From the sequence record NC_061448.1: a DNA stretch of 64,000 nt; one strand, 5' to 3'. Positions 1 through 64,000 of this stretch are shown here, piece by piece (the stretch's first letter is position 1; each line of letters opens with the position of its first letter). The notes below the pieces were generated by a model, which did no database searches, was not told the origin of the DNA, and saw nothing but the letters and a program-made list of their open reading frames with translations. Both the position numbers and the translations under genes were made by a program.

Positions 1-401
1 TACGGTTTCGTTTCAAACACATACTCCATCAACCACTCAAGAGATCTACCGTATGTGCCTTTCTTCGACTTAGCATATCGCCCGACAGCAACATTATCGC
101 CACCACGCTTGTGTCCAAAGACCATTGGCAGCTTTTCTTTCCCTAATGAGCTTGGAAACGGCACCCAGACCCGTCCAAACTTCTTTTTCTTGTGTTTACG
201 CGCAGGATAAAGACTGCATTGAAGAATGTGCCAGAAGAATAAGTTCAATTGAGCACGAAACTCACGTTGGTCCGCATCAGGCCCATCGTACGGGCAAGCG
301 TTTATAACGTTGTCTCGCACCCAAATAACGACTTCCTTCTCCTGGTACGAGGGATTCGTGATCAACACGGGCCCTTGTCCGGAAACGATTCGTTTTTTCA
401 T
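1..401 (-). CDS. hypothetical protein, truncated at left window edge (MKKRIVSGQGPVLITNPSY...)
   Basis: Hand translation: ATG at 401 opens a stop-free minus-strand frame to base 1; not in ORF track because it lacks a stop. Confidence 0.7.
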   Translation of the reverse strand, partial: MKKRIVSGQGPVLITNPSYQEKEVVIWVRDNVINACPYDGPDADQREFRAQLNLFFWHILQCSLYPARKHKKKKFGRVWVPFPSSLGKEKLPMVFGHKRGGDNVAVGRYAKSKKGTYGRSLEWLMEYVFETKP

Positions 402-467
402 GTTCACATCATGATTACCTGATTTTTCTATCGTTTCTTTTACAGAATCAGACAACTCTGAATCCCG

Positions 468-556
468 TACAGCTACAGCGGAGCTACTACAGGACAGCTG
501 GGCTACAGCGGGCTTGCTACAACGCTCGTGGTACGCTTGAACATTACTACTACAGG
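468..556. repeat. cluster of short CTACAG-core repeats in a ~400 bp non-coding gap
   Basis: GCTACAGCGG at 472 and 502; CTACTACAGG at 484 and 547; GCTACAACG at 516. Confidence 0.6.
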
Positions 557-739
557 TACATCTTTAGGCGGCACGTTTTGAGATAGCTAAAATCGAGAAG
601 ATCGCAGCTTTAACAGCCCGAACATATACCCTCAGGCGCTCTATCAAGCAAAGTAGCAGGTCAATTTAGGTCGTCTAAACCGTGTAAATTTTCCGACAAA
701 AGCAGTACATTTTTCACCCAAATGCCCTGTTTTGTCACT

Positions 740-778
740 AAAAATGAGGATAAACCGAATAAATTCAAAGGTTTATCC
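740..778 (-). terminator. intrinsic terminator after the minus-strand 802-2581 operon
   Basis: GGATAAACC(748-756)/GGTTTATCC(770-778) stem, followed on the minus strand by TCATTTTT. Confidence 0.6.
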
Positions 779-801
779 CCTTTTCGAAACGAAAAATCAG
801 A

Positions 802-1461
802 TTATTTTTTCTGTGAAACGCGTTTTCCGAGCTTAACGCCGATTTGAGTCAGGATGCGTTTGACAGTCTCGCCGTCGTGTTCTGCCATTGCAGAAGCTAA
901 ACGTTCGCCCTGTTCGCGCGATAGCTCTGGCATAACCATTTTAAGCATCTGCGAACGCATCTTAGCAGACTTCGAGCGCCCTTTTGAGACAGACACGCCC
1001 TCGTTCGCAGTCAACGCACTACTAATCGCTTTCTGCACACGACGATCACCGAAAATGTCGCCGAATACATCACCGAACAGGTCTTTGAACGACAGTCCGC
1101 CGCTCATAATGTCGTTCTTAGTGAAACGAACAGGCTGTCCGAGTGCATTCACTTTATCGCAATGCACGGACTCAACTTCATTCGTTGTGCGTCCACCAGC
1201 ACGGAAGTTCTCGTCAGGGCGTGACGCTTTGCCCTCTGCGCCTGGCTTAGTGTTGCCGTTACGCAGATCTGCATCGCCTTCGACAGCTTTATCAGGGTCA
1301 AACATGTCGTCAGCTTTCGCGCTCTGATTCGCGTCGAACGGAATCTTACCTGTCAGCTTGTTTGGATCTGGCCAGCTATCAGGAATGTCAGACGCAGGCT
1401 GAGGCTTGTTTGTCATATCGCCGTTCGCTTCACCGCTCAAGCTAATCGTAATACGTGCCAT
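802..1461 (-). CDS. hypothetical, probable virion/head-associated protein
   Basis: GGAG RBS before ATG 1461; N-terminus MARITISLS; polar low-complexity middle. Confidence 0.7.
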   Translation of the reverse strand: MARITISLSGEANGDMTNKPQPASDIPDSWPDPNKLTGKIPFDANQSAKADDMFDPDKAVEGDADLRNGNTKPGAEGKASRPDENFRAGGRTTNEVESVHCDKVNALGQPVRFTKNDIMSGGLSFKDLFGDVFGDIFGDRRVQKAISSALTANEGVSVSKGRSKSAKMRSQMLKMVMPELSREQGERLASAMAEHDGETVKRILTQIGVKLGKRVSQKK

Positions 1462-1471
1462 TGTTTTTCTC

Positions 1472-2581
1472 CTAGAGAATTTTGAAGCCTTTGAAAATGT
1501 TGTACGCAATCTCTTTGCGCTGTACAGGACGAGTGACGCACACCCATTCCCACTGATCGTTCTTCGCTGTGCGTTTCTTCGGTGCTTCCATTACTTTCAG
1601 CACGTAGTTTTTGAAAGGCAGAACGAGAATGTCTTCTGGTTCAATCGCACCGCTACGCGCTGGCAGCACGACCGTGATGTTACCAACAGTCAGCTCCTGA
1701 TCGTAGTTTAACACGTTTGCTTCTTCGCTCATGTTGCCCTTGACAGGCGGAACACCCAAGTCGAAGATCATTGTGACGTGCGTGAACGCTTCAATCCCTT
1801 TGATGCGAATCGTTACGTGCTTGCCTCGCCACGGCTCCAGATTCTTCGCTGTCAGTTCGACTTCAACGCCGTTCACAAGCAGCATAGGACGTGGGAAAGC
1901 AGGTAACATACTTTCGTTTAGACGTACCGAATAAGTCGCCTGCGTAAAGTATTTTGGGATAAGCTGATCAAAATCAGCGTAACCTTCTTTGCGAACTTGT
2001 CTGAACGTCGCAGGGCTGGTGGACTGATCGAGCGTATAGCCTGTCAGCTCCTTGATGTGATAGTGCGTAGCGACGTTGTAGACAAAGCCTGTGCTGATGA
2101 AGCCCGGCACTACACCCTGACGGTAACAGATACCGCAGTTCGCAACGTTACCACCATCCCATTTAACGTCGAACTCTTCACCAGAGTCAACGCCCATAAT
2201 GTCTGCTGCATCCATGACAGCGTTCATACCGTCGTCAATATCATCGAGAGAAACTGCTTGACGCCCACCGCCAAACATTCCTTTTGATACTGTGCCGATC
2301 TTAACGCCGCCGTTCATTGCGTCAGACTCACGACCGAGAGACTTCACTCCGGCCGGTATGTTATCCATGATATCGTTCTCGACCTTGTTGCAACTACAGG
2401 TGAGACCCATCTTTGCTTTCTTGAAGATAACGATATCGGTGGCATCAACCTCCAATGCCTGTTCGACTTTTGACTGCACTACCTTCTGGACGGAATCGAG
2501 GCGTCGTTGAACGCGCTCCGTTTCGTAGGTCTTGTGCCTGTCATAAGTATTTCGTGGTCTTCCACGTTCAATCCAGCTCAT
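1472..2581 (-). CDS. conserved hypothetical protein (CxC and CxxC motifs), probable virion protein
   Basis: 369-aa ORF with GAGGAG RBS; LTCSC and NCGIC motifs. Confidence 0.7.
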   Translation of the reverse strand: MSWIERGRPRNTYDRHKTYETERVQRRLDSVQKVVQSKVEQALEVDATDIVIFKKAKMGLTCSCNKVENDIMDNIPAGVKSLGRESDAMNGGVKIGTVSKGMFGGGRQAVSLDDIDDGMNAVMDAADIMGVDSGEEFDVKWDGGNVANCGICYRQGVVPGFISTGFVYNVATHYHIKELTGYTLDQSTSPATFRQVRKEGYADFDQLIPKYFTQATYSVRLNESMLPAFPRPMLLVNGVEVELTAKNLEPWRGKHVTIRIKGIEAFTHVTMIFDLGVPPVKGNMSEEANVLNYDQELTVGNITVVLPARSGAIEPEDILVLPFKNYVLKVMEAPKKRTAKNDQWEWVCVTRPVQRKEIAYNIFKGFKIL

Positions 2582-2648
2582 AGAAGTTCTCCTCTGTGTG
2601 CTTGAAATTAGTGATATAATATTTCGGACCTTCGACCCGGCAAATACT

Positions 2649-2657
2649 TATTTATAG
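2649..2657 (-). promoter_or_regulatory. CTATAAATA putative phage-sigma promoter
   Basis: Intergenic, oriented toward ORF 2581; contains the T4 late-type TATAAATA. Confidence 0.45.
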
Positions 2658-2680
2658 CATGTTAAATCACGGAGCCTAAC

Positions 2681-3229
2681 ATGCGTATTCTCTCAGGCGA
2701 CCCGGGAAAGGTTAACTTCGCGTTGTCTGTTCAGGAGTTTAAGGACAATCGCATTAACATACTCGGGACGCGGATGTTTCAAAATCCAATCCAGAACCTG
2801 CATTACGATATGCGCGATCCTGTCAAACAGTTCACTAAAGAGCTTGAAGACATATGGAAGCGCTACGGACCGTTTGATGCGATGTGCTTCGAGCGTTTTC
2901 AATCGCGTGGACTTGGCGGTAACACCATTGAAGCAATCAGTCTTATGCTCGGTGTGCTGTCCGTGTTCGCACTGAAAAAGAACTGCCCTATCGATCTGAT
3001 TACGGCGAGTCAGTGGAAGAACGCGTTTAACCGCACGATGAACCTCAAAGAGTATTACGCGCATTACAACCTGACGTCCAAAAAGAGTCGCAAAGCGATT
3101 CACGAATTTGATGCAAGCCTTATCGGCATGTATACCTTCTACCGCCACACGAACCGGAAACCTTTCGTAGGCTTCAACAGAATCGTTGATGTGTACGTTC
3201 CGAAGTTCTTGGCTGCACCTGTATTGTGA
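2681..3229 (+). CDS. ruvC: RuvC-like Holliday junction resolvase
   Basis: ILSGDPG, FERFQ and HEFDA motifs give the RNase H-fold D/E/D catalytic set. Confidence 0.75.
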   Translation: MRILSGDPGKVNFALSVQEFKDNRINILGTRMFQNPIQNLHYDMRDPVKQFTKELEDIWKRYGPFDAMCFERFQSRGLGGNTIEAISLMLGVLSVFALKKNCPIDLITASQWKNAFNRTMNLKEYYAHYNLTSKKSRKAIHEFDASLIGMYTFYRHTNRKPFVGFNRIVDVYVPKFLAAPVL

Positions 3230-3236
3230 GGCAAAC

Positions 3237-3602
3237 ATGAAACAAGAACAACTGACCAAAACTGTCTTCGATGTACTGTCCGAATTCGGCATCGCAATGT
3301 TCCTCGATCGTGGTGAAGTCGGCTACAACGGTGAGAACTACGCTACGTTTGAAACGCTGTTCAGCGTAAAGTCTGATGTGGAAGGTACTACGTTAGCGCA
3401 AGACCTTCGCGCTAAGATCTCCGAGCATCTGGAGAAGCTGAAAGCGGAAGGTATGACGCGCAATTACAATGGCAACACGCAGCGTATGTCTGTTGTCATT
3501 GAGTCACCGAAACTTACGTACCGTGAGCCGACGGCAAACGAAATCCCCAACGGTGTTCTGTACTCAGTCTCCATAGGCTTCCCCTTAATTCTGGCCAATT
3601 AA
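3237..3602 (+). CDS. hypothetical protein
   Basis: GAGG RBS before ATG 3237. Confidence 0.7.
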   Translation: MKQEQLTKTVFDVLSEFGIAMFLDRGEVGYNGENYATFETLFSVKSDVEGTTLAQDLRAKISEHLEKLKAEGMTRNYNGNTQRMSVVIESPKLTYREPTANEIPNGVLYSVSIGFPLILAN

Positions 3603-3603
3603 T

Positions 3604-3612
3604 CTGTAAATA
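3604..3612 (+). promoter_or_regulatory. CTGTAAATA putative phage-sigma promoter
   Basis: Intergenic, 36 nt before ATG 3649; recurrent motif. Confidence 0.55.
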
Positions 3613-3648
3613 TCCTTACTTGGTTAATGTGGCTTGTGGGGTATAGAA

Positions 3649-4341
3649 ATGGCGAAGTTGAAGAAAGAACGAGAAGTCAAAGTCAAGGCTGCAAAGCCTA
3701 AGAAAGCTGCGACAAAGAAAACAAAGAAAGCAAAAGCTAAAGCAATTCCTATTCGTGTTGTGCAGGATATGCGTCCAATAATTCATTGTCCTGAAATGGA
3801 AGACAAGCCTCAACCGTTTCGTTTTCGTGGGCAGTGCCCAATCACAACATGTCAGTATTGCACACGCGAAACGCCTACCGGATGTATGGCGCTTGACCGT
3901 AAAGAAGCTGCCGACCGTTCAATCTCTAACAGGGAGATCGCTTATTACAAACGTGGCCTCTTCCCGGAACTCAAAGAGATGGATCAAAAGCAGTTGGACA
4001 ACACGATTCGACGCGCACAAAATCGTACCCGTACTGCTATCTGTCTTACTATGTTTATTGCCGGGATTGATGATAGTGATTGCGATAGAACTTTTGTTTA
4101 CGTAGAAGGTCGCAGTCGCATCGTCGATCAGGTGCACAACTATCTGGTGCAGACGTTCAATGATTACCGTCCGTGGATGCTTGCGTATCTCGACGACGAA
4201 GAACGATTTGCTAAGATGGTGGGCAAGATAACCAATTCCGACTTTAATTTAGGTATGGCACTGCGCTTGACGCCTCGTAAGTATCAGACGTTCTGCCAGT
4301 CGCTGCAAAACCTTAAACAATCTGGAGACTCAAATGAGTGA
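3649..4341 (+). CDS. hypothetical protein with Lys/Ala-rich N-terminus and Cys cluster (CPITTCQYC...GC)
   Basis: ORF track; putative Zn-binding motif. Confidence 0.7.
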   Translation: MAKLKKEREVKVKAAKPKKAATKKTKKAKAKAIPIRVVQDMRPIIHCPEMEDKPQPFRFRGQCPITTCQYCTRETPTGCMALDRKEAADRSISNREIAYYKRGLFPELKEMDQKQLDNTIRRAQNRTRTAICLTMFIAGIDDSDCDRTFVYVEGRSRIVDQVHNYLVQTFNDYRPWMLAYLDDEERFAKMVGKITNSDFNLGMALRLTPRKYQTFCQSLQNLKQSGDSNE

Positions 4342-6103
4342 AATCTTCTCTCTCGATCAGTATCGCGCTATGATTAAGCGCAACATCCTGAGCGAGCCTC
4401 AGATGCTGGTGAAGAACCAAACCCAACCACTGGGTCAAATCTCTTTCCAGTGTCCCGGCGACAACTTCAAAATGAAGGACGTCATCATCCCTGCTACGCG
4501 TAACGCTGTCGACCTGACTCAGCAAGCTCCGTTAGAAAACCTGCTGGCGTGTAGCCAACTGAAATCTCTGATCCAGTTGCAGCGCGTTGTACTGCTGAAC
4601 CCTGACGATATGCCACAACCGGGCGAAGGTATTCCTCAGCCTTCTCTGTCTCAACCGCCTGTCGCTGGTGCACTGTCTGTTGACGGTACAACTATCCCGA
4701 ACGCGACTGTGATCGTTGAGCAGAATGGCAACGTCTGGACCGGCACTTCAAATGGCGCTGGCGTGTTTACTGTTGACGTGTCTGGTCTTGAACAGGGTGC
4801 GTTCTCAATCACTGTTACTGCTGACGGTTTCACACCTGCTCGTTACAACTACGAAGCTGGTGAACAGCCTCTGCAACCAATGCCTGAGCCTACCGTACAC
4901 GCTGTCTTTAATGAGACAACTGTTTCCGGTACGACTGTTGCGAATGCTAATATCGTTGTAACAGTAGCGAGCAAAGCATTCACTGGACAAGCAGACGGCA
5001 CTGGTGCGTTCTCTATTGCTGTTGACCCACTGCCGTTTGGCACAATCCATCTGGCATTTGACGCGCCTGGCTATCTGATCAAACAGATCGATGTTGTTAC
5101 CGATAGCGTTCCGGGCGTTGCGCAGATTAACAGCGCAGCTTTCCTGTCTACCGCACTTGCAGGTAAAGCAAACCCTAACGGTGAAGTCGAAATCCTGATC
5201 GACGGTCAGTCTAACCAGTTCGTCACTGCTGATGCAAGCGGCAACTGGACTGCGACTGTCGGCGCTATTAAAGGCGCTGTGTCTATTCGTGCTGTTGAGA
5301 TTGACGGTTACGATGAAGCAACTGCGACAATGCAACCGACTAAACTCCAGTTCGGTGCTATCGCAGTTGACGATGCAGATGCGTTCGGTGAGAATCGTAC
5401 CACGGTAACTGGTACTATCGCTGGTCTGAATGCCGAAGCGAACGACATTGCTGTGACCGTGACTGTTCAGGCGGGTCTGTACGAAGGTACAGTCAATCTG
5501 TCTGCCGGTACTTTCAACATCGCTGGTGTTGATGCGAAAGCAGGTGTGGGCGCTACTGGCGTTGTTAATGTTACCTCTGCGTTTTACGAAGATGGTAGCA
5601 CGTCGTTCACGATTCTGGAAGAGTTCACTGCACCTACTCTTGAGCAGGCTGTTGATGGGCAGACTTCTGTTATCGGTACTACCGTTGCAAGCACCACAGT
5701 TAAAGTCACCATGAACGGTGAAACTAAAACTGCGTCTTCAAACGCGCAGGGTGCATTCAGCGTTTCAGGCTTCACGAATGTTGTGCCGGGTCCTGTTCAG
5801 ATTGAACTGTCTCGCGCTCAATATCTGACAGCCTCCTTCGAAGTGAATCAGACTGTACAGGCTCGCGGTGAGCTTGATGCAGATCTGAAAGCGGGTGAAG
5901 ATACTGCTACAGGTTTAGCAACCCCAGGTTCCACTGTGACTCTGACTCAGGGTAGTGTTACCGGTGATGCTGTAGCAGACGCGAGCACTGGCGAGTTCAT
6001 TATTACTCTGTCTGGTACTCTGGTCGATGGACAAGCTACGCTGACCGTTAAACATGCGGGCTACGTTGACTTTACTGACACTTTGGCTGTCGCTACAGCT
6101 TAA
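4334..6103 (+). CDS. Ig-like repeat virion decoration/fibre protein
   Basis: Repeated ~75-85 aa Gly/Thr/Ala/Val-rich units (GT..ANA.V.V...G......A...G.F.+), bacterial Ig-like pattern. Confidence 0.75.
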   Translation: MSEIFSLDQYRAMIKRNILSEPQMLVKNQTQPLGQISFQCPGDNFKMKDVIIPATRNAVDLTQQAPLENLLACSQLKSLIQLQRVVLLNPDDMPQPGEGIPQPSLSQPPVAGALSVDGTTIPNATVIVEQNGNVWTGTSNGAGVFTVDVSGLEQGAFSITVTADGFTPARYNYEAGEQPLQPMPEPTVHAVFNETTVSGTTVANANIVVTVASKAFTGQADGTGAFSIAVDPLPFGTIHLAFDAPGYLIKQIDVVTDSVPGVAQINSAAFLSTALAGKANPNGEVEILIDGQSNQFVTADASGNWTATVGAIKGAVSIRAVEIDGYDEATATMQPTKLQFGAIAVDDADAFGENRTTVTGTIAGLNAEANDIAVTVTVQAGLYEGTVNLSAGTFNIAGVDAKAGVGATGVVNVTSAFYEDGSTSFTILEEFTAPTLEQAVDGQTSVIGTTVASTTVKVTMNGETKTASSNAQGAFSVSGFTNVVPGPVQIELSRAQYLTASFEVNQTVQARGELDADLKAGEDTATGLATPGSTVTLTQGSVTGDAVADASTGEFIITLSGTLVDGQATLTVKHAGYVDFTDTLAVATA

Positions 6104-6111
6104 TCCTTTGA

Positions 6112-6129
6112 TAGGGGCTTCGGCCCCTA
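6112..6129 (+). terminator. GC hairpin with TTCG loop (weak terminator or processing site)
   Basis: TAGGGGC-TTCG-GCCCCTA; no U-tract. Confidence 0.45.
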
Positions 6130-6156
6130 AACTGAACTGAAATTCGGAGAACTACC

Positions 6157-6822
6157 ATGAGCGTTAAAAAGAGCAACACCACTGTTAAGCCTATCACTCT
6201 CGCAACTTACAACGAACGTTACGGTGACGACATTGTTGCACCTATGTACGTTGCTAACCGTACTGAACCGCGCGGTAACGTAGCATTCAGCGCGAAAGAC
6301 GATCTGGGCCAGCCTGTTGCAGTTGTCGTACCGGCAACCTTCATCCCTGTCGACCTGACTCAGCAAGCAACCAAAGCAAGCCTGTTGCAGTCTACCCACC
6401 TGCGTCGCGCACTGCGTATGAACCAGCTGGTGATCATCGACACTAAGAGCGCGGAAGAATATCTTCGTACCAGTGCTCTGGCGCAAGCTGAGATGCGTAA
6501 CCTGAACAAGATGAACGCGTCTATCTCTGCTGACCTGAACGAATACGAAGACGGCGAGCTGGCTGAAATCGATCTGGGCGGCGGTACTCGCAAGAAAGAG
6601 ATTCACTTCGAAGGCGCAGAACAGCTTTCTGAAAACCAGTTCGTTAACGCATTCATTCTGCGAGCTGCTTCTGACAGCGAAGAATCTGACGACAACCTCG
6701 TTCGTGAGTTCCTGTCTCGCGGCCTGAGCCTGCCGGTATCTGAACTGAAAATCCTGCGCGAGCACATCACTCGTCCTGCAATCGTTGACCTGATCGTTCA
6801 GGCGCTCGACGACGCAGAATAA
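6157..6822 (+). CDS. probable virion protein; shares N-terminal domain with 4334-6103
   Basis: GGAG RBS; strong phage codon bias; PAT..VDLTQQA motif. Confidence 0.75.
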   Translation: MSVKKSNTTVKPITLATYNERYGDDIVAPMYVANRTEPRGNVAFSAKDDLGQPVAVVVPATFIPVDLTQQATKASLLQSTHLRRALRMNQLVIIDTKSAEEYLRTSALAQAEMRNLNKMNASISADLNEYEDGELAEIDLGGGTRKKEIHFEGAEQLSENQFVNAFILRAASDSEESDDNLVREFLSRGLSLPVSELKILREHITRPAIVDLIVQALDDAE

Positions 6823-6835
6823 AAGTCCTACAGAC

Positions 6836-6875
6836 AAAAAAAAATGGGAGGCCCCGAAAGGAGTCTCCCATTTTT
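6836..6875. terminator. bidirectional intrinsic terminator
   Basis: A-run + ATGGGAGGCCCC-GAAA-GGAGTCTCCCAT + T-run between convergent genes. Confidence 0.8.
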
Positions 6876-6876
6876 A

Positions 6877-7047
6877 TTACTGCGCTTGTTGTCGTAGACG
6901 ATCAAGGAATGCTGATGATTCGCCTGGCTTAATCGTTCGTGGTTCAACTTTGATACGATTGATACGACGCTGCATGTTACGACGATAGCGTTCACGCAGA
7001 GCCTGCACCGAGTGTTGCTTAAACTGTGATCTGAACTTCAGGGCCAT
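6877..7047 (-). CDS. small basic hypothetical protein
   Basis: AAGGA RBS before ATG 7047; Arg-rich; directly follows primase. Confidence 0.55.
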   Translation of the reverse strand: MALKFRSQFKQHSVQALRERYRRNMQRRINRIKVEPRTIKPGESSAFLDRLRQQAQ

Positions 7048-7048
7048 G

Positions 7049-8107
7049 TTATTTCCTTTTGTTCTCAATTGCTTTCGGACGATTCCAACCTAACGCTTTC
7101 GCTGGCATGATACACTTCTTACCGTGAATGTCACGCAGCGTCATGCGAACTTCTTTGATCAATTTGAACGGTGCGTTATCAGGGTCGAGCTTAATCAGCT
7201 TGCCGTCTTCATCAAACTCACGAGGTAACTTGAAGTGCTTAACTGGTACTGGGGAGTTGCGCTCAAACTCCTCTTTGATTTTTGTACGCAACAACTTCCC
7301 GCCACCATCGTTATCTGTCATCGTGTAGACAACGCTCACACCCAGCATCTCAATTGTTCTTCGTTTCGTTTCACCGAACTGCTCTGCACCAAGCACCGCC
7401 AACGCCGGTATGCCATACGATAAAAGAGCGAGCGCATCACGAGGACCTTCCACCAGCACAATGTATCGCAGTTTATATTTCTTCAAACACTCTTTCACAA
7501 GCGGCAGCGGGAACAGGCCTTTGTCTTTTGCCCAATCGCCTTGCGAGTTCACATAGCTGGTGCCGTTCATTTGCTTACGCAGATACGCAGCGATACCGCC
7601 TATGTATTTCGTGCCATGTTTACACGGGAAGAAGCAAACGTTGGTGCCTGTGTGCTGTGCATTAAGCAGACCACCAGCAGCACGAACAAGCGCACCTGGA
7701 TAGCCACGCCACTCAACATCAAGCGGCCACTCCATGTAGCTCTTACGACCGAGCGCTTTCATCAACAGACCGACAGAAGGGTATGTACCAATCTTCGAAC
7801 CAATCTGCTCATACGTTTTAAGCAACGCACTGAGAGAGTTCGTGCCGGCGTCTTTCAACGCCCAGCCTTTAATCTCTTGCAGTCGCGCGTGTGCCGCTAA
7901 TTTGTTCCAACCGCCTTTCTCACCGCAACCGAAGCAGTGAAAGAATCCTAGAGGAATCTCCATCCCTACAGAAGTGTAAATACCACAACTAGGAGTCTTA
8001 TCGCTGTGGAAAGGACAGCACACCATAACAGTGTCGCCGTTATATTTCTTGTCGCCCGGCAATTTGCCGATCTCGTCAAGTATTATCTGATGGACATCTT
8101 CTGCCAT
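7049..8107 (-). CDS. dnaG: DNA primase (CHC2 zinc finger + TOPRIM)
   Basis: VCCPFHSDKTPS...FHCFGCG zinc finger; LVEGPRDAL and TDNDGGG TOPRIM motifs. Confidence 0.9.
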   Translation of the reverse strand: MAEDVHQIILDEIGKLPGDKKYNGDTVMVCCPFHSDKTPSCGIYTSVGMEIPLGFFHCFGCGEKGGWNKLAAHARLQEIKGWALKDAGTNSLSALLKTYEQIGSKIGTYPSVGLLMKALGRKSYMEWPLDVEWRGYPGALVRAAGGLLNAQHTGTNVCFFPCKHGTKYIGGIAAYLRKQMNGTSYVNSQGDWAKDKGLFPLPLVKECLKKYKLRYIVLVEGPRDALALLSYGIPALAVLGAEQFGETKRRTIEMLGVSVVYTMTDNDGGGKLLRTKIKEEFERNSPVPVKHFKLPREFDEDGKLIKLDPDNAPFKLIKEVRMTLRDIHGKKCIMPAKALGWNRPKAIENKRK

Positions 8108-8147
8108 ACCATCCTCTGTTCGTTTCGTAATTTAACGCATATAAGCA

Positions 8148-8156
8148 TATTTACAG
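8148..8156 (-). promoter_or_regulatory. CTGTAAATA putative phage-sigma promoter for primase
   Basis: TATTTACAG on plus strand, 40 nt before primase ATG. Confidence 0.55.
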
Positions 8157-8172
8157 AAAAGGGATAACTAGA

Positions 8173-8508
8173 ATGGGTAATCCACATCGCTACGTGCATA
8201 GTGCTGTGCGGCGCTTTTATGATAAGCACTGGTTACAGTTATGCGACCTGATAAAAGTCGAGCCTCAGACTTTAGGCGCGTTCAATACGCAGGGTGATAT
8301 GATTGGTCTGTCACTGCCTGTTGATACAGACATTGAGGCAATGACCAAGAGTCTTCGCCTGATGTACGCTACTGACGAAGAGGGTGTAGAAGTACGTTGC
8401 TACCTGTTTGGTACTCGCTACTACAAGTTCGTATTTTTTAAAGGCATGATTGCCGTAAGCGAGGATGACAATGAGAACGTTCGCAAACGTACCAGCGCGA
8501 GTCAATGA
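8173..8508 (+). CDS. hypothetical protein
   Basis: ORF track; divergent from primase. Confidence 0.65.
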   Translation: MGNPHRYVHSAVRRFYDKHWLQLCDLIKVEPQTLGAFNTQGDMIGLSLPVDTDIEAMTKSLRLMYATDEEGVEVRCYLFGTRYYKFVFFKGMIAVSEDDNENVRKRTSASQ

Positions 8509-9556
8509 TACCCGCGCATTGTCACGCATCGGCAAGATGATCGATGCTGCCCTTGACGTAAAGAATCAAGAGAAGCGCTGGCCAAAGAAACGCGTCAGCC
8601 CTTCGATGTTTCCTATCTGTGCGATTCAGGAAACAGCAAAACTGATTTACCAGAAGCACAACAACGCAATGACCGGAGAATCAGGCACGTTGCTGAACAT
8701 CTTTGCTAAAGCAGGGACAGGGATGCACGAGTCGTTGCAGAACGCTCTGGGACACAGCGGCCAGATGGTTGGTCACTGGAAATGTACGAATGACAAATGC
8801 CCTGAACACGCCAAGACTAAAGGTAAGATGGTCGACGGCAAGTATAAGAAGGGCAAGTACACGCGAACTCGAAGCACGAACAATCGCTGTCCAACGTGTG
8901 ATAAACCTATGGCTTATGCAGAACTCAAAGTCCTGTACAAGTCACTCAAAGGTTACGTTGACGGACTGATTGATAATCTTGACGGCACGTACAGCCTGAT
9001 CGATTTGAAATCGACTATGGTGAGCAAAGCTGCTGACGGAACTTTCTTCGTTAAGTACCACCGCTTCCAGATCGCAACATACGCATACCTGCTGAAAAAA
9101 CGTTACGGCTACAACATCGTGGACTATACCCTCGTTTACGTGCCACGCGACAACCCGAAGAAGTTTGTCGAAAAGACCTTTGTGTTTGACGAGGCAGAGT
9201 CGAAACGTGCCAAAGACTTTATGATGGAACAAATACGCGCATGGGATGCTGCGGTAAAATCGGCGCGCACTGGTGATCTGCTGCCAGCTCTGAAACGTAA
9301 GCCGTGCAAGAGCGCCGAGTATTATTGGGACGAGTTCCACGGATATGATACATGCCCTTTTGTTGACTATTGCTTTATTCAATCACACATGATTGACTTC
9401 ATGAAGAAGTTAGAGCAGCGAATCATGGCCAACCCCGACCTGACTTATATGGAAATCGTAAGCACAGGGCGGAAAACTCAACAACAAGGTCTGCTGCCGG
9501 ACAAGAAGCAGAAGTCTCAACGTCCGAAGCATATCGTAAAAACATTTGAGCTATGA
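8465..9556 (+). CDS. Cas4-like PD-(D/E)XK exonuclease
   Basis: VSPSMFPIC, VDGLID...LIDLKST, QIATYAY, C-terminal C..C..C; start uncertain. Confidence 0.75.
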   Translation: MTMRTFANVPARVNDTRALSRIGKMIDAALDVKNQEKRWPKKRVSPSMFPICAIQETAKLIYQKHNNAMTGESGTLLNIFAKAGTGMHESLQNALGHSGQMVGHWKCTNDKCPEHAKTKGKMVDGKYKKGKYTRTRSTNNRCPTCDKPMAYAELKVLYKSLKGYVDGLIDNLDGTYSLIDLKSTMVSKAADGTFFVKYHRFQIATYAYLLKKRYGYNIVDYTLVYVPRDNPKKFVEKTFVFDEAESKRAKDFMMEQIRAWDAAVKSARTGDLLPALKRKPCKSAEYYWDEFHGYDTCPFVDYCFIQSHMIDFMKKLEQRIMANPDLTYMEIVSTGRKTQQQGLLPDKKQKSQRPKHIVKTFEL

Positions 9557-9963
9557 GCATACAAAAAGATTATGAACGATCACTGCGCCGACTTAAGGAG
9601 TCTGTCCACCGCACTGAGCAGCTAGGTTATATTGTGCCTCGCTGCGTTGACGTCGTTCTCTCTAAGGTGAAACCACCTGATCAGGTTGTGTCGAGGAAGT
9701 ATCTGGTGATGCTGTTGTTATTCAGTCAGTCCAGTGAAAACCTCCGCTCAGCCTTGACCATGAGAGAACAATTGGTTGTCAAGATGGCTCTACTCAGTCG
9801 CAAGCACCCAACGCCAGAGATTCAACGTCGCATTAGACGCCTCGAAGAACTGGTCAATAATCAAGACAGGAATATCGAAAGTCAGTTGCTGTTGCTTGAC
9901 TACAGAGCAAACATCCTGATTGATATTCTTGACGGTAAAGAACCCAACTCACGATACACTTGA
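9553..9963 (+). CDS. hypothetical protein (coiled-coil)
   Basis: ATGA overlap with upstream stop. Confidence 0.7.
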   Translation: MSIQKDYERSLRRLKESVHRTEQLGYIVPRCVDVVLSKVKPPDQVVSRKYLVMLLLFSQSSENLRSALTMREQLVVKMALLSRKHPTPEIQRRIRRLEELVNNQDRNIESQLLLLDYRANILIDILDGKEPNSRYT

Positions 9964-9970
9964 GGTACTC

Positions 9971-10450
9971 ATGGAAATTTATGTAAGCCTGAGTCAGGAC
10001 AGCACGTACAAGAACCGCAGTCGCGTGTCTAGCCCTGAATCTACTACTGGTCGTGCGGACTTGTCAGACTATGCTTCATTGGAGAAGAAACTGCGTCTGA
10101 CCGAGGAAGCGAAAGACAAAGAGAAACTGGCTCAGAAAGCTGGTGGCGGGGATTCTGTAAAGGGTAAGAAAGGCGCCAAGAAAAAGGGCGATGATAAACC
10201 CGAAGAAGACGATACTGACATTGATACCGACACTGATTCAGATGGAGGCGATGATGATACAGATGACTCTTCCGATGACTCTGGAGACGACTCCGATGGA
10301 GACTCTAAAGCTAAGAAATCAGGAAAGAAATCTAAGCCGTCAGGAGATGAAGACGCAGAAGACACAGAAGACCCTGACACAGACGAACCCGAAAGTGATG
10401 ACGGGGATGCAGATGCTGAAAGCGTTGATGACGAGGACCTCGAAGAGTGA
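9971..10450 (+). CDS. Asp-rich low-complexity protein (MEIYVSLS...)
   Basis: GAGG RBS before ATG 9971; D/S/K-rich tail. Confidence 0.75.
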   Translation: MEIYVSLSQDSTYKNRSRVSSPESTTGRADLSDYASLEKKLRLTEEAKDKEKLAQKAGGGDSVKGKKGAKKKGDDKPEEDDTDIDTDTDSDGGDDDTDDSSDDSGDDSDGDSKAKKSGKKSKPSGDEDAEDTEDPDTDEPESDDGDADAESVDDEDLEE

Positions 10451-10943
10451 TCCCGTAGACGTGCCGAAAACGCATGACGCGATGATCGAGATTCTGATCG
10501 CTATTCGCTACATGTGTACGAAGCGTATGATCTTTCCTGTCGTTGCTGCGACCATTGAACAGCGTAACAGCTATCTGGTGATGAACAAGCTCTGTTTCCA
10601 AATGAAGCCGAGCTTGTTCTTTAGTGCTGTGCAGGACAGTAACTGCAAGGTGAACGTGTGTTGGCTTATGCGAGCCTTCACACGCACTGCGCTTCATTTC
10701 GATTTGCTGCCTGTCATTGCAGATAAAAGTGGTGACTTCCAACCGTTGGTGAGTCGCTTCTTCACTCAGGATGATCCTGACTTTGCGTATCGACGTTTCT
10801 ATGATGTGCGTAAGCTGCCTCCAGTAACGGACATTCGCAAGCCCCGCCTGTATACGCTTAACGGAGTTGATTATGGCGTACAAGTCACTAGCCAAGAAAC
10901 CGAAGAAGTCTCTCGCTGCGAAAGAAGCAGATATTCGGAATAA
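10428..10943 (+). CDS. hypothetical protein, start uncertain
   Basis: Globular-looking part of track ORF 10191-10943 begins near the upstream stop. Confidence 0.55.
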   Translation: MTRTSKSDPVDVPKTHDAMIEILIAIRYMCTKRMIFPVVAATIEQRNSYLVMNKLCFQMKPSLFFSAVQDSNCKVNVCWLMRAFTRTALHFDLLPVIADKSGDFQPLVSRFFTQDDPDFAYRRFYDVRKLPPVTDIRKPRLYTLNGVDYGVQVTSQETEEVSRCERSRYSE

Positions 10944-11529
10944 GGCACACAAGCAAGCGAAGCGCGGCAAGCTCGCTCAAGCAGTGAGGACAATCAGTGC
11001 TGCCGCTTCTAAATCTCGACGCATGACTAAAGGTGAGAAACGCGCAATTCAGTTGCAGCCATTCAAACCGCAAGTTGTGCCTCAGCCACCGAAAACTCCT
11101 CTGATGGAAAAGGGTCTGTCGCTTACTGCGCTGATGCGCTCGACTCCCCGCCTGATGAAAGAGAACGCGATGGAGTGTTACGTTAACGGTGTCAAACGCG
11201 GTAAGACTAACAAAGGTCTGCCGATGATTATGGCAAACGTTCGACACAAAGATCCACTGCGCCCTAATAAAACAGTGCGCATTCACAAGCCGATGATTAT
11301 CGGTCTGGATGACCCGTACAAGCCTATTTCAAAACAAAAGCGTGTGCTGGTCAGTTGTCCGTGTGAGAACTATGTTTTCATGTGGGAGTATGCGAACGCC
11401 GAACACGGCTGTGCGCGAATCATTTACGGTAATGGCGAGCCACCTGACTTCACTAACCCAGGACATGCACCTGGTCTGTGCAAACATCTGATGGCCTTAG
11501 CTGATCAAGTCAAACGCAACGGAGATTAA
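10873..11529 (+). CDS. SWIM zinc-finger protein with basic N-terminus
   Basis: VSCPCE...GLCKHL matches SWIM CxC-xn-CxH; GGAG RBS. Confidence 0.7.
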   Translation: MAYKSLAKKPKKSLAAKEADIRNKAHKQAKRGKLAQAVRTISAAASKSRRMTKGEKRAIQLQPFKPQVVPQPPKTPLMEKGLSLTALMRSTPRLMKENAMECYVNGVKRGKTNKGLPMIMANVRHKDPLRPNKTVRIHKPMIIGLDDPYKPISKQKRVLVSCPCENYVFMWEYANAEHGCARIIYGNGEPPDFTNPGHAPGLCKHLMALADQVKRNGD

Positions 11530-11534
11530 TCTCG

Positions 11535-11816
11535 ATGCTCTTTAAAAATCATGCTGGTGGAGTAATACCGAATCAACCAATCATTCACTCTATTGCAGAG
11601 ATGCACCGACGTGTCGCAGAACTGAATGGTGAACTGAAAGCTGCTGGTTGCACGATAGTTGAGAACTGCGGTGAGATGTTGATTGAAGTTCCTGCTGGTG
11701 CGTCACTCGTTGTTGACGGCATCATTCAACGTCACATCGACATGTTCAAAGGTCCTGTCGTTAGTCGTCCTGCTCGTTTGCAAATCGGAGGCGAAGATGC
11801 AGAAGCAGAAGTTTAA
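11535..11816 (+). CDS. hypothetical protein
   Basis: GGAG RBS. Confidence 0.65.
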   Translation: MLFKNHAGGVIPNQPIIHSIAEMHRRVAELNGELKAAGCTIVENCGEMLIEVPAGASLVVDGIIQRHIDMFKGPVVSRPARLQIGGEDAEAEV

Positions 11817-12231
11817 TCCGAACGAACCCTACTCGGTGTCGTTGCACTTCGGTCCGCACATCGTTCACGGTCATGCGCAAGAAAGCGCGTTCGGCCAAGT
11901 GATGCAGAACATGCTGTTGCGTGAAATCAATAAGACGTGCGACAAGATGTTCAAGTCTCTGACTGATGTTCCTGTCGCTGCTACTCCTACGTTTGATTGT
12001 GCAGAAGTAGAAGCAAGCAACATTCTCGCGGCTGTTCAGCGTTGGCATGAAGTCATTGCCAAAGAGCCACCAGCGAAAGAGTTCGAACCATGCTCTGTGC
12101 CTGACTGGATGCGCCCTGGTCTTCGTGCTAAAGGCATGACTGATGCTCAGATCGATAACATCATTATCACTGGCATCGAACCGTCATTTGAAGATCGCCC
12201 AGGCATCGTTCTACGTACGGTGAGTTCGTAA
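11797..12231 (+). CDS. hypothetical protein
   Basis: GGAGG RBS before ATG 11797. Confidence 0.7.
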   Translation: MQKQKFNPNEPYSVSLHFGPHIVHGHAQESAFGQVMQNMLLREINKTCDKMFKSLTDVPVAATPTFDCAEVEASNILAAVQRWHEVIAKEPPAKEFEPCSVPDWMRPGLRAKGMTDAQIDNIIITGIEPSFEDRPGIVLRTVSS

Positions 12232-12446
12232 TGGCATGTGCCGGTTGTGGTCGTCGTAGCTCTCGCATAAGCTACAACGCCAGCTCTGCTCCTCAGCTTG
12301 ATATTGAAGAGGACGATACGTTAAGCGCTGCGCGTTTAACTCCTATGGGTTGGGTACGCACCTGCGTTAAGTGCGGGAAAGTATCTGAGCCTTCTCCCTT
12401 TGCAGAAAACATCAATAAGCCATGTGACTGCACTTTAGACGAGTGA
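12231..12446 (+). CDS. small Cys-rich protein (CxxC, CxxC, CxC)
   Basis: TAATG coupling; six Cys. Confidence 0.65.
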   Translation: MACAGCGRRSSRISYNASSAPQLDIEEDDTLSAARLTPMGWVRTCVKCGKVSEPSPFAENINKPCDCTLDE

Positions 12447-13174
12447 TCATGATGAACAATCTCGTTTTGCACGTTCAAGGTTTAGACTACTGCCGCTTCT
12501 ATGCAGAGAACATGGTTCATGTGCAGTTCGAAAACCCTCTGTGCCCTGTTCCGCCCGAAGCGCCGTACAATCAACCGATTAACGACCGTAAGCTCCACCA
12601 GCTGATTCGAGAGATCGACACTGCTTTCGACAACGCGATAAGCCGCACTGATTTGGAATTTCCAATCGGTCCGATTCTTTATCGCTATCGTTCGCTGTAT
12701 GGCAACTACGCCGCTCAATACAAAGACGATCTTTCTCCTCAGCGTGACACTCGCGTGAAAGGCAACACGCTGGTTCTCTCGCCTCCAGTACCTGAGCAGG
12801 GTAACGATGAAGACGATAAAGCGTTCTCGTATCGCTTCATCAAACACACTGCCGAACAGGTTCAGAGTTACATCTGGATGGTATGTCTCGATCAGTATGC
12901 GCGTGAGCAGACCGATACAGTGCTGCCGAGCCCTCCATGGGCATTCGAGCCACCTGAGCGTGACGGTGCTGCTGCTTTCCTGACAGCGCATCACAAGATC
13001 TTGAATGATCTGATGCCTCCTATGATGGACGCACATAGCGACACTCTGGACATTCATGTGTCGTTGCGTGACTACGGCCTGTCTGTTATCTTCCCGCTGG
13101 TGGCTGAGTGCCGCAACGTTATCTACGCAGCGTGGACCATCCCTAACGCTAAAGGACAAAAACCAAATGTCTGA
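12443..13174 (+). CDS. hypothetical protein
   Basis: GTGA overlap; 243 aa. Confidence 0.7.
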   Translation: MIMMNNLVLHVQGLDYCRFYAENMVHVQFENPLCPVPPEAPYNQPINDRKLHQLIREIDTAFDNAISRTDLEFPIGPILYRYRSLYGNYAAQYKDDLSPQRDTRVKGNTLVLSPPVPEQGNDEDDKAFSYRFIKHTAEQVQSYIWMVCLDQYAREQTDTVLPSPPWAFEPPERDGAAAFLTAHHKILNDLMPPMMDAHSDTLDIHVSLRDYGLSVIFPLVAECRNVIYAAWTIPNAKGQKPNV

Positions 13175-13700
13175 TGTTATTCTGTTTGACAAACAAAATG
13201 AGTGGGAAGACTTCGGTAGTGCTGTCTACGAAGAATTTCGTTTGAACGTAATGACAGGCAGTAGCAGTGCGAGTCAGATTCCAACTGTCGCACCGTTCGA
13301 AGACGTGAAGCACCAACTCAGCTACTCGAACATTCTGCCTGAGGGTGAACAGTCGCCTATCGTTGTGCTGGATATCATGGTCATGGAAGTTGAGCTGGCG
13401 GAAGGTGAATCTCGCAACTACGATGCAGATAGTCTGGACGAAGCTGTGCGTAAAGTTGTAGCACTGTATCAGGCTCGCGCTCGTGATCTCGACTGCCACC
13501 TGACAGGCAACTTCATCACAGCAGACCACAAAGTCAATGGCGCGTTGCTGCGTATCTATCGCAATCAGGACTTCGTGTGTAAGGGTCACCCTGAACTGCT
13601 GCATGGCAAACCGCTCGGCATGTTCCACTGCGACAAATGCGGTGAGATGCAAATGGCCGGTGCATTCCACCTGCCTAAAGAGGAAACTCAAAATGGTTAA
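13167..13700 (+). CDS. hypothetical protein with C-terminal Cys/His finger (CKGHP...HCDKCG...H)
   Basis: AAGGA RBS before ATG 13167. Confidence 0.7.
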   Translation: MSDVILFDKQNEWEDFGSAVYEEFRLNVMTGSSSASQIPTVAPFEDVKHQLSYSNILPEGEQSPIVVLDIMVMEVELAEGESRNYDADSLDEAVRKVVALYQARARDLDCHLTGNFITADHKVNGALLRIYRNQDFVCKGHPELLHGKPLGMFHCDKCGEMQMAGAFHLPKEETQNG

Positions 13701-14160
13701 AGGCGGGCTGTGGCGCGTCTTCCCTGATTACGATTCAGAGGAGATGCTGCTGAAACTCGGTGCTGCTATAGGCATCGACCGTGACAGCGACGACGTGCCT
13801 GATGAACTGCACGTTACGCTGGCGTATGACGAATCGAACCCTGACGTTAAAGCAGAACAGAACGATGCCGGACAATTCTTCGGTACTGTTGCTTCTGCTG
13901 AACTGTTTGGCGAAGGTCAAGATAAGATTCTGGTGCTCGTACTTGAATCGCCTGACCTGCAACAGGAACACGCTCGCATTCACGCATGTGGTGCTGCTAC
14001 GTTCACGCATACGCCTTACAGACCGCACGTCACGCTACTCAAACACGCGAAAGACAGTCAGGCTGAATATCTCAATCAGATCATTCAGCACCCAGGCCGT
14101 CCTCCAATCACTCTGCGCTTCATCGAAGAAGATCGCAAGGTACTGGAGAAGCGTAGCTAA
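13693..14160 (+). CDS. acb1: 2H phosphoesterase, Acb1/T4 gp57B-like anti-CBASS nuclease
   Basis: Two HxT motifs (LHVTLAY, PHVTL); LVLVLES...H....GA.....Y.PHVTL parallels T4 57B as I recall it. Confidence 0.85.
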   Translation: MVKGGLWRVFPDYDSEEMLLKLGAAIGIDRDSDDVPDELHVTLAYDESNPDVKAEQNDAGQFFGTVASAELFGEGQDKILVLVLESPDLQQEHARIHACGAATFTHTPYRPHVTLLKHAKDSQAEYLNQIIQHPGRPPITLRFIEEDRKVLEKRS

Positions 14161-14211
14161 ATCCCAGCGGTGGCCCTGTGCTGCCGCTTTTGTCGTTCTG
14201 GAGAAATTTCT

Positions 14212-14529
14212 ATGGAAATCCTCGTAAGCCTTTCACATGAAATTCGTGTTGACCGTCAAGATGCACCTGAAAAACCAGCACCTCTCGATGGCCAGCAACG
14301 TGCGCTCGAACTGCAAGAGCAACGTCGCATTGCAGACGAGTATGGCATCGACGCGCCTAAGGAAGAGATTGAAGAAAAGGAGAAGGACCGCATCGAGCGT
14401 GAAGAAGAAGCGGCTGCTGAGAAGAAGACTACGCCACCAGCAGATTTAGGCCAGCGTAAGCCAATCGAAGACAAAGACCTTACAGCTACTGATATTCAAA
14501 ATCAGCATGATCTCCTCACAAAGATCTAG
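14212..14529 (+). CDS. charged low-complexity protein (MEILVSLS...)
   Basis: GGAG RBS before ATG 14212. Confidence 0.7.
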   Translation: MEILVSLSHEIRVDRQDAPEKPAPLDGQQRALELQEQRRIADEYGIDAPKEEIEEKEKDRIEREEEAAAEKKTTPPADLGQRKPIEDKDLTATDIQNQHDLLTKI

Positions 14530-14533
14530 GAAA

Positions 14534-14542
14534 CTGTAAATA
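14534..14542 (+). promoter_or_regulatory. CTGTAAATA putative phage-sigma promoter
   Basis: Intergenic, 32 nt before the sigma-like gene. Confidence 0.55.
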
Positions 14543-14574
14543 AGAGTCAAAGCAACTAACAGGTGTATTTGACC

Positions 14575-15612
14575 ATGAACAATAAGTCGAATCTCACAGG
14601 CGGTCAGATAGAAAGCGTCATGGACACAATGCTTCATGACTGCCTCCGTGAGATTGTTGAGAACACCGACGTATTCGATGTGCAACTGACCTATCTGTTG
14701 AACATGATTACCTCGAATAAGAAGCGCAAGCCGTATAACGCAGAAACGCGTGACCGTGCAATCAGCCTTCTGATTAAAGCGCTCTCTGTGCCTCGCGATC
14801 AGAAAATGATTTATATTCAGGAACTCAAAATGGAGCGCAACTTCATTTACGTCTTCCTGGAAAATGTAATTAAACGGTACTACACGACATACGTTGAATT
14901 GTATCGGGCATTCGTCAGTACGCAAGATCCGATTCGTCGTGAAGCGTACTCGAAGCGCCTGAACGTGTACGTGAAAATGTTTGGTGCAGAGTCTCGCTCC
15001 AAGCTGTTCGTCGCGCTGTGCCGCTTGAATGATTTGCTGCCGCAGTTCATGGAATACTTCCACTCTGTGGTTGCTGACTTCTATAGACTATGCAGCAAGC
15101 AAACAAAGTTTTATGTTGATACGAACCGCGGTAAGCTGTATGACAGCAAAGACGTGCGCCAGAACTTCCTGCGTAACGTCATCGTGGCTATCAACAAGTA
15201 TGACTCGTCGCGTGGTGCGATTGTGAGTTATACGAAGTGGTGGATCTTGAACGCCCAAACCTGTAGTAGCAGCGAGCATGAATATGGCATCGCTTACACT
15301 ATTCCCCAGACTCAACGTAAGAAACTGGCGACAGGTGAAGACACCACTTCTCTGAATTTCTCGGTAAGTCTCGATACTCCTGCGAACGAATCTGATGAAG
15401 GTGCGGACGCGTCCCTACATCAAAAAGTGAGTGACCATCATCACTTAGAAGATCACGTAGATAGTGAAAGACGTACTGAAAAACTGAGACTGCTTATTAA
15501 GCGCGTAGACCCACTCGGCGTTGCACGATTGACGATGGATGTGGGTGAGGAGTTCGACAAGTTCGAACTTGATATGATGCGTAGACATATGCAAGCTCAA
15601 GGGCTAGCCTAA
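14575..15612 (+). CDS. phage RNA polymerase sigma factor (sigma70 region 2-like)
   Basis: AINKYDSSRGAIVSYTKWWILNA resembles sigma70 regions 2.3-2.4; FSVSLDTP resembles the region 3 SLD motif. Confidence 0.75.
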   Translation: MNNKSNLTGGQIESVMDTMLHDCLREIVENTDVFDVQLTYLLNMITSNKKRKPYNAETRDRAISLLIKALSVPRDQKMIYIQELKMERNFIYVFLENVIKRYYTTYVELYRAFVSTQDPIRREAYSKRLNVYVKMFGAESRSKLFVALCRLNDLLPQFMEYFHSVVADFYRLCSKQTKFYVDTNRGKLYDSKDVRQNFLRNVIVAINKYDSSRGAIVSYTKWWILNAQTCSSSEHEYGIAYTIPQTQRKKLATGEDTTSLNFSVSLDTPANESDEGADASLHQKVSDHHHLEDHVDSERRTEKLRLLIKRVDPLGVARLTMDVGEEFDKFELDMMRRHMQAQGLA

Positions 15613-15614
15613 AA

Positions 15615-15623
15615 CTGTAAACA
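15615..15623 (+). promoter_or_regulatory. CTGTAAACA putative phage-sigma promoter
   Basis: Intergenic, 37 nt before SSB ATG. Confidence 0.5.
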
Positions 15624-15645
15624 GTGATCACATAAGCACACTCAA

Positions 15646-15657
15646 TATTGAGGAATA
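15646..15657 (+). promoter_or_regulatory. SD-in-loop hairpin TATT-GAGG-AATA
   Basis: 4-bp stem around the SSB RBS. Confidence 0.45.
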
Positions 15658-15660
15658 ACA

Positions 15661-16923
15661 ATGGCACGTGGATTTGGTGACATTCAAGATAACAGCAAAC
15701 GCGATAGTTTGCGTGAATCGGAAATCTTTGAAATCTTCCCTCTTTCGAAGAAAGCAAACGGCAACTGGGTTTCAATTCGTCTGCTGAATCTTGACCTGCT
15801 TCCTATCAAGAAGCACTGGATCAAGATCATGGGCGGGAAAGATAAAGACAAAGAGATCAAAATCCCGCGCATGTGCGTTAGCTTCGACCCGGATAATCAG
15901 AACAAACCTCTGAACGGGATGAAGTGTCCGTACTGTGGCATCGCTCACGGTAACGACGAATCTGGTGCACCGGCGCAGTACGACTATAAGTGGTATGCGC
16001 AAGCGATCATTCGTGACGAGCAAGCTGCTGCGCCGCGTAAAATGCCGAAGCTCACTAAGAATGAGCAGAAGACCGGCAAGAAAGAAATGGGCAGTGAGTC
16101 TTGGACTCCTGTGCAGTGTATTCCGCTGTCGAACTCTCTGGCTGGCAAAATCAAAGAGCTGGGTGAACGTAACATTCACACGGTGAAAGATAAGAAGTCC
16201 GGCAAGAAGTCAAAGCAAGCGTTTCAGGTTAACGATCCGAAGTACGGGTGTGATATTGAAATCAAATACAACCCGAAGAAATCTCCGGCAGAGCGTTACA
16301 CCATCGAGCGTGGCGATCACACTCCACTGACCGAAGAAGAAAAAGGTTATCTGACCTGGGACTTCGACAACTGGAACGAAATCTACGACATGCTGGGTCG
16401 TCTGGACGAAGCTGCTGCTCTGGCTGACTTCAAGAAAATGGACGTTATCGGCGTTAACACCAACGATGATGGTGATGACGATGAAGATGACGATGACGAT
16501 ATGGCGCTGGGCCGCAAGAAGAAAGGCGGCAAGGCAGACAAGAAAAAACGTCGTAGCGATGATGACGACGACGAGGACGATGATGACGATGACGAAGATG
16601 ATCGTCCTTCGAAGTCCAAGAAGTCGAAAGCGTCCAAGTCTCGTAAGCTGTTAGACGATGACGAAGATGATGACGACGACGAAGACGATGAAGATGATCG
16701 TCCGTCGAAGAAAAAGAAATCTTCGAAGGATAAAAAGTCCTCGAAGGTGAAGTCGAAGAAGTCTAAGAAGTCGGACGATGATGACGACGACGAAGACGAA
16801 AAGCCTAAGAAGAAGAAAAAGTCTTCTGACAAGGTGAAATCATCCGACAAGAAGAAGAAAAAGAAATCTTCTGATGACGATGACGACGACGCGCCTAAGA
16901 AGAAAAAGAAAAAGAAAAAGTAA
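15661..16923 (+). CDS. single-stranded DNA-binding protein (gp32-like) with long Asp/Lys tail
   Basis: IRLL...KHWI...C...CPYC core; directly upstream of recA; ~150-aa D/E and K/S block tail. Confidence 0.7.
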   Translation: MARGFGDIQDNSKRDSLRESEIFEIFPLSKKANGNWVSIRLLNLDLLPIKKHWIKIMGGKDKDKEIKIPRMCVSFDPDNQNKPLNGMKCPYCGIAHGNDESGAPAQYDYKWYAQAIIRDEQAAAPRKMPKLTKNEQKTGKKEMGSESWTPVQCIPLSNSLAGKIKELGERNIHTVKDKKSGKKSKQAFQVNDPKYGCDIEIKYNPKKSPAERYTIERGDHTPLTEEEKGYLTWDFDNWNEIYDMLGRLDEAAALADFKKMDVIGVNTNDDGDDDEDDDDDMALGRKKKGGKADKKKRRSDDDDDEDDDDDDEDDRPSKSKKSKASKSRKLLDDDEDDDDDEDDEDDRPSKKKKSSKDKKSSKVKSKKSKKSDDDDDDEDEKPKKKKKSSDKVKSSDKKKKKKSSDDDDDDAPKKKKKKKK

Positions 16924-16931
16924 TCGTTAAC

Positions 16932-16960
16932 GGGGTAGCTTAGGCTGCCCCTTCTTTTCT
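16932..16960 (+). terminator. intrinsic terminator
   Basis: GGGGTAGC-TTAG-GCTGCCCC + TTCTTTTCT. Confidence 0.7.
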
Positions 16961-16979
16961 CAATCTGGACTATCCAACA

Positions 16980-19508
16980 ATGGCGAAAACGAACAACAAG
17001 GCTGAGAAGAAAGCTGAGAAGAAAGCTAAAGTCAAAGCCTCGAAGTCGAAAGACAAAGCAGTCGCAGCCGATGATATTGGCGGCGTGGAAGTATTAGGCT
17101 TTGACCTCGGCAGTATGATGGACGATGTGCTTGACGGCATCGAAAAGAAAACGAAAGTAAGTTCTGCTGATGCAGCACGACACGCCCCGCGTATCTCTAC
17201 TGGTGTGCTTGCGCTCGACATGTACCTCGACGGCGGTATCGTACCTGGCGGTTGGTATACGTTCAGCGGCGGTGAGCAGTCGTGTAAGTCAACAATGACC
17301 ATGAGTATTATGGCGAGCCTGATTCGCATGAAATACTCTGGCATTAGCGTAGTGTTCGACTACGAAGGTTCGACTGATGCTGAATACGTTGCTGGCCAGC
17401 TCAAAACGTTTGGCGTTAAAGTCGATCCGAAAACAATCTTCGGTGTACGTGACGAAGACGGCTCGTGGATCATCAAGCCGCGTATTCGTTACTACGCACC
17501 AGACAACGGTGAGCGCTTCTTCGATTACATGTCGATGCTGCGTCGTCGTCTGCCTGACAAGATCGTTGAGAAAGACGGCTCCTCGTATTACCTCTTTGAG
17601 AACAACAAAGAGAACGCGAAGAAGCTGGCCGGTAAGTACGACAAGAAGTGGTTCAGTCGTAACAACCAGTTCAAAGTTCCTGCTGCTGATGGCCACATGC
17701 AAGCGGCTGTTATCGTTGACTCCTATCCGGCAATGCTGCCTGATCAGGTAGATGACGATGACGGTTCAAAAGCAATGGCGCTGCAAGCGCGTATGTTCTC
17801 TGACGGCATCAAACGTTTCCGTGGTGGTATGCGTCGTAAGATGATGACCATCGTTGGCGTTAACCAGTTGCGTCAGAAGCCTGCTGTTATGTTCGGTAGC
17901 CCTGAGTATGAGCCGGGTGGTGATGCGTTGAAGTTCTACTGCTTCGACCGTGACACTCTGATTCGTACCGACCACGGCGTGCTGACTGCACCGCAGATCA
18001 AAGAGCTGATGGAAGCTGGCACCGAAGTTCGTGTTGAATCGTTCGACGGTTATCAGAAGATTCAGGGTGCGTGGAAAGTCGAAGACGCTCCGTTCCCAAT
18101 CGAAATGAATGCTGGTGGTCACACGTACATCGGCAGCGCAGAGCACCGTCAGTTCACGTTCATGTACGACTGGACAGCAGAAGGTATGATGGTTCTGCGT
18201 CCTGAGTGGAACACACTCGACCAGCTTGCTAAGTGGCCTGATAAGAAAGGTCAGTATGCAGGTCTGCGTATACCGCCAGTGAAAGAACTGAAACAGAACG
18301 TGCCTGACGCGTTCGACGATGCGAGCCAGCTTGTTCGTAATCTTCTCGGTAACTGCGATCCTGTTAGCGTTCAACTGCCTCTGGCTGTTCACGGTGATGT
18401 TACCTACGCTGCGAACGTACTGACCATTGACACGGTTGGTGAAAGCACTGACGTTGATGACTTCTCGTTCTGGGCTAAGAAGCTGCTGGACATTGGTGTG
18501 TTTGCTTACGCTGATGAAAACGGTCTGCACATTCCCGGCCTGAACAAATACGAACTGACGCAAGCCGTAGAGCAATACGCTGAGGGCGAGTTCGTTGGTC
18601 TGTCATTCGATGCCACCAGCCGTCAACGTCAAACGCAGATGTTGACTGTTATCGCTGATGTGTTCCCTGAACTGACTCGTTATGTTCTGGACTATCAGTT
18701 GCAGACAGGTGATGATAAAGTCTATCTGGCGCCTGAGCATGACTTCGCACAAGCTCTCGACCTGATTCTGCATAAGCAGATTGAAGGTTACGATGACATG
18801 TATGACCTGCTGATGACTCAGCTTGCCTACGTTGAAGACTGGTTCAACTTCGACAACTCGATTCTGCCTGTGCCGTTCACGTTGAAAGCGCTCGACAAGC
18901 CTGTTGAGTTCTGGGACGTGAACGTTGACGAAACCTCTGTGGTAATCACTAACGGCTTCGTATCGCATAACAGTGACGTGCGTGTTCGTCTGGCTTCTCG
19001 TGCAGTGCCTGAGGGTTGGCCGAAACTCAAAGACGCGCCGGGCGTTGTCGGTGAGAAGTCTGTTACTGTCGAAGGTGGTACTGACCGCTATCGTTTCATC
19101 GCTGCTAAGACCATCAAGAACAAGATGGGTGGCATCCCGAACCAGAGCACTTGGTTGCGTCTGTGGGAAGCTGACGGTAATGGTGAAGCGCGTGGCTTCG
19201 ACCCAGTGTTCGATACGTGGCACTACCTGAAAGTTCTCGGCCTGATCAACGGCACACGTAAGAACTTCAAGATCAAAGCGCCTTGCCCTCTGGCTTCCGA
19301 AGTCAAGATGGACTGGGATGACTTCCGTACTCTTATCAACGGCAGCAAAGAACAAGTTGTCGGCGTGTGTAAGAAACTGAAAGTCAAACCTGCTGGTCTG
19401 CGTCTGTGGTGCTTCAAGTTCGTGCAGTCTGCGAAAGGCAAAGAAATGTTGAAAGCGTCTATCAGTAAGTCTGCGAAGTCTTCTGATGATGACGGTGACG
19501 ACGATTAA
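16980..19508 (+). CDS. recA: RecA/UvsX recombinase precursor with intein
   Basis: ISTGVLALD, GGEQSCKST (Walker A), VIVDSYPA, VNQLRQKPAVMFGSPEYEPGGDALKFY. Confidence 0.92.
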   Translation: MAKTNNKAEKKAEKKAKVKASKSKDKAVAADDIGGVEVLGFDLGSMMDDVLDGIEKKTKVSSADAARHAPRISTGVLALDMYLDGGIVPGGWYTFSGGEQSCKSTMTMSIMASLIRMKYSGISVVFDYEGSTDAEYVAGQLKTFGVKVDPKTIFGVRDEDGSWIIKPRIRYYAPDNGERFFDYMSMLRRRLPDKIVEKDGSSYYLFENNKENAKKLAGKYDKKWFSRNNQFKVPAADGHMQAAVIVDSYPAMLPDQVDDDDGSKAMALQARMFSDGIKRFRGGMRRKMMTIVGVNQLRQKPAVMFGSPEYEPGGDALKFYCFDRDTLIRTDHGVLTAPQIKELMEAGTEVRVESFDGYQKIQGAWKVEDAPFPIEMNAGGHTYIGSAEHRQFTFMYDWTAEGMMVLRPEWNTLDQLAKWPDKKGQYAGLRIPPVKELKQNVPDAFDDASQLVRNLLGNCDPVSVQLPLAVHGDVTYAANVLTIDTVGESTDVDDFSFWAKKLLDIGVFAYADENGLHIPGLNKYELTQAVEQYAEGEFVGLSFDATSRQRQTQMLTVIADVFPELTRYVLDYQLQTGDDKVYLAPEHDFAQALDLILHKQIEGYDDMYDLLMTQLAYVEDWFNFDNSILPVPFTLKALDKPVEFWDVNVDETSVVITNGFVSHNSDVRVRLASRAVPEGWPKLKDAPGVVGEKSVTVEGGTDRYRFIAAKTIKNKMGGIPNQSTWLRLWEADGNGEARGFDPVFDTWHYLKVLGLINGTRKNFKIKAPCPLASEVKMDWDDFRTLINGSKEQVVGVCKKLKVKPAGLRLWCFKFVQSAKGKEMLKASISKSAKSSDDDGDDD
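17940..18971 (+). mobile_element. intein, 344 aa, probably with a degenerate LAGLIDADG domain
   Basis: Begins CFDRDTLI after ALKFY; block B-like SAEHR; ends WDVNV...NGFVSHN followed by Ser. Confidence 0.9.
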
Positions 19509-19515
19509 TAAATTC

Positions 19516-19539
19516 GGGAGGGCTTCGGCTCTCCCTTTT
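19516..19539 (+). terminator. intrinsic terminator
   Basis: GGGAGGGC-TTCG-GCTCTCCC-TTTT. Confidence 0.85.
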
Positions 19540-19557
19540 CCCGTGTAAGGAGAACCA

Positions 19558-19980
19558 ATGCGTACTCAAATCTTTACTGCTGATATTGTCAATCTCGAAA
19601 CCGTAACTGTCAACGAAGAAGACGGTTCAGAGATTCGTACACCGACAATCGTGCCTAACGTTGAAGGCGAAATGACTGTTGGTGTTAACGAGCTGGTGGG
19701 TCTGTCGAATGGCATTACCGAGCATCCTGACTCTGACTGCCGCCTGATCGTTATCGTGTCGCCTGATGCAACGCCTGTGTTCTACGACGATGCACTGGCG
19801 AACTACTTCGATCCAATCGAGCGCGTAGCTGATATTGAAGCTGGCAACATCGGTAGCATTGTCGGTATGCAGGTCATTCGTGGTCTGCAAGCAGAACATC
19901 CTTACGTTGCAGTTGTCGAAGTGCGTGACGCTGATACCGTAGAGATTCTGCGTTACAACGCGTCTGTAGTGAAACTGTAA
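19558..19980 (+). CDS. hypothetical acidic protein
   Basis: AAGGAG RBS. Confidence 0.75.
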   Translation: MRTQIFTADIVNLETVTVNEEDGSEIRTPTIVPNVEGEMTVGVNELVGLSNGITEHPDSDCRLIVIVSPDATPVFYDDALANYFDPIERVADIEAGNIGSIVGMQVIRGLQAEHPYVAVVEVRDADTVEILRYNASVVKL

Positions 19981-19986
19981 ATATCA

Positions 19987-20007
19987 AGTGGGAGGCATAC
20001 TCCCACT
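19987..20007 (+). terminator. hairpin, possible terminator
   Basis: AGTGGGAG-GCATA-CTCCCACT; poor U-tract. Confidence 0.45.
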
Positions 20008-20018
20008 ATCTCTCGCTT

Positions 20019-20069
20019 GATAGGCAATGCGCCACAAGCAAACAACCTAACTCGATAGGCAATGCGCCA
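20019..20069 (+). repeat. 16-bp direct repeat GATAGGCAATGCGCCA x2
   Basis: Copies at 20019-20034 and 20054-20069. Confidence 0.85.
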
Positions 20070-20079
20070 GGAGTGATTT

Positions 20080-20781
20080 ATGAAAAAGATTCAGACCAAC
20101 TTTATACCGACCGAAGCACTGCATGGTCTTATTCACGGTTACGCTCGTCAGGCTAAACTGCCAGATGCTGCGAGCAAGACGTTGTTCTACGTTGACGTCA
20201 CCGAACGTGGTGCTAACGATGCACTGTACTCTATTCTTCGCCGTGAGATTCCATCAAACATCGTCGGTACTGCATACGATTCCATTGTTAGTTTCCGTGG
20301 ACACACAGCACCTGCCCAACTTCCTATCGTGCTGTCTGAAAGTTTATTCCACATAAGTTTAGAGAGACTCTCTAGTTCTCTGGCTGGCATCTTTGATGCT
20401 CTTGGTCGCACCGTGCATACGAACGACACGCAGATCACTATCTATGGTGAACCTGCGATTGAGAAACTTCTGGCGGTTGTCCGAGACACTCAGTTTAAGA
20501 GCTTCTTGGACGTATGTAATCCGGAACTCGCCTGTGGTGACTTCGACCTACAGTCTAATATCACTGTAGACAACTTTGTGTCTATGGCAATCGACCCTGA
20601 CTTTGAAAAGCGCATTCAGGAAATGCCTGCAACAACGTACACGTTTGGCCGTGACTTCATGTTCATGCACTATGAAGACCTGCACAAAGTCATCCAGATG
20701 CTACGTAGATATAAAAAGAATTGTACGCTGCATCCAGACTTAATGCGCTATTACTTCATGAACGTAATCTGTAAATACTGA
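20080..20781 (+). CDS. hypothetical protein
   Basis: AGGAG RBS. Confidence 0.75.
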   Translation: MKKIQTNFIPTEALHGLIHGYARQAKLPDAASKTLFYVDVTERGANDALYSILRREIPSNIVGTAYDSIVSFRGHTAPAQLPIVLSESLFHISLERLSSSLAGIFDALGRTVHTNDTQITIYGEPAIEKLLAVVRDTQFKSFLDVCNPELACGDFDLQSNITVDNFVSMAIDPDFEKRIQEMPATTYTFGRDFMFMHYEDLHKVIQMLRRYKKNCTLHPDLMRYYFMNVICKY

Positions 20782-20828
20782 TCAACAACCGAACACATTG
20801 CTGTGTGTAGTCTTTGCCTATTTGGGCA

Positions 20829-20861
20829 GGGGAGAGCCGGATGGCCTCCCCATTTTTTTTT
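20829..20861 (+). terminator. intrinsic terminator
   Basis: GGGGAGAGCC-GGAT-GGCCTCCCC followed by A and a T-run. Confidence 0.8.
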
Positions 20862-20884
20862 GTCTGCACCAGTAGGAGATCAGT

Positions 20885-21877
20885 ATGTCTAAATCAACAC
20901 CTCAAACGTTTCTCGATCTATTCCTGAAAGACGTTAGAAAGTTTCTGCCTATGTTCGACAAAGGCCTCGACGCACACTTCTTAAAGTGCAAAGGCAAGCC
21001 TGGTCAGTCTGGTGTGTCGTTGCATCAATATCTCAAGTGGTTGAGTCCTATCGCCAAGCCACCAGAAGACGCGAGCAAACTCGCCGTAGTCATCTCTGGG
21101 TATCTGCATTACTTCTGGCAGTTGTCTAAACCAAACTTCGTGTTTGAGCCGGTGCTGATGAATCACATGGCCGATTCGGAATTGCCTGAAACGATACCTG
21201 CTGAGATACTGCAACGCCTTCCGTATTGGTGTCAGTGGATAACGCTGCCTATTAATCTTGCGACTGCTGAGAACACACTGCGGTTAGATTTTGATGGGGC
21301 CTTCGTAGGCTATACCGAGATCGAAAGACGACCTGCGCTTGTTCTCGTCGCACCTTTTGTTTCTTCTGATGATAGCATCAAAACGAATGGCTTCACACCT
21401 TCGGTAACATCTTACGTCTATCTGGATGAACCTGTTAATCACCTTTCGTTTGTGAAGAACAGCCATCTACTCAACGTCAGTGGCCGAATGCCTGATGTGT
21501 TCTTTCGTGAACTGATGTTTGGTGCGTATCACTACATAACCAAGATTGTTAACTGCGTCATGTATATCTGCTCGCAGCAGCACGCGTTGTACCAAGAAGG
21601 TCACGCTCAACCTAAGCCGCAACGTTTAGGCAAAAGCTATCGCATCACACCTCCGAAAACTGATCGCAGGATCACGGTGGGTGCTGAGATGACCAAGATT
21701 CTCAAAGACTTCGAAGCAGAAGTCGAAGCGTGTACTCGCGCTTTCAATGGGCGTAAGCCGCATATACGGAAAGCGCATTACCATCACTTCTGGACAGGAC
21801 CGAGAGTAGGTGTTCGTAGCCTTGTCTGCAAGTGGTTGCCACCAAGTATTGTTCGCGGCTCTGTCGTAGAACAATAA
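20885..21877 (+). CDS. hypothetical protein with C-terminal PHIRKAHYHHFWTGP motif
   Basis: AGGAG RBS; His-rich motif. Confidence 0.75.
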   Translation: MSKSTPQTFLDLFLKDVRKFLPMFDKGLDAHFLKCKGKPGQSGVSLHQYLKWLSPIAKPPEDASKLAVVISGYLHYFWQLSKPNFVFEPVLMNHMADSELPETIPAEILQRLPYWCQWITLPINLATAENTLRLDFDGAFVGYTEIERRPALVLVAPFVSSDDSIKTNGFTPSVTSYVYLDEPVNHLSFVKNSHLLNVSGRMPDVFFRELMFGAYHYITKIVNCVMYICSQQHALYQEGHAQPKPQRLGKSYRITPPKTDRRITVGAEMTKILKDFEAEVEACTRAFNGRKPHIRKAHYHHFWTGPRVGVRSLVCKWLPPSIVRGSVVEQ

Positions 21878-21922
21878 CTTTTATCTCAACTCCATGTATG
21901 GGCGTTATGCCCGGAGGCTATT

Positions 21923-22690
21923 ATGAAATCTCGTGTACAACATGCGTATATCCCTGATATGGGATCGTTTGACCCTTACGTCCGTTCTCTGTGTCATATG
22001 GCGCGAGCATTGGAAAACAACGGTCTGAACTACGGTAAGCTGAAACCTGTCGTGATCATCGGCACTTCGAAACGTGTAGTTGAGGCCTACGTTAAGCAGT
22101 TACTCAACACAAACAATTTGCCGAACACTCTTATTTGCTTTGGTGTAGACGAACCACCTATCAGCCATCGGGATTATACCTACGCTGGCTCCCACGTTGT
22201 GCTCATGCACGATCTAACGTATGTGGACAACGGTACAATGAACAAGGTTGCCACACGCGTTCTCGAAATCATCGACAGCCTGAAACAGAAAGAGGGCGAT
22301 ACTGACCTAAAAAATAGTGAGCTGTCTTTGGTGTACTCGAACCCACACTTATGGTCTGCTATTCTTGATTACGGCGCTGCTTCATTTATGAACATGTCTG
22401 GACGTAATATCGAATACCGCAGTGGCTTGGTTTCATCGGTAGGACTCGACGCACTGATGAAGTGCGAAAGCAATCAAGAATACCACGACCTTCGCGCAGA
22501 AACTATTACGATCGGCCTGGAGTTCTTCTGCATACGCACAGACTACCTGCTGACCAAAGTGCATAACTTGTTGTGGTCGCTCGCGTGTGATGACTGCAAG
22601 TTCAAAAAGAACCATCGCGTCATCTTCCATGAAGACTTCCGTCGCTTATTCTTTGAGGAATACATCCTAAGGGACTTCAAGGGCTTTTAA
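21923..22690 (+). CDS. hypothetical protein
   Basis: GGAGG RBS. Confidence 0.75.
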   Translation: MKSRVQHAYIPDMGSFDPYVRSLCHMARALENNGLNYGKLKPVVIIGTSKRVVEAYVKQLLNTNNLPNTLICFGVDEPPISHRDYTYAGSHVVLMHDLTYVDNGTMNKVATRVLEIIDSLKQKEGDTDLKNSELSLVYSNPHLWSAILDYGAASFMNMSGRNIEYRSGLVSSVGLDALMKCESNQEYHDLRAETITIGLEFFCIRTDYLLTKVHNLLWSLACDDCKFKKNHRVIFHEDFRRLFFEEYILRDFKGF

Positions 22691-22763
22691 GAATATTCTT
22701 AGCCTGCTCTCTAATTTCTATATGTTGGCAAGTAGTGCTGACGTATCGTTATTGGAGAATAAC

Positions 22764-23024
22764 ATGTGCGGACGTAGCCTAATACGGTTGAAGTACAACG
22801 CACGGTCCTCGAACTGGTGCAATAATAAAGTAAACGCTTGTAGTGAGCGGAAGGCGAAGAATGTCCAGTGCGAACAATTCTTGGAAGCAACCAAAGATTG
22901 TCGCTCGGAGCAGAAGTCGTCAAGTGTAGTCTCTTTCTTCCGAGGTCATGAGCTGGTGGGTCAGGCGATATGGCATGAGATAGAGGGTGACAACACACTT
23001 CAATTCCGGTTGCTACTTGCTTAA
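22764..23024 (+). CDS. hypothetical protein, uncertain
   Basis: GGAG RBS before ATG 22764 and stop just before a terminator, but atypical codons. Confidence 0.4.
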   Translation: MCGRSLIRLKYNARSSNWCNNKVNACSERKAKNVQCEQFLEATKDCRSEQKSSSVVSFFRGHELVGQAIWHEIEGDNTLQFRLLLA

Positions 23025-23028
23025 CGAT

Positions 23029-23063
23029 AAAAGGGCTTTCAGAGAACATCTGATGGCCCTTTT
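23029..23063. terminator. bidirectional-looking terminator
   Basis: AAAAGGGC...GCCCTTTT. Confidence 0.65.
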
Positions 23064-23122
23064 CTTATTCTAACGCTAATTTTGACCTGTCAATAAACAC
23101 AAACCGAACTCGGGGTACTCAC

Positions 23123-24760
23123 ATGTCTTTGATTAAAATTCAAGGCGTAGCATCCACCTCTGCTCCTTCCAAAGCGCAGAAAGATGCCGCCGTATATATG
23201 TTTGGCTCTAAGGGCCATTCGATTGTCGCAGTGCTCGACAAGTTCAGTCGTGCAAAAGAACTGCGTACCGCACATCTCGATGGTCTGCTCAAGCTGATGA
23301 AAGACGGTGAAGATGACGAGATCATCAAGTTCACCGCATCTGCTGCCGGTAAGAAATCCCTCGCTGCTGCTAAAGCGTTTGCTGTTGCGAAAACCCTGAC
23401 TGCTTCCATCAAAGCGCTGAAACTGATTCGCGTCCCTGTTAAGTGGATCGAAGGTCACTCTGATGTTGCTGCGGCTCGCGCTCAGGAAACAAAAGAGATT
23501 CGCGCACGTCGTACTGCTGGCAACAAACCTGAGAAGCCGATTAAGCTCGACAACCCAGGCGCACCTGAATCTACCACCGTAGACAACAAAGTAATCGACG
23601 CGAAGAAAGGCTCTGCTACGCCTGCTACTGATGATGTGAGCGTCATTTCGAACGTGGTGTACAACAAGTCTGTTGGCGTTAATTCGATTGTAATTAATCG
23701 AATCTTCAAAGGACGTCAAGTCACCAACTCTCTGATGTTTAGAAAAGGTGTTGGCGATCAGGCTTCTCAACTGGGCTTGTCTTCTCACGGTGATGGCCAC
23801 GAACAGGGTGCTGGCCTGTTGCGAGATGCGTTCAAGGCTACTGGTGTCAAGCCTGTTTGGTACTTAGCTGATGCTGGCGATGCTGCTTTCGATCTTGGCG
23901 ATGCTGCAAACGTAACCAAGGTGTTTAATTGGTTGAAAGCACGAAAAGTCGGCATGACTTTTGATGCAAAAGCGAAGTTACCTAAATCAGGTAAAGTACC
24001 TGCTGGCGCATCGAGAATTGTTCGAAATAATATCGGCGCTGCGCGTGTTCCATCTAAAGAAGAAATCAACACAATGACCTTTGACTTTGTTAAAGGTAAG
24101 AGCACAGGTAAAGATTCCGTAGAACTGACATTCAAACAGCCCGCGAACGGTCATGAGTGGATGCTGCATCTCTCACGTCAGAATGACTTCATTGCAAGTG
24201 AGCATGACGGTTCTTCCGGCTATCAAACCGCAGAATCGTTCCTGCAACGCGGTGTTGCCGCTATCGGTGGTTCTCTTGTGTGGCAACACCAACAGCCAGG
24301 CAGCGCGAGCTTCAAATTTGCAAGCGAAGATCAGGCTAAACAGTTTATGTCGTGGGTTAAAAAGCAGAAGACCCAAACAATTAACTATAAAACCGAGCCA
24401 AAACTTACAGTGACTAAAACTGCGGGTCACGTACCGACCAACAAGTCCGACATTACGCTGGTGGATGAACTGGCCGAAGTGACCGCACGTAAGATCGCCG
24501 CTAAACCGCTACAGGCGCGTGAAGAATATTTCAATGCGCTGCGTAATGTGTTGCAGAAAAATCTGCCGAACACTGTTGTGTCTACTGTGTCTAACGGCGT
24601 CACTGTTGTTGGTAAACGTGACTACGTTGTTTATCTCGACAACAATACGTGGAACATCAAAGTCGGTGTTACTGGCAAGCCTAAGAAGATTGGTGCAACG
24701 TTCGATGTTGTCGATCTGCTGGGTATGCTTGACAAGAGCATTCTGCGTCCTAAAGCATAA
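23123..24760 (+). CDS. Lys/Ala-rich probable virion or internal head protein
   Basis: 545-aa ORF with late-gene-like composition. Confidence 0.65.
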   Translation: MSLIKIQGVASTSAPSKAQKDAAVYMFGSKGHSIVAVLDKFSRAKELRTAHLDGLLKLMKDGEDDEIIKFTASAAGKKSLAAAKAFAVAKTLTASIKALKLIRVPVKWIEGHSDVAAARAQETKEIRARRTAGNKPEKPIKLDNPGAPESTTVDNKVIDAKKGSATPATDDVSVISNVVYNKSVGVNSIVINRIFKGRQVTNSLMFRKGVGDQASQLGLSSHGDGHEQGAGLLRDAFKATGVKPVWYLADAGDAAFDLGDAANVTKVFNWLKARKVGMTFDAKAKLPKSGKVPAGASRIVRNNIGAARVPSKEEINTMTFDFVKGKSTGKDSVELTFKQPANGHEWMLHLSRQNDFIASEHDGSSGYQTAESFLQRGVAAIGGSLVWQHQQPGSASFKFASEDQAKQFMSWVKKQKTQTINYKTEPKLTVTKTAGHVPTNKSDITLVDELAEVTARKIAAKPLQAREEYFNALRNVLQKNLPNTVVSTVSNGVTVVGKRDYVVYLDNNTWNIKVGVTGKPKKIGATFDVVDLLGMLDKSILRPKA

Positions 24761-24762
24761 TC

Positions 24763-24790
24763 AAAGGGGTGGCTTCGGCTGCCCTTTTTT
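24763..24790 (+). terminator. intrinsic terminator at the core/early region boundary
   Basis: AAAGGGGTGGC-TTCG-GCTGCCCTTTTTT. Confidence 0.85.
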
Positions 24791-24869
24791 ACGTCTAAAT
24801 GCCCTGAATTTCACTTAACTCAAATCGAGACTTAACTCAAACTCAGACGCCCTACGATCTGCGAAGTCT

Positions 24870-24923
24870 GCAAATAACTGGACAAAATAGCTCTTTATAT
24901 ACACACGCGACCTATGATACAAT
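24870..24923 (+). promoter_or_regulatory. early promoter P1: TGGACA box + extended -10
   Basis: GCAAATAACTGGACA, 33 bp, TGaTACAAT. Confidence 0.8.
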
Positions 24924-24976
24924 ATATGCAGACGCTGCATGTCGTAGCGCATACAACTACTGCCAAGGGGCATACA

Positions 24977-25675
24977 ATGAAAGCAGCAAACTTTGATAAA
25001 GCATTCAACGCGAAAGACGAAGCAATTCTGAACGCATACGCAGACAAAATTGTTGCGGCGCTTAACGAACTGGAACGTTACGACCTGAAGATTCAAATCA
25101 TCTTTGGTACCGACCCGTACAGCGAGTGCCCTGACTTCGTTAACGACCCGAACGGTTTTCGTGTCACACAGAACGGCGAAGAAATTTTTGATATTTACAC
25201 GCCGACTGAAAAACAAGTTGAAGGTGATTCGTCTGATGTTTTCATCTACGCATCGATCACTGGCGTCGAAGCCGCGAAGTGGGGCAAGGACGTTTCTGAT
25301 AATGACGTCGAAGAAATTGCCGCTGACCTGAACGAAGAAATCGAACGTGCTGCCCGCGTGTTCAATGAATCTGATCGCCCGATGCTGCAACAACTCGCAG
25401 ACGACCTGAACGCGAAAATGAAACGTACCGACGCTCGCGTGATCGTTACTAACGGTGCCGAAGACAATTTGATTGTTATGGTCGTGGGTTATGAAGACGG
25501 TGAAGTCAGCGACGAGTATGGTTTCTTCTTAGACCTGCCTTACACTGACGAAGCGGGCGAAGACGAGAATTACGTTCTGCACTATGCGGGTTACCCTGAT
25601 ATGAACGACTACACGTTCCGCACTGTTGACCTCGGCCAGCTCTCTGCTGCAATCGAAGAACTCGACCTGCTGTAA
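24977..25675 (+). CDS. highly acidic early protein
   Basis: AAGGGG RBS before ATG 24977; first gene after P1. Confidence 0.8.
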   Translation: MKAANFDKAFNAKDEAILNAYADKIVAALNELERYDLKIQIIFGTDPYSECPDFVNDPNGFRVTQNGEEIFDIYTPTEKQVEGDSSDVFIYASITGVEAAKWGKDVSDNDVEEIAADLNEEIERAARVFNESDRPMLQQLADDLNAKMKRTDARVIVTNGAEDNLIVMVVGYEDGEVSDEYGFFLDLPYTDEAGEDENYVLHYAGYPDMNDYTFRTVDLGQLSAAIEELDLL

Positions 25676-25690
25676 TCGCTAACTAACAAT

Positions 25691-25743
25691 GACTGCGGGG
25701 TTACGGCCCCGCCTACTTACTTCTATAGAGAGACACGACCATG
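25691..25743 (+). repeat. leader element copy 1 (hairpin + GAGAGACACGAC RBS)
   Basis: Homologous to 27261-27314 with a compensatory stem change. Confidence 0.75.
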
Positions 25744-26361
25744 ACTATGCACATCACTACTTTCTTTGTTAAACGTTCTTACGCTTCTCTGGCTGCTGGT
25801 TCATTCACTATTGCTTCTAAGCAAGTGCAAGAGCTGGTGGAGTCTGAGGTATTCATCGTGTATGCGAACACGGGCTTAGGCAACGCATTCGCTGTACGCA
25901 ACATCACCCTGACGCCTGTTGATGAAGCAAACGTGCGTGTTGAGTTCGACCCACTGACCGATGTTCACGCAATGCCACCGTCAGTGTTGCCTAAAGAAAG
26001 TCTGACTGAAAGCACACAGCAATATCTCATGTGCCCTGACGACGTGGCCGCTGCCCCGCGCTTCTGCGTATCTAACCACGCATCTGGCAACGAGCCGAAC
26101 ATGTTGAGCCTGAACCATGACGTGCGCGAGCGTCTGATTCAATATAAGGGCGGCATGATCAGCCTGACAGAGCTGGTGCTTGTGCTGCATGATCAAGATA
26201 TTTCAGTGACCGATATCCACCAGCATCGTCGCAATAAAGAGAAGTATGTTGCGCAGATCACAGAACGCACCTCACACGTTATCGAACTGTCGAAAGACAA
26301 CGGCGTTAAGCAGCACGACACAGACTTCCCGTTGCTTGCTCGCCTGAACGTGTATCTCTAA
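25741..26361 (+). CDS. hypothetical protein
   Basis: ORF track. Confidence 0.75.
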   Translation: MTMHITTFFVKRSYASLAAGSFTIASKQVQELVESEVFIVYANTGLGNAFAVRNITLTPVDEANVRVEFDPLTDVHAMPPSVLPKESLTESTQQYLMCPDDVAAAPRFCVSNHASGNEPNMLSLNHDVRERLIQYKGGMISLTELVLVLHDQDISVTDIHQHRRNKEKYVAQITERTSHVIELSKDNGVKQHDTDFPLLARLNVYL

Positions 26362-26364
26362 TCA

Positions 26365-26417
26365 GCACAAATCTGGACAAAATCGCCGTTGAGTTTAGGC
26401 GCTCAATGGCGTACTAT
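26365..26417 (+). promoter_or_regulatory. early promoter P2
   Basis: GCACAAATCTGGACA, 32 bp, TACTAT; also TTGAGT-17-TACTAT; inverted repeat CGCCGTTGAG/CTCAATGGCG. Confidence 0.75.
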
Positions 26418-26464
26418 GTAATCTCTAGCGCAATGACGCGCTCAATCAAGAAAGAGGCAATATC

Positions 26465-26710
26465 ATGTCAGAGAAACAAATCACACTCGACCTTATCGCG
26501 GACGTAGCATCGCCAACTGAAATCATCTTTGAAGATGGTGAGTCTTCTAACGACTGGCTCGCGCCGTATGATCTGCGCCTGACAGTGACGCAGCATGTAG
26601 GCCCGAACGGCTATCCCGAAGTTGCAATCATCGGCCACGAAGATGATCTGCGTCGCTTCTTGGCTGAGAAGCTGCCTGACACTGACGCCGAACTCGAAGA
26701 CGTGCGTTAA
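26465..26710 (+). CDS. small acidic protein
   Basis: GAGG RBS; first gene after P2. Confidence 0.75.
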   Translation: MSEKQITLDLIADVASPTEIIFEDGESSNDWLAPYDLRLTVTQHVGPNGYPEVAIIGHEDDLRRFLAEKLPDTDAELEDVR

Positions 26711-26761
26711 TCACTTATGGGGCCTCGTGCCCCATTTCTACTTTCTGCCTGAGATTCGACT

Positions 26762-27250
26762 ATGAAAAACCAATATCTGATTCTTCGCATGAGCGCCGCT
26801 GACCTGTACGACAAACAATTTCTGATGCGCGGCTTCAATCGCAAGCGTATCGAAAATGTCATCGGCGTTATCGCTGTCGTAGATAACTCTGATAACTTGT
26901 ATCACCTGATACGCATTAACGTTGACCTGTTGCAGTCAGACACGCAACAAAACTGGGCAAGACTTAGCTGGTCTAGCATCGACCGTGAGACTATCGACTT
27001 AGGCATGGAGCGTCTGCCTCCTGAACTCGCCAAGTCTATTCGTGCGATGCGCAACAATCGCATGTATCATACAATCGACACGACAATCCCTGTAGCGTTT
27101 CGTGATCGCCACACACAATTTGCATACACGCCAAGCGCTGTGCGCAAGATCGCTAACAGAGAAACGAAGTCACTCGACGACTTCACTGTAGAAGAAATCG
27201 TAGCGCACCTGAAACAACGTCTAGGCGCTGAGATTGAAATCAAGCTGTAA
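26762..27250 (+). CDS. hypothetical protein
   Basis: ORF track. Confidence 0.75.
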   Translation: MKNQYLILRMSAADLYDKQFLMRGFNRKRIENVIGVIAVVDNSDNLYHLIRINVDLLQSDTQQNWARLSWSSIDRETIDLGMERLPPELAKSIRAMRNNRMYHTIDTTIPVAFRDRHTQFAYTPSAVRKIANRETKSLDDFTVEEIVAHLKQRLGAEIEIKL

Positions 27251-27260
27251 GCACTAAACA

Positions 27261-27314
27261 GACTGCGGCGTTACGGCGCCGCTCATTATCACTTTAAAGA
27301 GAGACACGACTATG
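27261..27314 (+). repeat. leader element copy 2
   Basis: GACTGCGGCGTTACGGCGCCGC...AGAGAGACACGACTATG. Confidence 0.75.
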
Positions 27315-27890
27315 ACCGTAGTTGCATTCATCAAAACAAACGACACTACTCTGGCGACTGGCGAGATTCTGATTAAGCGTCCTCACTTCGAAGCGTTCTG
27401 CGAGTGTGAGATTGCTGTGCTGTACACTACAGGCAAAGAGCAGGGTAGCGCAAAAGCCTACGCACTGACTGACCTCATGTTGCACATTGTCGATAAAGAG
27501 CGCGTTAAGATCGTGTTCAAAGACAAGACGCCTATCGACGCGTCACTGATTCGTGAATATCAGTATGACGAGAAAGAAGATATGGCGATTGAAGCAGAGC
27601 AGCCTAAACTGCTGACCGACGTGCCTCGCTTCAACATCGTGTCTGACCTGAGCAGTGAATACAGTGTGACGCTGCCGTACGAAGCGCGTATGTGTATCGC
27701 TCAATACGTGTGTGGTCTGTTCAACACTGCGACGTTCAAACGTCGTATGACGCGCCTGAACTTTAAAGTCGTGTCTCTGATTACGCGAGGTCGACGTGAA
27801 GAAGGTATGCCTTACGCTATCTTCCGCCATCGCCTGAGTCAGCTTGCTACAATCTCTGACGGCAAGAACGCGATGCAAGTCTATCTGTAA
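27312..27890 (+). CDS. hypothetical protein
   Basis: ORF track. Confidence 0.75.
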   Translation: MTVVAFIKTNDTTLATGEILIKRPHFEAFCECEIAVLYTTGKEQGSAKAYALTDLMLHIVDKERVKIVFKDKTPIDASLIREYQYDEKEDMAIEAEQPKLLTDVPRFNIVSDLSSEYSVTLPYEARMCIAQYVCGLFNTATFKRRMTRLNFKVVSLITRGRREEGMPYAIFRHRLSQLATISDGKNAMQVYL

Positions 27891-27938
27891 ACAACCAACG
27901 CCCTGCATATCGCGGGGCTTTTCTGTTTGGAGAATGCT

Positions 27939-28199
27939 ATGATTCATTATACCCGTGACGAACTCGAAGAAATGGATGTGGTCGAGCTTGACCAGATCGC
28001 TAGTGACCGTGGTCTGCTTGATGACTTCGACGAAGAAGACGATCAAGACGAACACATGCTGGTGGGTTTGATTCTTGACGACCAGAACGAGCAACGCATG
28101 GCAGAAGAAGACGCTGCCGACAAACAACGCGCCGAAGATGATCGCGACCCGCGTATCAATCGTCGTGAAGATCAAGACGGCTCGGATGACTACTGCTAA
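27939..28199 (+). CDS. acidic protein with Rho-N/HeH-like motif
   Basis: GGAG RBS; LEEMDVVELDQIASDRGL. Confidence 0.7.
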   Translation: MIHYTRDELEEMDVVELDQIASDRGLLDDFDEEDDQDEHMLVGLILDDQNEQRMAEEDAADKQRAEDDRDPRINRREDQDGSDDYC

Positions 28200-28417
28200 T
28201 GACACCTACTGAACTCAATGAATATCTGCATCTGGTACTGACGCCTGTTGCTATGGCATGGCGTGAGCAGTTCCCCAAGAAGAAGCAGGTGATGGCGTCT
28301 GTTAAGACAGCGTACTCCTGTCGAATCAAATTCGTCGAAGACCGTGACGTTGAAAAACAGTGGCAAGCATTCTGCCGCACACACGGTCTCAAAAACGAAG
28401 AGACTCTCGAAATCTAA
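28199..28417 (+). CDS. hypothetical protein
   Basis: TAATG coupling. Confidence 0.7.
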   Translation: MTPTELNEYLHLVLTPVAMAWREQFPKKKQVMASVKTAYSCRIKFVEDRDVEKQWQAFCRTHGLKNEETLEI

Positions 28418-28420
28418 ATC

Positions 28421-28451
28421 AAAGGGCTGCCATTGCTGGTGGCCCTTTTTT
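28421..28451 (+). terminator. intrinsic terminator
   Basis: AAAGGGCTGCCA-TTGC-TGGTGGCCCTTTTTT. Confidence 0.85.
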
Positions 28452-28456
28452 CATTT

Positions 28457-28465
28457 CTGTAAATA
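28457..28465 (+). promoter_or_regulatory. CTGTAAATA putative phage-sigma promoter
   Basis: Directly after a terminator, 32 nt before ATG 28498. Confidence 0.55.
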
Positions 28466-28497
28466 TCACGCACACAAACAACAATGCGAGATATACA

Positions 28498-28866
28498 ATG
28501 CGCCGCTTCGTTATCGTCTTCAACGTCAGTCAGGCAGAGCTTGATGACCGTCGCTTCTTTCAATCTAAATTCAATATCGTTTCGTCACTGCGCCGCGCTC
28601 GCTGTGTCTTTCTCGTCGTTCGTGAAACCAAGCAGGTGCTGTGTGTTTCAGAACTGACCTATCAACCTAGCGTAGAGCCGGGTATTCGTCAGGTAGACTT
28701 CGATGTACCGCGTGACGTAACAGCATACGTGCTGCCATTCGCTGAACTCACCGCAGCGATGATCAACAACTCACAAGACCAAAGCATTCGCTACTTCGGG
28801 CGTCAGCTTGAAATGGATGCAGACCAGCTCAAGCGCTTTCACACTCAACTGGAGATTATTTCATGA
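28498..28866 (+). CDS. hypothetical protein
   Basis: ATG after promoter motif. Confidence 0.65.
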   Translation: MRRFVIVFNVSQAELDDRRFFQSKFNIVSSLRRARCVFLVVRETKQVLCVSELTYQPSVEPGIRQVDFDVPRDVTAYVLPFAELTAAMINNSQDQSIRYFGRQLEMDADQLKRFHTQLEIIS

Positions 28867-29108
28867 CACGCCCTACACTCGGCACCTCTCTGGGTGCTCG
28901 CTTCGCTGTTACCTCGAAAGAGAATATCGAACGCCGCAAGAAAACAAACCCGCGTCGCAGCACGTTAAGCGCAGCAACAACCAAAGAGTTGCATGAAGCT
29001 GTGAACGCTCTGGCAATCAAACTCAAGACCACACGTTCAGGCGCTATCGAACGAGCGGTGGCCGAACTGTGTGACAAGCATGGCATTGACTACGGGACGC
29101 TTGAATGA
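28863..29108 (+). CDS. ribbon-helix-helix (CopG/Arc-like) DNA-binding protein
   Basis: RSTLSAAT-TKELHEAVNALAIKL-KTTRSGAIERAV strand-helix-helix pattern. Confidence 0.65.
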   Translation: MTRPTLGTSLGARFAVTSKENIERRKKTNPRRSTLSAATTKELHEAVNALAIKLKTTRSGAIERAVAELCDKHGIDYGTLE

Positions 29109-29467
29109 CCGACACGCATATCTACTGCAAGCTGTATGGTGTGCAGCATCGCCTGAGAATCACTGCCTACAACTTCATGAAGCAGCCTAACATGATCACT
29201 GTCGATTCGTCTGACGTACTCAAGATGATTCCTCGCGTGAATGTAGGTGCAGCATACGACACGTACACGCCTTTCAATGTGCTGAAAGCGGGTAAGGCAG
29301 ACTTCAAGATCCGCCTGATGGAAAGAACAGACGCTAACGTATGGCGCTACGTGTTCGAAGACTATCGTGGGCAGATGTTCGAAACGTATTTAGTTCGGAG
29401 ACACTATGAAACGCCTCGGGATTGTAACGGTGTTGTCATTAAAGGACAAACAACCAAAGTCATGTGA
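29105..29467 (+). CDS. hypothetical protein
   Basis: ATGA overlap. Confidence 0.7.
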   Translation: MTDTHIYCKLYGVQHRLRITAYNFMKQPNMITVDSSDVLKMIPRVNVGAAYDTYTPFNVLKAGKADFKIRLMERTDANVWRYVFEDYRGQMFETYLVRRHYETPRDCNGVVIKGQTTKVM

Positions 29468-30041
29468 CTTAGATATTACGCCTGTGTCGAAAGACGAAGA
29501 ATGGGGCTCGCTGAGTCCCTTTCATTTAGGACCGTGTCGCACACCAGACGGCACGATGTTCCTCAACATGGAGAACCTGTGGCAGTACAGCAAGGTCTAC
29601 GAAGAACATCTCATTAACTCGAATGACCTGTTCCACGGTGAGATCTCCTCAGACTGGTGGGCGTGGCATTTAAAAGGCAGCACAACAAAACAGGCGCATC
29701 GCTATCCTATGGGGAAAGGCCAGAAGGCTTTGTTCTCCCGATGGGGCGACTTGCGCCTTTCGTACATTCCCGCACGAAAACAAATCTACGTGCCTGAGTA
29801 TGCGAAGCTGGTGGTGCAGCAACCGAAGTTCAAGCGCCTGCTCAAGGAATACAAGAAAGGTGCGCACATCGTTTTGCGTGACTATGACACCTACGATATT
29901 CAACGCGCCTATCCTGACTCGCGCAGTCCGTGGCTATCAGCCATTCAAAATGACAATGCCAAATTCGGACACGCGTTCGTTATCGCATTGGCCCTGCTGT
30001 TTCACGAACGACCACTCTGGTACAATCAATGGACAATCTAA
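29406..30041 (+). CDS. DUF6939/NADAR-like protein
   Basis: WGSLSPF...NMENLWQYSKVY...ARKQIYVPEY; GGAG RBS inside the upstream gene. Confidence 0.5.
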   Translation: MKRLGIVTVLSLKDKQPKSCDLDITPVSKDEEWGSLSPFHLGPCRTPDGTMFLNMENLWQYSKVYEEHLINSNDLFHGEISSDWWAWHLKGSTTKQAHRYPMGKGQKALFSRWGDLRLSYIPARKQIYVPEYAKLVVQQPKFKRLLKEYKKGAHIVLRDYDTYDIQRAYPDSRSPWLSAIQNDNAKFGHAFVIALALLFHERPLWYNQWTI

Positions 30042-30349
30042 ACGAGAAAGCATACTGGCGATTCGACATAGACAAACGTGCGGGCAATATCAATCTGCCG
30101 CATCTCCCTGCTGATTACACTGTGGTGCTCAAAGACAACCTAACGTTACAGCGTACTACAGTGAAGATTGATGGTCTGACTATCGTGTCTTCTCAAGGGA
30201 AGACGTGTGGCAGCCTACAGTTTATCACAGGTGCAAACATGCTTATTTGGTCGTCGTTTGAGGCATTCAGATTCACGCTGATCGTAGACGAAGTGAAGCG
30301 CTACAGACTGAGCGCTATCGACCGTCAATCTGCTGAACTCTGCAAATAA
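30029..30349 (+). CDS. hypothetical protein
   Basis: ORF track; stop lies inside the P3 box. Confidence 0.65.
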   Translation: MDNLNEKAYWRFDIDKRAGNINLPHLPADYTVVLKDNLTLQRTTVKIDGLTIVSSQGKTCGSLQFITGANMLIWSSFEAFRFTLIVDEVKRYRLSAIDRQSAELCK

Positions 30350-30395
30350 CTGGACAAAATAGCTCTTTCATTCAGTAGTCGACCTATGATATAAT
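30342..30395 (+). promoter_or_regulatory. early promoter P3
   Basis: GCAAATAACTGGACA, 33 bp, TGaTATAAT. Confidence 0.85.
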
Positions 30396-30423
30396 AAACG
30401 TGAGCGCAGTGCTCATACAACAC

Positions 30424-30437
30424 AAGCTGAGGAGCTT
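30424..30437 (+). promoter_or_regulatory. SD-in-loop hairpin AAGCT-GAGG-AGCTT
   Basis: Perfect 5-bp stem. Confidence 0.7.
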
Positions 30438-30440
30438 ACT

Positions 30441-30899
30441 ATGACTACTTATAACATCTCTGATCTCAAAACCCCAGAATCTTTCGTAAACGCGCAGTTC
30501 GGCCATCTGGAAGATCTTCTCGAAAAACTGCGTAACGCTCTGGGTCGTGATGACCTGTCATTGCAGTTAGATGCGGACGGGGAAAACATTCAGGACGTTA
30601 ACACTTCCCCCGACGCTCTTGTGGGAAAAAGCCTGATTCAAATTCTCGTCACACTTCACGGGTCAGACGTAGATGAAGACGACGATGGTGGTCAGGCAGT
30701 TTCTTCTCGTGATGCTTGGTACGCTGCCTTGGGTTTCCCTCACGTAGAAAATGAATGGGGCGAGTGGACGAACTCATTCACGATGTGGGTAGAAGCAGCC
30801 GACGGGGATATGCTTGAAGAAATCTCCGTAGAGAATGGAAACCCAAAAATGATTGAACAACTAGTAGAGCGTATCAACTACTGGTTCCCTGCTGTTTAA
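30441..30899 (+). CDS. acidic early protein
   Basis: First gene after P3. Confidence 0.8.
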   Translation: MTTYNISDLKTPESFVNAQFGHLEDLLEKLRNALGRDDLSLQLDADGENIQDVNTSPDALVGKSLIQILVTLHGSDVDEDDDGGQAVSSRDAWYAALGFPHVENEWGEWTNSFTMWVEAADGDMLEEISVENGNPKMIEQLVERINYWFPAV

Positions 30900-30901
30900 G
30901 T

Positions 30902-30965
30902 GATTTGTGTAGAGCATTCGCTGAGTGCTCTATGAAAATCCAAACAACCTAAGCTGAGGAGCTTA
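30902..30965 (+). promoter_or_regulatory. intergenic long hairpin + AAACAACC + SD-in-loop hairpin TAAGCT-GAGG-AGCTTA
   Basis: Homologous to 31286-31348 with covarying stems. Confidence 0.7.
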
Positions 30966-30967
30966 AC

Positions 30968-31285
30968 ATGTCATCTTCTACTACTCTGACTTTCATCTTC
31001 CCCGAACTGACCACTCTGGAAGTTTCTATCGGTAACGGCGTTGTGCCTAGCTATCTGGGTATCGCCGAAAACAGAGACAAGACGTTCAGCGATATTAAAG
31101 CGCTGCGTCTGATGCAAGACTCAAACGTTGTGGGCGTAATGAGCCGCTTCGATCAGTCACTGTTGAACATGCTGATCTCTCGACACGAAACGCATGAGCA
31201 TATTCGTTGTCAGGACTGTGTGCAGAATGGCAGTGAGTATTTCCCGTCTACTTGCCTGTATCTGCGAGTGGCGCATCACCGCTAA
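30968..31285 (+). CDS. hypothetical protein
   Basis: GAGGAG RBS. Confidence 0.75.
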   Translation: MSSSTTLTFIFPELTTLEVSIGNGVVPSYLGIAENRDKTFSDIKALRLMQDSNVVGVMSRFDQSLLNMLISRHETHEHIRCQDCVQNGSEYFPSTCLYLRVAHHR

Positions 31286-31348
31286 GATTTGTGAAGGGCA
31301 TTTGCGAGTGCCCTTTGAAAATCAAACAACCCTGTTCTGAGGAGAACA
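31286..31348 (+). promoter_or_regulatory. intergenic long hairpin + AAACAACC + SD-in-loop hairpin TGTTCT-GAGG-AGAACA
   Basis: Same architecture as 30902-30965. Confidence 0.7.
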
Positions 31349-31350
31349 AA

Positions 31351-31707
31351 ATGACTTCTACTGAGATGCCTCGTGATGCCCGTGCTTTTGATGATCTTGA
31401 TGCTAACGGGTTTTTACGTATTACTAATTGCCTGGGTATCATGCTGTCTCGTGGCGACTTGGAGCTTCTGACCAATATCAGTGATCGCACTGTCACTGTT
31501 AAGTATCGCACAGGCGCAGTGAACAAATTCGGACACGGCCACGTTGTTCTGCGTTTCCCGTCAGAAGTTCTTCAATCGGATATTCTCGAAGACTTCGAAG
31601 TGACCGTCGATAAAGATATTGTGATTCTTATCGAACGCCAGTACAGTTCAGCCGCAACGTTCCAGCGCATTGCTGGTGTGATTGAAGGTCTGATGTACAA
31701 ACTGTGA
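31351..31707 (+). CDS. hypothetical protein
   Basis: GAGGAG RBS before ATG 31351. Confidence 0.75.
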   Translation: MTSTEMPRDARAFDDLDANGFLRITNCLGIMLSRGDLELLTNISDRTVTVKYRTGAVNKFGHGHVVLRFPSEVLQSDILEDFEVTVDKDIVILIERQYSSAATFQRIAGVIEGLMYKL

Positions 31708-31769
31708 TTGTTGCTCGCAGGTTCTTACGAGAGCCTGCTGTCAACATAACCCATAAGCTGAGGAGCTTA
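31708..31769 (+). promoter_or_regulatory. intergenic hairpin + SD-in-loop hairpin TAAGCT-GAGG-AGCTTA
   Basis: TGTTG/CAACA and GCAGG/CCTGC stems; third module of the series. Confidence 0.6.
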
Positions 31770-31771
31770 AC

Positions 31772-32176
31772 ATGAAACAATATCCGCAACGTGGCCGTGT
31801 GTATACGCTGAAAGAAATCGAGAACGAACTCGAACTGCGAGACAGCCCATTCTTAGGCTTCACCCCGCAGAAAGTTCGTTACGTCGGACTCACTGCGACC
31901 GAGCAAGTGGTTCAGCAATCTCACATTGCTGATCTGTCCGAGCTTGAAGGCTGGGCAGATACAGAGTGGACGTATCTGTATGAGACAGACGAATGGATTC
32001 CAATCTTCCGTGCTGTTGATAACGCAGCAATCGAAGCGCTGTGTGTCATTGAACCTGACACGTATGAACATCGTTCTGATACAACGATGTTCGTCTACCC
32101 TAAAGGCACTGTGTGCAAGCAGTATCAGGGTTACGATGAAACCGTTCACGGCGATCTGCTGGAGCGCGACGAATAA
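31772..32176 (+). CDS. hypothetical protein
   Basis: GAGGAG RBS. Confidence 0.75.
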   Translation: MKQYPQRGRVYTLKEIENELELRDSPFLGFTPQKVRYVGLTATEQVVQQSHIADLSELEGWADTEWTYLYETDEWIPIFRAVDNAAIEALCVIEPDTYEHRSDTTMFVYPKGTVCKQYQGYDETVHGDLLERDE

Positions 32177-32182
32177 TAACTA

Positions 32183-32208
32183 GGGATGCTCACGCTGGTG
32201 GGTGTCCC
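32183..32208 (+). terminator. hairpin, possible terminator or processing site
   Basis: GGGATGCTCAC-GCTG-GTGGGTGTCCC. Confidence 0.45.
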
Positions 32209-32232
32209 ATCTTACATTTAAGGGGAAAATCA

Positions 32233-32772
32233 ATGTTAGACCAAATCACTCATATCGTACACACAATGATGACCAGCCTGAAAGACGTTCGCGCTGTTCA
32301 AGAGATTCACTTCATCGGTAACATGGCGGTACGCTTCCGCCTAGACAACAAAGTGTTTGACGTTCGTGGTCACTACCCTCTGTTCTCTGTTCACGAAATC
32401 GAAGGCGCTTGCATGAGCGGTTCGAAAGCTGCCTACGAGATTGAACGTCAACTCAATGGCGGACCGATAGCTGTTCAGGGTGAAGAAGACTTCGCGCATG
32501 ACTCGCACGAAGAAGCAGTCAACGACCTGCTGTGTGCTCACGTTGATAGCATGTCAGAAGAACATGTCCGCGCATACAACGAAGAATGTGGCGGGCCTGA
32601 CTTGGACCCAATCAACGCACAACGCGTTTGGTTGAAGACACACTTGATTCACCGCAGTGCGGAGCTATCTCGCATGTTTGAAGAAGTGTTGTTCATGGAA
32701 GGTAAAGAGCGTTACGAGCAACTGCGTAAAGAAATCAAAGCTGTCTACGACAATAAATCCAAAGTAGCCTAA
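32233..32772 (+). CDS. hypothetical protein
   Basis: AAGGGG RBS. Confidence 0.75.
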   Translation: MLDQITHIVHTMMTSLKDVRAVQEIHFIGNMAVRFRLDNKVFDVRGHYPLFSVHEIEGACMSGSKAAYEIERQLNGGPIAVQGEEDFAHDSHEEAVNDLLCAHVDSMSEEHVRAYNEECGGPDLDPINAQRVWLKTHLIHRSAELSRMFEEVLFMEGKERYEQLRKEIKAVYDNKSKVA

Positions 32773-32784
32773 GAGGAAATACAA

Positions 32785-33225
32785 ATGAGCGAAATAGATA
32801 TTCTGATCCGTGAGTTCGAACGGGCGTATCTCAAGTCACTGGCATCACCTTGGGGTAACGTTGCGTACCACGTTCAAGACCGTAACCCTGAGTTGAAGAA
32901 CATTCGCCTGTACTTGCGCTTTCGCACTCAATTCCAGTGTCTCTGGAATCGTCCTGTTCTCGTGCTCGCTACCATCGACGTAACGAACCCAGGCAAAGGC
33001 GAGTTCTCAAAGTTACTCGCACGTACAAAAGATATGTGCAGACAACGCGACTGGATTCTTCAAGTCGAAAACGTTCTCACACCGAAGTTCAGAAAGTTTC
33101 TACAGCGCGGTGGATTCAAGCCTTTTGGCAATGACGCCGACGTACCATTCGGCAGTCTCTACTGGTTCCACGACGAGACAATCCCAACTGAATGCGCGAT
33201 GTACCGGCAGGAGCGTGTGGTATGA
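32785..33225 (+). CDS. possible GNAT-fold protein
   Basis: IDVTNPGKGEFSKLL...VENV...FLQRGGF resembles GNAT motifs A/B. Confidence 0.4.
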   Translation: MSEIDILIREFERAYLKSLASPWGNVAYHVQDRNPELKNIRLYLRFRTQFQCLWNRPVLVLATIDVTNPGKGEFSKLLARTKDMCRQRDWILQVENVLTPKFRKFLQRGGFKPFGNDADVPFGSLYWFHDETIPTECAMYRQERVV

Positions 33226-33662
33226 CAATATACTGGCCGACAATTCTGTTCTGTCTGACGCCGTTGATTGCATGTTACGCAACTATCCCGTGGTTCCGCG
33301 CAGCCGTAGACAGACGCCTGATGTTCAAGTCTCTGGACTACGATGCACTCACTGAGATATTCGCTGACGGTATGCCCGAGCGTATGCGCATCGAATGTCT
33401 GCAAGCGAAGTACACGGCGTATCAGACAAATCACACTCACGTGGACATCTTCCCGCACAAGCAAGGCGTAGCAGCGATTCGCTTTCGTGTCGATGAAGAA
33501 TTTCCTATTGCGAGTATCTTTCACAAAGTGCTGGTGGCTAACTACAATGTGCTCGGCCTTAAATCAAAGAAAGCGCCGACAATAAGCATTAACCAGTCTG
33601 TGTATCGTGTACTCAACTTTGAGTATGACGATCAATACCTGTTGGTCTACGTTAAGCATTAA
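33222..33662 (+). CDS. hypothetical protein with N-terminal membrane anchor
   Basis: WPTILFCLTPLIACYATIPWF hydrophobic stretch. Confidence 0.65.
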   Translation: MTIYWPTILFCLTPLIACYATIPWFRAAVDRRLMFKSLDYDALTEIFADGMPERMRIECLQAKYTAYQTNHTHVDIFPHKQGVAAIRFRVDEEFPIASIFHKVLVANYNVLGLKSKKAPTISINQSVYRVLNFEYDDQYLLVYVKH

Positions 33663-33671
33663 GGGAATATC

Positions 33672-33971
33672 ATGGTCACCCAACAACAACTCAAAGAGTT
33701 TTCTGCATTGCCCTCTTTAGACAGGAAAGTGTTTCTGCGCAGTATGCAAGTAGAAATGTTGGGTGCCCTCCCCGAAGTCGAAGCGATTGTCCGCGAGATG
33801 TTGTGTCGCGCTATCGTGGTAGACGTAGCACAAGCGGAGATGGCGCTCCTTGCAGCACGTCAAATGTGTAGTGACAAGGACGTAAAGAAAGCCATTGACG
33901 ATTTACTGATGTTCGCGGCTCGTATTCACGACGTAGCCACTGATGTACTTATTCTTGGAGATATAGCATGA
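33672..33971 (+). CDS. hypothetical protein
   Basis: AAGGGA RBS. Confidence 0.7.
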   Translation: MVTQQQLKEFSALPSLDRKVFLRSMQVEMLGALPEVEAIVREMLCRAIVVDVAQAEMALLAARQMCSDKDVKKAIDDLLMFAARIHDVATDVLILGDIA

Positions 33972-35038
33972 ACACAATTTCTGGTGCAATGATCGATGAA
34001 GACGTTCTGGACTGGCTCGACAACTTTAGCTCGCACGACCAGCGTAAAATCGCTGACACAATCAACGCGATTGCCTATTCCCACCGCACCGAGCTGTCTA
34101 TCCCTAACATGCTGCATGATGAAGACATTGCCGCATTGTCTCACGATGACCTGTTCAAGATCTTAACGCTGGCCGCACCTAACGAGCAGTATGATCTCAC
34201 GCTGTCTAACGTTCAATTGCTTGGTCTTGCAATGAGCGCTATGGGTATCATCGAATACAATCTGCCTGCACTTAATAGCCCGATCATGATTCGTCGTGAG
34301 TTTGCTGATATGCGTCGCAAGAACATCATCGCAGGTTACAGCACACGCGACAAGATCATTGCAGCACTGAATGAATGGATCTGCGGTCTGCGTGATATTG
34401 ACCTGTCTCACTGTGGTACCGACGAAGCTCCTGAGCAAGCTGGCATGTATCTGTGTCTCGATGAACACAAACAAGTTCGTTACGGGCGTCTGTTCCCTAA
34501 CAGCAGCGAGGGCTGGACGTTCTGTGAATCGTACGGTGATGGCGGTGGTTCGACTAACTGGTATGATCGTAAAACAGAGCACACCAAAGAAGATGACCTG
34601 CCTATGACGTTGCTTACTAACTGGGTGCTGATTGCAGAGTGGTACAGCCCGAACGTTATGGCAGCGCAGAAAGCAATTCCGTTAGGTGCTGTGAGTGATA
34701 CGCATCGCATCTTTATGTTCCTGCGTAGTCTTAGCCCGCATGTGAAAGCAGAGCTGGTGGCACACTTTGGCGGTACGCTTGACTACAAGAACCCTACGTC
34801 TGTAGATGCTCTTGGCCGTCTGACTGACCACGACTGGACAATGGCAGCAATAGCGCTTGCTGACGATAAGAAGCTGACCGAAGAAACTCCTACGTGGCAG
34901 AAAGCAAGCACGTGGGTTTGTTTCGTTGCTGTGCTTGAGTCGCTGGGATTCAACTTCCAGACGCGTCAGTTCGATCCGCAGTTCGACTATCAAGCGAACG
35001 ACGACACTATGGACGATGACGAAGAAGAACACGAATGA
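33968..35038 (+). CDS. multidomain hypothetical protein
   Basis: 356 aa; GGAG RBS. Confidence 0.8.
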   Translation: MNTISGAMIDEDVLDWLDNFSSHDQRKIADTINAIAYSHRTELSIPNMLHDEDIAALSHDDLFKILTLAAPNEQYDLTLSNVQLLGLAMSAMGIIEYNLPALNSPIMIRREFADMRRKNIIAGYSTRDKIIAALNEWICGLRDIDLSHCGTDEAPEQAGMYLCLDEHKQVRYGRLFPNSSEGWTFCESYGDGGGSTNWYDRKTEHTKEDDLPMTLLTNWVLIAEWYSPNVMAAQKAIPLGAVSDTHRIFMFLRSLSPHVKAELVAHFGGTLDYKNPTSVDALGRLTDHDWTMAAIALADDKKLTEETPTWQKASTWVCFVAVLESLGFNFQTRQFDPQFDYQANDDTMDDDEEEHE

Positions 35039-35241
35039 ATAGAAAAATGATCGCTTGGCTTTCGCTGGTGGTCTTCTGCGTGGTGGGAGTCGTTACTTCC
35101 ACCGTAGCATTGAATGACTATAACCTGCTATTGAGCTTGATACTAACAGTCGTGTTTGGTGCCGGGCTTATCATCTGTATGCGTTGTCTTGAAAGAGCAA
35201 CGTGGGACTACTGCGTTAAGAAGGGGAAGAAGAATGGCTAA
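35035..35241 (+). CDS. small two-TM membrane protein
   Basis: Two hydrophobic helices and a basic C-terminus. Confidence 0.65.
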   Translation: MNRKMIAWLSLVVFCVVGVVTSTVALNDYNLLLSLILTVVFGAGLIICMRCLERATWDYCVKKGKKNG

Positions 35242-35767
35242 GTCACTTGGCGTTTATCTGACGTATGTTCTGCGTCACAAGCCGCAAGACATTGGCATCG
35301 CTATGGACACTCAGGGCTGGGTATCTGTGCATGACCTGCTTGAGAAAGCACGATACAACAAACCGGTCACGATGCAAATGCTGATCGAAGAAGTAGCGAA
35401 CGACGACAAGGGGCGCTTCGAGTTCAACGCAAGCAAGACCCGCATTCGCTGTGTTCAAGGACATTCGTGTGAGCACGTCATTCTCAATCTCGAACCGTGG
35501 ACAGACTGGAGTCCGTTGTATCACGGTACCGCTGAGAAGAACATCGCATCGATCATGCAAGACGGCATCCTGAAACGCAAACGCAAGCACGTCCATATCA
35601 GCAACGATATTGAAACTGCGAAGCGTGTGGGTCAACGTCATGGTGTGCCTGTTGTGTTTCAGATTGATACGCTGTCCATGATTACTCATGGTTATAAATT
35701 TTACCGCGCAGAGAATGGCGTCATTCTTACCGAGTATGTACCGTCGCGCTATATTCGACTGGTGTGA
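35234..35767 (+). CDS. kptA: RNA 2'-phosphotransferase (Tpt1/KptA)
   Basis: LTYVLRH, GWV, KGRFE, IRCVQGHS, LYHGT, RKHVHIS, RHG, NGVILT motifs. Confidence 0.95.
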   Translation: MAKSLGVYLTYVLRHKPQDIGIAMDTQGWVSVHDLLEKARYNKPVTMQMLIEEVANDDKGRFEFNASKTRIRCVQGHSCEHVILNLEPWTDWSPLYHGTAEKNIASIMQDGILKRKRKHVHISNDIETAKRVGQRHGVPVVFQIDTLSMITHGYKFYRAENGVILTEYVPSRYIRLV

Positions 35768-36171
35768 TTATGCAAAAGACGTACATGAGTCATTGGGGAT
35801 CGCGGTATGTGCGCACTATATCAGGCCGCTGGTATTCAGTTCATGGACGCGAAGGAACGTGGGTAACGAATCGCTATGGCACAACATTCTACCGCAGCGG
35901 TTCAGAAGTGTGGCGCGACATTAACAAGGGATGGGAAGTTGCGCTTGAGCATGAACTTCATCGACGTACCGAAATCGAACACAAAGAAGTGGACGATAAG
36001 TATAAGCACTGGGGCAAGATAGTTAAGGCTATCGCAGTGCAGTCAGTTGACCAGAACAATGAGCACACAGCACAATTAGCTGAGATGCTCGAAGCGCTAA
36101 GACAGCGCTTTTATGGTCAGCAACTACAGCAACTAAGCATAACATTGGACGAAACAGCCGTTACAAGCTGA
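35764..36171 (+). CDS. hypothetical protein
   Basis: GTGA overlap; stop lies within P4 spacer. Confidence 0.7.
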   Translation: MIMQKTYMSHWGSRYVRTISGRWYSVHGREGTWVTNRYGTTFYRSGSEVWRDINKGWEVALEHELHRRTEIEHKEVDDKYKHWGKIVKAIAVQSVDQNNEHTAQLAEMLEALRQRFYGQQLQQLSITLDETAVTS

Positions 36172-36189
36172 GTCGATTTATGCTATAAT
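36137..36189 (+). promoter_or_regulatory. early promoter P4 (degenerate box)
   Basis: GCATAACATTGGACG, 32 bp, TGcTATAAT. Confidence 0.7.
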
Positions 36190-36225
36190 AGAGATGAACG
36201 CTAGACACTCGTTTAGCTACTTACA

Positions 36226-36248
36226 TGAGGATATGTACATGAAAAAGA
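36226..36248 (+). repeat. 23-bp RBS/start repeat TGAGGATATGTACATGAAAAAGA, copy 1 (copy 2 at 36573-36595)
   Basis: Perfect direct repeat. Confidence 0.85.
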
Positions 36249-36559
36249 CAAAAGTTGAACCTACCATTGAAGGCCGTATCTTTACTTTGTTTGGTGTTGG
36301 TCCTGTTCCGGACGAATCAACAATACCATTCGCAGACCGTGATACATTTCTTCCGATGCTGCGTAAAGTTCAGGAAAGTGCTCAACTGGAACGCATTCGT
36401 GGTTTGTCCTGTTGTCCGTATTGCCGAGAGACAATGATGCTCGGTGAATACACCAAAGACAACTGGCTGTGGTCCTATTCATATCAGCATATGATTGAAC
36501 ACCACAACGTAACGCCGTCCGCAGAATTTATTGCTTACGTCGAAACCGCTTCCAAGTAA
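36239..36559 (+). CDS. hypothetical protein with CxxC and His motif
   Basis: RGLSCCPYCR...HMIEHH. Confidence 0.75.
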   Translation: MKKTKVEPTIEGRIFTLFGVGPVPDESTIPFADRDTFLPMLRKVQESAQLERIRGLSCCPYCRETMMLGEYTKDNWLWSYSYQHMIEHHNVTPSAEFIAYVETASK

Positions 36560-36585
36560 CCTGAACTTCGCCTGAGGATATGTAC

Positions 36586-37989
36586 ATGAAAAAGATTAAA
36601 CACACTTTCCGACTGACCGACCTTGTTCGTATTGCCGATGTTCTGCCTGTCACTATGAAACACTTTAGTGGTGCTGGCGAAGAAGCAATTGTTGTTGAAC
36701 GTAATGATACCTCTGATGAATATGGGTTGCACATCAAACATCATGGTTACGTTTCGTGGTACCCTGCTGAAAGCCTGACGCTTATCAAACACAACCAGAG
36801 CGAATTGCTTGACAAGTGGGAAGCTGGTAAGTACGGCAAGAAGAAAAAGAAAGAGCGCAAGATCCCCGATGAACTGCGCAACTTCACCGCTATCTTGCCT
36901 GTGACTTGCAACGCTGATTGCTCTTTCTGTCCTGAGAAAGAGATGGAGAACAAGGCGCCGCAGAAAGAGTGGCAAGACAAACTGATTGCTGCGATTAAGA
37001 CACACGGCCATCGTGTCGATCACGTATCAATCTCCGGCGGTGAACCTACGCTGCGTATGAAGTACCTGTTCGAAACGATCGACCAGATTAAGACAAAAGC
37101 GCATATGCGCAAAGTGGGTCTGACTTCGAACGGTCAGTTCCTTGAGAAGCCGAATCAGTTGCTGACGTTTCTCGATCTGAACACGGACGAGATGTTGGAA
37201 AGCAAACTGTCGCATCTGAATATCAGTATGCACTCGTTTGACCGCGAGAAAGCAAACAAGATCATGGGCGTCAACTATACGTGGACTCTCGAAGACCTTG
37301 CTCGCTTCCGTCGTCAGTTAGGCCGCAAACTGAGTTTCCACATCAACTTCGTTATCAACGAACAGAACATTGATAACATCGAGTGGGAGTTCCGTCAGGC
37401 CAACGAGTTCATGAAAGAGAACCAGTGGATTGACGTTGTATTCCGTGTTGACTACGACAACAAGAAACTGAACAAAGAACTGCGTAAGTATGGTCTGGCT
37501 GTACAGGCTGCGCGTGAAGCAAAACGTCCACGCGATAAGAGCATCAAGTACACGCCTCCGAAAGTTAAAGAGCCTAAGCTGATCAAGCTGTTTAACTCTA
37601 TCTTCGACGGTAGCTTCTACGACGAACTGACCGAAGAGACTATGCCTGGCTTTGGTGATACGTTCACAACCGCGTGTCCGTCGTGCTTCACTCACCGCAG
37701 CACTGACTTAGGTAACAGCTTCGCATATCTGAAAGCGTCTTCATACGAACCGAACGAAGACGAAGAAGAATACACTGAGATGGTATTCCACATGGACGGT
37801 GGTCTGTACTTCGATTGGTCGCGCAAAGAGCCTGTGCCAGAAGTGAAAGCGAAGAAAGCTAAACCTCTGCCTCGTTTGAAGAAAGCGAAGAAGGCTGAAC
37901 CGAAAGGTTATCCTGATAGCTGCAACTATTCTTCTCCGTGCAGTTACTCGCGTGGCTCGTCTTGCAGTTTTGGCAGCGGTATGTGCTAA
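36586..37989 (+). CDS. radical SAM protein with extra N-terminal domain and Cys-rich tail
   Basis: CNADCSFC (CxxxCxxC), ISGGEPTL, TSNG, LNISMH. Confidence 0.9.
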   Translation: MKKIKHTFRLTDLVRIADVLPVTMKHFSGAGEEAIVVERNDTSDEYGLHIKHHGYVSWYPAESLTLIKHNQSELLDKWEAGKYGKKKKKERKIPDELRNFTAILPVTCNADCSFCPEKEMENKAPQKEWQDKLIAAIKTHGHRVDHVSISGGEPTLRMKYLFETIDQIKTKAHMRKVGLTSNGQFLEKPNQLLTFLDLNTDEMLESKLSHLNISMHSFDREKANKIMGVNYTWTLEDLARFRRQLGRKLSFHINFVINEQNIDNIEWEFRQANEFMKENQWIDVVFRVDYDNKKLNKELRKYGLAVQAAREAKRPRDKSIKYTPPKVKEPKLIKLFNSIFDGSFYDELTEETMPGFGDTFTTACPSCFTHRSTDLGNSFAYLKASSYEPNEDEEEYTEMVFHMDGGLYFDWSRKEPVPEVKAKKAKPLPRLKKAKKAEPKGYPDSCNYSSPCSYSRGSSCSFGSGMC

Positions 37990-38001
37990 GGAAAAACTAA
38001 A

Positions 38002-38364
38002 ATGAATGAACGTCGTAACTTTTACTATCACAGCCCGTTCTACTACGGACTTATCGTGTGGCGCAGACGTCTTGCTATAGTGAGTGCAATGCTGATTGCT
38101 ATCCTGATCATTCACGGTCGTTCAGCACCTGCTGTCGAAGACATGTGGTTTTGGACAGGCATCATCTTCGGTATCGTTGGAGGTGTGTGCTACATTCGCA
38201 TGTGGTGCTACGAGAACTATCTGCTTGCTGCAATGGGTCCGCTTGATAGCAGCACGGTTATCGGTTCGTTGAACTTCGATAAGATCGAACGCAAACACGC
38301 AGTCTGGTACGAGAAGAAGTTTGGTTGCAAGCCACCTAAAACTAACACATGGAGTATCGACTAA
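38002..38364 (+). CDS. two-TM membrane protein
   Basis: Two hydrophobic helices; AAGGA RBS. Confidence 0.7.
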   Translation: MNERRNFYYHSPFYYGLIVWRRRLAIVSAMLIAILIIHGRSAPAVEDMWFWTGIIFGIVGGVCYIRMWCYENYLLAAMGPLDSSTVIGSLNFDKIERKHAVWYEKKFGCKPPKTNTWSID

Positions 38365-38831
38365 TGCCTCGCATGTTCACTGATACACACCGCAAGAAAT
38401 ACTATCGTCGCAAAGATGACCCGCAGTATCACGGTGACCTGTGCGAGTCATTGCACATCGAAGGTATGGAAACGCTGAAAGATCTGAAATACTTTCAGAC
38501 TGCTATCGGCGCAATGCGTAGACGCGACAATATGAAAGTCGATACGTCGCGTAAATTCCAAGAGTGGGAACGTCTTGGTATGCTGATACGAGGTAATCCC
38601 GATATTCGGGAGTTGCAGAAACATGTTCACGCTTGTGCGTCCAGACTGAAAGCACTTCGCATTGCTTATACCGAAGCGCACTCTAAACGACACAATCAAC
38701 CGCTGCGTTTTGAAGTGAAAGACGCAGACAACAATCGTGTTGATTTGTTCGTGACCTACGATGCAGCGAAATACTGCAAACTGTATTCTGGACTAGGTGC
38801 AACTATCGAACGTTACGAAGGAGATAAGTGA
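38364..38831 (+). CDS. hypothetical protein
   Basis: TAATG coupling. Confidence 0.7.
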   Translation: MPRMFTDTHRKKYYRRKDDPQYHGDLCESLHIEGMETLKDLKYFQTAIGAMRRRDNMKVDTSRKFQEWERLGMLIRGNPDIRELQKHVHACASRLKALRIAYTEAHSKRHNQPLRFEVKDADNNRVDLFVTYDAAKYCKLYSGLGATIERYEGDK

Positions 38832-39319
38832 TGGCCAAGCATCATACGTTTCGTCTGAATGATATGTGCGCCGTTCAAGGCAAGCGCAATGTATTCGGTC
38901 CGCAACAAGGCGAGCATGTTATTGTTGTGGGACGTCACCCTGATCTGAATGAGTACACCGTGTATTACAAAGACGGTCTGTACGGTTGGTTCAAAGCAGA
39001 AGACCTGACGCTTGTACAACACGATGCCCATGCACAACTTGAAGTGTGGGAAGACGCGTACAATGAACGTTGCAAACAAGATGATGACACTGTGAATGAT
39101 TCGCCTAAGTGTAAATCATGCGATGAACCTCTTGGCGAAGATCGTATTGAGCAGGGCCTGTGTATAAACTGCGACTTCGATGAAGATGCACTAGATGAAC
39201 TGAGCAAGAAGCTCGACCGAATCGAAGCTGGGCATTGTTCTGAGTGTGACAAGAAATTGGATAGCGACGAAGGTGATGACGAGTCAATGTGTCTGTCTTG
39301 TCGCTGCAACGAAATTTGA
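38831..39319 (+). CDS. protein with radical-SAM-like N-terminal domain and two CxxC-CxxC fingers
   Basis: HTFRLND...EY...W...E.LTL..H; CKSC/CINC and CSEC/CLSC. Confidence 0.75.
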   Translation: MAKHHTFRLNDMCAVQGKRNVFGPQQGEHVIVVGRHPDLNEYTVYYKDGLYGWFKAEDLTLVQHDAHAQLEVWEDAYNERCKQDDDTVNDSPKCKSCDEPLGEDRIEQGLCINCDFDEDALDELSKKLDRIEAGHCSECDKKLDSDEGDDESMCLSCRCNEI

Positions 39320-39332
39320 GGATAGAAATAAA

Positions 39333-39596
39333 ATGGCTGTTGGTTTTGTAAAAGACGATGGCGTAAACGATACCATCGAAACAAACGTGATGAACGAGAT
39401 TGACCGCGCTCGTTCAGAACTTCTAGGCGTGGGTTCAGATTACTGCGTCAACCCTGATTGCGGTGCAAAGATTCCTGTGATGCGCAAACTCGCTATGCCG
39501 AATGCGCGTTACTGCATTACCTGTCAGGCAGCGCATGACGGCACTGCTAATGTCGGCTATAATCGCCGTGGCTCAAAAGATTCTCAGTTGAGGTAG
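39333..39596 (+). CDS. ybiI: DksA/TraR C4 zinc-finger protein, YbiI-like
   Basis: C-x4-CG..IP..R..A.P.AR.C..CQ and terminal YNRRGSKDSQLR as recalled for enterobacterial YbiI. Confidence 0.9.
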   Translation: MAVGFVKDDGVNDTIETNVMNEIDRARSELLGVGSDYCVNPDCGAKIPVMRKLAMPNARYCITCQAAHDGTANVGYNRRGSKDSQLR

Positions 39597-39598
39597 TT

Positions 39599-40030
39599 AT
39601 GGAAGCTAAAGTAACGCAGTCTGGTATCGAGTGGCATGTTACAGTAACGCAGAACGATCAGCCAAGCAACACGTTCAAGGCTGTGTATCATTCCGAAGAA
39701 GAATATCAAAAGTGGATGGACCTGCACAAGAACGACTACACGGTAGAAGTCGATATTGTTCAGACGTTGACTGTTGCTGTGAAGAAAGGCACTTACCCTG
39801 ATGTGCAGTCTGTCGTTGACCCCAACGTGACGTACTCACTTGAAGCGTTTATCACTACCGCTAACGACTGGGTGATTGTTCGTAGTGGCATCACAACTCC
39901 AGAAGCGGTCACCGAACTTGTTGATCGCCTAAACATTACCCCGGAAAGCAAACACGCTTTCGCTACTAAGTTCCGTGTAGTGCGTGTCGTTCGCAGTGAA
40001 GTAGAAGAACTGTGGGGAGAGATGTGGTGA
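39599..40030 (+). CDS. hypothetical protein
   Basis: GAGG RBS. Confidence 0.75.
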   Translation: MEAKVTQSGIEWHVTVTQNDQPSNTFKAVYHSEEEYQKWMDLHKNDYTVEVDIVQTLTVAVKKGTYPDVQSVVDPNVTYSLEAFITTANDWVIVRSGITTPEAVTELVDRLNITPESKHAFATKFRVVRVVRSEVEELWGEMW

Positions 40031-40161
40031 GTGACAAAGAACCGTATTCGCGTTGCACTGATTGTCGTACGCCTCTAGCAGAAGGCGAAGTGTACGGCGA
40101 GTGGGATGACCTATGTGAAAACTGCTGCGCTGATCGTGAAGACGAAGGGGAGCCAACATAA
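40027..40161 (+). CDS. 44-aa acidic CxxC-CxxC microprotein (below track cutoff)
   Basis: MSDKEPYSRCTDCRTPLAEGEVYGEWDDLCENCCADREDEGEPT; GGGGAG RBS; GTGA and TAATG overlaps on both sides. Confidence 0.75.
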   Translation: MSDKEPYSRCTDCRTPLAEGEVYGEWDDLCENCCADREDEGEPT

Positions 40162-40478
40162 TGCTGCGTAAACTTTGGATCGCTATGGGGTTTCAGTTCC
40201 CTACTGTTGCTGACGCTATGCGTAAGCGCCAAGCATGTACGCGTATTGGCTATACAAGCTACTGCGTTATGAATCGCGCGGGTTTCGCAGAGGCATTCAC
40301 GCATCACCTGCATGAATATCGTAACGCATCTGACTCTTTGGCTGTGCTCAATAAAAACAAGCATGAGGATGTAGCGGCTAAATCACAGCGTATGGATTAT
40401 CCGTGTGTTGTCGTCTTTAGTGAAGATGACTTCTCCGCGATTGCAATTGATGCACCTACTATGGAGCGCCATGTATGA
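40161..40478 (+). CDS. hypothetical protein
   Basis: TAATG coupling. Confidence 0.7.
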   Translation: MLRKLWIAMGFQFPTVADAMRKRQACTRIGYTSYCVMNRAGFAEAFTHHLHEYRNASDSLAVLNKNKHEDVAAKSQRMDYPCVVVFSEDDFSAIAIDAPTMERHV

Positions 40479-40828
40479 GACTGACAAAGTTGCCTCGTTA
40501 CCTGTATCTGACGGGTAAGCAGGTGAAAAACTTCTTCAAGTTGCTCAAGGCGAATCGTGAACTTGCTGCTATGGAACACGAAGCAGAGGTACTCAAGGCA
40601 CTACACGATCTCACCGAGCGCGATATGAAGAACGGCACTATGATCTGCATAAAGGTGCTTTCGTTCTTTCATGAACTCAAAAAGCCGCGCGGTGTGCGAC
40701 ACAACCTGCCCTACTTGTGGCCGAAGCGAGATTTGATTCGTCTGCTTAACCAAAACGGTGTTGCAGTAGGTCCTGTGCCGAACTACTTTGTAGCGCTCCA
40801 TCAACTCGTCGATAAGAGGTTTAAGTAA
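40475..40828 (+). CDS. hypothetical protein
   Basis: ATGA overlap. Confidence 0.7.
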   Translation: MRLTKLPRYLYLTGKQVKNFFKLLKANRELAAMEHEAEVLKALHDLTERDMKNGTMICIKVLSFFHELKKPRGVRHNLPYLWPKRDLIRLLNQNGVAVGPVPNYFVALHQLVDKRFK

Positions 40829-41496
40829 TGGACAATATCATCCAATTCCTCATGAACGATGACGAGATACATGATGCACTCGTTGCCTATCGTACTGACC
40901 CGACCGAAGAAAACAAACGTCGTGTGATCGAGACTATCTTGAACGAAAGAGAGTCTGTTATCATCGCGTCAAACAAACCTGCTGTGCCTGAAAAGCTGCC
41001 GCATCGTTTCGTTCTTGTGCCAACTACTGACACTATTAAAAGTCTCAGACCTGAGTTTCTAGGTAAGAGAAGTTTTCACTGGGTGCCTGGTCCTGACGAC
41101 CAGCTTGCTGCTACTGCAAAGCAGGCTTCTGCTGTTCTAAGGCATATTCATGAACTCGGAGGCTCTGCTGTATACGTTCGTTTCTCTGGCGCAGAGTGGC
41201 AAGCTACATTCGACCGCGTAGGCTTCAATTATCCATTGCGTGAGATGAAAGTCGCTACTCTGGAAACAGAAAGCCTTGATGCTATAGCAGACATTATGGC
41301 GAAACTGATTCGCTTAGTCGGCAACATGGATGACATGGCATATTCAATCCGATTGATTCGCCAGATGTATGCAGTCGCTGAGAACAGACACGACGACTCG
41401 GTCACCGATGCTCTTATCAAGATGATCGATACGTCACGCACACAGAACATTCCGTCTATCTGTAAAGAACCAGAAGACGAGAACGAGGAAGAATAA
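40828..41496 (+). CDS. hypothetical protein
   Basis: TAATG coupling. Confidence 0.75.
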   Translation: MDNIIQFLMNDDEIHDALVAYRTDPTEENKRRVIETILNERESVIIASNKPAVPEKLPHRFVLVPTTDTIKSLRPEFLGKRSFHWVPGPDDQLAATAKQASAVLRHIHELGGSAVYVRFSGAEWQATFDRVGFNYPLREMKVATLETESLDAIADIMAKLIRLVGNMDDMAYSIRLIRQMYAVAENRHDDSVTDALIKMIDTSRTQNIPSICKEPEDENEEE

Positions 41497-41868
41497 ATGA
41501 TCAAGCAAATCCCTAGACAGTTTACCGAGAAAGATTCTAAGCTGACAATTGAAGACCACGCTGCTGTACTTGAACTGACAGACTACACTGTCGTGGTTCG
41601 TGGCAAATGGAAAATGATTCGTGGTACAAACAAGAGCGGTCGCTTCACTGTCGTTCTTGTCGGACCACATCCTGTCACTTCCAATCTGGTCGGCATTCAG
41701 ATTCTCATGGCTGCCGGTTTCTCTGACGTAGACGCTATGCTTGCTCTCGGTGTAACACGCGGTGAGCATAAGACGTGGCTTAAACAACAACGCGCTCGCA
41801 TTCGTGAATCTAAATCACAACCGCGCATGGGCAGCACAACCGCACTCGACGATCTCAAGGGGAAGTAA
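41497..41868 (+). CDS. hypothetical protein
   Basis: GAGG RBS; abuts upstream stop. Confidence 0.75.
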   Translation: MIKQIPRQFTEKDSKLTIEDHAAVLELTDYTVVVRGKWKMIRGTNKSGRFTVVLVGPHPVTSNLVGIQILMAAGFSDVDAMLALGVTRGEHKTWLKQQRARIRESKSQPRMGSTTALDDLKGK

Positions 41869-41869
41869 G

Positions 41870-42634
41870 ATGAAACAGTTATTCGTAGGCAGTCACCCAA
41901 ACACCGTTCGCTTCTCTGACCTTGACGGGCGTGATCGCGTCTGTGAGATTCGTGTCATGATCGCTAATGCGTATACTACTTTGCGCGATGCAATCGGTGA
42001 ACAGGCAAAGAACGAATCGAATATCTTCCACGGTCCGTGGTTAGTGTTTCGCAATCTCATGAATGAACACCCGGCCGCGTGTCTCGAAGAATATCGTCAT
42101 GCCTCAATCTACTTCGATGCAGACACAGAAGGTCAGATTACTGAAATTGCTGACCTGATTGAGCAGCACATCGAGCTGACTCGCCAGTCGATCAACCTGA
42201 AAGGCATTCATCAACATCAGGCCGATATGATGATTGGTATTGACGATACGACCAAGAATACGATGCGTGAAGTAACACTGCGTGTTGGTTTAGGCAAAAC
42301 TCGTAACGGCAACCCACATCTGATTCTGGCTGACAGCGTTCGACACTACATCGACCTGGCTTCTGTCGTCGAATCGACGTTCGCATTCTGTGTACTGCTT
42401 ACCAAGAAGCTAGACTCGGACGCACATGAGAACTACGGCGAGATGACTTACGACGAGATGGTCGATTGTGTACACGGTCTGATTCTCGGTTCTTCCAAAA
42501 GCATAAAGAACCTCCGTGAACTCATTATGGACAGCATCAACGAACTGTCCATGCCGTACTCTCAATTCGTTTCTGGTCCTAAGTTCGACGACGAACAGGC
42601 GGCTGACAATGAAAACTTTGCATTGCGTGGCTAA
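41870..42634 (+). CDS. hypothetical protein
   Basis: AAGGGG RBS before ATG 41870. Confidence 0.75.
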   Translation: MKQLFVGSHPNTVRFSDLDGRDRVCEIRVMIANAYTTLRDAIGEQAKNESNIFHGPWLVFRNLMNEHPAACLEEYRHASIYFDADTEGQITEIADLIEQHIELTRQSINLKGIHQHQADMMIGIDDTTKNTMREVTLRVGLGKTRNGNPHLILADSVRHYIDLASVVESTFAFCVLLTKKLDSDAHENYGEMTYDEMVDCVHGLILGSSKSIKNLRELIMDSINELSMPYSQFVSGPKFDDEQAADNENFALRG

Positions 42635-42812
42635 ACGTTATTGGCGCGAGGCGACGATACTGATTGTATTAGCTGTCATCGCTATCGCATTACCTTACTT
42701 CGAAGTACGCAACCCCAAGCTGACTATGTTGGTCGCTATTATCGTGGCTGTGTACTTCTTCGCTACATGGGCATGTAAGCCCAGTTATGGACGAGACAAT
42801 GAAAAAGAATGA
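42609..42812 (+). CDS. small two-TM membrane protein
   Basis: ATILIVLAVIAIALPYF and MLVAIIVAVYFFATW. Confidence 0.6.
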   Translation: MKTLHCVAKRYWREATILIVLAVIAIALPYFEVRNPKLTMLVAIIVAVYFFATWACKPSYGRDNEKE

Positions 42813-43350
42813 AGTCGTATTGAGCGCGGAAGAGATTGCAGACGGCGTTGCCAAAATCAATCACGCATTGCTGCAAGTTGGTCTGCGTTGCAACGAAGGT
42901 GATGTTGGTTATGAAACGCTGTACACCGATGATCGTGGTGAAACGCAAGGTGGCTGGTACGCCGAGTTCGATAAGAAGTCCCGCGACAAGTTGCGTGAGT
43001 CAAAGCGAGTGTCGTGGCGTAACACTGGCATGATTAGCGGTGACACGCTTGATAGCATTCTGCGTACTGCTGCAAGTCTGAAATTCCGCAACTATGGCAA
43101 AGAGCCTAGCCCAACTCAGATTAAGAAGGTGGCGCACATGATGACCAAAGAGGGTGCCACACAGAGAGCGCTTGAGATCTTCAACTCAGCCCAGCCTCTG
43201 TCTGATTCAGATCTAAATCTGTGTATCGAACACTTCCGCTCACTGGAAGCGTTAATCAAAGTTGACCCGATGTTGAAGCTCGCGCAGCCATACGTCGTGA
43301 ACAACCTGTATCAACTCGAAAACTACTTACACGCACGTAAGATGAAGTAA
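42799..43350 (+). CDS. hypothetical protein
   Basis: ORF track. Confidence 0.75.
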   Translation: MKKNEVVLSAEEIADGVAKINHALLQVGLRCNEGDVGYETLYTDDRGETQGGWYAEFDKKSRDKLRESKRVSWRNTGMISGDTLDSILRTAASLKFRNYGKEPSPTQIKKVAHMMTKEGATQRALEIFNSAQPLSDSDLNLCIEHFRSLEALIKVDPMLKLAQPYVVNNLYQLENYLHARKMK

Positions 43351-43355
43351 CAATC

Positions 43356-43383
43356 ATGGGAGACTCCTCACGGGGTTTCCCAT
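43356..43383 (+). terminator. hairpin, possible terminator
   Basis: ATGGGAGACTCC-TCAC-GGGGTTTCCCAT. Confidence 0.55.
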
Positions 43384-43408
43384 TAGTCATTTCTGGAGCA
43401 AATTTCAC

Positions 43409-44389
43409 ATGAGATTCGGATTCGCCTGCAAGCTAATCGACGAGAAAGGCAAACAACCCTACCCAAACAAAAGTCTAAGCTACAAGCACTTCTCAAAACT
43501 TAGTCTCGACGAACGACGCCAGAAGTTGCGTGAGATCGTAACAGTCAATCTAACGTCGTTGTACGATATGATTGCCCACGTCGGTATGTTGCGCCGAGAC
43601 ATGCGTATGTTTCGAATCACCAGTGAACTACTTCCGTTGTACACGCACCCGCAAGTAACGCATCTCTACCAAGAGCGTGAACTCGCCGCGCATATCGAAC
43701 ACTGGTTGTGGAAGTGCGGTACGTTGGCACAAGGCGCTGGCGTTAGACTTTCGTTTCACCCCGGTCAGTTCACCGTGCTTGCATCTGATCGACCTGACGT
43801 TGTGCTCAACTCGATTAACGAACTTGAGTACCATGCGTACTGCGCCTATCACATGGGGTACGGTCGTCGCTTTCAAGACTTCAAAATCAACATTCACCTG
43901 AGCGGTAGACTTGGTGCAAAAGGGTTTCGTGCAGCACACTCGAAACTTTCTGATCACTGCCGAAAGATGTTGACCGTTGAGAACGACGAGATCACGTCCA
44001 GCATTGAAGACTGTTTAGAACTCGCCGACATTTGCCCGATAGTTCTCGATGTTCATCATCACTGGGTAATGACAAACGAATACATTCAGCCGACAGATGA
44101 TCGTGTTCAACGTGTCATAGAGTCATGGCGAGGCATCACGCCTGTTGCTCACTACTCTGTGTCGAAGCCTGAGTTCGTGCCGTCACGTGGTTTGCCAGAT
44201 CAAAACAAGCTCGCTGCTAATCGTATGCAGTTACGCGCACACTCTGACTACTATCACAATGACGACGTAAACGACTGGGCCCTCAGCTTCACTGATTTTG
44301 ACTTGATGTGCGAGTCTAAAGCTAAAAACAGAGCACGTATAAAACTGGCTTGTTTTCGAGCGAACTCTGCAAATAACTGGACAAAATAA
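43409..44389 (+). CDS. uvsE: UV DNA damage endonuclease (UvsE/UvdE)
   Basis: RFGFAC, MFRITSELLP, RLSFHPGQF, INIH, LTVENDE, VLDVHHH, AHSDY, DLMCESKAK. Confidence 0.95.
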   Translation: MRFGFACKLIDEKGKQPYPNKSLSYKHFSKLSLDERRQKLREIVTVNLTSLYDMIAHVGMLRRDMRMFRITSELLPLYTHPQVTHLYQERELAAHIEHWLWKCGTLAQGAGVRLSFHPGQFTVLASDRPDVVLNSINELEYHAYCAYHMGYGRRFQDFKINIHLSGRLGAKGFRAAHSKLSDHCRKMLTVENDEITSSIEDCLELADICPIVLDVHHHWVMTNEYIQPTDDRVQRVIESWRGITPVAHYSVSKPEFVPSRGLPDQNKLAANRMQLRAHSDYYHNDDVNDWALSFTDFDLMCESKAKNRARIKLACFRANSANNWTK

Positions 44390-44422
44390 GGCTTGTTTTC
44401 GATGGTTGCCCTATGTTACAAT
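44369..44422 (+). promoter_or_regulatory. early promoter P5
   Basis: GCAAATAACTGGACA, 33 bp, TGtTACAAT. Confidence 0.85.
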
Positions 44423-44479
44423 GTATGTGAGCACTTTAATCGCGTTTTTCACATATAATAAGACAGAGGAAATAAGACT

Positions 44480-44782
44480 ATGATGTCCACAACAACCATC
44501 GCTACTAAAGCAAGCGTTACACCGTCCGCCAAGCATTCTTTTGGTATCACAGGTATCACGCCTACCAATCGTATCTCCTGCGTTTGGCCCGGCGCACTGG
44601 AAGTTCCTGCTCATATTAAACGTTGGTGCCGCGCGAACGAAATCTTGACCGACCTTGATGCTTACATGCGTGTTCGTTTCAAAGGTCGTCGCGCAGACAT
44701 TCTGAATCTGGTTGCTAAACACCTTGCACCGGACAATCAAGAACTGGCTGTTCGTATTCTCGCAACTATCACCGAGGCTTAA
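44480..44782 (+). CDS. hypothetical protein
   Basis: GAGGA RBS; first gene after P5. Confidence 0.75.
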   Translation: MMSTTTIATKASVTPSAKHSFGITGITPTNRISCVWPGALEVPAHIKRWCRANEILTDLDAYMRVRFKGRRADILNLVAKHLAPDNQELAVRILATITEA

Positions 44783-44783
44783 A

Positions 44784-45047
44784 ATGAAAGTTCAACCGCT
44801 GGAAGCTATGTATGGTGCTACGAACACCAATACGCCGTTAGTCGAAAAACGAGGCTTCCGTCCTGTCGAATCAAAATACGTCGATGGAACGGAGGTTAGA
44901 TTACAGAAGTTATCACACGATATACATGAACGTGTGGTTGTGGGTTACGATCAATTTGGTCGTGCTGTGTATGGAACGCAGACACCGCAATCAACGTTCG
45001 AAGTGCGTGACAGCAAGGAAAGCGAACCGAATAAAACGGCGCCCTAG
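44784..45047 (+). CDS. hypothetical protein
   Basis: GAGG RBS before ATG 44784. Confidence 0.65.
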   Translation: MKVQPLEAMYGATNTNTPLVEKRGFRPVESKYVDGTEVRLQKLSHDIHERVVVGYDQFGRAVYGTQTPQSTFEVRDSKESEPNKTAP

Positions 45048-45122
45048 CAAGCTCACAACCAGAAGCCATAGAATAACCCAAACAATAAATTCATGCGCTG
45101 ACCTATCGTGGGGTGTCTTAAA

Positions 45123-45500
45123 ATGATCGTTATTTGTAACTCTTCAAAACAGTTTTGTCCTGACCGTCTCGCACATGGGGACGCTTTTGTCTTTGGTAAG
45201 ACTCGCATGTTGTTACGTGCAGACTTCTTAGTTCTGACCGATAAAAATAATAGCATGTATGTAGTACGCAAATCTGATGTTGTATGGGCTCCCGAGCTTA
45301 CGGGCGCGACGCATGTGATTAAGATCCGGGCGTTCGCCCAGATTAAGCCGTTCGAACTCAACGCAGCATGTCCACAGTTCAATAGCCGCGTATTCGGGAC
45401 AATCGCGTTCCGCAATCCGCACTTCGAACACAGACTGAATGGTCTGAAATATGTAGAGACAATCTTCGGAGGTTTACATGGCTCGGTATCATGTGTTTAG
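45123..45500 (+). CDS. hypothetical protein
   Basis: GGGG RBS before ATG 45123. Confidence 0.6.
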   Translation: MIVICNSSKQFCPDRLAHGDAFVFGKTRMLLRADFLVLTDKNNSMYVVRKSDVVWAPELTGATHVIKIRAFAQIKPFELNAACPQFNSRVFGTIAFRNPHFEHRLNGLKYVETIFGGLHGSVSCV

Positions 45501-45726
45501 TGCAACGCATAAGTATTTCGGTGAAGCGTATGAAGGTACTTGGCTGAAAGAGATTGCTCTCAACGGCCAGCAAGTTACCCGCGCTGAGTTCCCCAACTTT
45601 GACGAAGCAAAAGAATGCGCCGATAAGTTGCATGAGGTTTGCGATATAGGGTGGATCGTGTATAACGCTTTCTCCGAACGCGCAATGTACGATACCCGCA
45701 CAGAGCAAGGCGAGTCTGTAAAGTAA
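45478..45726 (+). CDS. hypothetical protein
   Basis: GGAGG RBS. Confidence 0.7.
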   Translation: MARYHVFSATHKYFGEAYEGTWLKEIALNGQQVTRAEFPNFDEAKECADKLHEVCDIGWIVYNAFSERAMYDTRTEQGESVK

Positions 45727-45803
45727 TAGCAGCCTCGCCTGCACCTATTCTTAACGTGGCGCTTACGGGCTTCACAACAATTCACTATCAATTGAGGTTC
45801 CAA

Positions 45804-46313
45804 ATGAAATTCACTGCTATCGCTATCGCACTGGTTATGTCTGCTTCTGCATCCGCTGCAAACTTCAAAGCACCTGCTCCAGCTGCGGGTATGCAGTCGA
45901 CCGGCATGTCTATCTCTGATCGTCTGGATGATAGCTGCCTGAGCAAGCTGTCTACCGCGCATGACCTGCGTGATGCTGTGGTTGACTTCGCTGTATCACG
46001 CGATGCTATCGACACTATTGCACTTTGGCCTCTGGTCTGTGCGCCGACTGTTGAAGCTAAATCAATCAACGTCGAGCGCATGGGCTCCGACCTGACTCTG
46101 ACCTACATCAATAAAGACGCAAAGCTGCCTAAGCTCGTTATGGTGTTACAGCGCGTCAAGTCTGAGAACGATGATGATGCACCTGCATATCAGATCGTTC
46201 AGATCGGTGATATGAATGCTATGGGCTACGAAGAACAGTCCGCAGTTAAAGACTGGTTGCTTGATTGCTACGCAGCCACTGTACAAGACGATATGGTGGC
46301 GGCGCTGAACTGA
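45804..46313 (+). CDS. secreted/periplasmic protein with Sec signal peptide
   Basis: MKFTAIAIALVMSASASA-ANF with AxA cleavage site; GAGG RBS. Confidence 0.75.
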   Translation: MKFTAIAIALVMSASASAANFKAPAPAAGMQSTGMSISDRLDDSCLSKLSTAHDLRDAVVDFAVSRDAIDTIALWPLVCAPTVEAKSINVERMGSDLTLTYINKDAKLPKLVMVLQRVKSENDDDAPAYQIVQIGDMNAMGYEEQSAVKDWLLDCYAATVQDDMVAALN

Positions 46314-46618
46314 TGAAAGGTAAAAAGTTAGACGTATTCCTGCAACAACGCACTGCAATAAACAAAGTCGCCTCAAGTCCACAAGACTGGGAGACTTATA
46401 AAGAAATGCTGTTGAACATACGGCTTGCAGTTGCAGTTGACCCGCGCCCTGATGCTGCTGTGCGACACTTAGCACGTACTTGGCACGCCGAAAAGAAATA
46501 TGCGCTCCCTGTCTGTCAGGCTACGCTTCTGAAACTGATGACGTTGAAGAAAGCGAACCAAACGCTTGAAGAAATGATCGCGCTTTACATTGACCTTGAG
46601 GAAGGACCGAAGAAATGA
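46313..46618 (+). CDS. hypothetical protein
   Basis: TGATG coupling. Confidence 0.7.
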   Translation: MKGKKLDVFLQQRTAINKVASSPQDWETYKEMLLNIRLAVAVDPRPDAAVRHLARTWHAEKKYALPVCQATLLKLMTLKKANQTLEEMIALYIDLEEGPKK

Positions 46619-47787
46619 ATGATATTACCAGTATTGCTCGCAGCATTTTTGAACGTGGTACTACCGAACAACGTGACGCGTTACGTGCTGTTGCGAATAC
46701 CGTGCTTGTGCCTAACATGCGACTCGCTTATGAGTTTGCTGAACCTACAGTTGAAGAAACGTATCGCCTGCTTGAGGGTATTTCGTTTACAGGCGACGGT
46801 AAGATGATGCTGCCGGGTGACGAGATCTATGCTCTCGATAATCTTCTGCGTAAAGAGTGGCAGAAGACTTTCTTCGACGCTGTTGCGAACATGACGCTTA
46901 CCATGTTCTGCACTGACCCGCATACTGCCGGAAAAGGCTTTTGGCCGCGCAATAACAGCGAATGCTGTGAGTTTATCACACGCGCCTTTATCTGGACGAT
47001 TGCTCAACACGGCCTGACCAACATTCTGCTGCGTGATACAAAAGTCGTAAGCCACACGCGTCTGGCGCAGTTTATCATTGCGCTGCAAACAGAAGGTAAA
47101 GACGATGGCTATGCGCGTCATTTCAGTTTGTATGACCCACATTCAGATACAGGCAGTATCACTGTTTCCAACCTGTGGTCTGACGAATACAAAGCGGCCC
47201 GAGTGAGTGAGACTATTGCTAGTCGACCGCCAGAATACGATGATGTTCGCCGCATGAACTTCGATGACCTTGCTGATCTGTGTGAGCGTCTTGGACTTAT
47301 TGCATTGAAGTCTCAGCCTGACTGCGATTGTGAAGATGACGATTGCGAATGCGACGAGCTGGTAACTCGTCACGATCTTGACCGCGACCCTGACGACCTG
47401 CGCGAAATCTTCTACGCCAAGTACGGCGACCCTGACGACGAAGGTGTTGTAGACGAAGAAGACTGGATTACAGGCGCTTCACTCATGGAAGTTGAAGTCG
47501 ATCTGCCTGTTGTTACTCTGCATCAGCCTGAGCCTAAAACAAATCTGCCGCGCGCTTCTCACATGAAAAAGAAAAAGCCGATGGCGAAATCTACTAACAA
47601 GAGCCGCGTGGTTCTTCGAGCAGACCAGCAGATTTGGCATGAGCTGGACAGCAAGCAAGAGTTCGGTGATCGTCGTTTTGCTATCACTCTCGTATCGCGT
47701 CATACGTGTGGTATCAATCGACCTGTCGCAACGAACAATGAAGCGCTCGCTATCGCATACGCCCTATTAGCGCTAGAAAGCAAATAA
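46615..47787 (+). CDS. multidomain protein with Rho-N/HeH-like motif and acidic Cys patch
   Basis: VRRMNFDDLADLCERLGL; DCDCEDDDCECD. Confidence 0.8.
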   Translation: MNDITSIARSIFERGTTEQRDALRAVANTVLVPNMRLAYEFAEPTVEETYRLLEGISFTGDGKMMLPGDEIYALDNLLRKEWQKTFFDAVANMTLTMFCTDPHTAGKGFWPRNNSECCEFITRAFIWTIAQHGLTNILLRDTKVVSHTRLAQFIIALQTEGKDDGYARHFSLYDPHSDTGSITVSNLWSDEYKAARVSETIASRPPEYDDVRRMNFDDLADLCERLGLIALKSQPDCDCEDDDCECDELVTRHDLDRDPDDLREIFYAKYGDPDDEGVVDEEDWITGASLMEVEVDLPVVTLHQPEPKTNLPRASHMKKKKPMAKSTNKSRVVLRADQQIWHELDSKQEFGDRRFAITLVSRHTCGINRPVATNNEALAIAYALLALESK

Positions 47788-47832
47788 CTGGACAAACTAG
47801 CGCTTCTATCTGAGGCGCTTCTATGATATAAT
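47780..47832 (+). promoter_or_regulatory. early promoter P6
   Basis: GCAAATAACTGGACA, 32 bp, TGaTATAAT. Confidence 0.85.
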
Positions 47833-47899
47833 CATAGATAGAGCAATATCGCTCTCAACGTCTTTTTTAACTATACGTTTATAACGGGAATTGTCATTT

Positions 47900-48202
47900 A
47901 TGTCACGCACTATTTCACGCAAGAAAGCAGTTAACCTGATGGCTACAACCTACAACGCAAAACATCCTGAATATCTTCCGCGCCTGTTGGCAGAAGACAT
48001 GGATTCAACTCACCTGTTCGAATTTCGTGAGATGGTTGTAGCAAAGATTCAGGCAGGCGAAGACCCGACCAAAGTTGTTGACGATATGATCGACACGGCG
48101 ATTCGCGTAACTCAGGTTCGTCGTCGTACAAGCAACGATTACAATCCGAAAATCGCCGATGTACTGACTGACGAAATGCGTGAGATGCTTCGTAACCTGT
48201 AA
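47900..48202 (+). CDS. hypothetical protein
   Basis: First gene after P6. Confidence 0.7.
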   Translation: MSRTISRKKAVNLMATTYNAKHPEYLPRLLAEDMDSTHLFEFREMVVAKIQAGEDPTKVVDDMIDTAIRVTQVRRRTSNDYNPKIADVLTDEMREMLRNL

Positions 48203-48210
48203 GGATAAAA

Positions 48211-48765
48211 ATGAAAAGCTACGGTTACTTTTATATTCTGAACCACATCGCTATGGCCGTAGATGCACCCAACAAGGAAGTTGGGTTCAAATCTCTCGTT
48301 GAACTGGACATGTTCAATCGCGCATCTATCTTTACGCGTCCTGACGCTGAACCACGCGCTGCGAAAATCGTGCGTGATTTGACTGAGGCGCTTTACCCTA
48401 AGTCTGCTGATACTAACCCGACTGTAGAGCAACGCATGATGCTTGTGCAAGCTCTGCACGATCAAGAACTCGAATCTATTGTCGGTGGCATTCGCTTCTT
48501 CGTACCGTTCGCGTATACGAAAGAGCAACTGACCGAGCAGTTCGGTTTCTTCGATACAGGTGAAGCGCTTAACGTGCCGTACTTCTTGCGTCACATGTTC
48601 ATGGATGATCAAGCTGTGTTCTGTGACGGTAAGCTCACTAGCTTCGCACATTGTTGCGCACACGGTGAACTGTCTCAGACCGCTCGACAGTATGGTCTCT
48701 TCCCTGCTCAGGCGTATGGCAAGAACAACATCCCTGAGCGCTACAAACATCTGCCTCTGTTCTAG
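48211..48765 (+). CDS. hypothetical protein
   Basis: AAGGA RBS. Confidence 0.75.
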   Translation: MKSYGYFYILNHIAMAVDAPNKEVGFKSLVELDMFNRASIFTRPDAEPRAAKIVRDLTEALYPKSADTNPTVEQRMMLVQALHDQELESIVGGIRFFVPFAYTKEQLTEQFGFFDTGEALNVPYFLRHMFMDDQAVFCDGKLTSFAHCCAHGELSQTARQYGLFPAQAYGKNNIPERYKHLPLF

Positions 48766-48777
48766 GAGACAACGCTC

Positions 48778-49236
48778 ATGGGAGTTGTTCACGGTATAAC
48801 AGCAACCACGTTCCCTGCACGGGGACGTGACGAGGGCCAGAAGATTGCTCTCAAGTCTCGCTGGGGAATCTACCCAGCGACTATCGTGCGTCAAGACAAC
48901 GATCAGCCATACAATGAGATATGGAAGATTGACGCAAAGAATCTGCCGCGTCGTTACTTCAAACAAGATGAAGACCTGTTTGTGTCTCGTCGCTTTCTTG
49001 AAGACTACGCGAAGCATTCACCAATCTGCCCTAAAGGTGAATTTGAAAATCAGTTCGTTGATGTTGTGTTTGACTACGACACAGCGAACAAATGCGAAGG
49101 CGTTGTTGTGACGCATCGCGACCAGCTCTTGGTAATTTTGATTACTACGGGTCCGCACTCCGGTCGCTACGTCACTGGCAAAGAATGTCAGTACGCACCA
49201 CGACCTCGTTCCACTAAAGACTTAATCGACAACTAA
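48778..49236 (+). CDS. hypothetical protein
   Basis: AGGAG RBS. Confidence 0.75.
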   Translation: MGVVHGITATTFPARGRDEGQKIALKSRWGIYPATIVRQDNDQPYNEIWKIDAKNLPRRYFKQDEDLFVSRRFLEDYAKHSPICPKGEFENQFVDVVFDYDTANKCEGVVVTHRDQLLVILITTGPHSGRYVTGKECQYAPRPRSTKDLIDN

Positions 49237-49246
49237 GGATATAAGA

Positions 49247-49783
49247 ATGCAATTCACAGTCAAACCAGAAGAACGCTTCCCTGACTTTATTCCACCTAAG
49301 CGTGGATCAGCGAAAGCTGCTGGCTTCGACCTGTTCGCTCAGGAAGATATGATCATCACTGGCGACACAGTGCTGTTTGATTTGGGCTTCCGTGCTCGCG
49401 TACCGAAAGATCACGTTGGCATCATCTTCCCACGCAGCGGTCTGGGTGCTAAGTTTCAGGTGCAGTTGTCGAACACTACCGGCATCATCGACGAAGACTA
49501 CAATGGTATCTGGATGGCCGCTATTCACCTCGGAGGCAAAGGCACTCAGGTAGAACAACTCGAATGGCTGAGTGCTACCTATCTGAAAAGCAGTCTGGAA
49601 GAAATCCCAGACATTGATGACGACGAAGATGTTAAGTCATTGCTGATCAAACGCGGCGAAGCATACGCACAAGTGCTGTTCTTCCCTGTGCCGGAAGTTG
49701 AAGTCGTAATCACCCACGAAGAACTGCCTGAAACAGAACGTGGTGATGGTGGCTTCGGGTCCACCACGAAAGCGAGTGAGTAA
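49247..49783 (+). CDS. dut: trimeric dUTPase
   Basis: AAGFDL, FPRSGLG, GIIDEDYNG, AQVL, RGDGGFGST motifs 1-5. Confidence 0.95.
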   Translation: MQFTVKPEERFPDFIPPKRGSAKAAGFDLFAQEDMIITGDTVLFDLGFRARVPKDHVGIIFPRSGLGAKFQVQLSNTTGIIDEDYNGIWMAAIHLGGKGTQVEQLEWLSATYLKSSLEEIPDIDDDEDVKSLLIKRGEAYAQVLFFPVPEVEVVITHEELPETERGDGGFGSTTKASE

Positions 49784-49991
49784 TCTTCTCGTTCTGTTCG
49801 CTGCCTACTATGTTGTAGGCATTATTCAGTTCGCAAGAGAACTGCGATCTACATCGAACGATGATCCCGAAGTCAAAGCGTTCAATCGCAGCATGGACGA
49901 TCAGTCCAATGTCCAAGTTCTCTGGACTGGACTCAAACTCGCTATGGCGGTAGTATTCATTCACATTCCGTGTTGGATATTCCGTATATAG
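49776..49991 (+). CDS. small membrane protein, uncertain start
   Basis: Two hydrophobic segments. Confidence 0.45.
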   Translation: MSNLLVLFAAYYVVGIIQFARELRSTSNDDPEVKAFNRSMDDQSNVQVLWTGLKLAMAVVFIHIPCWIFRI

Positions 49992-50049
49992 TGATGCTAC
50001 TCACACGAGGGGCCTTACGTGGGCTCCTCATTATCGTAATATAAACACT

Positions 50050-50364
50050 ATGGCAAAGAAAACTTATCTGCTGCCCCGTGAGCGACCTAGCCCGTTGCCA
50101 AACTTACGAGCCTATCTCGCGTTTCTCGCCCGGAAGCCTAACGCTAATCGCGCAGTATTAGAATCGTATTGTAATGCAAGTCTGGCTCAAATGCGCCGCC
50201 ACCGTTTCTTTGTAGGTAAGCTCTTTGGCTACAAGGTGTATACGAAATCGAACAAGCTCGCATACACGGTTGTGTGGATCGACCCATACAACTACGATTG
50301 TCTTGTTCTGAATCATCAAAGGAGAATAGTAGAGTTCAAAAACCTTTACGGCCTGCTTTTATAG
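50050..50364 (+). CDS. hypothetical basic protein
   Basis: ORF track. Confidence 0.6.
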   Translation: MAKKTYLLPRERPSPLPNLRAYLAFLARKPNANRAVLESYCNASLAQMRRHRFFVGKLFGYKVYTKSNKLAYTVVWIDPYNYDCLVLNHQRRIVEFKNLYGLLL

Positions 50365-50401
50365 TTAGGTCCTAGCGCCTTCACACTAGGGGAATCTTCC
50401 G

Positions 50402-51079
50402 ATGATAACTGTTCTTAACAATCGTACCGACGAGGTAATTAAACGCCTGAACGTAGCAGTATGGGTCTGTGTCGCAATCATGTTTGCTGTCTTCATTGCA
50501 GTCGTGAGCAACGCACGAGCCAGTATGTCTACAGGCCCTGACAACGCCATTGATCTTTCATCCTCCGTGTCACTCGATCCCTCCAATCGCGTGGCAACTA
50601 AATACAAGGAGATAGAAAAGGCAGTAGCAGCCAAAGAGGAACGAAGGCCAAAACGCTATGTAACACGCGAGCGCCTCCGGCAACTCTATGCTCACTTGCC
50701 TCATCCGTCTGACTTAGGCAAGCAGATTGATTTGGCCGCAGAGAAGTACAACGTAGATGCAAAACTGCTTCTATCAATTTGCGTGTCCGAGTCGCATCTT
50801 CGTGCAAAGGTCAGAAATAAGTCTGGTGCCACGGGCCTGTGTCAAATCATGCCTAACATGCACGGACGTTCTGTTAAGGAGCTGCAAGATTACCGCATCA
50901 ATGTTAATCAAGCCGCTCAGATTGTTGCGTTACTAAACAAGCAGTGTAAAGGCAGACGCGCTTGCGTTATCCAAAGCTACAACACTGGTTGGGGAGCATA
51001 TTTGAAAGGGGTACGTGCCCCTCAATATTTAGCGAAAGTACAGACTGAGTATCGCCGCAAGCATACTCCATCTTCTTAA
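50402..51079 (+). CDS. SLT-family lytic transglycosylase with N-terminal TM/signal segment
   Basis: AAEKYNVD..LL.SI...ES, GATGLCQIMP, SYNTG motifs. Confidence 0.9.
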   Translation: MITVLNNRTDEVIKRLNVAVWVCVAIMFAVFIAVVSNARASMSTGPDNAIDLSSSVSLDPSNRVATKYKEIEKAVAAKEERRPKRYVTRERLRQLYAHLPHPSDLGKQIDLAAEKYNVDAKLLLSICVSESHLRAKVRNKSGATGLCQIMPNMHGRSVKELQDYRINVNQAAQIVALLNKQCKGRRACVIQSYNTGWGAYLKGVRAPQYLAKVQTEYRRKHTPSS

Positions 51080-51093
51080 TCGAGGACATAATA

Positions 51094-51780
51094 ATGAACA
51101 TCAATATCACCGCACTGTACAAGATGCAATTCCAGTTACTGAAACCTCTGTCTCCGCGTCAAGAGTATGCGCTCGTCGTATTGCTCTGCGACAACATTCA
51201 GGAAGGTGATGTGGCTGCACTGGCAGAAGTAATCGTTCGTGACTATCCGCATGTTGCGCGTCTGTATGATGCGTTCGCTGCTGCTAACCAGTACGAAAAC
51301 GCTGTGCCGTTCATCGTGCCTGTGTTGAACTCCGAAGAAGTCACCGAAGAGATCTTCTGCATTCAGAATCACGCGCTGGTCGTTGCACCGGAACTGCGTG
51401 ATGCTCTGTATCAGGCTCTGACTCGCGTTGTAATGATGCGTGAAACGCCTGACGAATTGCTGATGCGCGAAGGCGCTGAACTGATTCTGGTGCACGACGC
51501 TCTGCCGTTCCTGCTCGGTCAGTTTGTTGACAGTATGCTCGACGCGTACAATTGCGGTGTGCTGCCTATGGTTGTTCGTCCTTCGAAAGACCAACAGGCT
51601 ATGCGTGATGATCGTCTGCTGTCGTTTGAGATGTTGCGTGACAGCAATATGTTCTCTGGTAGTCTGGACTTCACTAAAGCTCTACAGCCGAGCGAGAAAG
51701 CTAAAGCGATTGCTGCCCAGCTTATCTCTCGTCTGCGTAGCGTCAAGCCAGCACATGGCTATGATGCAGTAGCACAATAA
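51094..51780 (+). CDS. hypothetical protein
   Basis: GAGGA RBS. Confidence 0.75.
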   Translation: MNINITALYKMQFQLLKPLSPRQEYALVVLLCDNIQEGDVAALAEVIVRDYPHVARLYDAFAAANQYENAVPFIVPVLNSEEVTEEIFCIQNHALVVAPELRDALYQALTRVVMMRETPDELLMREGAELILVHDALPFLLGQFVDSMLDAYNCGVLPMVVRPSKDQQAMRDDRLLSFEMLRDSNMFSGSLDFTKALQPSEKAKAIAAQLISRLRSVKPAHGYDAVAQ

Positions 51781-51785
51781 AACTC

Positions 51786-51816
51786 AACGGGAGACCTTAA
51801 CTGGTTTCCCGTTTTT
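51786..51816 (+). terminator. intrinsic terminator
   Basis: AACGGGAGACC-TTAACT-GGTTTCCCGTTTTT. Confidence 0.8.
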
Positions 51817-51846
51817 CATTTCTGCGCAAATTTTGAGACTACGACA

Positions 51847-52815
51847 ATGAACGAACAATTCGAAGCAATCCCCGCTGATAAAACCTGTCTGCCATTCTAT
51901 TCTTCTGCGGCAATTAACATCTACTTCAACGACCGTATCAAACGCCTCGGTCTGACGAACGTATGGGCATACGTTGAGCGTAACAACCGCCCTGCTTTCG
52001 GTGATGACCAGCTGATGGAAGCTCTGCATTATCATTCGACCGAACACATGAAGCATGTAACTGCTCTCGCTCTCTGGTTGCTCGATTGCGAAGCTGTTCA
52101 CGATTGGCAATACAGCAATGGTGCAGTACCGTTAGCTATCGCCTGTATGTTCCACGACATGAATCATTCACTCGGTCAGAAAGACGATGCGTACAACGTT
52201 CAACAGGCTATTGCTGCTCTGGAGAAAGCTGCACACCACGAACTGGCCGATGCAGTGCTGATTGATAACTGCGACATTGCTGCTGACCTGATTCGTGTCA
52301 CGCAATTCCCGTACTCAGATGACCGCAAGCCGAAGAACATGATTGAGCGTTGCATTCGTGATGCGGACATTCTCTACGGTATGCAGTCGTTTGTTATCGA
52401 CTACGTGATGTATGGTCTGCGTGACGAAGTGAACAGCAACCTTGAAATGCCTTACCCGTTCAGTCGTCAGGACTGGGCTGCTGGTCGTGTTGACTTCCTG
52501 CGTAGCGTTGAGATGTTTACGCCAACCGGTAAAGATGCGATGGACTGGTTGCTCGACGAAGAAAACGATCACAACCATCAGTCGAAGATTGAAAGCTGGA
52601 TGACCGACAACATTGAGTTCGTCCTCACCAGTGCGCGTCATATCAAAGCGAACGATGTTCTGTTTATCGACACGCCCGAAGATACGTTGAAAGCTCGTCG
52701 CTTGATCGAGCGCATTACAGACATGGGCGTGGGTTTCAACGTCTATTTCAACGACGGCGCTTCGATTCATCTGCGTAACGGAGAGCACTGCATTCGTATC
52801 GAAAGAAGCAAATAA
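51847..52815 (+). CDS. HD-domain phosphohydrolase
   Basis: YHSTEH...FHDMNH...IRDAD (H...HD...D). Confidence 0.85.
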   Translation: MNEQFEAIPADKTCLPFYSSAAINIYFNDRIKRLGLTNVWAYVERNNRPAFGDDQLMEALHYHSTEHMKHVTALALWLLDCEAVHDWQYSNGAVPLAIACMFHDMNHSLGQKDDAYNVQQAIAALEKAAHHELADAVLIDNCDIAADLIRVTQFPYSDDRKPKNMIERCIRDADILYGMQSFVIDYVMYGLRDEVNSNLEMPYPFSRQDWAAGRVDFLRSVEMFTPTGKDAMDWLLDEENDHNHQSKIESWMTDNIEFVLTSARHIKANDVLFIDTPEDTLKARRLIERITDMGVGFNVYFNDGASIHLRNGEHCIRIERSK

Positions 52816-52861
52816 CTGGACAAAATAGCCGTGTCGTCTGACAGTGCGCCTATGATATACT
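52808..52861 (+). promoter_or_regulatory. early promoter P7
   Basis: GCAAATAACTGGACA, 33 bp, TGaTATACT. Confidence 0.85.
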
Positions 52862-52894
52862 ACGCGTAGACGCACTAACAAAGAGAGACTGATT

Positions 52895-53125
52895 ATGATG
52901 CACGATATATACAAGGTGAGTGCTGTCCTGTTCTACTTGCTTGGTGCTATGGCTTTCCTTGCACATATCGTTGGCTTCGTGAAGAACTGGATGAAGATAA
53001 AAGAAATGCGGCAGAAAGCACAGGCGAAGATTGCCAAAGTGAAAACGCCGCATGAATTGATTAAACGCCGCTTGCGTAAAGCAGAAGAACGCGCAAGACA
53101 CCGCCCACGTAAACTGAGAGATTGA
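52895..53125 (+). CDS. single-TM membrane protein with basic tail
   Basis: VSAVLFYLLGAMAFLAHIVGFV. Confidence 0.7.
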   Translation: MMHDIYKVSAVLFYLLGAMAFLAHIVGFVKNWMKIKEMRQKAQAKIAKVKTPHELIKRRLRKAEERARHRPRKLRD

Positions 53126-53127
53126 CC

Positions 53128-53436
53128 ATGCCTACTGTTACTCGTAGTAAACGTCTGGAAGACAAAGTTAAACGTGCCGTAGAGTTGTGCTGGGAGGAAA
53201 CCACTACAGATAATGAAGGTCCGCAGACGTATAGTTTCTTGGCAACGACATTCGCGCAAGACGGAAAAGAATTGCATGGCAGGGAAGTGCAAATGATCAA
53301 CCACATCCTGAGCGATGCGCGTTACGTTAATCTTTATGGTTGGTACGTAACAACACTGCAAAGAAGTAAGCATGGCGATAGACTGATATTCCAACCTGTT
53401 GCTGACTTAGAAGATATTGTTGAGATGGAGCTGTAA
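53128..53436 (+). CDS. hypothetical protein
   Basis: ORF track. Confidence 0.7.
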   Translation: MPTVTRSKRLEDKVKRAVELCWEETTTDNEGPQTYSFLATTFAQDGKELHGREVQMINHILSDARYVNLYGWYVTTLQRSKHGDRLIFQPVADLEDIVEMEL

Positions 53437-53437
53437 C

Positions 53438-54013
53438 ATGGAACAGATCGATATGTTTAAAACGGAAGGTACTCATGAGATCTCTGAGTACACTGAACTG
53501 GACGCTGATCGTTTGCCTAACGACGACGTTACGCGTAACGACCGTAGAATACAAGCTGCATTCGGCCAGCCTGTGCGGACTGCCGACTATCTGGAAAAGT
53601 ACCCAGGCCTGAAACCCGGCAAATTGAAGTTTCGCAAGAAGCTGGTAATGATTCATGAGTTCGTGCTTGTTACTCACGATAAGCTGAAAGCCAGCCTGCT
53701 GAAAAAGCAAGGCAGTATCAGCGATACATACGACAGAGACCCGCAGTATCTGATCAATGTGTACAACCACACTGAGAAAGTGGCGATGTTCCTGAGCGAC
53801 TTTGGCGACTTCATGAGTCACTTCATGAATGCCGTCCATCTGTTTACTGTAGCGACTGTGTATGACGGTCGACTGTTGGTATTTGCAGAGAACGGCAGTC
53901 CGCTCGTTACCGCAGAAGAAACGCTGGAGATGCTTAACGAGATCGAGCACTTCATCAACAAAAGCAAAGTGTATCGCGTACACTCACAACACGCCGTCTA
54001 CCGTACAATCTAA
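53438..54013 (+). CDS. hypothetical protein
   Basis: GGAG RBS before ATG 53438. Confidence 0.75.
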   Translation: MEQIDMFKTEGTHEISEYTELDADRLPNDDVTRNDRRIQAAFGQPVRTADYLEKYPGLKPGKLKFRKKLVMIHEFVLVTHDKLKASLLKKQGSISDTYDRDPQYLINVYNHTEKVAMFLSDFGDFMSHFMNAVHLFTVATVYDGRLLVFAENGSPLVTAEETLEMLNEIEHFINKSKVYRVHSQHAVYRTI

Positions 54014-54060
54014 TCTATCAACCACAGCGACGCTTACGGGTGTCGCACAGGAGAAACATT

Positions 54061-55476
54061 ATGTCATTCGATATGCGCCAAAACGTACTCATGGTTCGCT
54101 CTCTGATCAAAGGCCAACCGTTCTACTATTTCTACAACGCAGAGGGCTTGGAGTTCAGCTTGTCTGGTTATCAGCTTAAAGAGATTTACGATTGCCACTT
54201 CGAAGGTCGTATGGCAGCAATCACTACCTACTGGGGATTCTCGAACAAGCCGAACTATGAGTCATTCGAGTTTGCTGAGAACGGTGATCTGCTGTGGCAT
54301 GTTTCTCTGAATGCGACATGTAGCACCCTGTTGCCTCTTGAGATGATTAACGGTCATGAGGGCTTTAACGTCATCAACGGTTTCATGATCGATGACCACA
54401 AACGCACCGTGATGAAGATTCATCAAAAAGCTGTCGGGCGTAGTGTGGAAAGACTTACGTGGTTCCGCGATATGTCCGAAGAGCGTATGCGTGAACTGCT
54501 GACTGCTCTCGGTCACGGACCGATGCGTATCGAACGTGCTGATCGTGAAGAACTGATCAAGATACATCGTGATTGGCAGCGTAAGCACGATGAAGACTTT
54601 AAATACACGCACAACGCATGTGGCGTAGACCCTGACGATAAACTCCCTGCCGACCTGTATGATGACCACGGCAAGTGGCTGCGTCAACGCCACATGGCAA
54701 AAGGCAAAACGCTTGAGATGATGGCCAGCGAGCTTGCTAATCTTGTTCGCATCTTTGATTTGTATGACGGCGAGAACGACGACTTTGACCACATGAATCC
54801 TGATTGGGATGAAGGTCTGCGTCGTGTTGCACAGGCGTTCATTTACGGACCTAACGCGAAAGAACGGTTTGACGCTGTGAAGTATGACAGCCAGTTTGTT
54901 GTCAACGGTATCTATGCTTTGGCGAAAGACATGAACTGGATTCATGTTAACGAAGAATCTCAGGACTATCAAGAATCATTGATTCGTCGCCTGATGCAAG
55001 AACTGAAAAACGAAATTGAACGCCCTGACGGTGTGTTCGTTGTTGAAGACGGCATAGTAATGTTGAAAGCCGCGTCTGCTACTGCGATTGATACTGACGT
55101 GGTGGATGAAGTCGAAGAAGACGAGGACGAGCCAGAGAAAGAACGTGGGCCTCGCAAATTCCCTGTAGTGTTGCGTCATGACCGCATTAAATACGATTAT
55201 GTTCATCGTGCTCTGGTTAAGATGGGCGTCGTCAAGAAGAACAAGACTCGCCAGCAATTGGGCAAAGCGCAGAAATTGACTGTCGCCCAGCAAGAAGCGG
55301 CCTTGCTCGCAACACTTCGCGCTGTTGTGTTTGACCCGGATCAAGACGTACTATCTAAACTGGATGAAACAACGCTGTACCAGCTTGCTGCATGTATGAC
55401 CAAAATGAAAGACGGTGATCGCTATCCCCGTGATGCTGAGTACCTGAAAGAACTAATTAAACACGCACTTCGTTAA
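54061..55476 (+). CDS. multidomain protein with Rho-N/HeH-like motif
   Basis: AGGAG RBS; FRDMSEERMRELLTALGH...DREELIKI. Confidence 0.8.
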   Translation: MSFDMRQNVLMVRSLIKGQPFYYFYNAEGLEFSLSGYQLKEIYDCHFEGRMAAITTYWGFSNKPNYESFEFAENGDLLWHVSLNATCSTLLPLEMINGHEGFNVINGFMIDDHKRTVMKIHQKAVGRSVERLTWFRDMSEERMRELLTALGHGPMRIERADREELIKIHRDWQRKHDEDFKYTHNACGVDPDDKLPADLYDDHGKWLRQRHMAKGKTLEMMASELANLVRIFDLYDGENDDFDHMNPDWDEGLRRVAQAFIYGPNAKERFDAVKYDSQFVVNGIYALAKDMNWIHVNEESQDYQESLIRRLMQELKNEIERPDGVFVVEDGIVMLKAASATAIDTDVVDEVEEDEDEPEKERGPRKFPVVLRHDRIKYDYVHRALVKMGVVKKNKTRQQLGKAQKLTVAQQEAALLATLRAVVFDPDQDVLSKLDETTLYQLAACMTKMKDGDRYPRDAEYLKELIKHALR

Positions 55477-55511
55477 TTGTCCAATCATACCTAACATTGT
55501 AGGGAACAAAA

Positions 55512-55946
55512 ATGAAACTCGAACAAAACATTCTGGTAGTAAATCGTGTTGCTTTGGTAATGAAAGACGCGCTGGTTAAGAAGCTGACTGAGGCGGCTAA
55601 CACTGATCGCTCGGCTACGGCTTTATCTCTGGCTTACACCACCGCAATCGTTATGGCTAAACTCCAGCACAAGGTGACATTCGCTCTTGCTGAGGAAAAC
55701 CCAGAGGCCTGCGTCCGCGCTGAACTCTTGTGGACTGATCACGGCTCGCTGTCAACAAGCGCGTTGTTCATCATCGCATCTGCCGCCGACGAAGAAGTGT
55801 TGAACCACGTCGAAGACCACGACTACCTGAACCATCTGCACACAATCAAACGTGTCGCCGAAGAGAACGGGTTCACTCTGTCAGTCTTCCCTGTGGCAGC
55901 TAACTTCCCGTTCAAGCATACTGAAATCCCGGCTGATATGCAGTGA
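55512..55946 (+). CDS. hypothetical protein
   Basis: AGGGA RBS. Confidence 0.75.
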   Translation: MKLEQNILVVNRVALVMKDALVKKLTEAANTDRSATALSLAYTTAIVMAKLQHKVTFALAEENPEACVRAELLWTDHGSLSTSALFIIASAADEEVLNHVEDHDYLNHLHTIKRVAEENGFTLSVFPVAANFPFKHTEIPADMQ

Positions 55947-55954
55947 GGTGATCT

Positions 55955-56254
55955 ATGACTGAGAAACAACAATTAGTACCGAATGTTGCTATCGTCCTGA
56001 CGATGAACGAACGTCGCTCTTTCATGGGCCCGAAAGAAGATGGGTTCGTCTATCTGGCAAACAAAGAAGCGTTGCAGAAATTCGAAGCACACATCTTGCG
56101 CCACCGCAGCCGTGAAGAATACTCTGAGATAGAGCACCGCGAGTTACACGCTCTGAGCGCTGAGGGCGTCTTAGCTCTAAGTCACGAAGTCGAGACAGAT
56201 CCAGACAGACCATGGCTGTGGACAAAGACAGACTTTCGCATTAAGCTCTGGTAA
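55955..56254 (+). CDS. hypothetical protein
   Basis: GAGGTG RBS. Confidence 0.75.
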   Translation: MTEKQQLVPNVAIVLTMNERRSFMGPKEDGFVYLANKEALQKFEAHILRHRSREEYSEIEHRELHALSAEGVLALSHEVETDPDRPWLWTKTDFRIKLW

Positions 56255-56308
56255 GCATAAAACTGGACAAAATGAGGCTAGTATTTGAGGGTCTCATTGT
56301 GTTATACT
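56255..56308 (+). promoter_or_regulatory. early promoter P8
   Basis: GCATAAAACTGGACA, 33 bp, TGtTATACT. Confidence 0.85.
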
Positions 56309-56342
56309 AAAAGCGTAGCTTGTGCTGCGCTTTTTTCACTTA

Positions 56343-56356
56343 TGTCTGAGGAGACA
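56343..56356 (+). promoter_or_regulatory. SD-in-loop hairpin TGTCT-GAGG-AGACA
   Basis: Perfect 5-bp stem. Confidence 0.7.
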
Positions 56357-56361
56357 ACAAA

Positions 56362-56826
56362 ATGCTGAACGAAACGAAAGCGACCGTATCTGATATTGAA
56401 TTGCAGGACCGTATGATGGACGCTGCTGTCCAGAAAGTTATCGAACTGAAACCTGAATGGATCGACGTTTGTGCTGCTGGTCTTCGCTTGTACCTGACCG
56501 TGTGTGACCAGCTCGGCGGTCCGATTCCTGAAATGCGTTTCGTTCACAACAACAAGCCGTGCAAACTCTCTTTCAACCTGAAAGAAGCTACTGAGGGTAG
56601 TGAGTTCGTTGCGAACGATATTGACCACGAAAAGCAGATGGAAACTTGCGAAGCGATTCTTGCTACAGCCGAAGCGAATGAAGAAGGTCATTCGCTGATG
56701 GATTTAGCGATTTGTTCTGGTCGCCTGTTCATGATCGGCTATGACGGACTTGCGGGTACTATCGGCAAAGTGTGTTTCCGCTTCGCCAAGAAGAACTACA
56801 CAATGAATCTGGTTGAGGGTGAATAA
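56362..56826 (+). CDS. acidic hypothetical protein
   Basis: First gene after P8. Confidence 0.8.
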   Translation: MLNETKATVSDIELQDRMMDAAVQKVIELKPEWIDVCAAGLRLYLTVCDQLGGPIPEMRFVHNNKPCKLSFNLKEATEGSEFVANDIDHEKQMETCEAILATAEANEEGHSLMDLAICSGRLFMIGYDGLAGTIGKVCFRFAKKNYTMNLVEGE

Positions 56827-56827
56827 C

Positions 56828-57517
56828 ATGAAACCGTACACTCTGCTTAAACGTAGCAAACTAAATCCCGATGTGTTTGCTCTTGTGCGAGACAACGAAG
56901 TGCTGGTATCTTTCAAGCCAAGCAAGTTCTATGCGGCGCTTAATACCGTTGTTAAAGAGCACGGCCTGAAAGAAGTCGATGTAGTGTGGCGTGACGGCAC
57001 TCGCACTGTCGAACACCTTGTCGTTCACCACACACGTAGATTGGTATCGGTTGATACTATCATGAACTACTACAACGTGTGTCTGATGCTTCGTGCTCAA
57101 GGCGCGGCTGTGAGTCTGGCTACACCTGTCGATATTCGTGCTATGTTTGACGCGAATGGTCCGCTGATTAGCGAGATCCACATTGACCCAGAACTCGCTG
57201 AAAAGCTAGTGGTGGCACTCACACCCAAACATCCTATGTTCGCAGATGCGCATAGCTCACATGAAGAAGATGATGATATGTTCGATGATGATGACCTCGA
57301 TCCTGATGACGATTTTGAGGATGAGGATGATCTCTGCGATGATGACTTCACCCCAGAAGAGGATCGTCTGAGTCTTATCGCTTGGGGCTACCGCGCCGAA
57401 GACTGGTCAACTACTTTGACCGACGATGCCGTGCAGGAAGTACACAGCCTTGAAGTTGGCATTGACCATGACATTGAACTGCCACTCGCACCTGATGCGA
57501 AGGACAAATACTTCTAA
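56828..57517 (+). CDS. hypothetical protein with acidic C-terminal third
   Basis: GAGG RBS before ATG 56828. Confidence 0.75.
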   Translation: MKPYTLLKRSKLNPDVFALVRDNEVLVSFKPSKFYAALNTVVKEHGLKEVDVVWRDGTRTVEHLVVHHTRRLVSVDTIMNYYNVCLMLRAQGAAVSLATPVDIRAMFDANGPLISEIHIDPELAEKLVVALTPKHPMFADAHSSHEEDDDMFDDDDLDPDDDFEDEDDLCDDDFTPEEDRLSLIAWGYRAEDWSTTLTDDAVQEVHSLEVGIDHDIELPLAPDAKDKYF

Positions 57518-57708
57518 TGAAAACCACAAACGAAATGATCAAAGAGTTGCGACAACGCGGCGAGCTTGTTATTGAAGAACGCCAGAAAGACGTAGTGCCC
57601 GACTTAACGTTCACGCTTGATTGTCTGTGTCTCACGTACAAGAAGCGGGAAGTGGAAACGACCAAGCGAGGCCGCGTTATCACAATCAAGTTGACGAACA
57701 TGCACTAA
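57517..57708 (+). CDS. small hypothetical protein
   Basis: TAATG coupling. Confidence 0.65.
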   Translation: MKTTNEMIKELRQRGELVIEERQKDVVPDLTFTLDCLCLTYKKREVETTKRGRVITIKLTNMH

Positions 57709-57719
57709 CAATCCAGTTT

Positions 57720-57792
57720 GGCTCGCCCGTCCAGAAATGCTCACCCCCAATGAGGCGCCCCTCGCAGAGGCGTGACGACGCGGGTCCTTTTT
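57720..57792 (+). ncRNA. candidate structured RNA or branched terminator
   Basis: Closing stem GGCTCGC..CGTC/GACG..GCGGGTCC, two internal hairpins, TTTTT tail. Confidence 0.35.
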
Positions 57793-57833
57793 AGAACGTA
57801 CTGGTTAGTGCGTTGCATAAAGAACCCAAAACA

Positions 57834-57847
57834 AACAGGAGGCTGTT
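57834..57847 (+). promoter_or_regulatory. SD-in-loop hairpin AACAG-GAGG-CTGTT
   Basis: Perfect 5-bp stem. Confidence 0.7.
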
Positions 57848-58192
57848 ATGAAGTTTAACGATGTAAGTAAAGATGCTCAGGTAATTCTTATGGGCGGCGC
57901 ACTTGCCGGAGTTGTTGAAGTCTTCGGACGTGACGACGAAGACGAGGGTAAGCAGTTGATTGAAACTGCGCTGCGCCAAGTCGGTCTGACGTTCGACGAG
58001 TTCCGCACTATGATGACTGAAATGCCGCCAGAAGTTGAAGCGGAAGTTGCGTCTGTTCAGACAGTAGCTGCGGACCCTGACGATGACTTCGACGACCAGC
58101 AGCTGGACACGATGGAAGAACGTCCCGGCAATCTCGACGAAGACGGGCGTACTGATGAAAACGGCTGGCAAACACTTGAAGACGAACAATAG
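57848..58192 (+). CDS. highly acidic small protein
   Basis: AGGAGG RBS; D/E-rich. Confidence 0.8.
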   Translation: MKFNDVSKDAQVILMGGALAGVVEVFGRDDEDEGKQLIETALRQVGLTFDEFRTMMTEMPPEVEAEVASVQTVAADPDDDFDDQQLDTMEERPGNLDEDGRTDENGWQTLEDEQ

Positions 58193-58228
58193 CAGACGCC
58201 GACACGCATAGCAGATAGTCGCATCTAA

Positions 58229-58282
58229 GCAAAAAACTGGACAAAATGAGGGTTGTATCAGAATAGCGTCCTGAGCTATACT
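58229..58282 (+). promoter_or_regulatory. early promoter P9
   Basis: GCAAAAAACTGGACA, 33 bp, TATACT. Confidence 0.8.
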
Positions 58283-58288
58283 ATATAG

Positions 58289-58373
58289 ACAGCGAGACAA
58301 CGTTCTCTCTGCTAAATGCCTTGTAACTGCTTGACCGTGTGTTTTTCGTTTTCCCGGGCACACGGTCCTTTTT
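58289..58373 (+). ncRNA. candidate ~85-nt small RNA or attenuated leader
   Basis: Between P9 and terminator GACCGTGTG/CACACGGTC-CTTTTT; no RBS-ORF. Confidence 0.4.
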
Positions 58374-58486
58374 AAAGTCGCTTCGCTGAGGCTGCTTTAA
58401 AAAGGGTTCGATACCCTTTGAGCGCTTTCGGATTTACGCGGTTTTCACCGACTGTGCTCTCATGTTAAACCGCAAAGGAAATAAAT

Positions 58487-59125
58487 ATGCCAAATCCAAA
58501 AGTAGTTGCCAAACTTGCTGAACGTGCTAAACGTACTCCGCGCGGTCCTTCGTCTGTTAAACCTAAAGCTGCGAAAGAGCGTCACGATAAAGAGTCGATG
58601 ACAACACCAGAGCACAAGAAAAACTTGCCGCCTGTTGTTGCTGCGCCTAAGATGCGTGATGACGAGCGTGTGTACTTTCTTGTACACGCAATCTTATCCT
58701 CATGGAAATTGAGCGCTGTTACGACTGATGCGAATGCGGCTGCTACCGGCATTATCAAAGTGTCACGCCGTAAGATTGAAGGTGCCCTGCGTGACCTCAA
58801 GAATACGCGCTTCACTAAAATCCCGTCGCTCATTAGCGATATTCTGACCGATATGGATCTCTGCAAAGAGTTCGGGCAGTGGGTATACGTCGAACATGAT
58901 TCGCCTGATTGGATTTTCGTTCGACTGCCTGAGAACAGCACACAAGTTATTCGTGCTGACATTAGCTCTGACCGCACGGGTCAAACGTCTGCGGCTGTGA
59001 CGACCTCTGTTGAAGTGCTGCTGGACGATGCGTACCTCGAAGACGAGGAAGACGAGATTCCTGAGAACGTCGAATATGACGACGAAGATGAATCTCACGT
59101 TAACGAAGAAGAGGAGGAAGAATAA
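58487..59125 (+). CDS. protein with basic N-terminus and acidic C-terminus
   Basis: AAGGA RBS. Confidence 0.8.
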   Translation: MPNPKVVAKLAERAKRTPRGPSSVKPKAAKERHDKESMTTPEHKKNLPPVVAAPKMRDDERVYFLVHAILSSWKLSAVTTDANAAATGIIKVSRRKIEGALRDLKNTRFTKIPSLISDILTDMDLCKEFGQWVYVEHDSPDWIFVRLPENSTQVIRADISSDRTGQTSAAVTTSVEVLLDDAYLEDEEDEIPENVEYDDEDESHVNEEEEEE

Positions 59126-59574
59126 TGACCTCTTCAATTCGTCCGGCATCCGAAACAGCCGCAATGATCATTGAAAACGTCACTCTCTATTCTCAAGAGA
59201 AGGGACACGACCATACGCTGCCGCGCTTTAAAATGCCCGACACTGCGATACGTCGAATCTCTGGTCATGCTCGCGTTCTGCCTGAAAGTTATATCGAACA
59301 GGTATCTATCGAGCTACAACAACTCGACTGGATGATGATGCGATACAATGCAGGCGAGTTCCTCTTTCTGCACTTTGATATACCGAAGAACTGGACGCGA
59401 TTGAGCGCGAAGCGTGTTGTGCCAAACGACGACCCTAGCGCTGAGTACGATACGTGGACGTTGCCTGAGCTACAGGGCTTCGCTCAACGTAACGACTTCT
59501 TACAGCCCGACGAAGAGGGGTTTCACGATAGAGCGTCATTGATTCGCGCTATCATGCGAGGCGAGACTCACTAA
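59125..59574 (+). CDS. hypothetical protein with C-terminal Rho-N/HeH-like motif
   Basis: YDTWTLPELQGFAQRND...DRASLIRAI. Confidence 0.75.
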   Translation: MTSSIRPASETAAMIIENVTLYSQEKGHDHTLPRFKMPDTAIRRISGHARVLPESYIEQVSIELQQLDWMMMRYNAGEFLFLHFDIPKNWTRLSAKRVVPNDDPSAEYDTWTLPELQGFAQRNDFLQPDEEGFHDRASLIRAIMRGETH

Positions 59575-59584
59575 GCAATAACGA

Positions 59585-59609
59585 GCGGGGCAGTATATAG
59601 CTGCCCTGC
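59585..59609 (+). terminator. hairpin, possible terminator
   Basis: GCGGGGCAG-TATATAG-CTGCCCTGC; poor U-tract. Confidence 0.5.
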
Positions 59610-59623
59610 TATCTGCGAAGTAT

Positions 59624-59677
59624 GCAGAAAACTGGACAAAATCGTGGTTGCTATCTGAAAGCGACCTATGATATACT
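59624..59677 (+). promoter_or_regulatory. early promoter P10
   Basis: GCAGAAAACTGGACA, 33 bp, TGaTATACT. Confidence 0.85.
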
Positions 59678-59715
59678 AGATGCAGACGCAATAGTGCGTC
59701 GCACACAAAACACAT

Positions 59716-59729
59716 ATACTGAGGAGTAT
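59716..59729 (+). promoter_or_regulatory. SD-in-loop hairpin ATACT-GAGG-AGTAT
   Basis: Perfect 5-bp stem. Confidence 0.7.
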
Positions 59730-59734
59730 TAATC

Positions 59735-61330
59735 ATGGCACGTATCGAAACTAACACTAACCTGGTTGGCAAAACTATCGTCCTGCTGAACGGCACCAAA
59801 ACTAAAATCGAAGATGCAATCGCGTCCGGTTACAAAGTGAAAGGCCAGACGAAACGTATCGCTACCCGTTGCGTTGTGAAAGAGGGTGCGCACTTCCGTG
59901 AAATCGAACGTATGAACCTGAGCCAGCTCGAAGACACCGGCGAAGGTTACGTTAAGCTGAAAGAAGCGAAAGCTGCTGGTAAGAAAGCTACCGGCAAGAA
60001 AGACGCTGTGAAAGAGAAAGCGCCTAAGACTTCTGGTAAGAAGACTGGCGGTAAAGTCTCGAAAGAGAAAGAGCCGAAAGTTCGTCGCAAATCTTCCGAA
60101 GAGCAGTCCGAAGATTATCAGAATCTGGCACACGCTATCATCAAAGGCGGCAAGGCGAAACCTGCTGTTGAGATCGAAGCTGTAGACGAAACGCTGACCG
60201 ACGCTGTTGCTAAACGTCTGGTGGCGCTGCTGGAAAACAGCGAAATTGCGAAAGTGTGTGCTGACAACAAAACGCCGATCGCTAACGCACTGTCAGTTGC
60301 TTACGGTGCTGAGTACGCCGAAGAGAACAACACAATGCAGATCACGCTGAGCCTGCAATACGCAATGCCGGTCAAAGATACTGCTGTCGCACCTGAGCTG
60401 GACGAAGCTGTTGCGAAACGTGCCGCCAAGCTCGCGTCTAAGAAGATTGGCAAAGTGCTGGCGAAAGCAATCAAAGCTGCGTTCGACCTCGAAGATGCGA
60501 ACGACCTGCTGCCGGGTACTGTACTGACCACTGACGGTACTGAGTTCGTGTTTGTGGGTGAATCTGCTAAACACGCTGGCAAAGCGCTGATGTATAGCGC
60601 AGACACTGACGGCTTCAAATCATTCGGCGCTGACAAGCTGTCCGACTTCGAAATCGTCGCTGATGAAAGCGAAGAAGAAGAGGAAGAAGTCGAAGAAGAA
60701 GAAGAGGTCGAGGAAGAAGAAGAGGAAGAAGAAGACGGCGAAGACGACGACAACGTAGAAGATGACGGTGAGCCGCAAGACGCCGAGTACGAGTTCGTTG
60801 CTGTCGAAGCTGATCAACTCGAACTGGTCAACAAGAAAGTGACCGCGAAGTATCACGCTGCACTCGCTGAACGTTTCGGTGTAGACGAAGAAGCGCTCGC
60901 CCCTGGCCTGATGTTGACTGACGGCGAAACAACATTCGCTTATCTGGGCTGCGATAGCAAAGGCGGGCTGCTGGTAATCGACCTGTCTGACGACGCAGAC
61001 GAAGAAGACAACGTTCTGGTATACAGCAAAGCTGATATTAAAACGCTGAACGACTTTAGCCCTGTGATCGATAGCGGTGAAGCTGACGACGCCGAAGAGG
61101 AAGACGGCGAAGAAGAAGATACCGAAGAAGAAAACGACTTCGAAGATGAGGACGGTGAAGAGGAAGAGGACGAAGAAGAAGAAGACTTCGAATTTGACGA
61201 CGCACCGAGCGAAGACCTCGAAGACCTGTCCGAAGACGAGCTGCGTGATCGCGCTGTTGAAGCCGGTCTGACTACGCCGCGCAAAGCAGACAAAATGAAC
61301 GCTGCCCAGCTGCGTAAGCTCCTGAAGTAA
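59735..61330 (+). CDS. large acidic modular protein (paralog of 61415-62827)
   Basis: Shared N-domain, two internal repeats, poly-Glu tracts, C-terminal HeH-like motif. Confidence 0.85.
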   Translation: MARIETNTNLVGKTIVLLNGTKTKIEDAIASGYKVKGQTKRIATRCVVKEGAHFREIERMNLSQLEDTGEGYVKLKEAKAAGKKATGKKDAVKEKAPKTSGKKTGGKVSKEKEPKVRRKSSEEQSEDYQNLAHAIIKGGKAKPAVEIEAVDETLTDAVAKRLVALLENSEIAKVCADNKTPIANALSVAYGAEYAEENNTMQITLSLQYAMPVKDTAVAPELDEAVAKRAAKLASKKIGKVLAKAIKAAFDLEDANDLLPGTVLTTDGTEFVFVGESAKHAGKALMYSADTDGFKSFGADKLSDFEIVADESEEEEEEVEEEEEVEEEEEEEEDGEDDDNVEDDGEPQDAEYEFVAVEADQLELVNKKVTAKYHAALAERFGVDEEALAPGLMLTDGETTFAYLGCDSKGGLLVIDLSDDADEEDNVLVYSKADIKTLNDFSPVIDSGEADDAEEEDGEEEDTEEENDFEDEDGEEEEDEEEEDFEFDDAPSEDLEDLSEDELRDRAVEAGLTTPRKADKMNAAQLRKLLK

Positions 61331-61396
61331 TCTCGTAACACTGTAACACTGAAATAAGATGCGGTTCATACAGAGCCGCATCTCTGACAACTAAGC

Positions 61397-61410
61397 TGAT
61401 TGAGGAATCA
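61397..61410 (+). promoter_or_regulatory. SD-in-loop hairpin TGATT-GAGG-AATCA
   Basis: Perfect 5-bp stem. Confidence 0.7.
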
Positions 61411-61414
61411 CACT

Positions 61415-62827
61415 ATGTCAAACGCAAATGCAAACCTGTTGAACGCTCGTGTACGTCGTCTGGACGGTACTGTAACCTACATCAATAAAGTAAATGGCAA
61501 CGGTTATAGCACCAACGCGAAAGGTCCGCAGATTCCGGTCAAGCGTATTGTGCTTGCTGGCAAAACGCTGAAAGAGATTGAGTCGCCGTTAGCGAAAACT
61601 GAGCACGTTCTGATTGACGGTATCACTGTGAAGCTGAACAAGCGCCAGCAGAAAGACCTGCGCAACGACGAGATCGACGTTGATACAATCAAGCCTGACT
61701 TTAGCTCTCTGGTGTATATCGACCCTGAGACAGGCAAGCCCGCTGCTGCGAAAGCACCGAAAGCTGCGAAAGCTGATAAGCCTAAAGCAGGGCTGAAAGC
61801 AACACGCGAGCGTAACGAAGCGAAAGGTCCTTCACTCGCAAATCAGGTCGACGCAGTGATCGCTGGCGCTAATAGCGTAGCGAAACGCGCCGATGCAGCG
61901 AAAGCGTTTGGCATGTTGTGGAAAGATTTGAAAGTTGCCAAGGGCGTTGACGTTGTGAAAGCTCTTGGTCGTAGCTATGTGCGTAAAGCGCTCAAAGCTC
62001 TGGACACCGAAGCTGCTGACCTGACCGAATCAGTCGATATGCTGCCGTCTGATAAAGTTGATCGCAAAGCAGAACTGGCACACACAATCGACGCGACCAT
62101 CGCTGATGCTGATACGCAAGACCGTCGCAAGATGTTGAGCGAAGCGTTCGACATGGACTGGAAAGACGTTAAGAAGCACGGTGGCAAGGGCGTCATCAAG
62201 CACATGGGACGTAAAGCTGCCCAGTCTGCTGTGAATCGTCTGCGTGAGGGCGTTAAGCAAGACACGTTCATCAAGCAAATGCCTATCGCGCTGAAACGTC
62301 TGATTCAAGACGGTAATCTGACGCTGAACAAAGCGCAGATCGAACGTGTGCTGGGTGCGCTTGACCTCGACGTGAAGTTCTACGATGTGGCAATGCAAAC
62401 CCTGCTGGGTAATCTCAAGCTGTCCCTCGACAAGTCTATTGAGAACCCGAAAGTGAAAGAGAAGAAAGCGAAGCACAAACTTGCAGTGCCGACCTACGCT
62501 TCTGAAAAAGAACAGTCCAAGCGTGTGCGCAAAATGACTATCAAGCTCATTAAGCCGCCGAAGAAAGAAATGGAAGCGGCAAGAGCGCACATGAAAGAAT
62601 CGAAAGCAGTCATCGCCAAGAAGCTGGGCATCAAGTCATCTGATGTGAAGCGTGGCCTGATCTGCTACAAGCCGAACGGTGTTGAACTGATGTTCGTCGC
62701 GTGTGACATGACCGGCCCTGTCTTCATCGAGAAAGACGGTAGCGAATGCGTAATGGCACACGCCAACGTAGCACACACCTTCAATCTGACTCTGGGCCCT
62801 AAATCTGAACTGGATGCTGCTGTATGA
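61415..62827 (+). CDS. large Lys/Ala-rich modular protein (paralog of 59735-61330)
   Basis: Shared N- and C-terminal domains; internal ~65-aa tandem repeat. Confidence 0.85.
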   Translation: MSNANANLLNARVRRLDGTVTYINKVNGNGYSTNAKGPQIPVKRIVLAGKTLKEIESPLAKTEHVLIDGITVKLNKRQQKDLRNDEIDVDTIKPDFSSLVYIDPETGKPAAAKAPKAAKADKPKAGLKATRERNEAKGPSLANQVDAVIAGANSVAKRADAAKAFGMLWKDLKVAKGVDVVKALGRSYVRKALKALDTEAADLTESVDMLPSDKVDRKAELAHTIDATIADADTQDRRKMLSEAFDMDWKDVKKHGGKGVIKHMGRKAAQSAVNRLREGVKQDTFIKQMPIALKRLIQDGNLTLNKAQIERVLGALDLDVKFYDVAMQTLLGNLKLSLDKSIENPKVKEKKAKHKLAVPTYASEKEQSKRVRKMTIKLIKPPKKEMEAARAHMKESKAVIAKKLGIKSSDVKRGLICYKPNGVELMFVACDMTGPVFIEKDGSECVMAHANVAHTFNLTLGPKSELDAAV

Positions 62828-63207
62828 CAAATAACGAAATCCTTTTGTCAGGCATGTTCGCTCAACTCTACGCGCGGCTGGTAACGGCCGCAGTATTGAA
62901 GACCCACGTGTACTACTCTGACTTAGCGCCGATTGTGTTCGGCGTTCAACTGTCCGTGATAAGCAGTGCGCAGTACGATGCACTGTGGGGTCTTGTAAAA
63001 GAAACCATGCGTGTTGATATATCGCAGGGTAGACCGCCGCTTGCAGCGCTGTATGTATCACGGGCGTCCGACAGTAAACTGCCCGCTAAGAAATTCTTTC
63101 GTGAGTACCACAAGCTCACGGGCAAGCATTTGTCAGAAGCCGAATGGCAAGCACTCGTCGAGAATGTGTGGAACAACTATGCACCAGATCTTCGGGAGCC
63201 ATCATGA
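62824..63207 (+). CDS. hypothetical protein
   Basis: ATGA overlap. Confidence 0.7.
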   Translation: MTNNEILLSGMFAQLYARLVTAAVLKTHVYYSDLAPIVFGVQLSVISSAQYDALWGLVKETMRVDISQGRPPLAALYVSRASDSKLPAKKFFREYHKLTGKHLSEAEWQALVENVWNNYAPDLREPS

Positions 63208-63665
63208 AAAAGTCCAAAGTAGCAATTAGTCGCGGTGGCTACAGACCGTCATCGCAAGAAGAAGCACAAAAGCTGATAGCTGAATTTATTCTCGGTACTA
63301 TCGGCGTTGACCCTACTGTTATCAGTCAACAAATGCTGTTGAACGTTGCGAACTATAACTACCTCACGTCTATCGCAGACACGGGTAAGGCAAATGCAGC
63401 GAACCAAGCAGCACTGCATAAAACTGTAAAAGAACTTAATGCGTTCTGTAGACTGCACAAGATTCAACTGGGATTACTAATTATGCCCCATACATCTGCT
63501 AGTGATTACGCTGGCGATGAAGTTGTAGCGATTCCGTGGGAGCATGTGCAGAAAAACGCATTAAGCCAGTCTGCCATTGCCTCGCTGTTCCAAACAGTTG
63601 AAGCCGATGGTTATCCGCAGTTTGTGACTGATGCGAAAACAGTAGAGGGATACAATGTTTTATGA
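63204..63665 (+). CDS. hypothetical protein
   Basis: GGGAG RBS; ATGA overlap. Confidence 0.7.
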   Translation: MKKSKVAISRGGYRPSSQEEAQKLIAEFILGTIGVDPTVISQQMLLNVANYNYLTSIADTGKANAANQAALHKTVKELNAFCRLHKIQLGLLIMPHTSASDYAGDEVVAIPWEHVQKNALSQSAIASLFQTVEADGYPQFVTDAKTVEGYNVL

Positions 63666-64000
63666 TCATGTATTCAGCCACGACGAGAAGCAATTGCTTT
63701 TGTCTGTGGCAGAATCTAAATATCTGGTGCGGCTAGACTGCCCAGAGTATTTGAAGAAATCGAAACACGCGATTGAAATTCGTCACACTGTAACTAACCG
63801 TGGTGAGCAACGTCGTAGCGGTACAATCACAACTGCATTCGTACCGCGTATTCATTCTGCGACTGTGCAGCGCCTTGTGCGCGATGTTCGTGACTCTGCT
63901 ACAAAGAGTTCGTCTGACAATCTCGCTGCGTTGTTTGAGCTTGGCCTCGGTGTGCCGAAGCAACACGATATTGCAGTGTACCTGAAAGACTACTCGCGTG
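63655..64000 (+). CDS. hypothetical protein, truncated at right edge (MFYDHVFSHDEK...)
   Basis: GAGGG RBS, ATG 63655, frame open to window end. Confidence 0.7.
   Translation, partial: MFYDHVFSHDEKQLLLSVAESKYLVRLDCPEYLKKSKHAIEIRHTVTNRGEQRRSGTITTAFVPRIHSATVQRLVRDVRDSATKSSSDNLAALFELGLGVPKQHDIAVYLKDYSR

Follow-up and report, generated by a model that had tools for sequence, protein, structure and literature searches.

The gene and its surroundings

The gene pEaSNUABM1_00277 lies at 36586..37989 on the plus strand of the window, by which we mean the whole stretch of 64,000 nucleotides that was analysed. It belongs to Erwinia phage pEa_SNUABM_1, a jumbo phage and Alexandravirus of 266.9 kb to which the window is 100% identical, and is annotated as a 'hypothetical protein'. 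It consists of 467 codons and a stop; the 467-residue translation is stop-free and the gene is intact. Two in-frame ATGs occur two codons apart, one at 36580, which opens the longest ORF and is an alternative start, and one at 36586, which is the GenBank start.

All of the features of the gene are on the plus strand. The product begins with a beta domain (residues 1-80, 36586..36825), modelled by AF2 with SH3-like strands at 13-68. Judging by homologue lengths this domain is missing in most homologues. The radical SAM partial TIM barrel follows (residues 99-313, 36880..37524), as delimited by Pfam PF04055, invariant columns and pLDDT >90. It holds the CX3CX2C cluster motif (CNADCSFC, residues 108-115, 36907-36930) and the GGE SAM motif (residues 151-153), both of which are invariant columns. 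Conservation, AF2 and profile alignment define a family-specific C-terminal beta domain (residues 331-415, 37576..37830), in which the invariant CPSC (residues 364-367, 37675-37686) is placed by AF2 at a hairpin turn. Charge computation finds an acidic run at residues 386-398 (37741-37779), and the domain finishes with a D-W-x-R anchor.

Beyond this core is a Lys/Pro-rich tether (residues 416-444, 37831..37917) that is predicted to be disordered (pLDDT <56). It carries a net charge of +7, opposite a charge of -7 at the acidic end of the core. Finally, the Cys-repeat tail (residues 445-467, 37918..37986) has three C-x-[YF] units and a C-terminal Cys; the four Cys are residues 446, 452, 460 and 467, and their codons span 37921-37986. 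A reading made earlier from the sequence only had listed CNADCSFC, CPSC, the Lys/Pro linker and a tail of three repeat units plus a terminal Cys, and each of these was recovered where that reading had placed it.

The clustering of C-x-aromatic units in the tail exceeds chance: across six frames of the 64 kb just 6 of 41,197 stop-free 25-residue windows hold at least three C-x-[FYW], and all six are the tail. A DNA tandem repeat under the tail was looked for and none was found; as the motif is also held through synonymous changes, a recent DNA duplication or low-complexity artefact is ruled out.

Several of the neighbouring genes could be annotated further. The gene at 35234-35767 (+), 'hypothetical' in the annotation of pEa_SNUABM_1, encodes a Tpt1/KptA-family RNA 2'-phosphotransferase (Pfam E 3e-45); in 15 of 15 relatives, including the Yersinia phage, it lies upstream of the radical SAM gene at a distance of one or two genes. 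The small Cys/His-containing ORF immediately upstream of the target (36239-36559, +) has a weak DUF7919 match only, and is not an obligatory partner since it is found in some relatives and missing in others. Downstream, the target's N-terminal beta domain has a paralogue (nucleotides 38843-39082; 34% identity, E 3e-9) at the start of the 162-residue ORF at 38831-39319 (+). With four CxxC pairs, the C-terminal half of this ORF resembles a zinc ribbon, and the ORF belongs to no family in Pfam or PHROGs. In all of the relatives examined, a DksA/TraR C4 zinc-finger protein (39333-39596, +; Pfam E 1e-7) is conserved downstream.

Fold and family placement

In the AF2 model of the window protein (mean pLDDT 83.8) the N-terminal domain is SH3-like, the barrel is confident and CPSC sits on a hairpin of the small beta domain. 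The tether and tail are disordered, with the tail undocked at pLDDT <50. Structure prediction, which the sequence-only reading had suggested as a check, gave confident domains and no placement for the tail. A compact homologue with a short tether (P0199) was modelled at pLDDT 93.8, and its post-core segment is predicted to be partly ordered, with pLDDT falling from 90 to 70 across the first C-G unit.

The protein scores 55.4 bits against PF04055 (gathering cut-off 29.5) and is thus a member of the radical SAM superfamily. The nearest solved structures in a fold search are MoaA (TMq 0.63-0.65 over ~280 columns) and viperin (0.61), followed by SuiB, SkfB and EpeE, with RlmN among the distant matches; the best profile match is MoaA too (2e-17). 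On these model comparisons the enzyme is best placed in the MoaA/viperin structural branch of radical SAM enzymes. What is conserved across the broad family is CX3CX2C, GGE, N-x-S-x-H, CPxC, a few acidic residues and a single Arg, and this single conserved Arg argues against an NTP-type pocket. Only two Cys are conserved after the barrel, those of CPxC, and they align with the first two Cys of the MoaA auxiliary-cluster motif in a local alignment that is not significant alone.

None of the curated NCBIfam cut-offs for any named family is reached by the window protein. MoaA was rejected (47.7-54.7 bits against cut-offs of 231-325, with the third cluster Cys and the basic GTP pocket lacking), as was viperin/pVip (48.4 bits against 180, the PADLOC pVip profile being matched at positions 9-160 of 257 only). 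HxsC was also rejected, at 55.7 bits against 267.9 and with no HxsA, HxsB or HxsD families among the neighbouring genes. Some C-G-[YF] units may resemble the glycyl-radical signature; the glycyl-radical enzyme activases fail (NrdG2 36.5 against 131, PflA 25.7 against 232), and the tail is disordered with no glycyl-radical domain match. The NCBIfam peptide-maturase models match at E ~1e-4 and cover only the first ~90 residues. We found no Pfam match to a SPASM domain, no SPASM/twitch Cys set and no Pfam or NCBIfam match to an RRE (PqqD-like) domain in the window protein, and neither PHROGs nor PADLOC has a dedicated family for it.

These scores bear upon the simplest explanation, that this is an ordinary nucleotide enzyme of the MoaA/viperin type with a functionless low-complexity tail. 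Such is the implication of the phage Y3 annotation, where the homologue Y3_274 is named GTP 3',8-cyclase, and MoaA and viperin are indeed the best solved matches. Yet the NCBIfam scores of 48-55 bits are far under the cut-offs of 180-325, neither the third auxiliary-cluster Cys nor the basic pocket is present, and the tail is kept, under purifying selection, across a family whose core identity is 20-40%. The scores, the family-wide tail and the codon evidence described below largely refute this explanation already, and we regard it as very improbable. The GenBank labels 'GTP 3',8-cyclase' and 'hypothetical protein' for these genes are thereby corrected.

The tail in cultured jumbo phages

Orthologues from 15 jumbo phages of Erwinia, Dickeya and Yersinia were aligned. 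Hardly any change is seen in their barrel or CPSC domain, but the tail, which is present in 15 of 15, takes a phage-specific form. There are four Cys in nine of the tails, three in two others, which finish with C-Q-F, and two in the remaining four, which finish with C-G-Y, so that each orthologue has 2, 3 or 4 units with variable spacing. Only one tail Cys aligns across all 15. The tether differs in length as well, through insertions among other changes; in Alexandra, SNUABM_2 and SNUABM_28 (L010, L012, L015) an insertion of 45-60 residues brings two extra C-S-[FY] units. Together with the two terminal tail units, this makes four again in these three phages.

Aligning homologues had been proposed in order to learn whether the repeat number varies, as in a substrate, or the Cys spacing is fixed, as in a cluster. 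Both number and spacing vary, which is the substrate-like outcome, and the absence of the tail from close homologues, which would have spoken against a fused substrate, was not observed. The alternative given in the same reading, a fixed auxiliary Fe-S or Zn site formed by the tail, does not match this pattern: the varying spacing, copy number and tether length rule it out.

Among nine close relatives, both TGC and TGT occur at every one of the four tail Cys sites. The aromatic sites show Tyr/Phe swaps or synonymous changes only, and the intervening residues drift. Because of this combination we consider the tail motif to be under purifying selection, with its number and spacing free of it.

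The N-terminal domain and the tail are also combined in different ways. SNUABM_33, 2910A and AD1 (L006-L008) have almost exactly the tail type of the window protein with a divergent N-terminal domain (36586-36800), and phB78 and SNUABM_30 have the N-terminal domain of the window type with another type of tail. From these combinations the gene looks mosaic.

A wider phage family

A word-indexed search recovered 67 homologues with identity down to ~33%, the majority of them lacking the N-terminal domain, and 63 of the 67 could be anchored for the analysis of tails. At least two Cys follow the core in 62 of the 63. The motif in these closer homologues is [S/G/R]-C-[G/S/N/R]-[F/Y] at a spacing of 5-10, with Cys counts of mostly 2 or 4 and a tether of 14-106 residues, and C-x-aromatic is the exact C-terminus in 36 of 63. 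In the most divergent of them the tail is rich in Cys-Gly and devoid of aromatic residues.

A profile search of 1.84 billion representatives extended the family to 383 clusters at E <=1e-10. At least two Cys are found in the last 40 residues of 118 of the 138 further representatives listed from these clusters, mainly as [G/S]-C-G units, and among the matches listed the final Cys is at most 2 residues from the C-terminus in 88 of 98 outer representatives. Overall, 183 of the 203 proteins among the matches listed have at least two Cys in their last 40 residues, against ~25% expected from the proteins' own core Cys content. The C-x-[YF] tail is a clade-specific variant of a Cys-Gly tail common to a large family from uncultivated phages, a scale that the sequence-only reading had missed. 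The family numbers at least 150 protein clusters at 50% identity with the peptide carried or adjacent. Every contig that was inspected is phage-like.

Family-wide, Cys spacings of 4-14 and tethers of ~20-137 residues are found, and the real tail units start at least ~20 residues past the core end. Some tails contain tandem-duplicated units, and there are up to 10 Cys. The tether is net basic in 105 of 160 proteins and net acidic in 42 of 160. In the outer representatives listed, Gly, Ser and Cys predominate over the last 25 residues, with no enrichment of His, Asp or Glu.

This range of forms has to be weighed against a metal-binding role, in which the tail would bind a metal or Fe-S cluster by completing an auxiliary cluster with CPxC, by bridging subunits or by storing metal. 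CPxC offers two ligands only, at the MoaA auxiliary-cluster position in a local alignment that is not significant alone, and two or four tail Cys could provide the missing ones; Cys counts of mostly 2 or 4 would also suit a cluster-ligand role, or a dithiol. Variable copy number by itself may be compatible with metal handling or with a redox arm. Variability alone, furthermore, leaves room for a metal-binding tail, since in some metallochaperones the length of the metal-binding tail differs from species to species. Against this role stand the wide ranges of spacing and tether length, the disorder predicted by AF2, and a composition in which Gly, Ser and Cys predominate. We consider a metal-binding tail to be unlikely, more so than the arm discussed below, but a serious rival.

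Among isolated phages (50,697 genomes) the superfamily is essentially restricted to the Erwinia/Dickeya/Yersinia jumbo-phage clade, and scanning a viral collection with the family alignment gave close relatives only. Across 185,579 cellular genomes, a motif-limited scan gave only generic matches to the N-terminal part of radical SAM enzymes, with nothing reaching into the family-specific domain. One homologue (L018) comes from a record labelled Proteus mirabilis (GCA_964210295.1), in which its 40-kb contig also encodes a dCMP deaminase, a helicase and head-tail joining proteins; this 'bacterial' record is probably phage or prophage DNA. We found no description of such a protein or family in the literature searched.

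Split genes and locus context

In five tail-less members of the family the repeat module is encoded by a neighbouring small gene. The products differ considerably. The 101-residue product of L016 combines a coiled coil and a Lys-rich stretch with two terminal Cys, and that of L020 (75 residues) is basic at the N-terminus and has five C-G units. L021 encodes a 217-residue protein with N-terminal C-G units and a Lys-rich helical body. The 79 residues of the L042 product include a Lys/Arg-rich stretch and four Cys, and the L057 product (65 residues) has five Cys in addition to a helix and a Lys-rich stretch. A basic stretch is present in all five and a helical part in three. As the basic stretch accompanies the repeats when the genes are split, the two form one module.

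We also took a census of 20 viral loci with a full core, two other contigs being too short for judgement. The peptide is fused, with at least two tail Cys, at 14 of these; a further locus has a single terminal Cys, one has internal repeats and one is split. At four tail-less loci of this census no repeat module was present within 2.5 kb.

No conserved partner genes were found around the gene in the 15 phages or on the distant contigs examined, and no conserved protease or transporter (exporter) was seen near it in the 15 phages and their neighbour families. In T4-like metagenomic phages (L021, P0194) the enzyme gene is located within structural modules: the L021 pair adjoins tail sheath, tube and baseplate genes, and on the P0194 contig the gene lies between the prohead protease and portal genes on one side and the scaffold gene on the other. 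In the jumbo phages it is found among small genes of unknown function.

The split genes bear on what the tail may be for. A ligand set that serves a structural purpose would be unusual as a separate gene, or with its repeats at the N-terminus. The same holds, in part, for another explanation, in which the tail is a swinging catalytic or redox arm and the substrate is something else, perhaps a nucleic acid bound by the basic tether. The Cys pair of such an arm might bring reducing equivalents or a chemical group to the active site, or serve as a hydrogen-atom donor. Class I ribonucleotide reductase, with its C-terminal Cys pair, and RlmN/Cfr, with two catalytic Cys, are precedents that resemble an arm. 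Moreover, the Cys come mostly in twos or fours at the extreme C-terminus of a flexible tether of at least ~20 residues, the invariant CPxC could serve as a redox pair, and the fold neighbours are the nucleotide-using viperin and MoaA, with RlmN further off. An arm, however, would find up to 10 Cys and tandem-duplicated units superfluous, and a catalytic arm on a separate coiled-coil protein, once with N-terminal repeats, is awkward. It is hard to see what an arm would gain from the almost strict Gly after Cys or from the clade-specific aromatic, and the core has no conserved basic residues for a nucleotide. We therefore think an arm unlikely, while taking it seriously.

The tail as a candidate substrate

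The explanation that we favour, as plausible if short of probable, is that this is a peptide-modifying radical SAM enzyme whose candidate substrate is fused or adjacent to it. A fused or adjacent peptide substrate fits best because of the variable copy number, the tandem expansion, the selection at the level of the motif, the minimum tether length and the split genes. The comparison of homologues supports a tail that acts as a separate, substrate-like module. Also in its favour are the acidic core end opposite the basic tether, the lack of an NTP-type pocket, the partly ordered post-core segment of P0199 and the precedent of HxsC. Against it stand the tail that AF2 leaves undocked, the four census loci with no module within 2.5 kb and the 42 net-acidic tethers, besides the Cys counts of mostly 2 or 4. 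The sequence-only reading had suggested a possible phage-encoded self-modifying radical SAM RiPP. Its substrate-like module is borne out by the variable copy number, spacing and tether, the selection and the split genes; the SPASM/twitch and RRE domains of the sactipeptide, ranthipeptide and cyclophane maturases that it cited are missing, as is a conserved protease or exporter nearby.

The architecture, its conservation, the variable copy number, the split-gene variants and the fold are the observed parts of this explanation. From them we infer a substrate role for the tail, a mode of docking and a chemistry, as follows. An enzyme of the MoaA/viperin branch would act upon a peptide carried by the same chain, where the tether of at least ~20 residues, usually basic, would let the tail reach the active site of its own chain or of a partner subunit. 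The tail thiols may then dock on a metal site held by the invariant CPxC, which is positioned where MoaA keeps its substrate-binding cluster. Docking would bring the residue after Cys beside the 5'-deoxyadenosyl radical. This residue is Gly in most of the family; here it is Ser, Asn or Gly, followed by Tyr or Phe. Hydrogen abstraction could then lead to one covalent change per unit, most plausibly a thioether cross-link.

A bolder and somewhat more doubtful proposal is that this is the first radical SAM system with its substrate fused to the maturase, and that it is the sign of a large family, carried by phages, of self-contained modules for peptide modification. Every Cys-Gly(-aromatic) unit might be converted in cis, by hydrogen abstraction after the Cys, to a cross-linked or reactive unit that is used in infection.

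If the tail is a substrate, this would be a new architecture of enzyme and substrate and possibly a new chemistry on Cys-Gly units. To our knowledge, radical SAM peptide chemistry comes almost entirely from bacterial clusters with separate precursors and SPASM/twitch enzymes. A minimal MoaA-like enzyme that carries or adjoins a Cys-repeat peptide is a departure from this pattern. As the Erwinia/Dickeya/Yersinia jumbo phages are essentially the sole cultured carriers, the gene is a practical entry point for study.

Comparison with known systems

The nearest experimentally studied parallel is HxsC/HxsA. HxsC, a radical SAM enzyme without SPASM, modifies a short array of tripeptide repeats in a basic protein that binds DNA (PMC13128918). 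The window protein is likewise a non-SPASM radical SAM enzyme with a repeat-array peptide, and HxsC is its best NCBIfam match. The HxsC substrate, however, is a separate protein with HxS repeats, whereas the Cys units of the window protein are fused to the enzyme; and HxsC needs HxsB and HxsD and serves bacterial defence, whereas ours is a phage gene.

The sactipeptide and ranthipeptide synthases (SkfB, CteB) and the NCBIfam Cys-repeat maturases are also radical SAM enzymes that have peptide cores with repeated Cys. In the thioether-forming maturases an auxiliary cluster has an open site to which the Cys of the substrate binds. Unlike the SPASM/twitch maturases, the window enzyme has only CPxC, lacks an RRE and has its Cys-repeat peptide fused. 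Those maturases act on a separate leader-core precursor, whereas in the window family the candidate precursor is fused and is separate in only five relatives.

MoaA and viperin have the closest solved folds, and CPxC is at the place of the first two auxiliary-cluster Cys of MoaA; the window protein differs from both in lacking the third cluster Cys, the basic nucleotide pocket and a passing family score. The borosins (OphMA-like) have a comparable polypeptide, with enzyme and core in one chain, the core C-terminal behind a linker, and split versions as well. The borosin enzyme, in contrast, is an N-methyltransferase from fungi and bacteria, for which self-modification has been proven, and here we have a radical SAM enzyme from phages whose fused tail is a candidate core and whose self-modification is putative.

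Follow-up and report, generated by a model that had tools for sequence, protein, structure and literature searches.

Two adjacent genes of the jumbo phage pEa_SNUABM_1 of Erwinia (Alexandravirus; record MZ443776), both annotated as hypothetical, encode proteins that sequence comparison identifies as true relatives: gp319 and gp320 have two small barrel domains (N and M) in common and carry opposite charges. They descend from one modular gene through an old tandem duplication, after which the copies came to bear opposite charges. The analysis covered a window of 64,000 nucleotides of NC_061448.1, in which gp319 (pEaSNUABM1_00319, 531 aa) occupies positions 59735-61330 and gp320 (pEaSNUABM1_00320, 470 aa) positions 61415-62827, both on the + strand. 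Every peptide quoted in the original prediction, which was made from the letters of the window, is encoded in these two open reading frames where it had been placed. The parts of both proteins and the signals around them are collected in Table 1.

Table 1. Features of the gp319-gp320 locus in window coordinates.
Feature	Position	Strand	Remarks
Boxed sigma-70-type promoter (P10)	59623..59677	+	promoter scan; conserved in 17 related loci
5'-leader stem-loop	59681..59703	+	begins a few bases past the -10; RNAfold
gp319 SD-in-tetraloop hairpin	59716..59729	+	ATACT-GAGG-AGTAT
gp319 N domain, aa 1-76	59735..59962	+	small beta barrel, net +5
gp319 Lys-rich disordered linker, aa 77-124	59963..60106	+	net +10, pLDDT 30-35
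gp319 middle alpha+beta domain, aa 125-215	60107..60379	+	without gp320 counterpart
gp319 module M1, aa 216-309	60380..60661	+	helices capping a Tudor/SH3-like barrel; hhalign to M2
gp319 first poly-Glu/Asp tract, aa 310-348	60662..60778	+	net -30; pLDDT < 50
gp319 module M2, aa 349-447	60779..61075	+	hhalign to gp320 C-terminus; pLDDT 84-91
gp319 second acidic tract, aa 448-491	61076..61207	+	net -32; predicted disordered, pLDDT < 50
gp319 C-terminal helix-turn-helix motif, aa 492-531	61208..61327	+	SAP/HeH-like by pattern
GC-rich intercistronic stem-loop, gp319/gp320	61357..61383	+	conserved; U-run absent in this phage
gp320 SD-in-tetraloop hairpin	61397..61410	+	TGATT-GAGG-AATCA
gp320 N domain, aa 1-60 (net +6), then hairpin and helix, aa 61-111	61415..61747	+	hhalign to gp319 N
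gp320 Lys/Ala/Pro-rich disordered linker, aa 112-138	61748..61828	+	net +6, pLDDT 33-46
gp320 tandem helical units, aa 139-204 and 205-281	61829..62257	+	first is a lineage-specific duplication
gp320 conserved middle domain, aa 282-343	62258..62443	+	motif MP..LKRLI.DG.LTLN..Q
gp320 basic linker and long helix, aa 344-404, then module M, aa 405-470	62444..62824	+	hhalign to gp319 M2

Profile alignment, fixed beforehand as the test that could refute the relationship, supported homology for every module that had been claimed. The predicted common N domain was recovered with the cut-out domains (hhalign 95.4%, E 1.7e-8), with the full-length proteins (89.5%, E 2e-6) and by BLASTP (31% identity over 52 aa, E 1e-4). 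When HMMs of the two N domains were run against all six frames of the genome, each recovered its partner protein alone (E 1e-5; the next match stood at 0.45), and no third paralogue was found. A second module had been proposed to occur twice in gp319 and once at the C-terminus of gp320, and this arrangement is upheld by hhalign together with intermediate sequences. M1 and M2 of gp319 align at 95.7% (E 9e-9) and M2 aligns with the gp320 C-terminus at 89.5% (E 2e-6); the direct comparison of M1 with the gp320 C-terminus reaches 31.6% only, a weak score that is bridged by a distant locus (L023), in which the gp320-type M model matches the gp319-like M2 (E 3.7e-8) and the gp319 M2 model matches the gp320-like M (E 2.7e-6). 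The remaining 40 unrelated domain pairs, run as a control, all scored below 8%. The tandem repeat ascribed to gp320 itself is likewise real (39% identity over 57 aa, E 9e-12; hhalign 98.6%), and its extra copy is an insertion of ~60 aa present in only 5 of 26 family members.

The two genes are neighbors in all 19 related loci, and the pair is also adjacent in the distant loci L023 and JA13; one distant phage with an adjacent pair has a genome of 222 kb. Three distant relatives (phage NCTB, P0083, and Dickeya JA13) match the gp319 and gp320 families alike. NCTB has the acidic member only, and the gp320 orthologues of Salmondvirus are without detectable M, so that a strict two-partner machine is not universal. 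Module M also exists on its own: the stand-alone protein P0089 matches it with an E of 9e-10, and in another phage a stand-alone M protein is encoded directly upstream of topoisomerase II.

The opposite charges predicted for the two paralogues are pronounced (net -74 and pI 4.3 for gp319 vs net +28 and pI 9.7 for gp320) and are held throughout both families, at -44 to -84 in all 27 relatives of gp319 and +23 to +34 in all 26 relatives of gp320. The distant loci preserve the same polarity, with acidic/basic net charges of -66/+13 in L023 and -60/+29 in JA13. The first ~120-140 residues are basic in both proteins (+15 over 124 aa in gp319, +10 in gp320), and N is the best-conserved part of each, with a mean identity of 76% in the gp319 family. 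Across that family, the Lys-rich linker keeps its composition and varies in sequence, and the first acidic tract is found in 27 of 27 members at variable length. The ancestral layout consisted of the small basic beta barrel N, a Lys-rich disordered linker, a helical part, and the helix-capped Tudor/SH3-like barrel M. After the duplication, gp319 acquired a second M, a pair of poly-Glu/Asp tracts, and a helix-turn-helix at its end; gp320 remained basic, and one sublineage doubled its helical unit.

AlphaFold models depict N as a PRC-like small barrel (pLDDT 77-90 in gp319) and M as a helix-capped Tudor/SH3-like barrel. The fold matches have to be read against a background in which, according to the tool's own note, a typical rank-50 match has a Z of 4-5. 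The N domain of gp319 aligns weakly with the PRC barrels 1pm3 (MTH1859) and 8onw (Z 4.0-4.2, rmsd 2.7-3.3, 52-55 residues aligned), the same entries are found for gp320 N (Z 3.8-3.9), and with RimM included both N domains score 3.8-4.2, no better than that background. Archaeal CdpB1/CdpB2 (8onw, 8qzo), to which N of both proteins aligns at this background level, are paralogues that pair with each other as a heterodimer; gp319 and gp320 are known here as adjacent paralogous genes, and, unlike PRC-barrel proteins, their N domains have no Pfam PRC match and none to any Pfam family at E up to 10. For M, many Tudor, KOW, and MscS beta domains give weak and generic matches (Z 4.3-5.5, 46-64 aa, rmsd 2.0-3.0), M1 of gp319 scoring 5.0-5.5 with the GatE N-terminus, MscS-type beta domains, and Spindlin. 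The entries 7sxi, the capped Tudor domain of Sds3 (Z 4.3-4.4 with M of both proteins), and 7a46 are matched by both gp319 and gp320. The parts outside N and M behave similarly: the middle domain of gp319 is modeled as two helices and a long hairpin (pLDDT 84-90) with generic matches only (Z 4-5.2), and the tandem units of gp320 are all-helical in the AF2 model with generic helical matches (Z up to 5.6). The middle domain of gp320 has the densest invariant columns in its family and is kept in the distant members P0081 and P0085. Positions 52-119 of the gp320 family profile, residues 52-115 in gp320 itself, gave a weak match to two uL24 chains (E 0.002; E 0.18 with the single sequence), and the cut-out gp320 domains had no Pfam KOW or L24 match.

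Searches of Pfam, PHROGs, and NCBIfam with the whole proteins, ten cut-out domains, and all family members returned only PHROGs of unknown function and sub-threshold noise. With a limit of E 0.001, Foldseek found nothing in the PDB for either model. No usable match came from the ESM Atlas, and BFVD yielded, beyond members of the family, a single weak match to a PaBG protein (probability 0.21); tblastn with the distant members found no relatives in PaBG or Lu11. Against 1.84 billion protein representatives, the gp320 profile had 17 matches only, among which P0088, a TPR-repeat protein, is spurious. Matches of the family profiles to PDB sequences were discarded as low-complexity or as artefacts of designed repeat proteins. 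Across Pfam, PHROGs, NCBIfam, PDB sequences, Foldseek, the Atlas, and the 1.84 billion representatives, no domain of gp319 or gp320 has a relative of known function. N and M are two new small domain families.

The C-terminus of gp319 had been described as HeH-like, and of this description the helix-turn-helix stands in the structural model and the family assignment finds little backing. The motif, ~35 residues long, shows the spacing L..ELR...V...L......M...L..LL and, as modeled, high-confidence helices joined by a short extended turn (helices 500-509, 515-519, and 523-530, pLDDT ~92), a likeness to the SAP, HeH, and Rho-N domains, which bind DNA through a helix-extended-helix. The Pfam SAP model (PF02037) scores 15.6 bits on the isolated end, below its gathering threshold of 23.9 (E 0.012), and is absent from whole proteins of the family; a profile built from 20 copies of the motif matched no SAP or Rho structure among PDB sequences. 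Two copies of this motif are present in gp327, and acidic neighbors in other phages have it too.

The pair opens an early transcription unit with a host-type promoter (sigma-70, extended -10), a phage-specific upstream box, a 5' stem-loop, and SD-in-loop ribosome sites. The predicted position of both genes downstream of P10 is correct, and P10, the last of the boxed sigma-70-type promoters of the phage, belongs to the boxed extended -10 class. Its upstream box holds ACTGGACAAAAT (59623-59650), followed by a -35-like TTGCTA (59648-59653) and an extended -10, TGaTATACT, that ends at 59677. At least nine copies of the box exist, every one of them on the + strand within 210.8-245.6 kb of the genome and with CCTATGaTAtAmT after it. 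The leader stem-loop, which is probably at or close to the 5' end of the transcript, is predicted by RNAfold in 19 of 19 orthologous leaders with differing stems (GACGCA/UGCGUC, GGUGC/GCACC, UUGAGC/GCUCAA, and CUCGGC/GCCGA). The SD-loop hairpins noted for both genes are predicted in almost all orthologues, with compensatory stem changes; in the Salmondvirus clade, for example, the gp319 hairpin reads ATTTCT-TAGG-AGAAAT, with two pairs changed on both sides. The same design lies upstream of ~12 genes, nearly all on the + strand, from 201 to 251 kb. An intercistronic stem-loop is likewise predicted in all 19 orthologous spacers, again with differing stem sequences.

The original prediction of high and early expression fits the conserved sigma-70-type boxed promoter, the covarying 5' hairpin, and the SD-in-loop hairpins, and to this extent it is partly supported. 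Contigs of 14-42 kb from RNA libraries X1-X4 (the longest contig in these runs being 175 kb) carry the locus of a relative ~95% identical, which speaks for presence and not for transcription; in the literature consulted, neither a proteome of virions nor a transcriptome was found for this phage group. Past gp320, the operon continues with the supercharged gp323 (+12) and gp324 (-194) and then a terminator-like hairpin. Farther downstream lie gp326 (+15), gp327 (-98), and gp328 (+27), and GyrB-like and GyrA-like (topoisomerase II) genes that had escaped annotation are found at 258.6-262.3 kb, 11 kb downstream.

Our best guess for the pair is a role at DNA or the nucleoid in which gp319, the acidic one, would compete or chaperone, a tentative reading that we consider a real possibility and somewhat short of probable. 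Both proteins would be produced early and in quantity, and the basic N barrel and linker of each may dock on a common polyanionic ligand, most likely phage DNA or the host nucleoid. In such a scheme gp320 would be the coating or bridging partner; gp319 would bring the same docking modules with polyanionic tails that compete with DNA, and might thus limit, chaperone, or displace basic DNA binders, whether gp320 itself or nucleoid proteins of the host. Other supercharged products of the operon could work together with the pair, as could the topoisomerase II encoded downstream. The original prediction had proposed a complex of a nucleic-acid binder with an acidic chaperone, a putative assembly whose contextual support comes from the basic N-terminal parts, the conserved charge, and the downstream topoisomerase II genes. 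For the role as we state it we counted, besides these, the homology of the modules, the constant adjacency of the two genes, the signals for early and strong expression, the supercharged neighbors in the operon, and the stand-alone M protein next to topoisomerase II in another phage; against it we counted the lack of a domain relative of known function, the weak, generic fold matches (Z at most 5.6), the RNA-library contigs, and the clade members in which one partner or its M is missing. HMGB1 and two single-strand binding proteins of phages, T4 gp32 and T7 gp2.5, each join a basic binder to an acidic tail that competes with DNA and recruits partners. The basic N-terminal part of gp319 is similarly joined to long acidic parts; however, gp319 has no HMG box, OB fold, or sequence relation to these proteins, its acidic parts are far longer, and the basic and acidic functions are here divided between two paralogues.

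The shared barrels could instead dock on a common host protein, such as RNA polymerase, with the charged parts as effector ends of host-takeover adaptors. This is consistent with the early promoter in front of the genes and with the very high conservation of N, which suggests a conserved partner. It also draws on the alignment of M with Tudor-like domains that bind RNA polymerase, namely CarD (Z 4.6, rmsd 2.2, 52 aa), the Mfd RID (Z 4.5), the lobe-bound C-terminal Tudor domain of UvrD (Z 4.4, 51/55 aa), and CdnL (Z 4.0), the values for gp319 M1 with CarD, Mfd RID, and UvrD spanning 4.3-4.6. However, M has no sequence similarity to any domain that binds RNA polymerase or to 7sxi, and unrelated barrels do as well, MscS beta domains, Spindlin, and eukaryotic Tudor domains scoring equal or better; we regard such adaptors as unlikely.

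The strong charge of gp319 admits two further readings. T7 Ocr and other known early DNA mimics are acidic, and gp319, gp324, and gp327 could be polyanionic decoys that mimic DNA and act on DNA-binding defences or nucleoid proteins of the host; gp320 would then do something else, and common descent alone would account for the shared domains. The conserved extreme negative charge and the location in the early region agree with this proposal, but folded mimics of the Ocr/ArdA type have a rigid acidic fold, and both acidic tracts of gp319 (310-348 and 448-491) are predicted to be disordered (pLDDT < 50). Decoy function also sits poorly with the basic N-terminal part that gp319 retains and leaves its strict adjacency and charge pairing with gp320 unexplained, and we hold it to be improbable. 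Phage heads, too, contain highly acidic and highly basic proteins, the core and internal proteins of T4 among them, so that gp319 and gp320 might reside inside the virion, be ejected from it, or act as scaffold, their charge being of use in packaging DNA. A host-type early promoter and a + strand block leading to topoisomerase II genes mark a context of DNA metabolism rather than of structure, and no PHROG of known structural function was matched; we hold this last reading to be very improbable.

A more ambitious form of the DNA-directed role is one we would bet against, though we find it worth stating: gp319 and gp320, with gp323, gp324, and gp326-gp328, might build a chromatin-like or coacervate compartment in which phage DNA would be organised jointly with the topoisomerase II that the phage encodes. 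Specific heterotypic contacts would then come from the paralogous N and M barrels, and bulk attraction from the charged tracts, all in a jumbo phage for which no nucleus shell is known. SPO1 Gp27 is reported as a phage-encoded condensate driver, a modular early protein with disordered parts that was proposed to organise nucleic-acid transactions (doi 10.1093/nar/gkag742). Gp27 has no sequence relation to gp319 or gp320, for which condensate formation is pure conjecture.

The clade retains an early operon in which extreme charges alternate from gene to gene, headed by a paralogous pair with common docking domains. We know of no means by which jumbo phages outside the nucleus-forming group organise a 260-kb genome in the cell. 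Together with the downstream topoisomerase II, the operon is a concrete candidate for a genome-organising system, or for a polyanion-based host-takeover device. Should the pair merely bind DNA non-specifically, the addition would be modest; either way, gp319 and gp320 offer a clean case of charge divergence following gene duplication.

The window is identical (100%) to the genome of Erwinia phage pEa_SNUABM_1 (MZ443776, 266,939 bp, genus Alexandravirus), in which record coordinates equal window coordinates plus 186,000. All peptides quoted in the original prediction were found in the open reading frames of gp319 and gp320, and its observations hold in every part except the HeH label, which describes a resemblance only.

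Sequence comparison identifies gp319 and gp320 as true modular paralogues. BLASTP aligns residues 7–58 of gp319 with 5–56 of gp320 (31% identity, E 1e-4), and comparison of the full-length profiles matches their N-terminal domains (N) with a probability of 89.5% (E 2e-6). We gathered 40 relatives of gp319 and 38 of gp320, aligned 27 (A1) and 26 (A2) of them, respectively, split the two alignments into ten domains and compared all 45 pairs by profile. The proposed common N domain was recovered at 95.4% (E 1.7e-8). The second module (M), predicted to occur twice in gp319 and once at the C-terminus of gp320, gave 95.7% for M1 against M2 (E 9e-9), 89.5% for M2 against the gp320 C-terminus (E 2e-6) and 31.6% for M1 against that C-terminus (E 5e-4). 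The gp320 insert matched the second helical unit of the same protein at 98.6% (E 5e-16), in agreement with the predicted tandem repeat, whose copies are 39% identical over 57 aa (E 9e-12); the first copy is an insertion restricted to 5 of the 26 family members and is thus a lineage-specific duplication. The remaining 40 pairs fell below 8%, and the module matches are therefore specific rather than an artefact of composition. When the whole genome was searched in six frames with HMMs, the model of either N domain picked up the other protein alone (E 1e-5 and 1.8e-5; next hit 0.45), and there was no third paralogue.

The weaker link, between M1 and the gp320 C-terminus, is closed at the sequence level by intermediates. 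On L023, a distant 222-kb contig, the gp320-type M model finds M2 of the gp319-like protein (3.7e-8) and the gp319 M2 model finds M of the gp320-like protein (2.7e-6). The single protein of NCTB, BN7874_073, matches both N models (2.4e-18 and 1.9e-7), as does JA13_307 (each ~1e-8), and the compact protein P0083 by itself matches gp320 (1.2e-13) and gp319 (1e-5). P0083 (251 aa) and P0092 (263 aa) run from N through a short hairpin, a basic linker and a helix to M, a layout that is probably near ancestral.

The family is narrow: its members come from Alexandravirus, Y3, Yoloswag, the Dickeya JA phages, Yersinia fHe-Yen9-02, NCTB and a small number of jumbo phages from metagenomes. When 1.84 billion representative proteins were searched with a profile, 17 matched, one of them spurious. 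Adjacency of the two genes is conserved, in 19 of 19 IMG/VR loci and also in JA13 and L023; NCTB carries the acidic, gp319-like gene only (net charge -118). No M was detectable in the Salmondvirus gp320 orthologues. The predicted opposite charge is likewise a conserved property of the sequences: gp319 has a net charge of -74 (pI 4.3) and gp320 of +28 (pI 9.7), and the signs are kept in all relatives, at -44 to -84 (27/27) and +23 to +34 (26/26), respectively, and in the distant loci L023 (-66/+13) and JA13 (-60/+29). Across both families the linkers and charged tracts vary freely in sequence with net charge tightly kept.

Features of the gp319/gp320 locus and related loci (L001, L026 and L028 are contig handles)
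Feature	Window	Genome	Contig	Strand	Remarks
Promoter, sigma-70-type, extended -10	59648-59677			+	upstream of gp319; promoter scan
Leader stem-loop	59681-59703			+	kept in related phages, compensatory stem changes
SD-in-tetraloop hairpin, gp319	59716-59729			+	kept in related phages, compensatory stem changes
gp319 (pEaSNUABM1_00319)	59735-61330			+	531 aa; annotated hypothetical protein
GC-rich stem-loop, gp319/gp320 spacer	61357-61383			+	predicted in 19/19 orthologous spacers, stem sequences differ
SD-loop hairpin, gp320	61397-61410			+	
gp320 (pEaSNUABM1_00320)	61415-62827			+	470 aa; annotated hypothetical protein
uL24-like stretch, gp320 aa 50-110	61565-61744				
SD-tetraloop block	15650-64962	201650-250962			includes gp313, gp316, gp319, gp320, gp324
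Alternately supercharged run, gp324 and gp326-gp328	window end and beyond	250962-257199	L001:13963-20200		
Terminator-like hairpin		253989-254010	L001:16990-17011		best intrinsic-terminator-like hairpin of the block
gp331/gp332	outside	258651-262329	L028:2652-6330		annotated hypothetical
P0089 gene			L026:1516-1854		metagenomic phage contig

The promoter and SD-loop hairpins anticipated for the pair are present, and these signals argue for early, efficient expression. The promoter is preceded by a conserved box with ACTGGACAAAAT; this box plus -10 arrangement was found in nine copies in the genome, all on the + strand at 210.8–245.6 kb, the gp319 promoter being the last. We take this class to be the phage's only promoters of host type. 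The box and -10 of the gp319 promoter are also kept in related phages; the early-type signals are conserved. Hairpins presenting the SD in a GAGG tetraloop on a 4–6 bp stem precede ~12 genes, nearly all in the + strand early block (genome 201–251 kb). The spacer stem-loop lacks a U-run here and has one in Yoloswag; possible roles are partial termination, or a part in RNA stability or processing by which the gp319:gp320 ratio is set. RNA libraries containing the locus have covering contigs of 14–42 kb (the longest in these runs being 175 kb), so they probably hold phage DNA and say nothing on its transcription. In four small metatranscriptome-labelled runs, a ~95% identical relative has 280 other bases in place of 409 in the gp318 region (window 59160-59570).

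The terminator-like hairpin lies directly after gp324 (1004 aa, -194) and points to a transcription unit that opens with gp319 and gp320 and continues via gp321, gp322 and gp323 (+12) to gp324. Downstream are gp326 (+15), gp327 (265 aa, -98), in which the helix-turn-helix motif of the gp319 C-terminus occurs twice, and gp328 (+27, Lys/Ala-rich); alternating strong charge recurs in L023 and NCTB. By domain matches, gp331 (DNA_gyraseB, 1.6e-27, plus Toprim and GyrB_C) and the GyrA/topo IV-like gp332 (DNA_topoisoIV, 5.7e-58) are clearly type II topoisomerase subunits. The gene for P0089, a 112-aa stand-alone M protein (E 9e-10 to gp320 M), immediately precedes GyrB-like and GyrA-like topoisomerase genes. 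Gene content places the pair in a neighbourhood of DNA metabolism.

AlphaFold2 models built with the family alignments (mean pLDDT 70.7 for gp319 and 74.6 for gp320) contain well-defined domains, mostly at 80–93, separated by disordered charged linkers below 50. In both models N is a small beta barrel aligned with the same PRC-barrel entries (1pm3, 8onw; Z 3.8–4.2). M is a helix-capped Tudor/SH3-like barrel; in both models it aligns with the capped Tudor domain of Sds3 (7sxi) and a beta domain of MscS type (7a46), and in gp319 also with Spindlin, CarD, Mfd RID and the C-terminal Tudor domain of UvrD (Z 4.3–5.5). All these scores are at a level that the tool calls common, and they give a fold class but no function. 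Foldseek returned no PDB relatives of either model at E up to 0.001. The gp319 C-terminus is in the model a high-confidence helix-turn-helix, SAP/HeH-like by pattern; it scores 15.6 bits against Pfam SAP, under the 23.9 threshold, and a profile of 20 copies found no solved relative by sequence. Residues 50–110 of gp320 bear a weak recurring likeness to the ribosomal protein uL24 core, including an IDPETGKP-type motif (family profile against two uL24 chains, E 0.002, without Pfam support). Neither protein is a member of any described family; as folds, their small barrels are common.

The N domain and Lys-rich linker of gp319 carry +15 over 124 aa, and its two D/E tracts -30 and -32. Acidic tails of HMGB1, T4 gp32 and T7 gp2.5 mimic polyanion, and we liken those of gp319 to them. 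In the reading that we tentatively prefer, both proteins would attach through their basic N barrel and linker to a polyanion, DNA being the likeliest; gp320 would be the binder, and gp319, with acidic tails that imitate the polyanion, would be a competitor or chaperone. That both dock on a protein of the host, for instance RNA polymerase, is unlikely, and we are just as doubtful that the acidic tracts mark DNA-mimic decoys accompanied by an unrelated gp320. That gp319 and gp320 are virion-internal proteins seems very improbable.

The originally proposed pairing of a nucleic-acid binder with an acidic chaperone is plausible, and genomic context supports it in part. What is unusual is the conserved pairing of opposite charges inside an operon of supercharged proteins.
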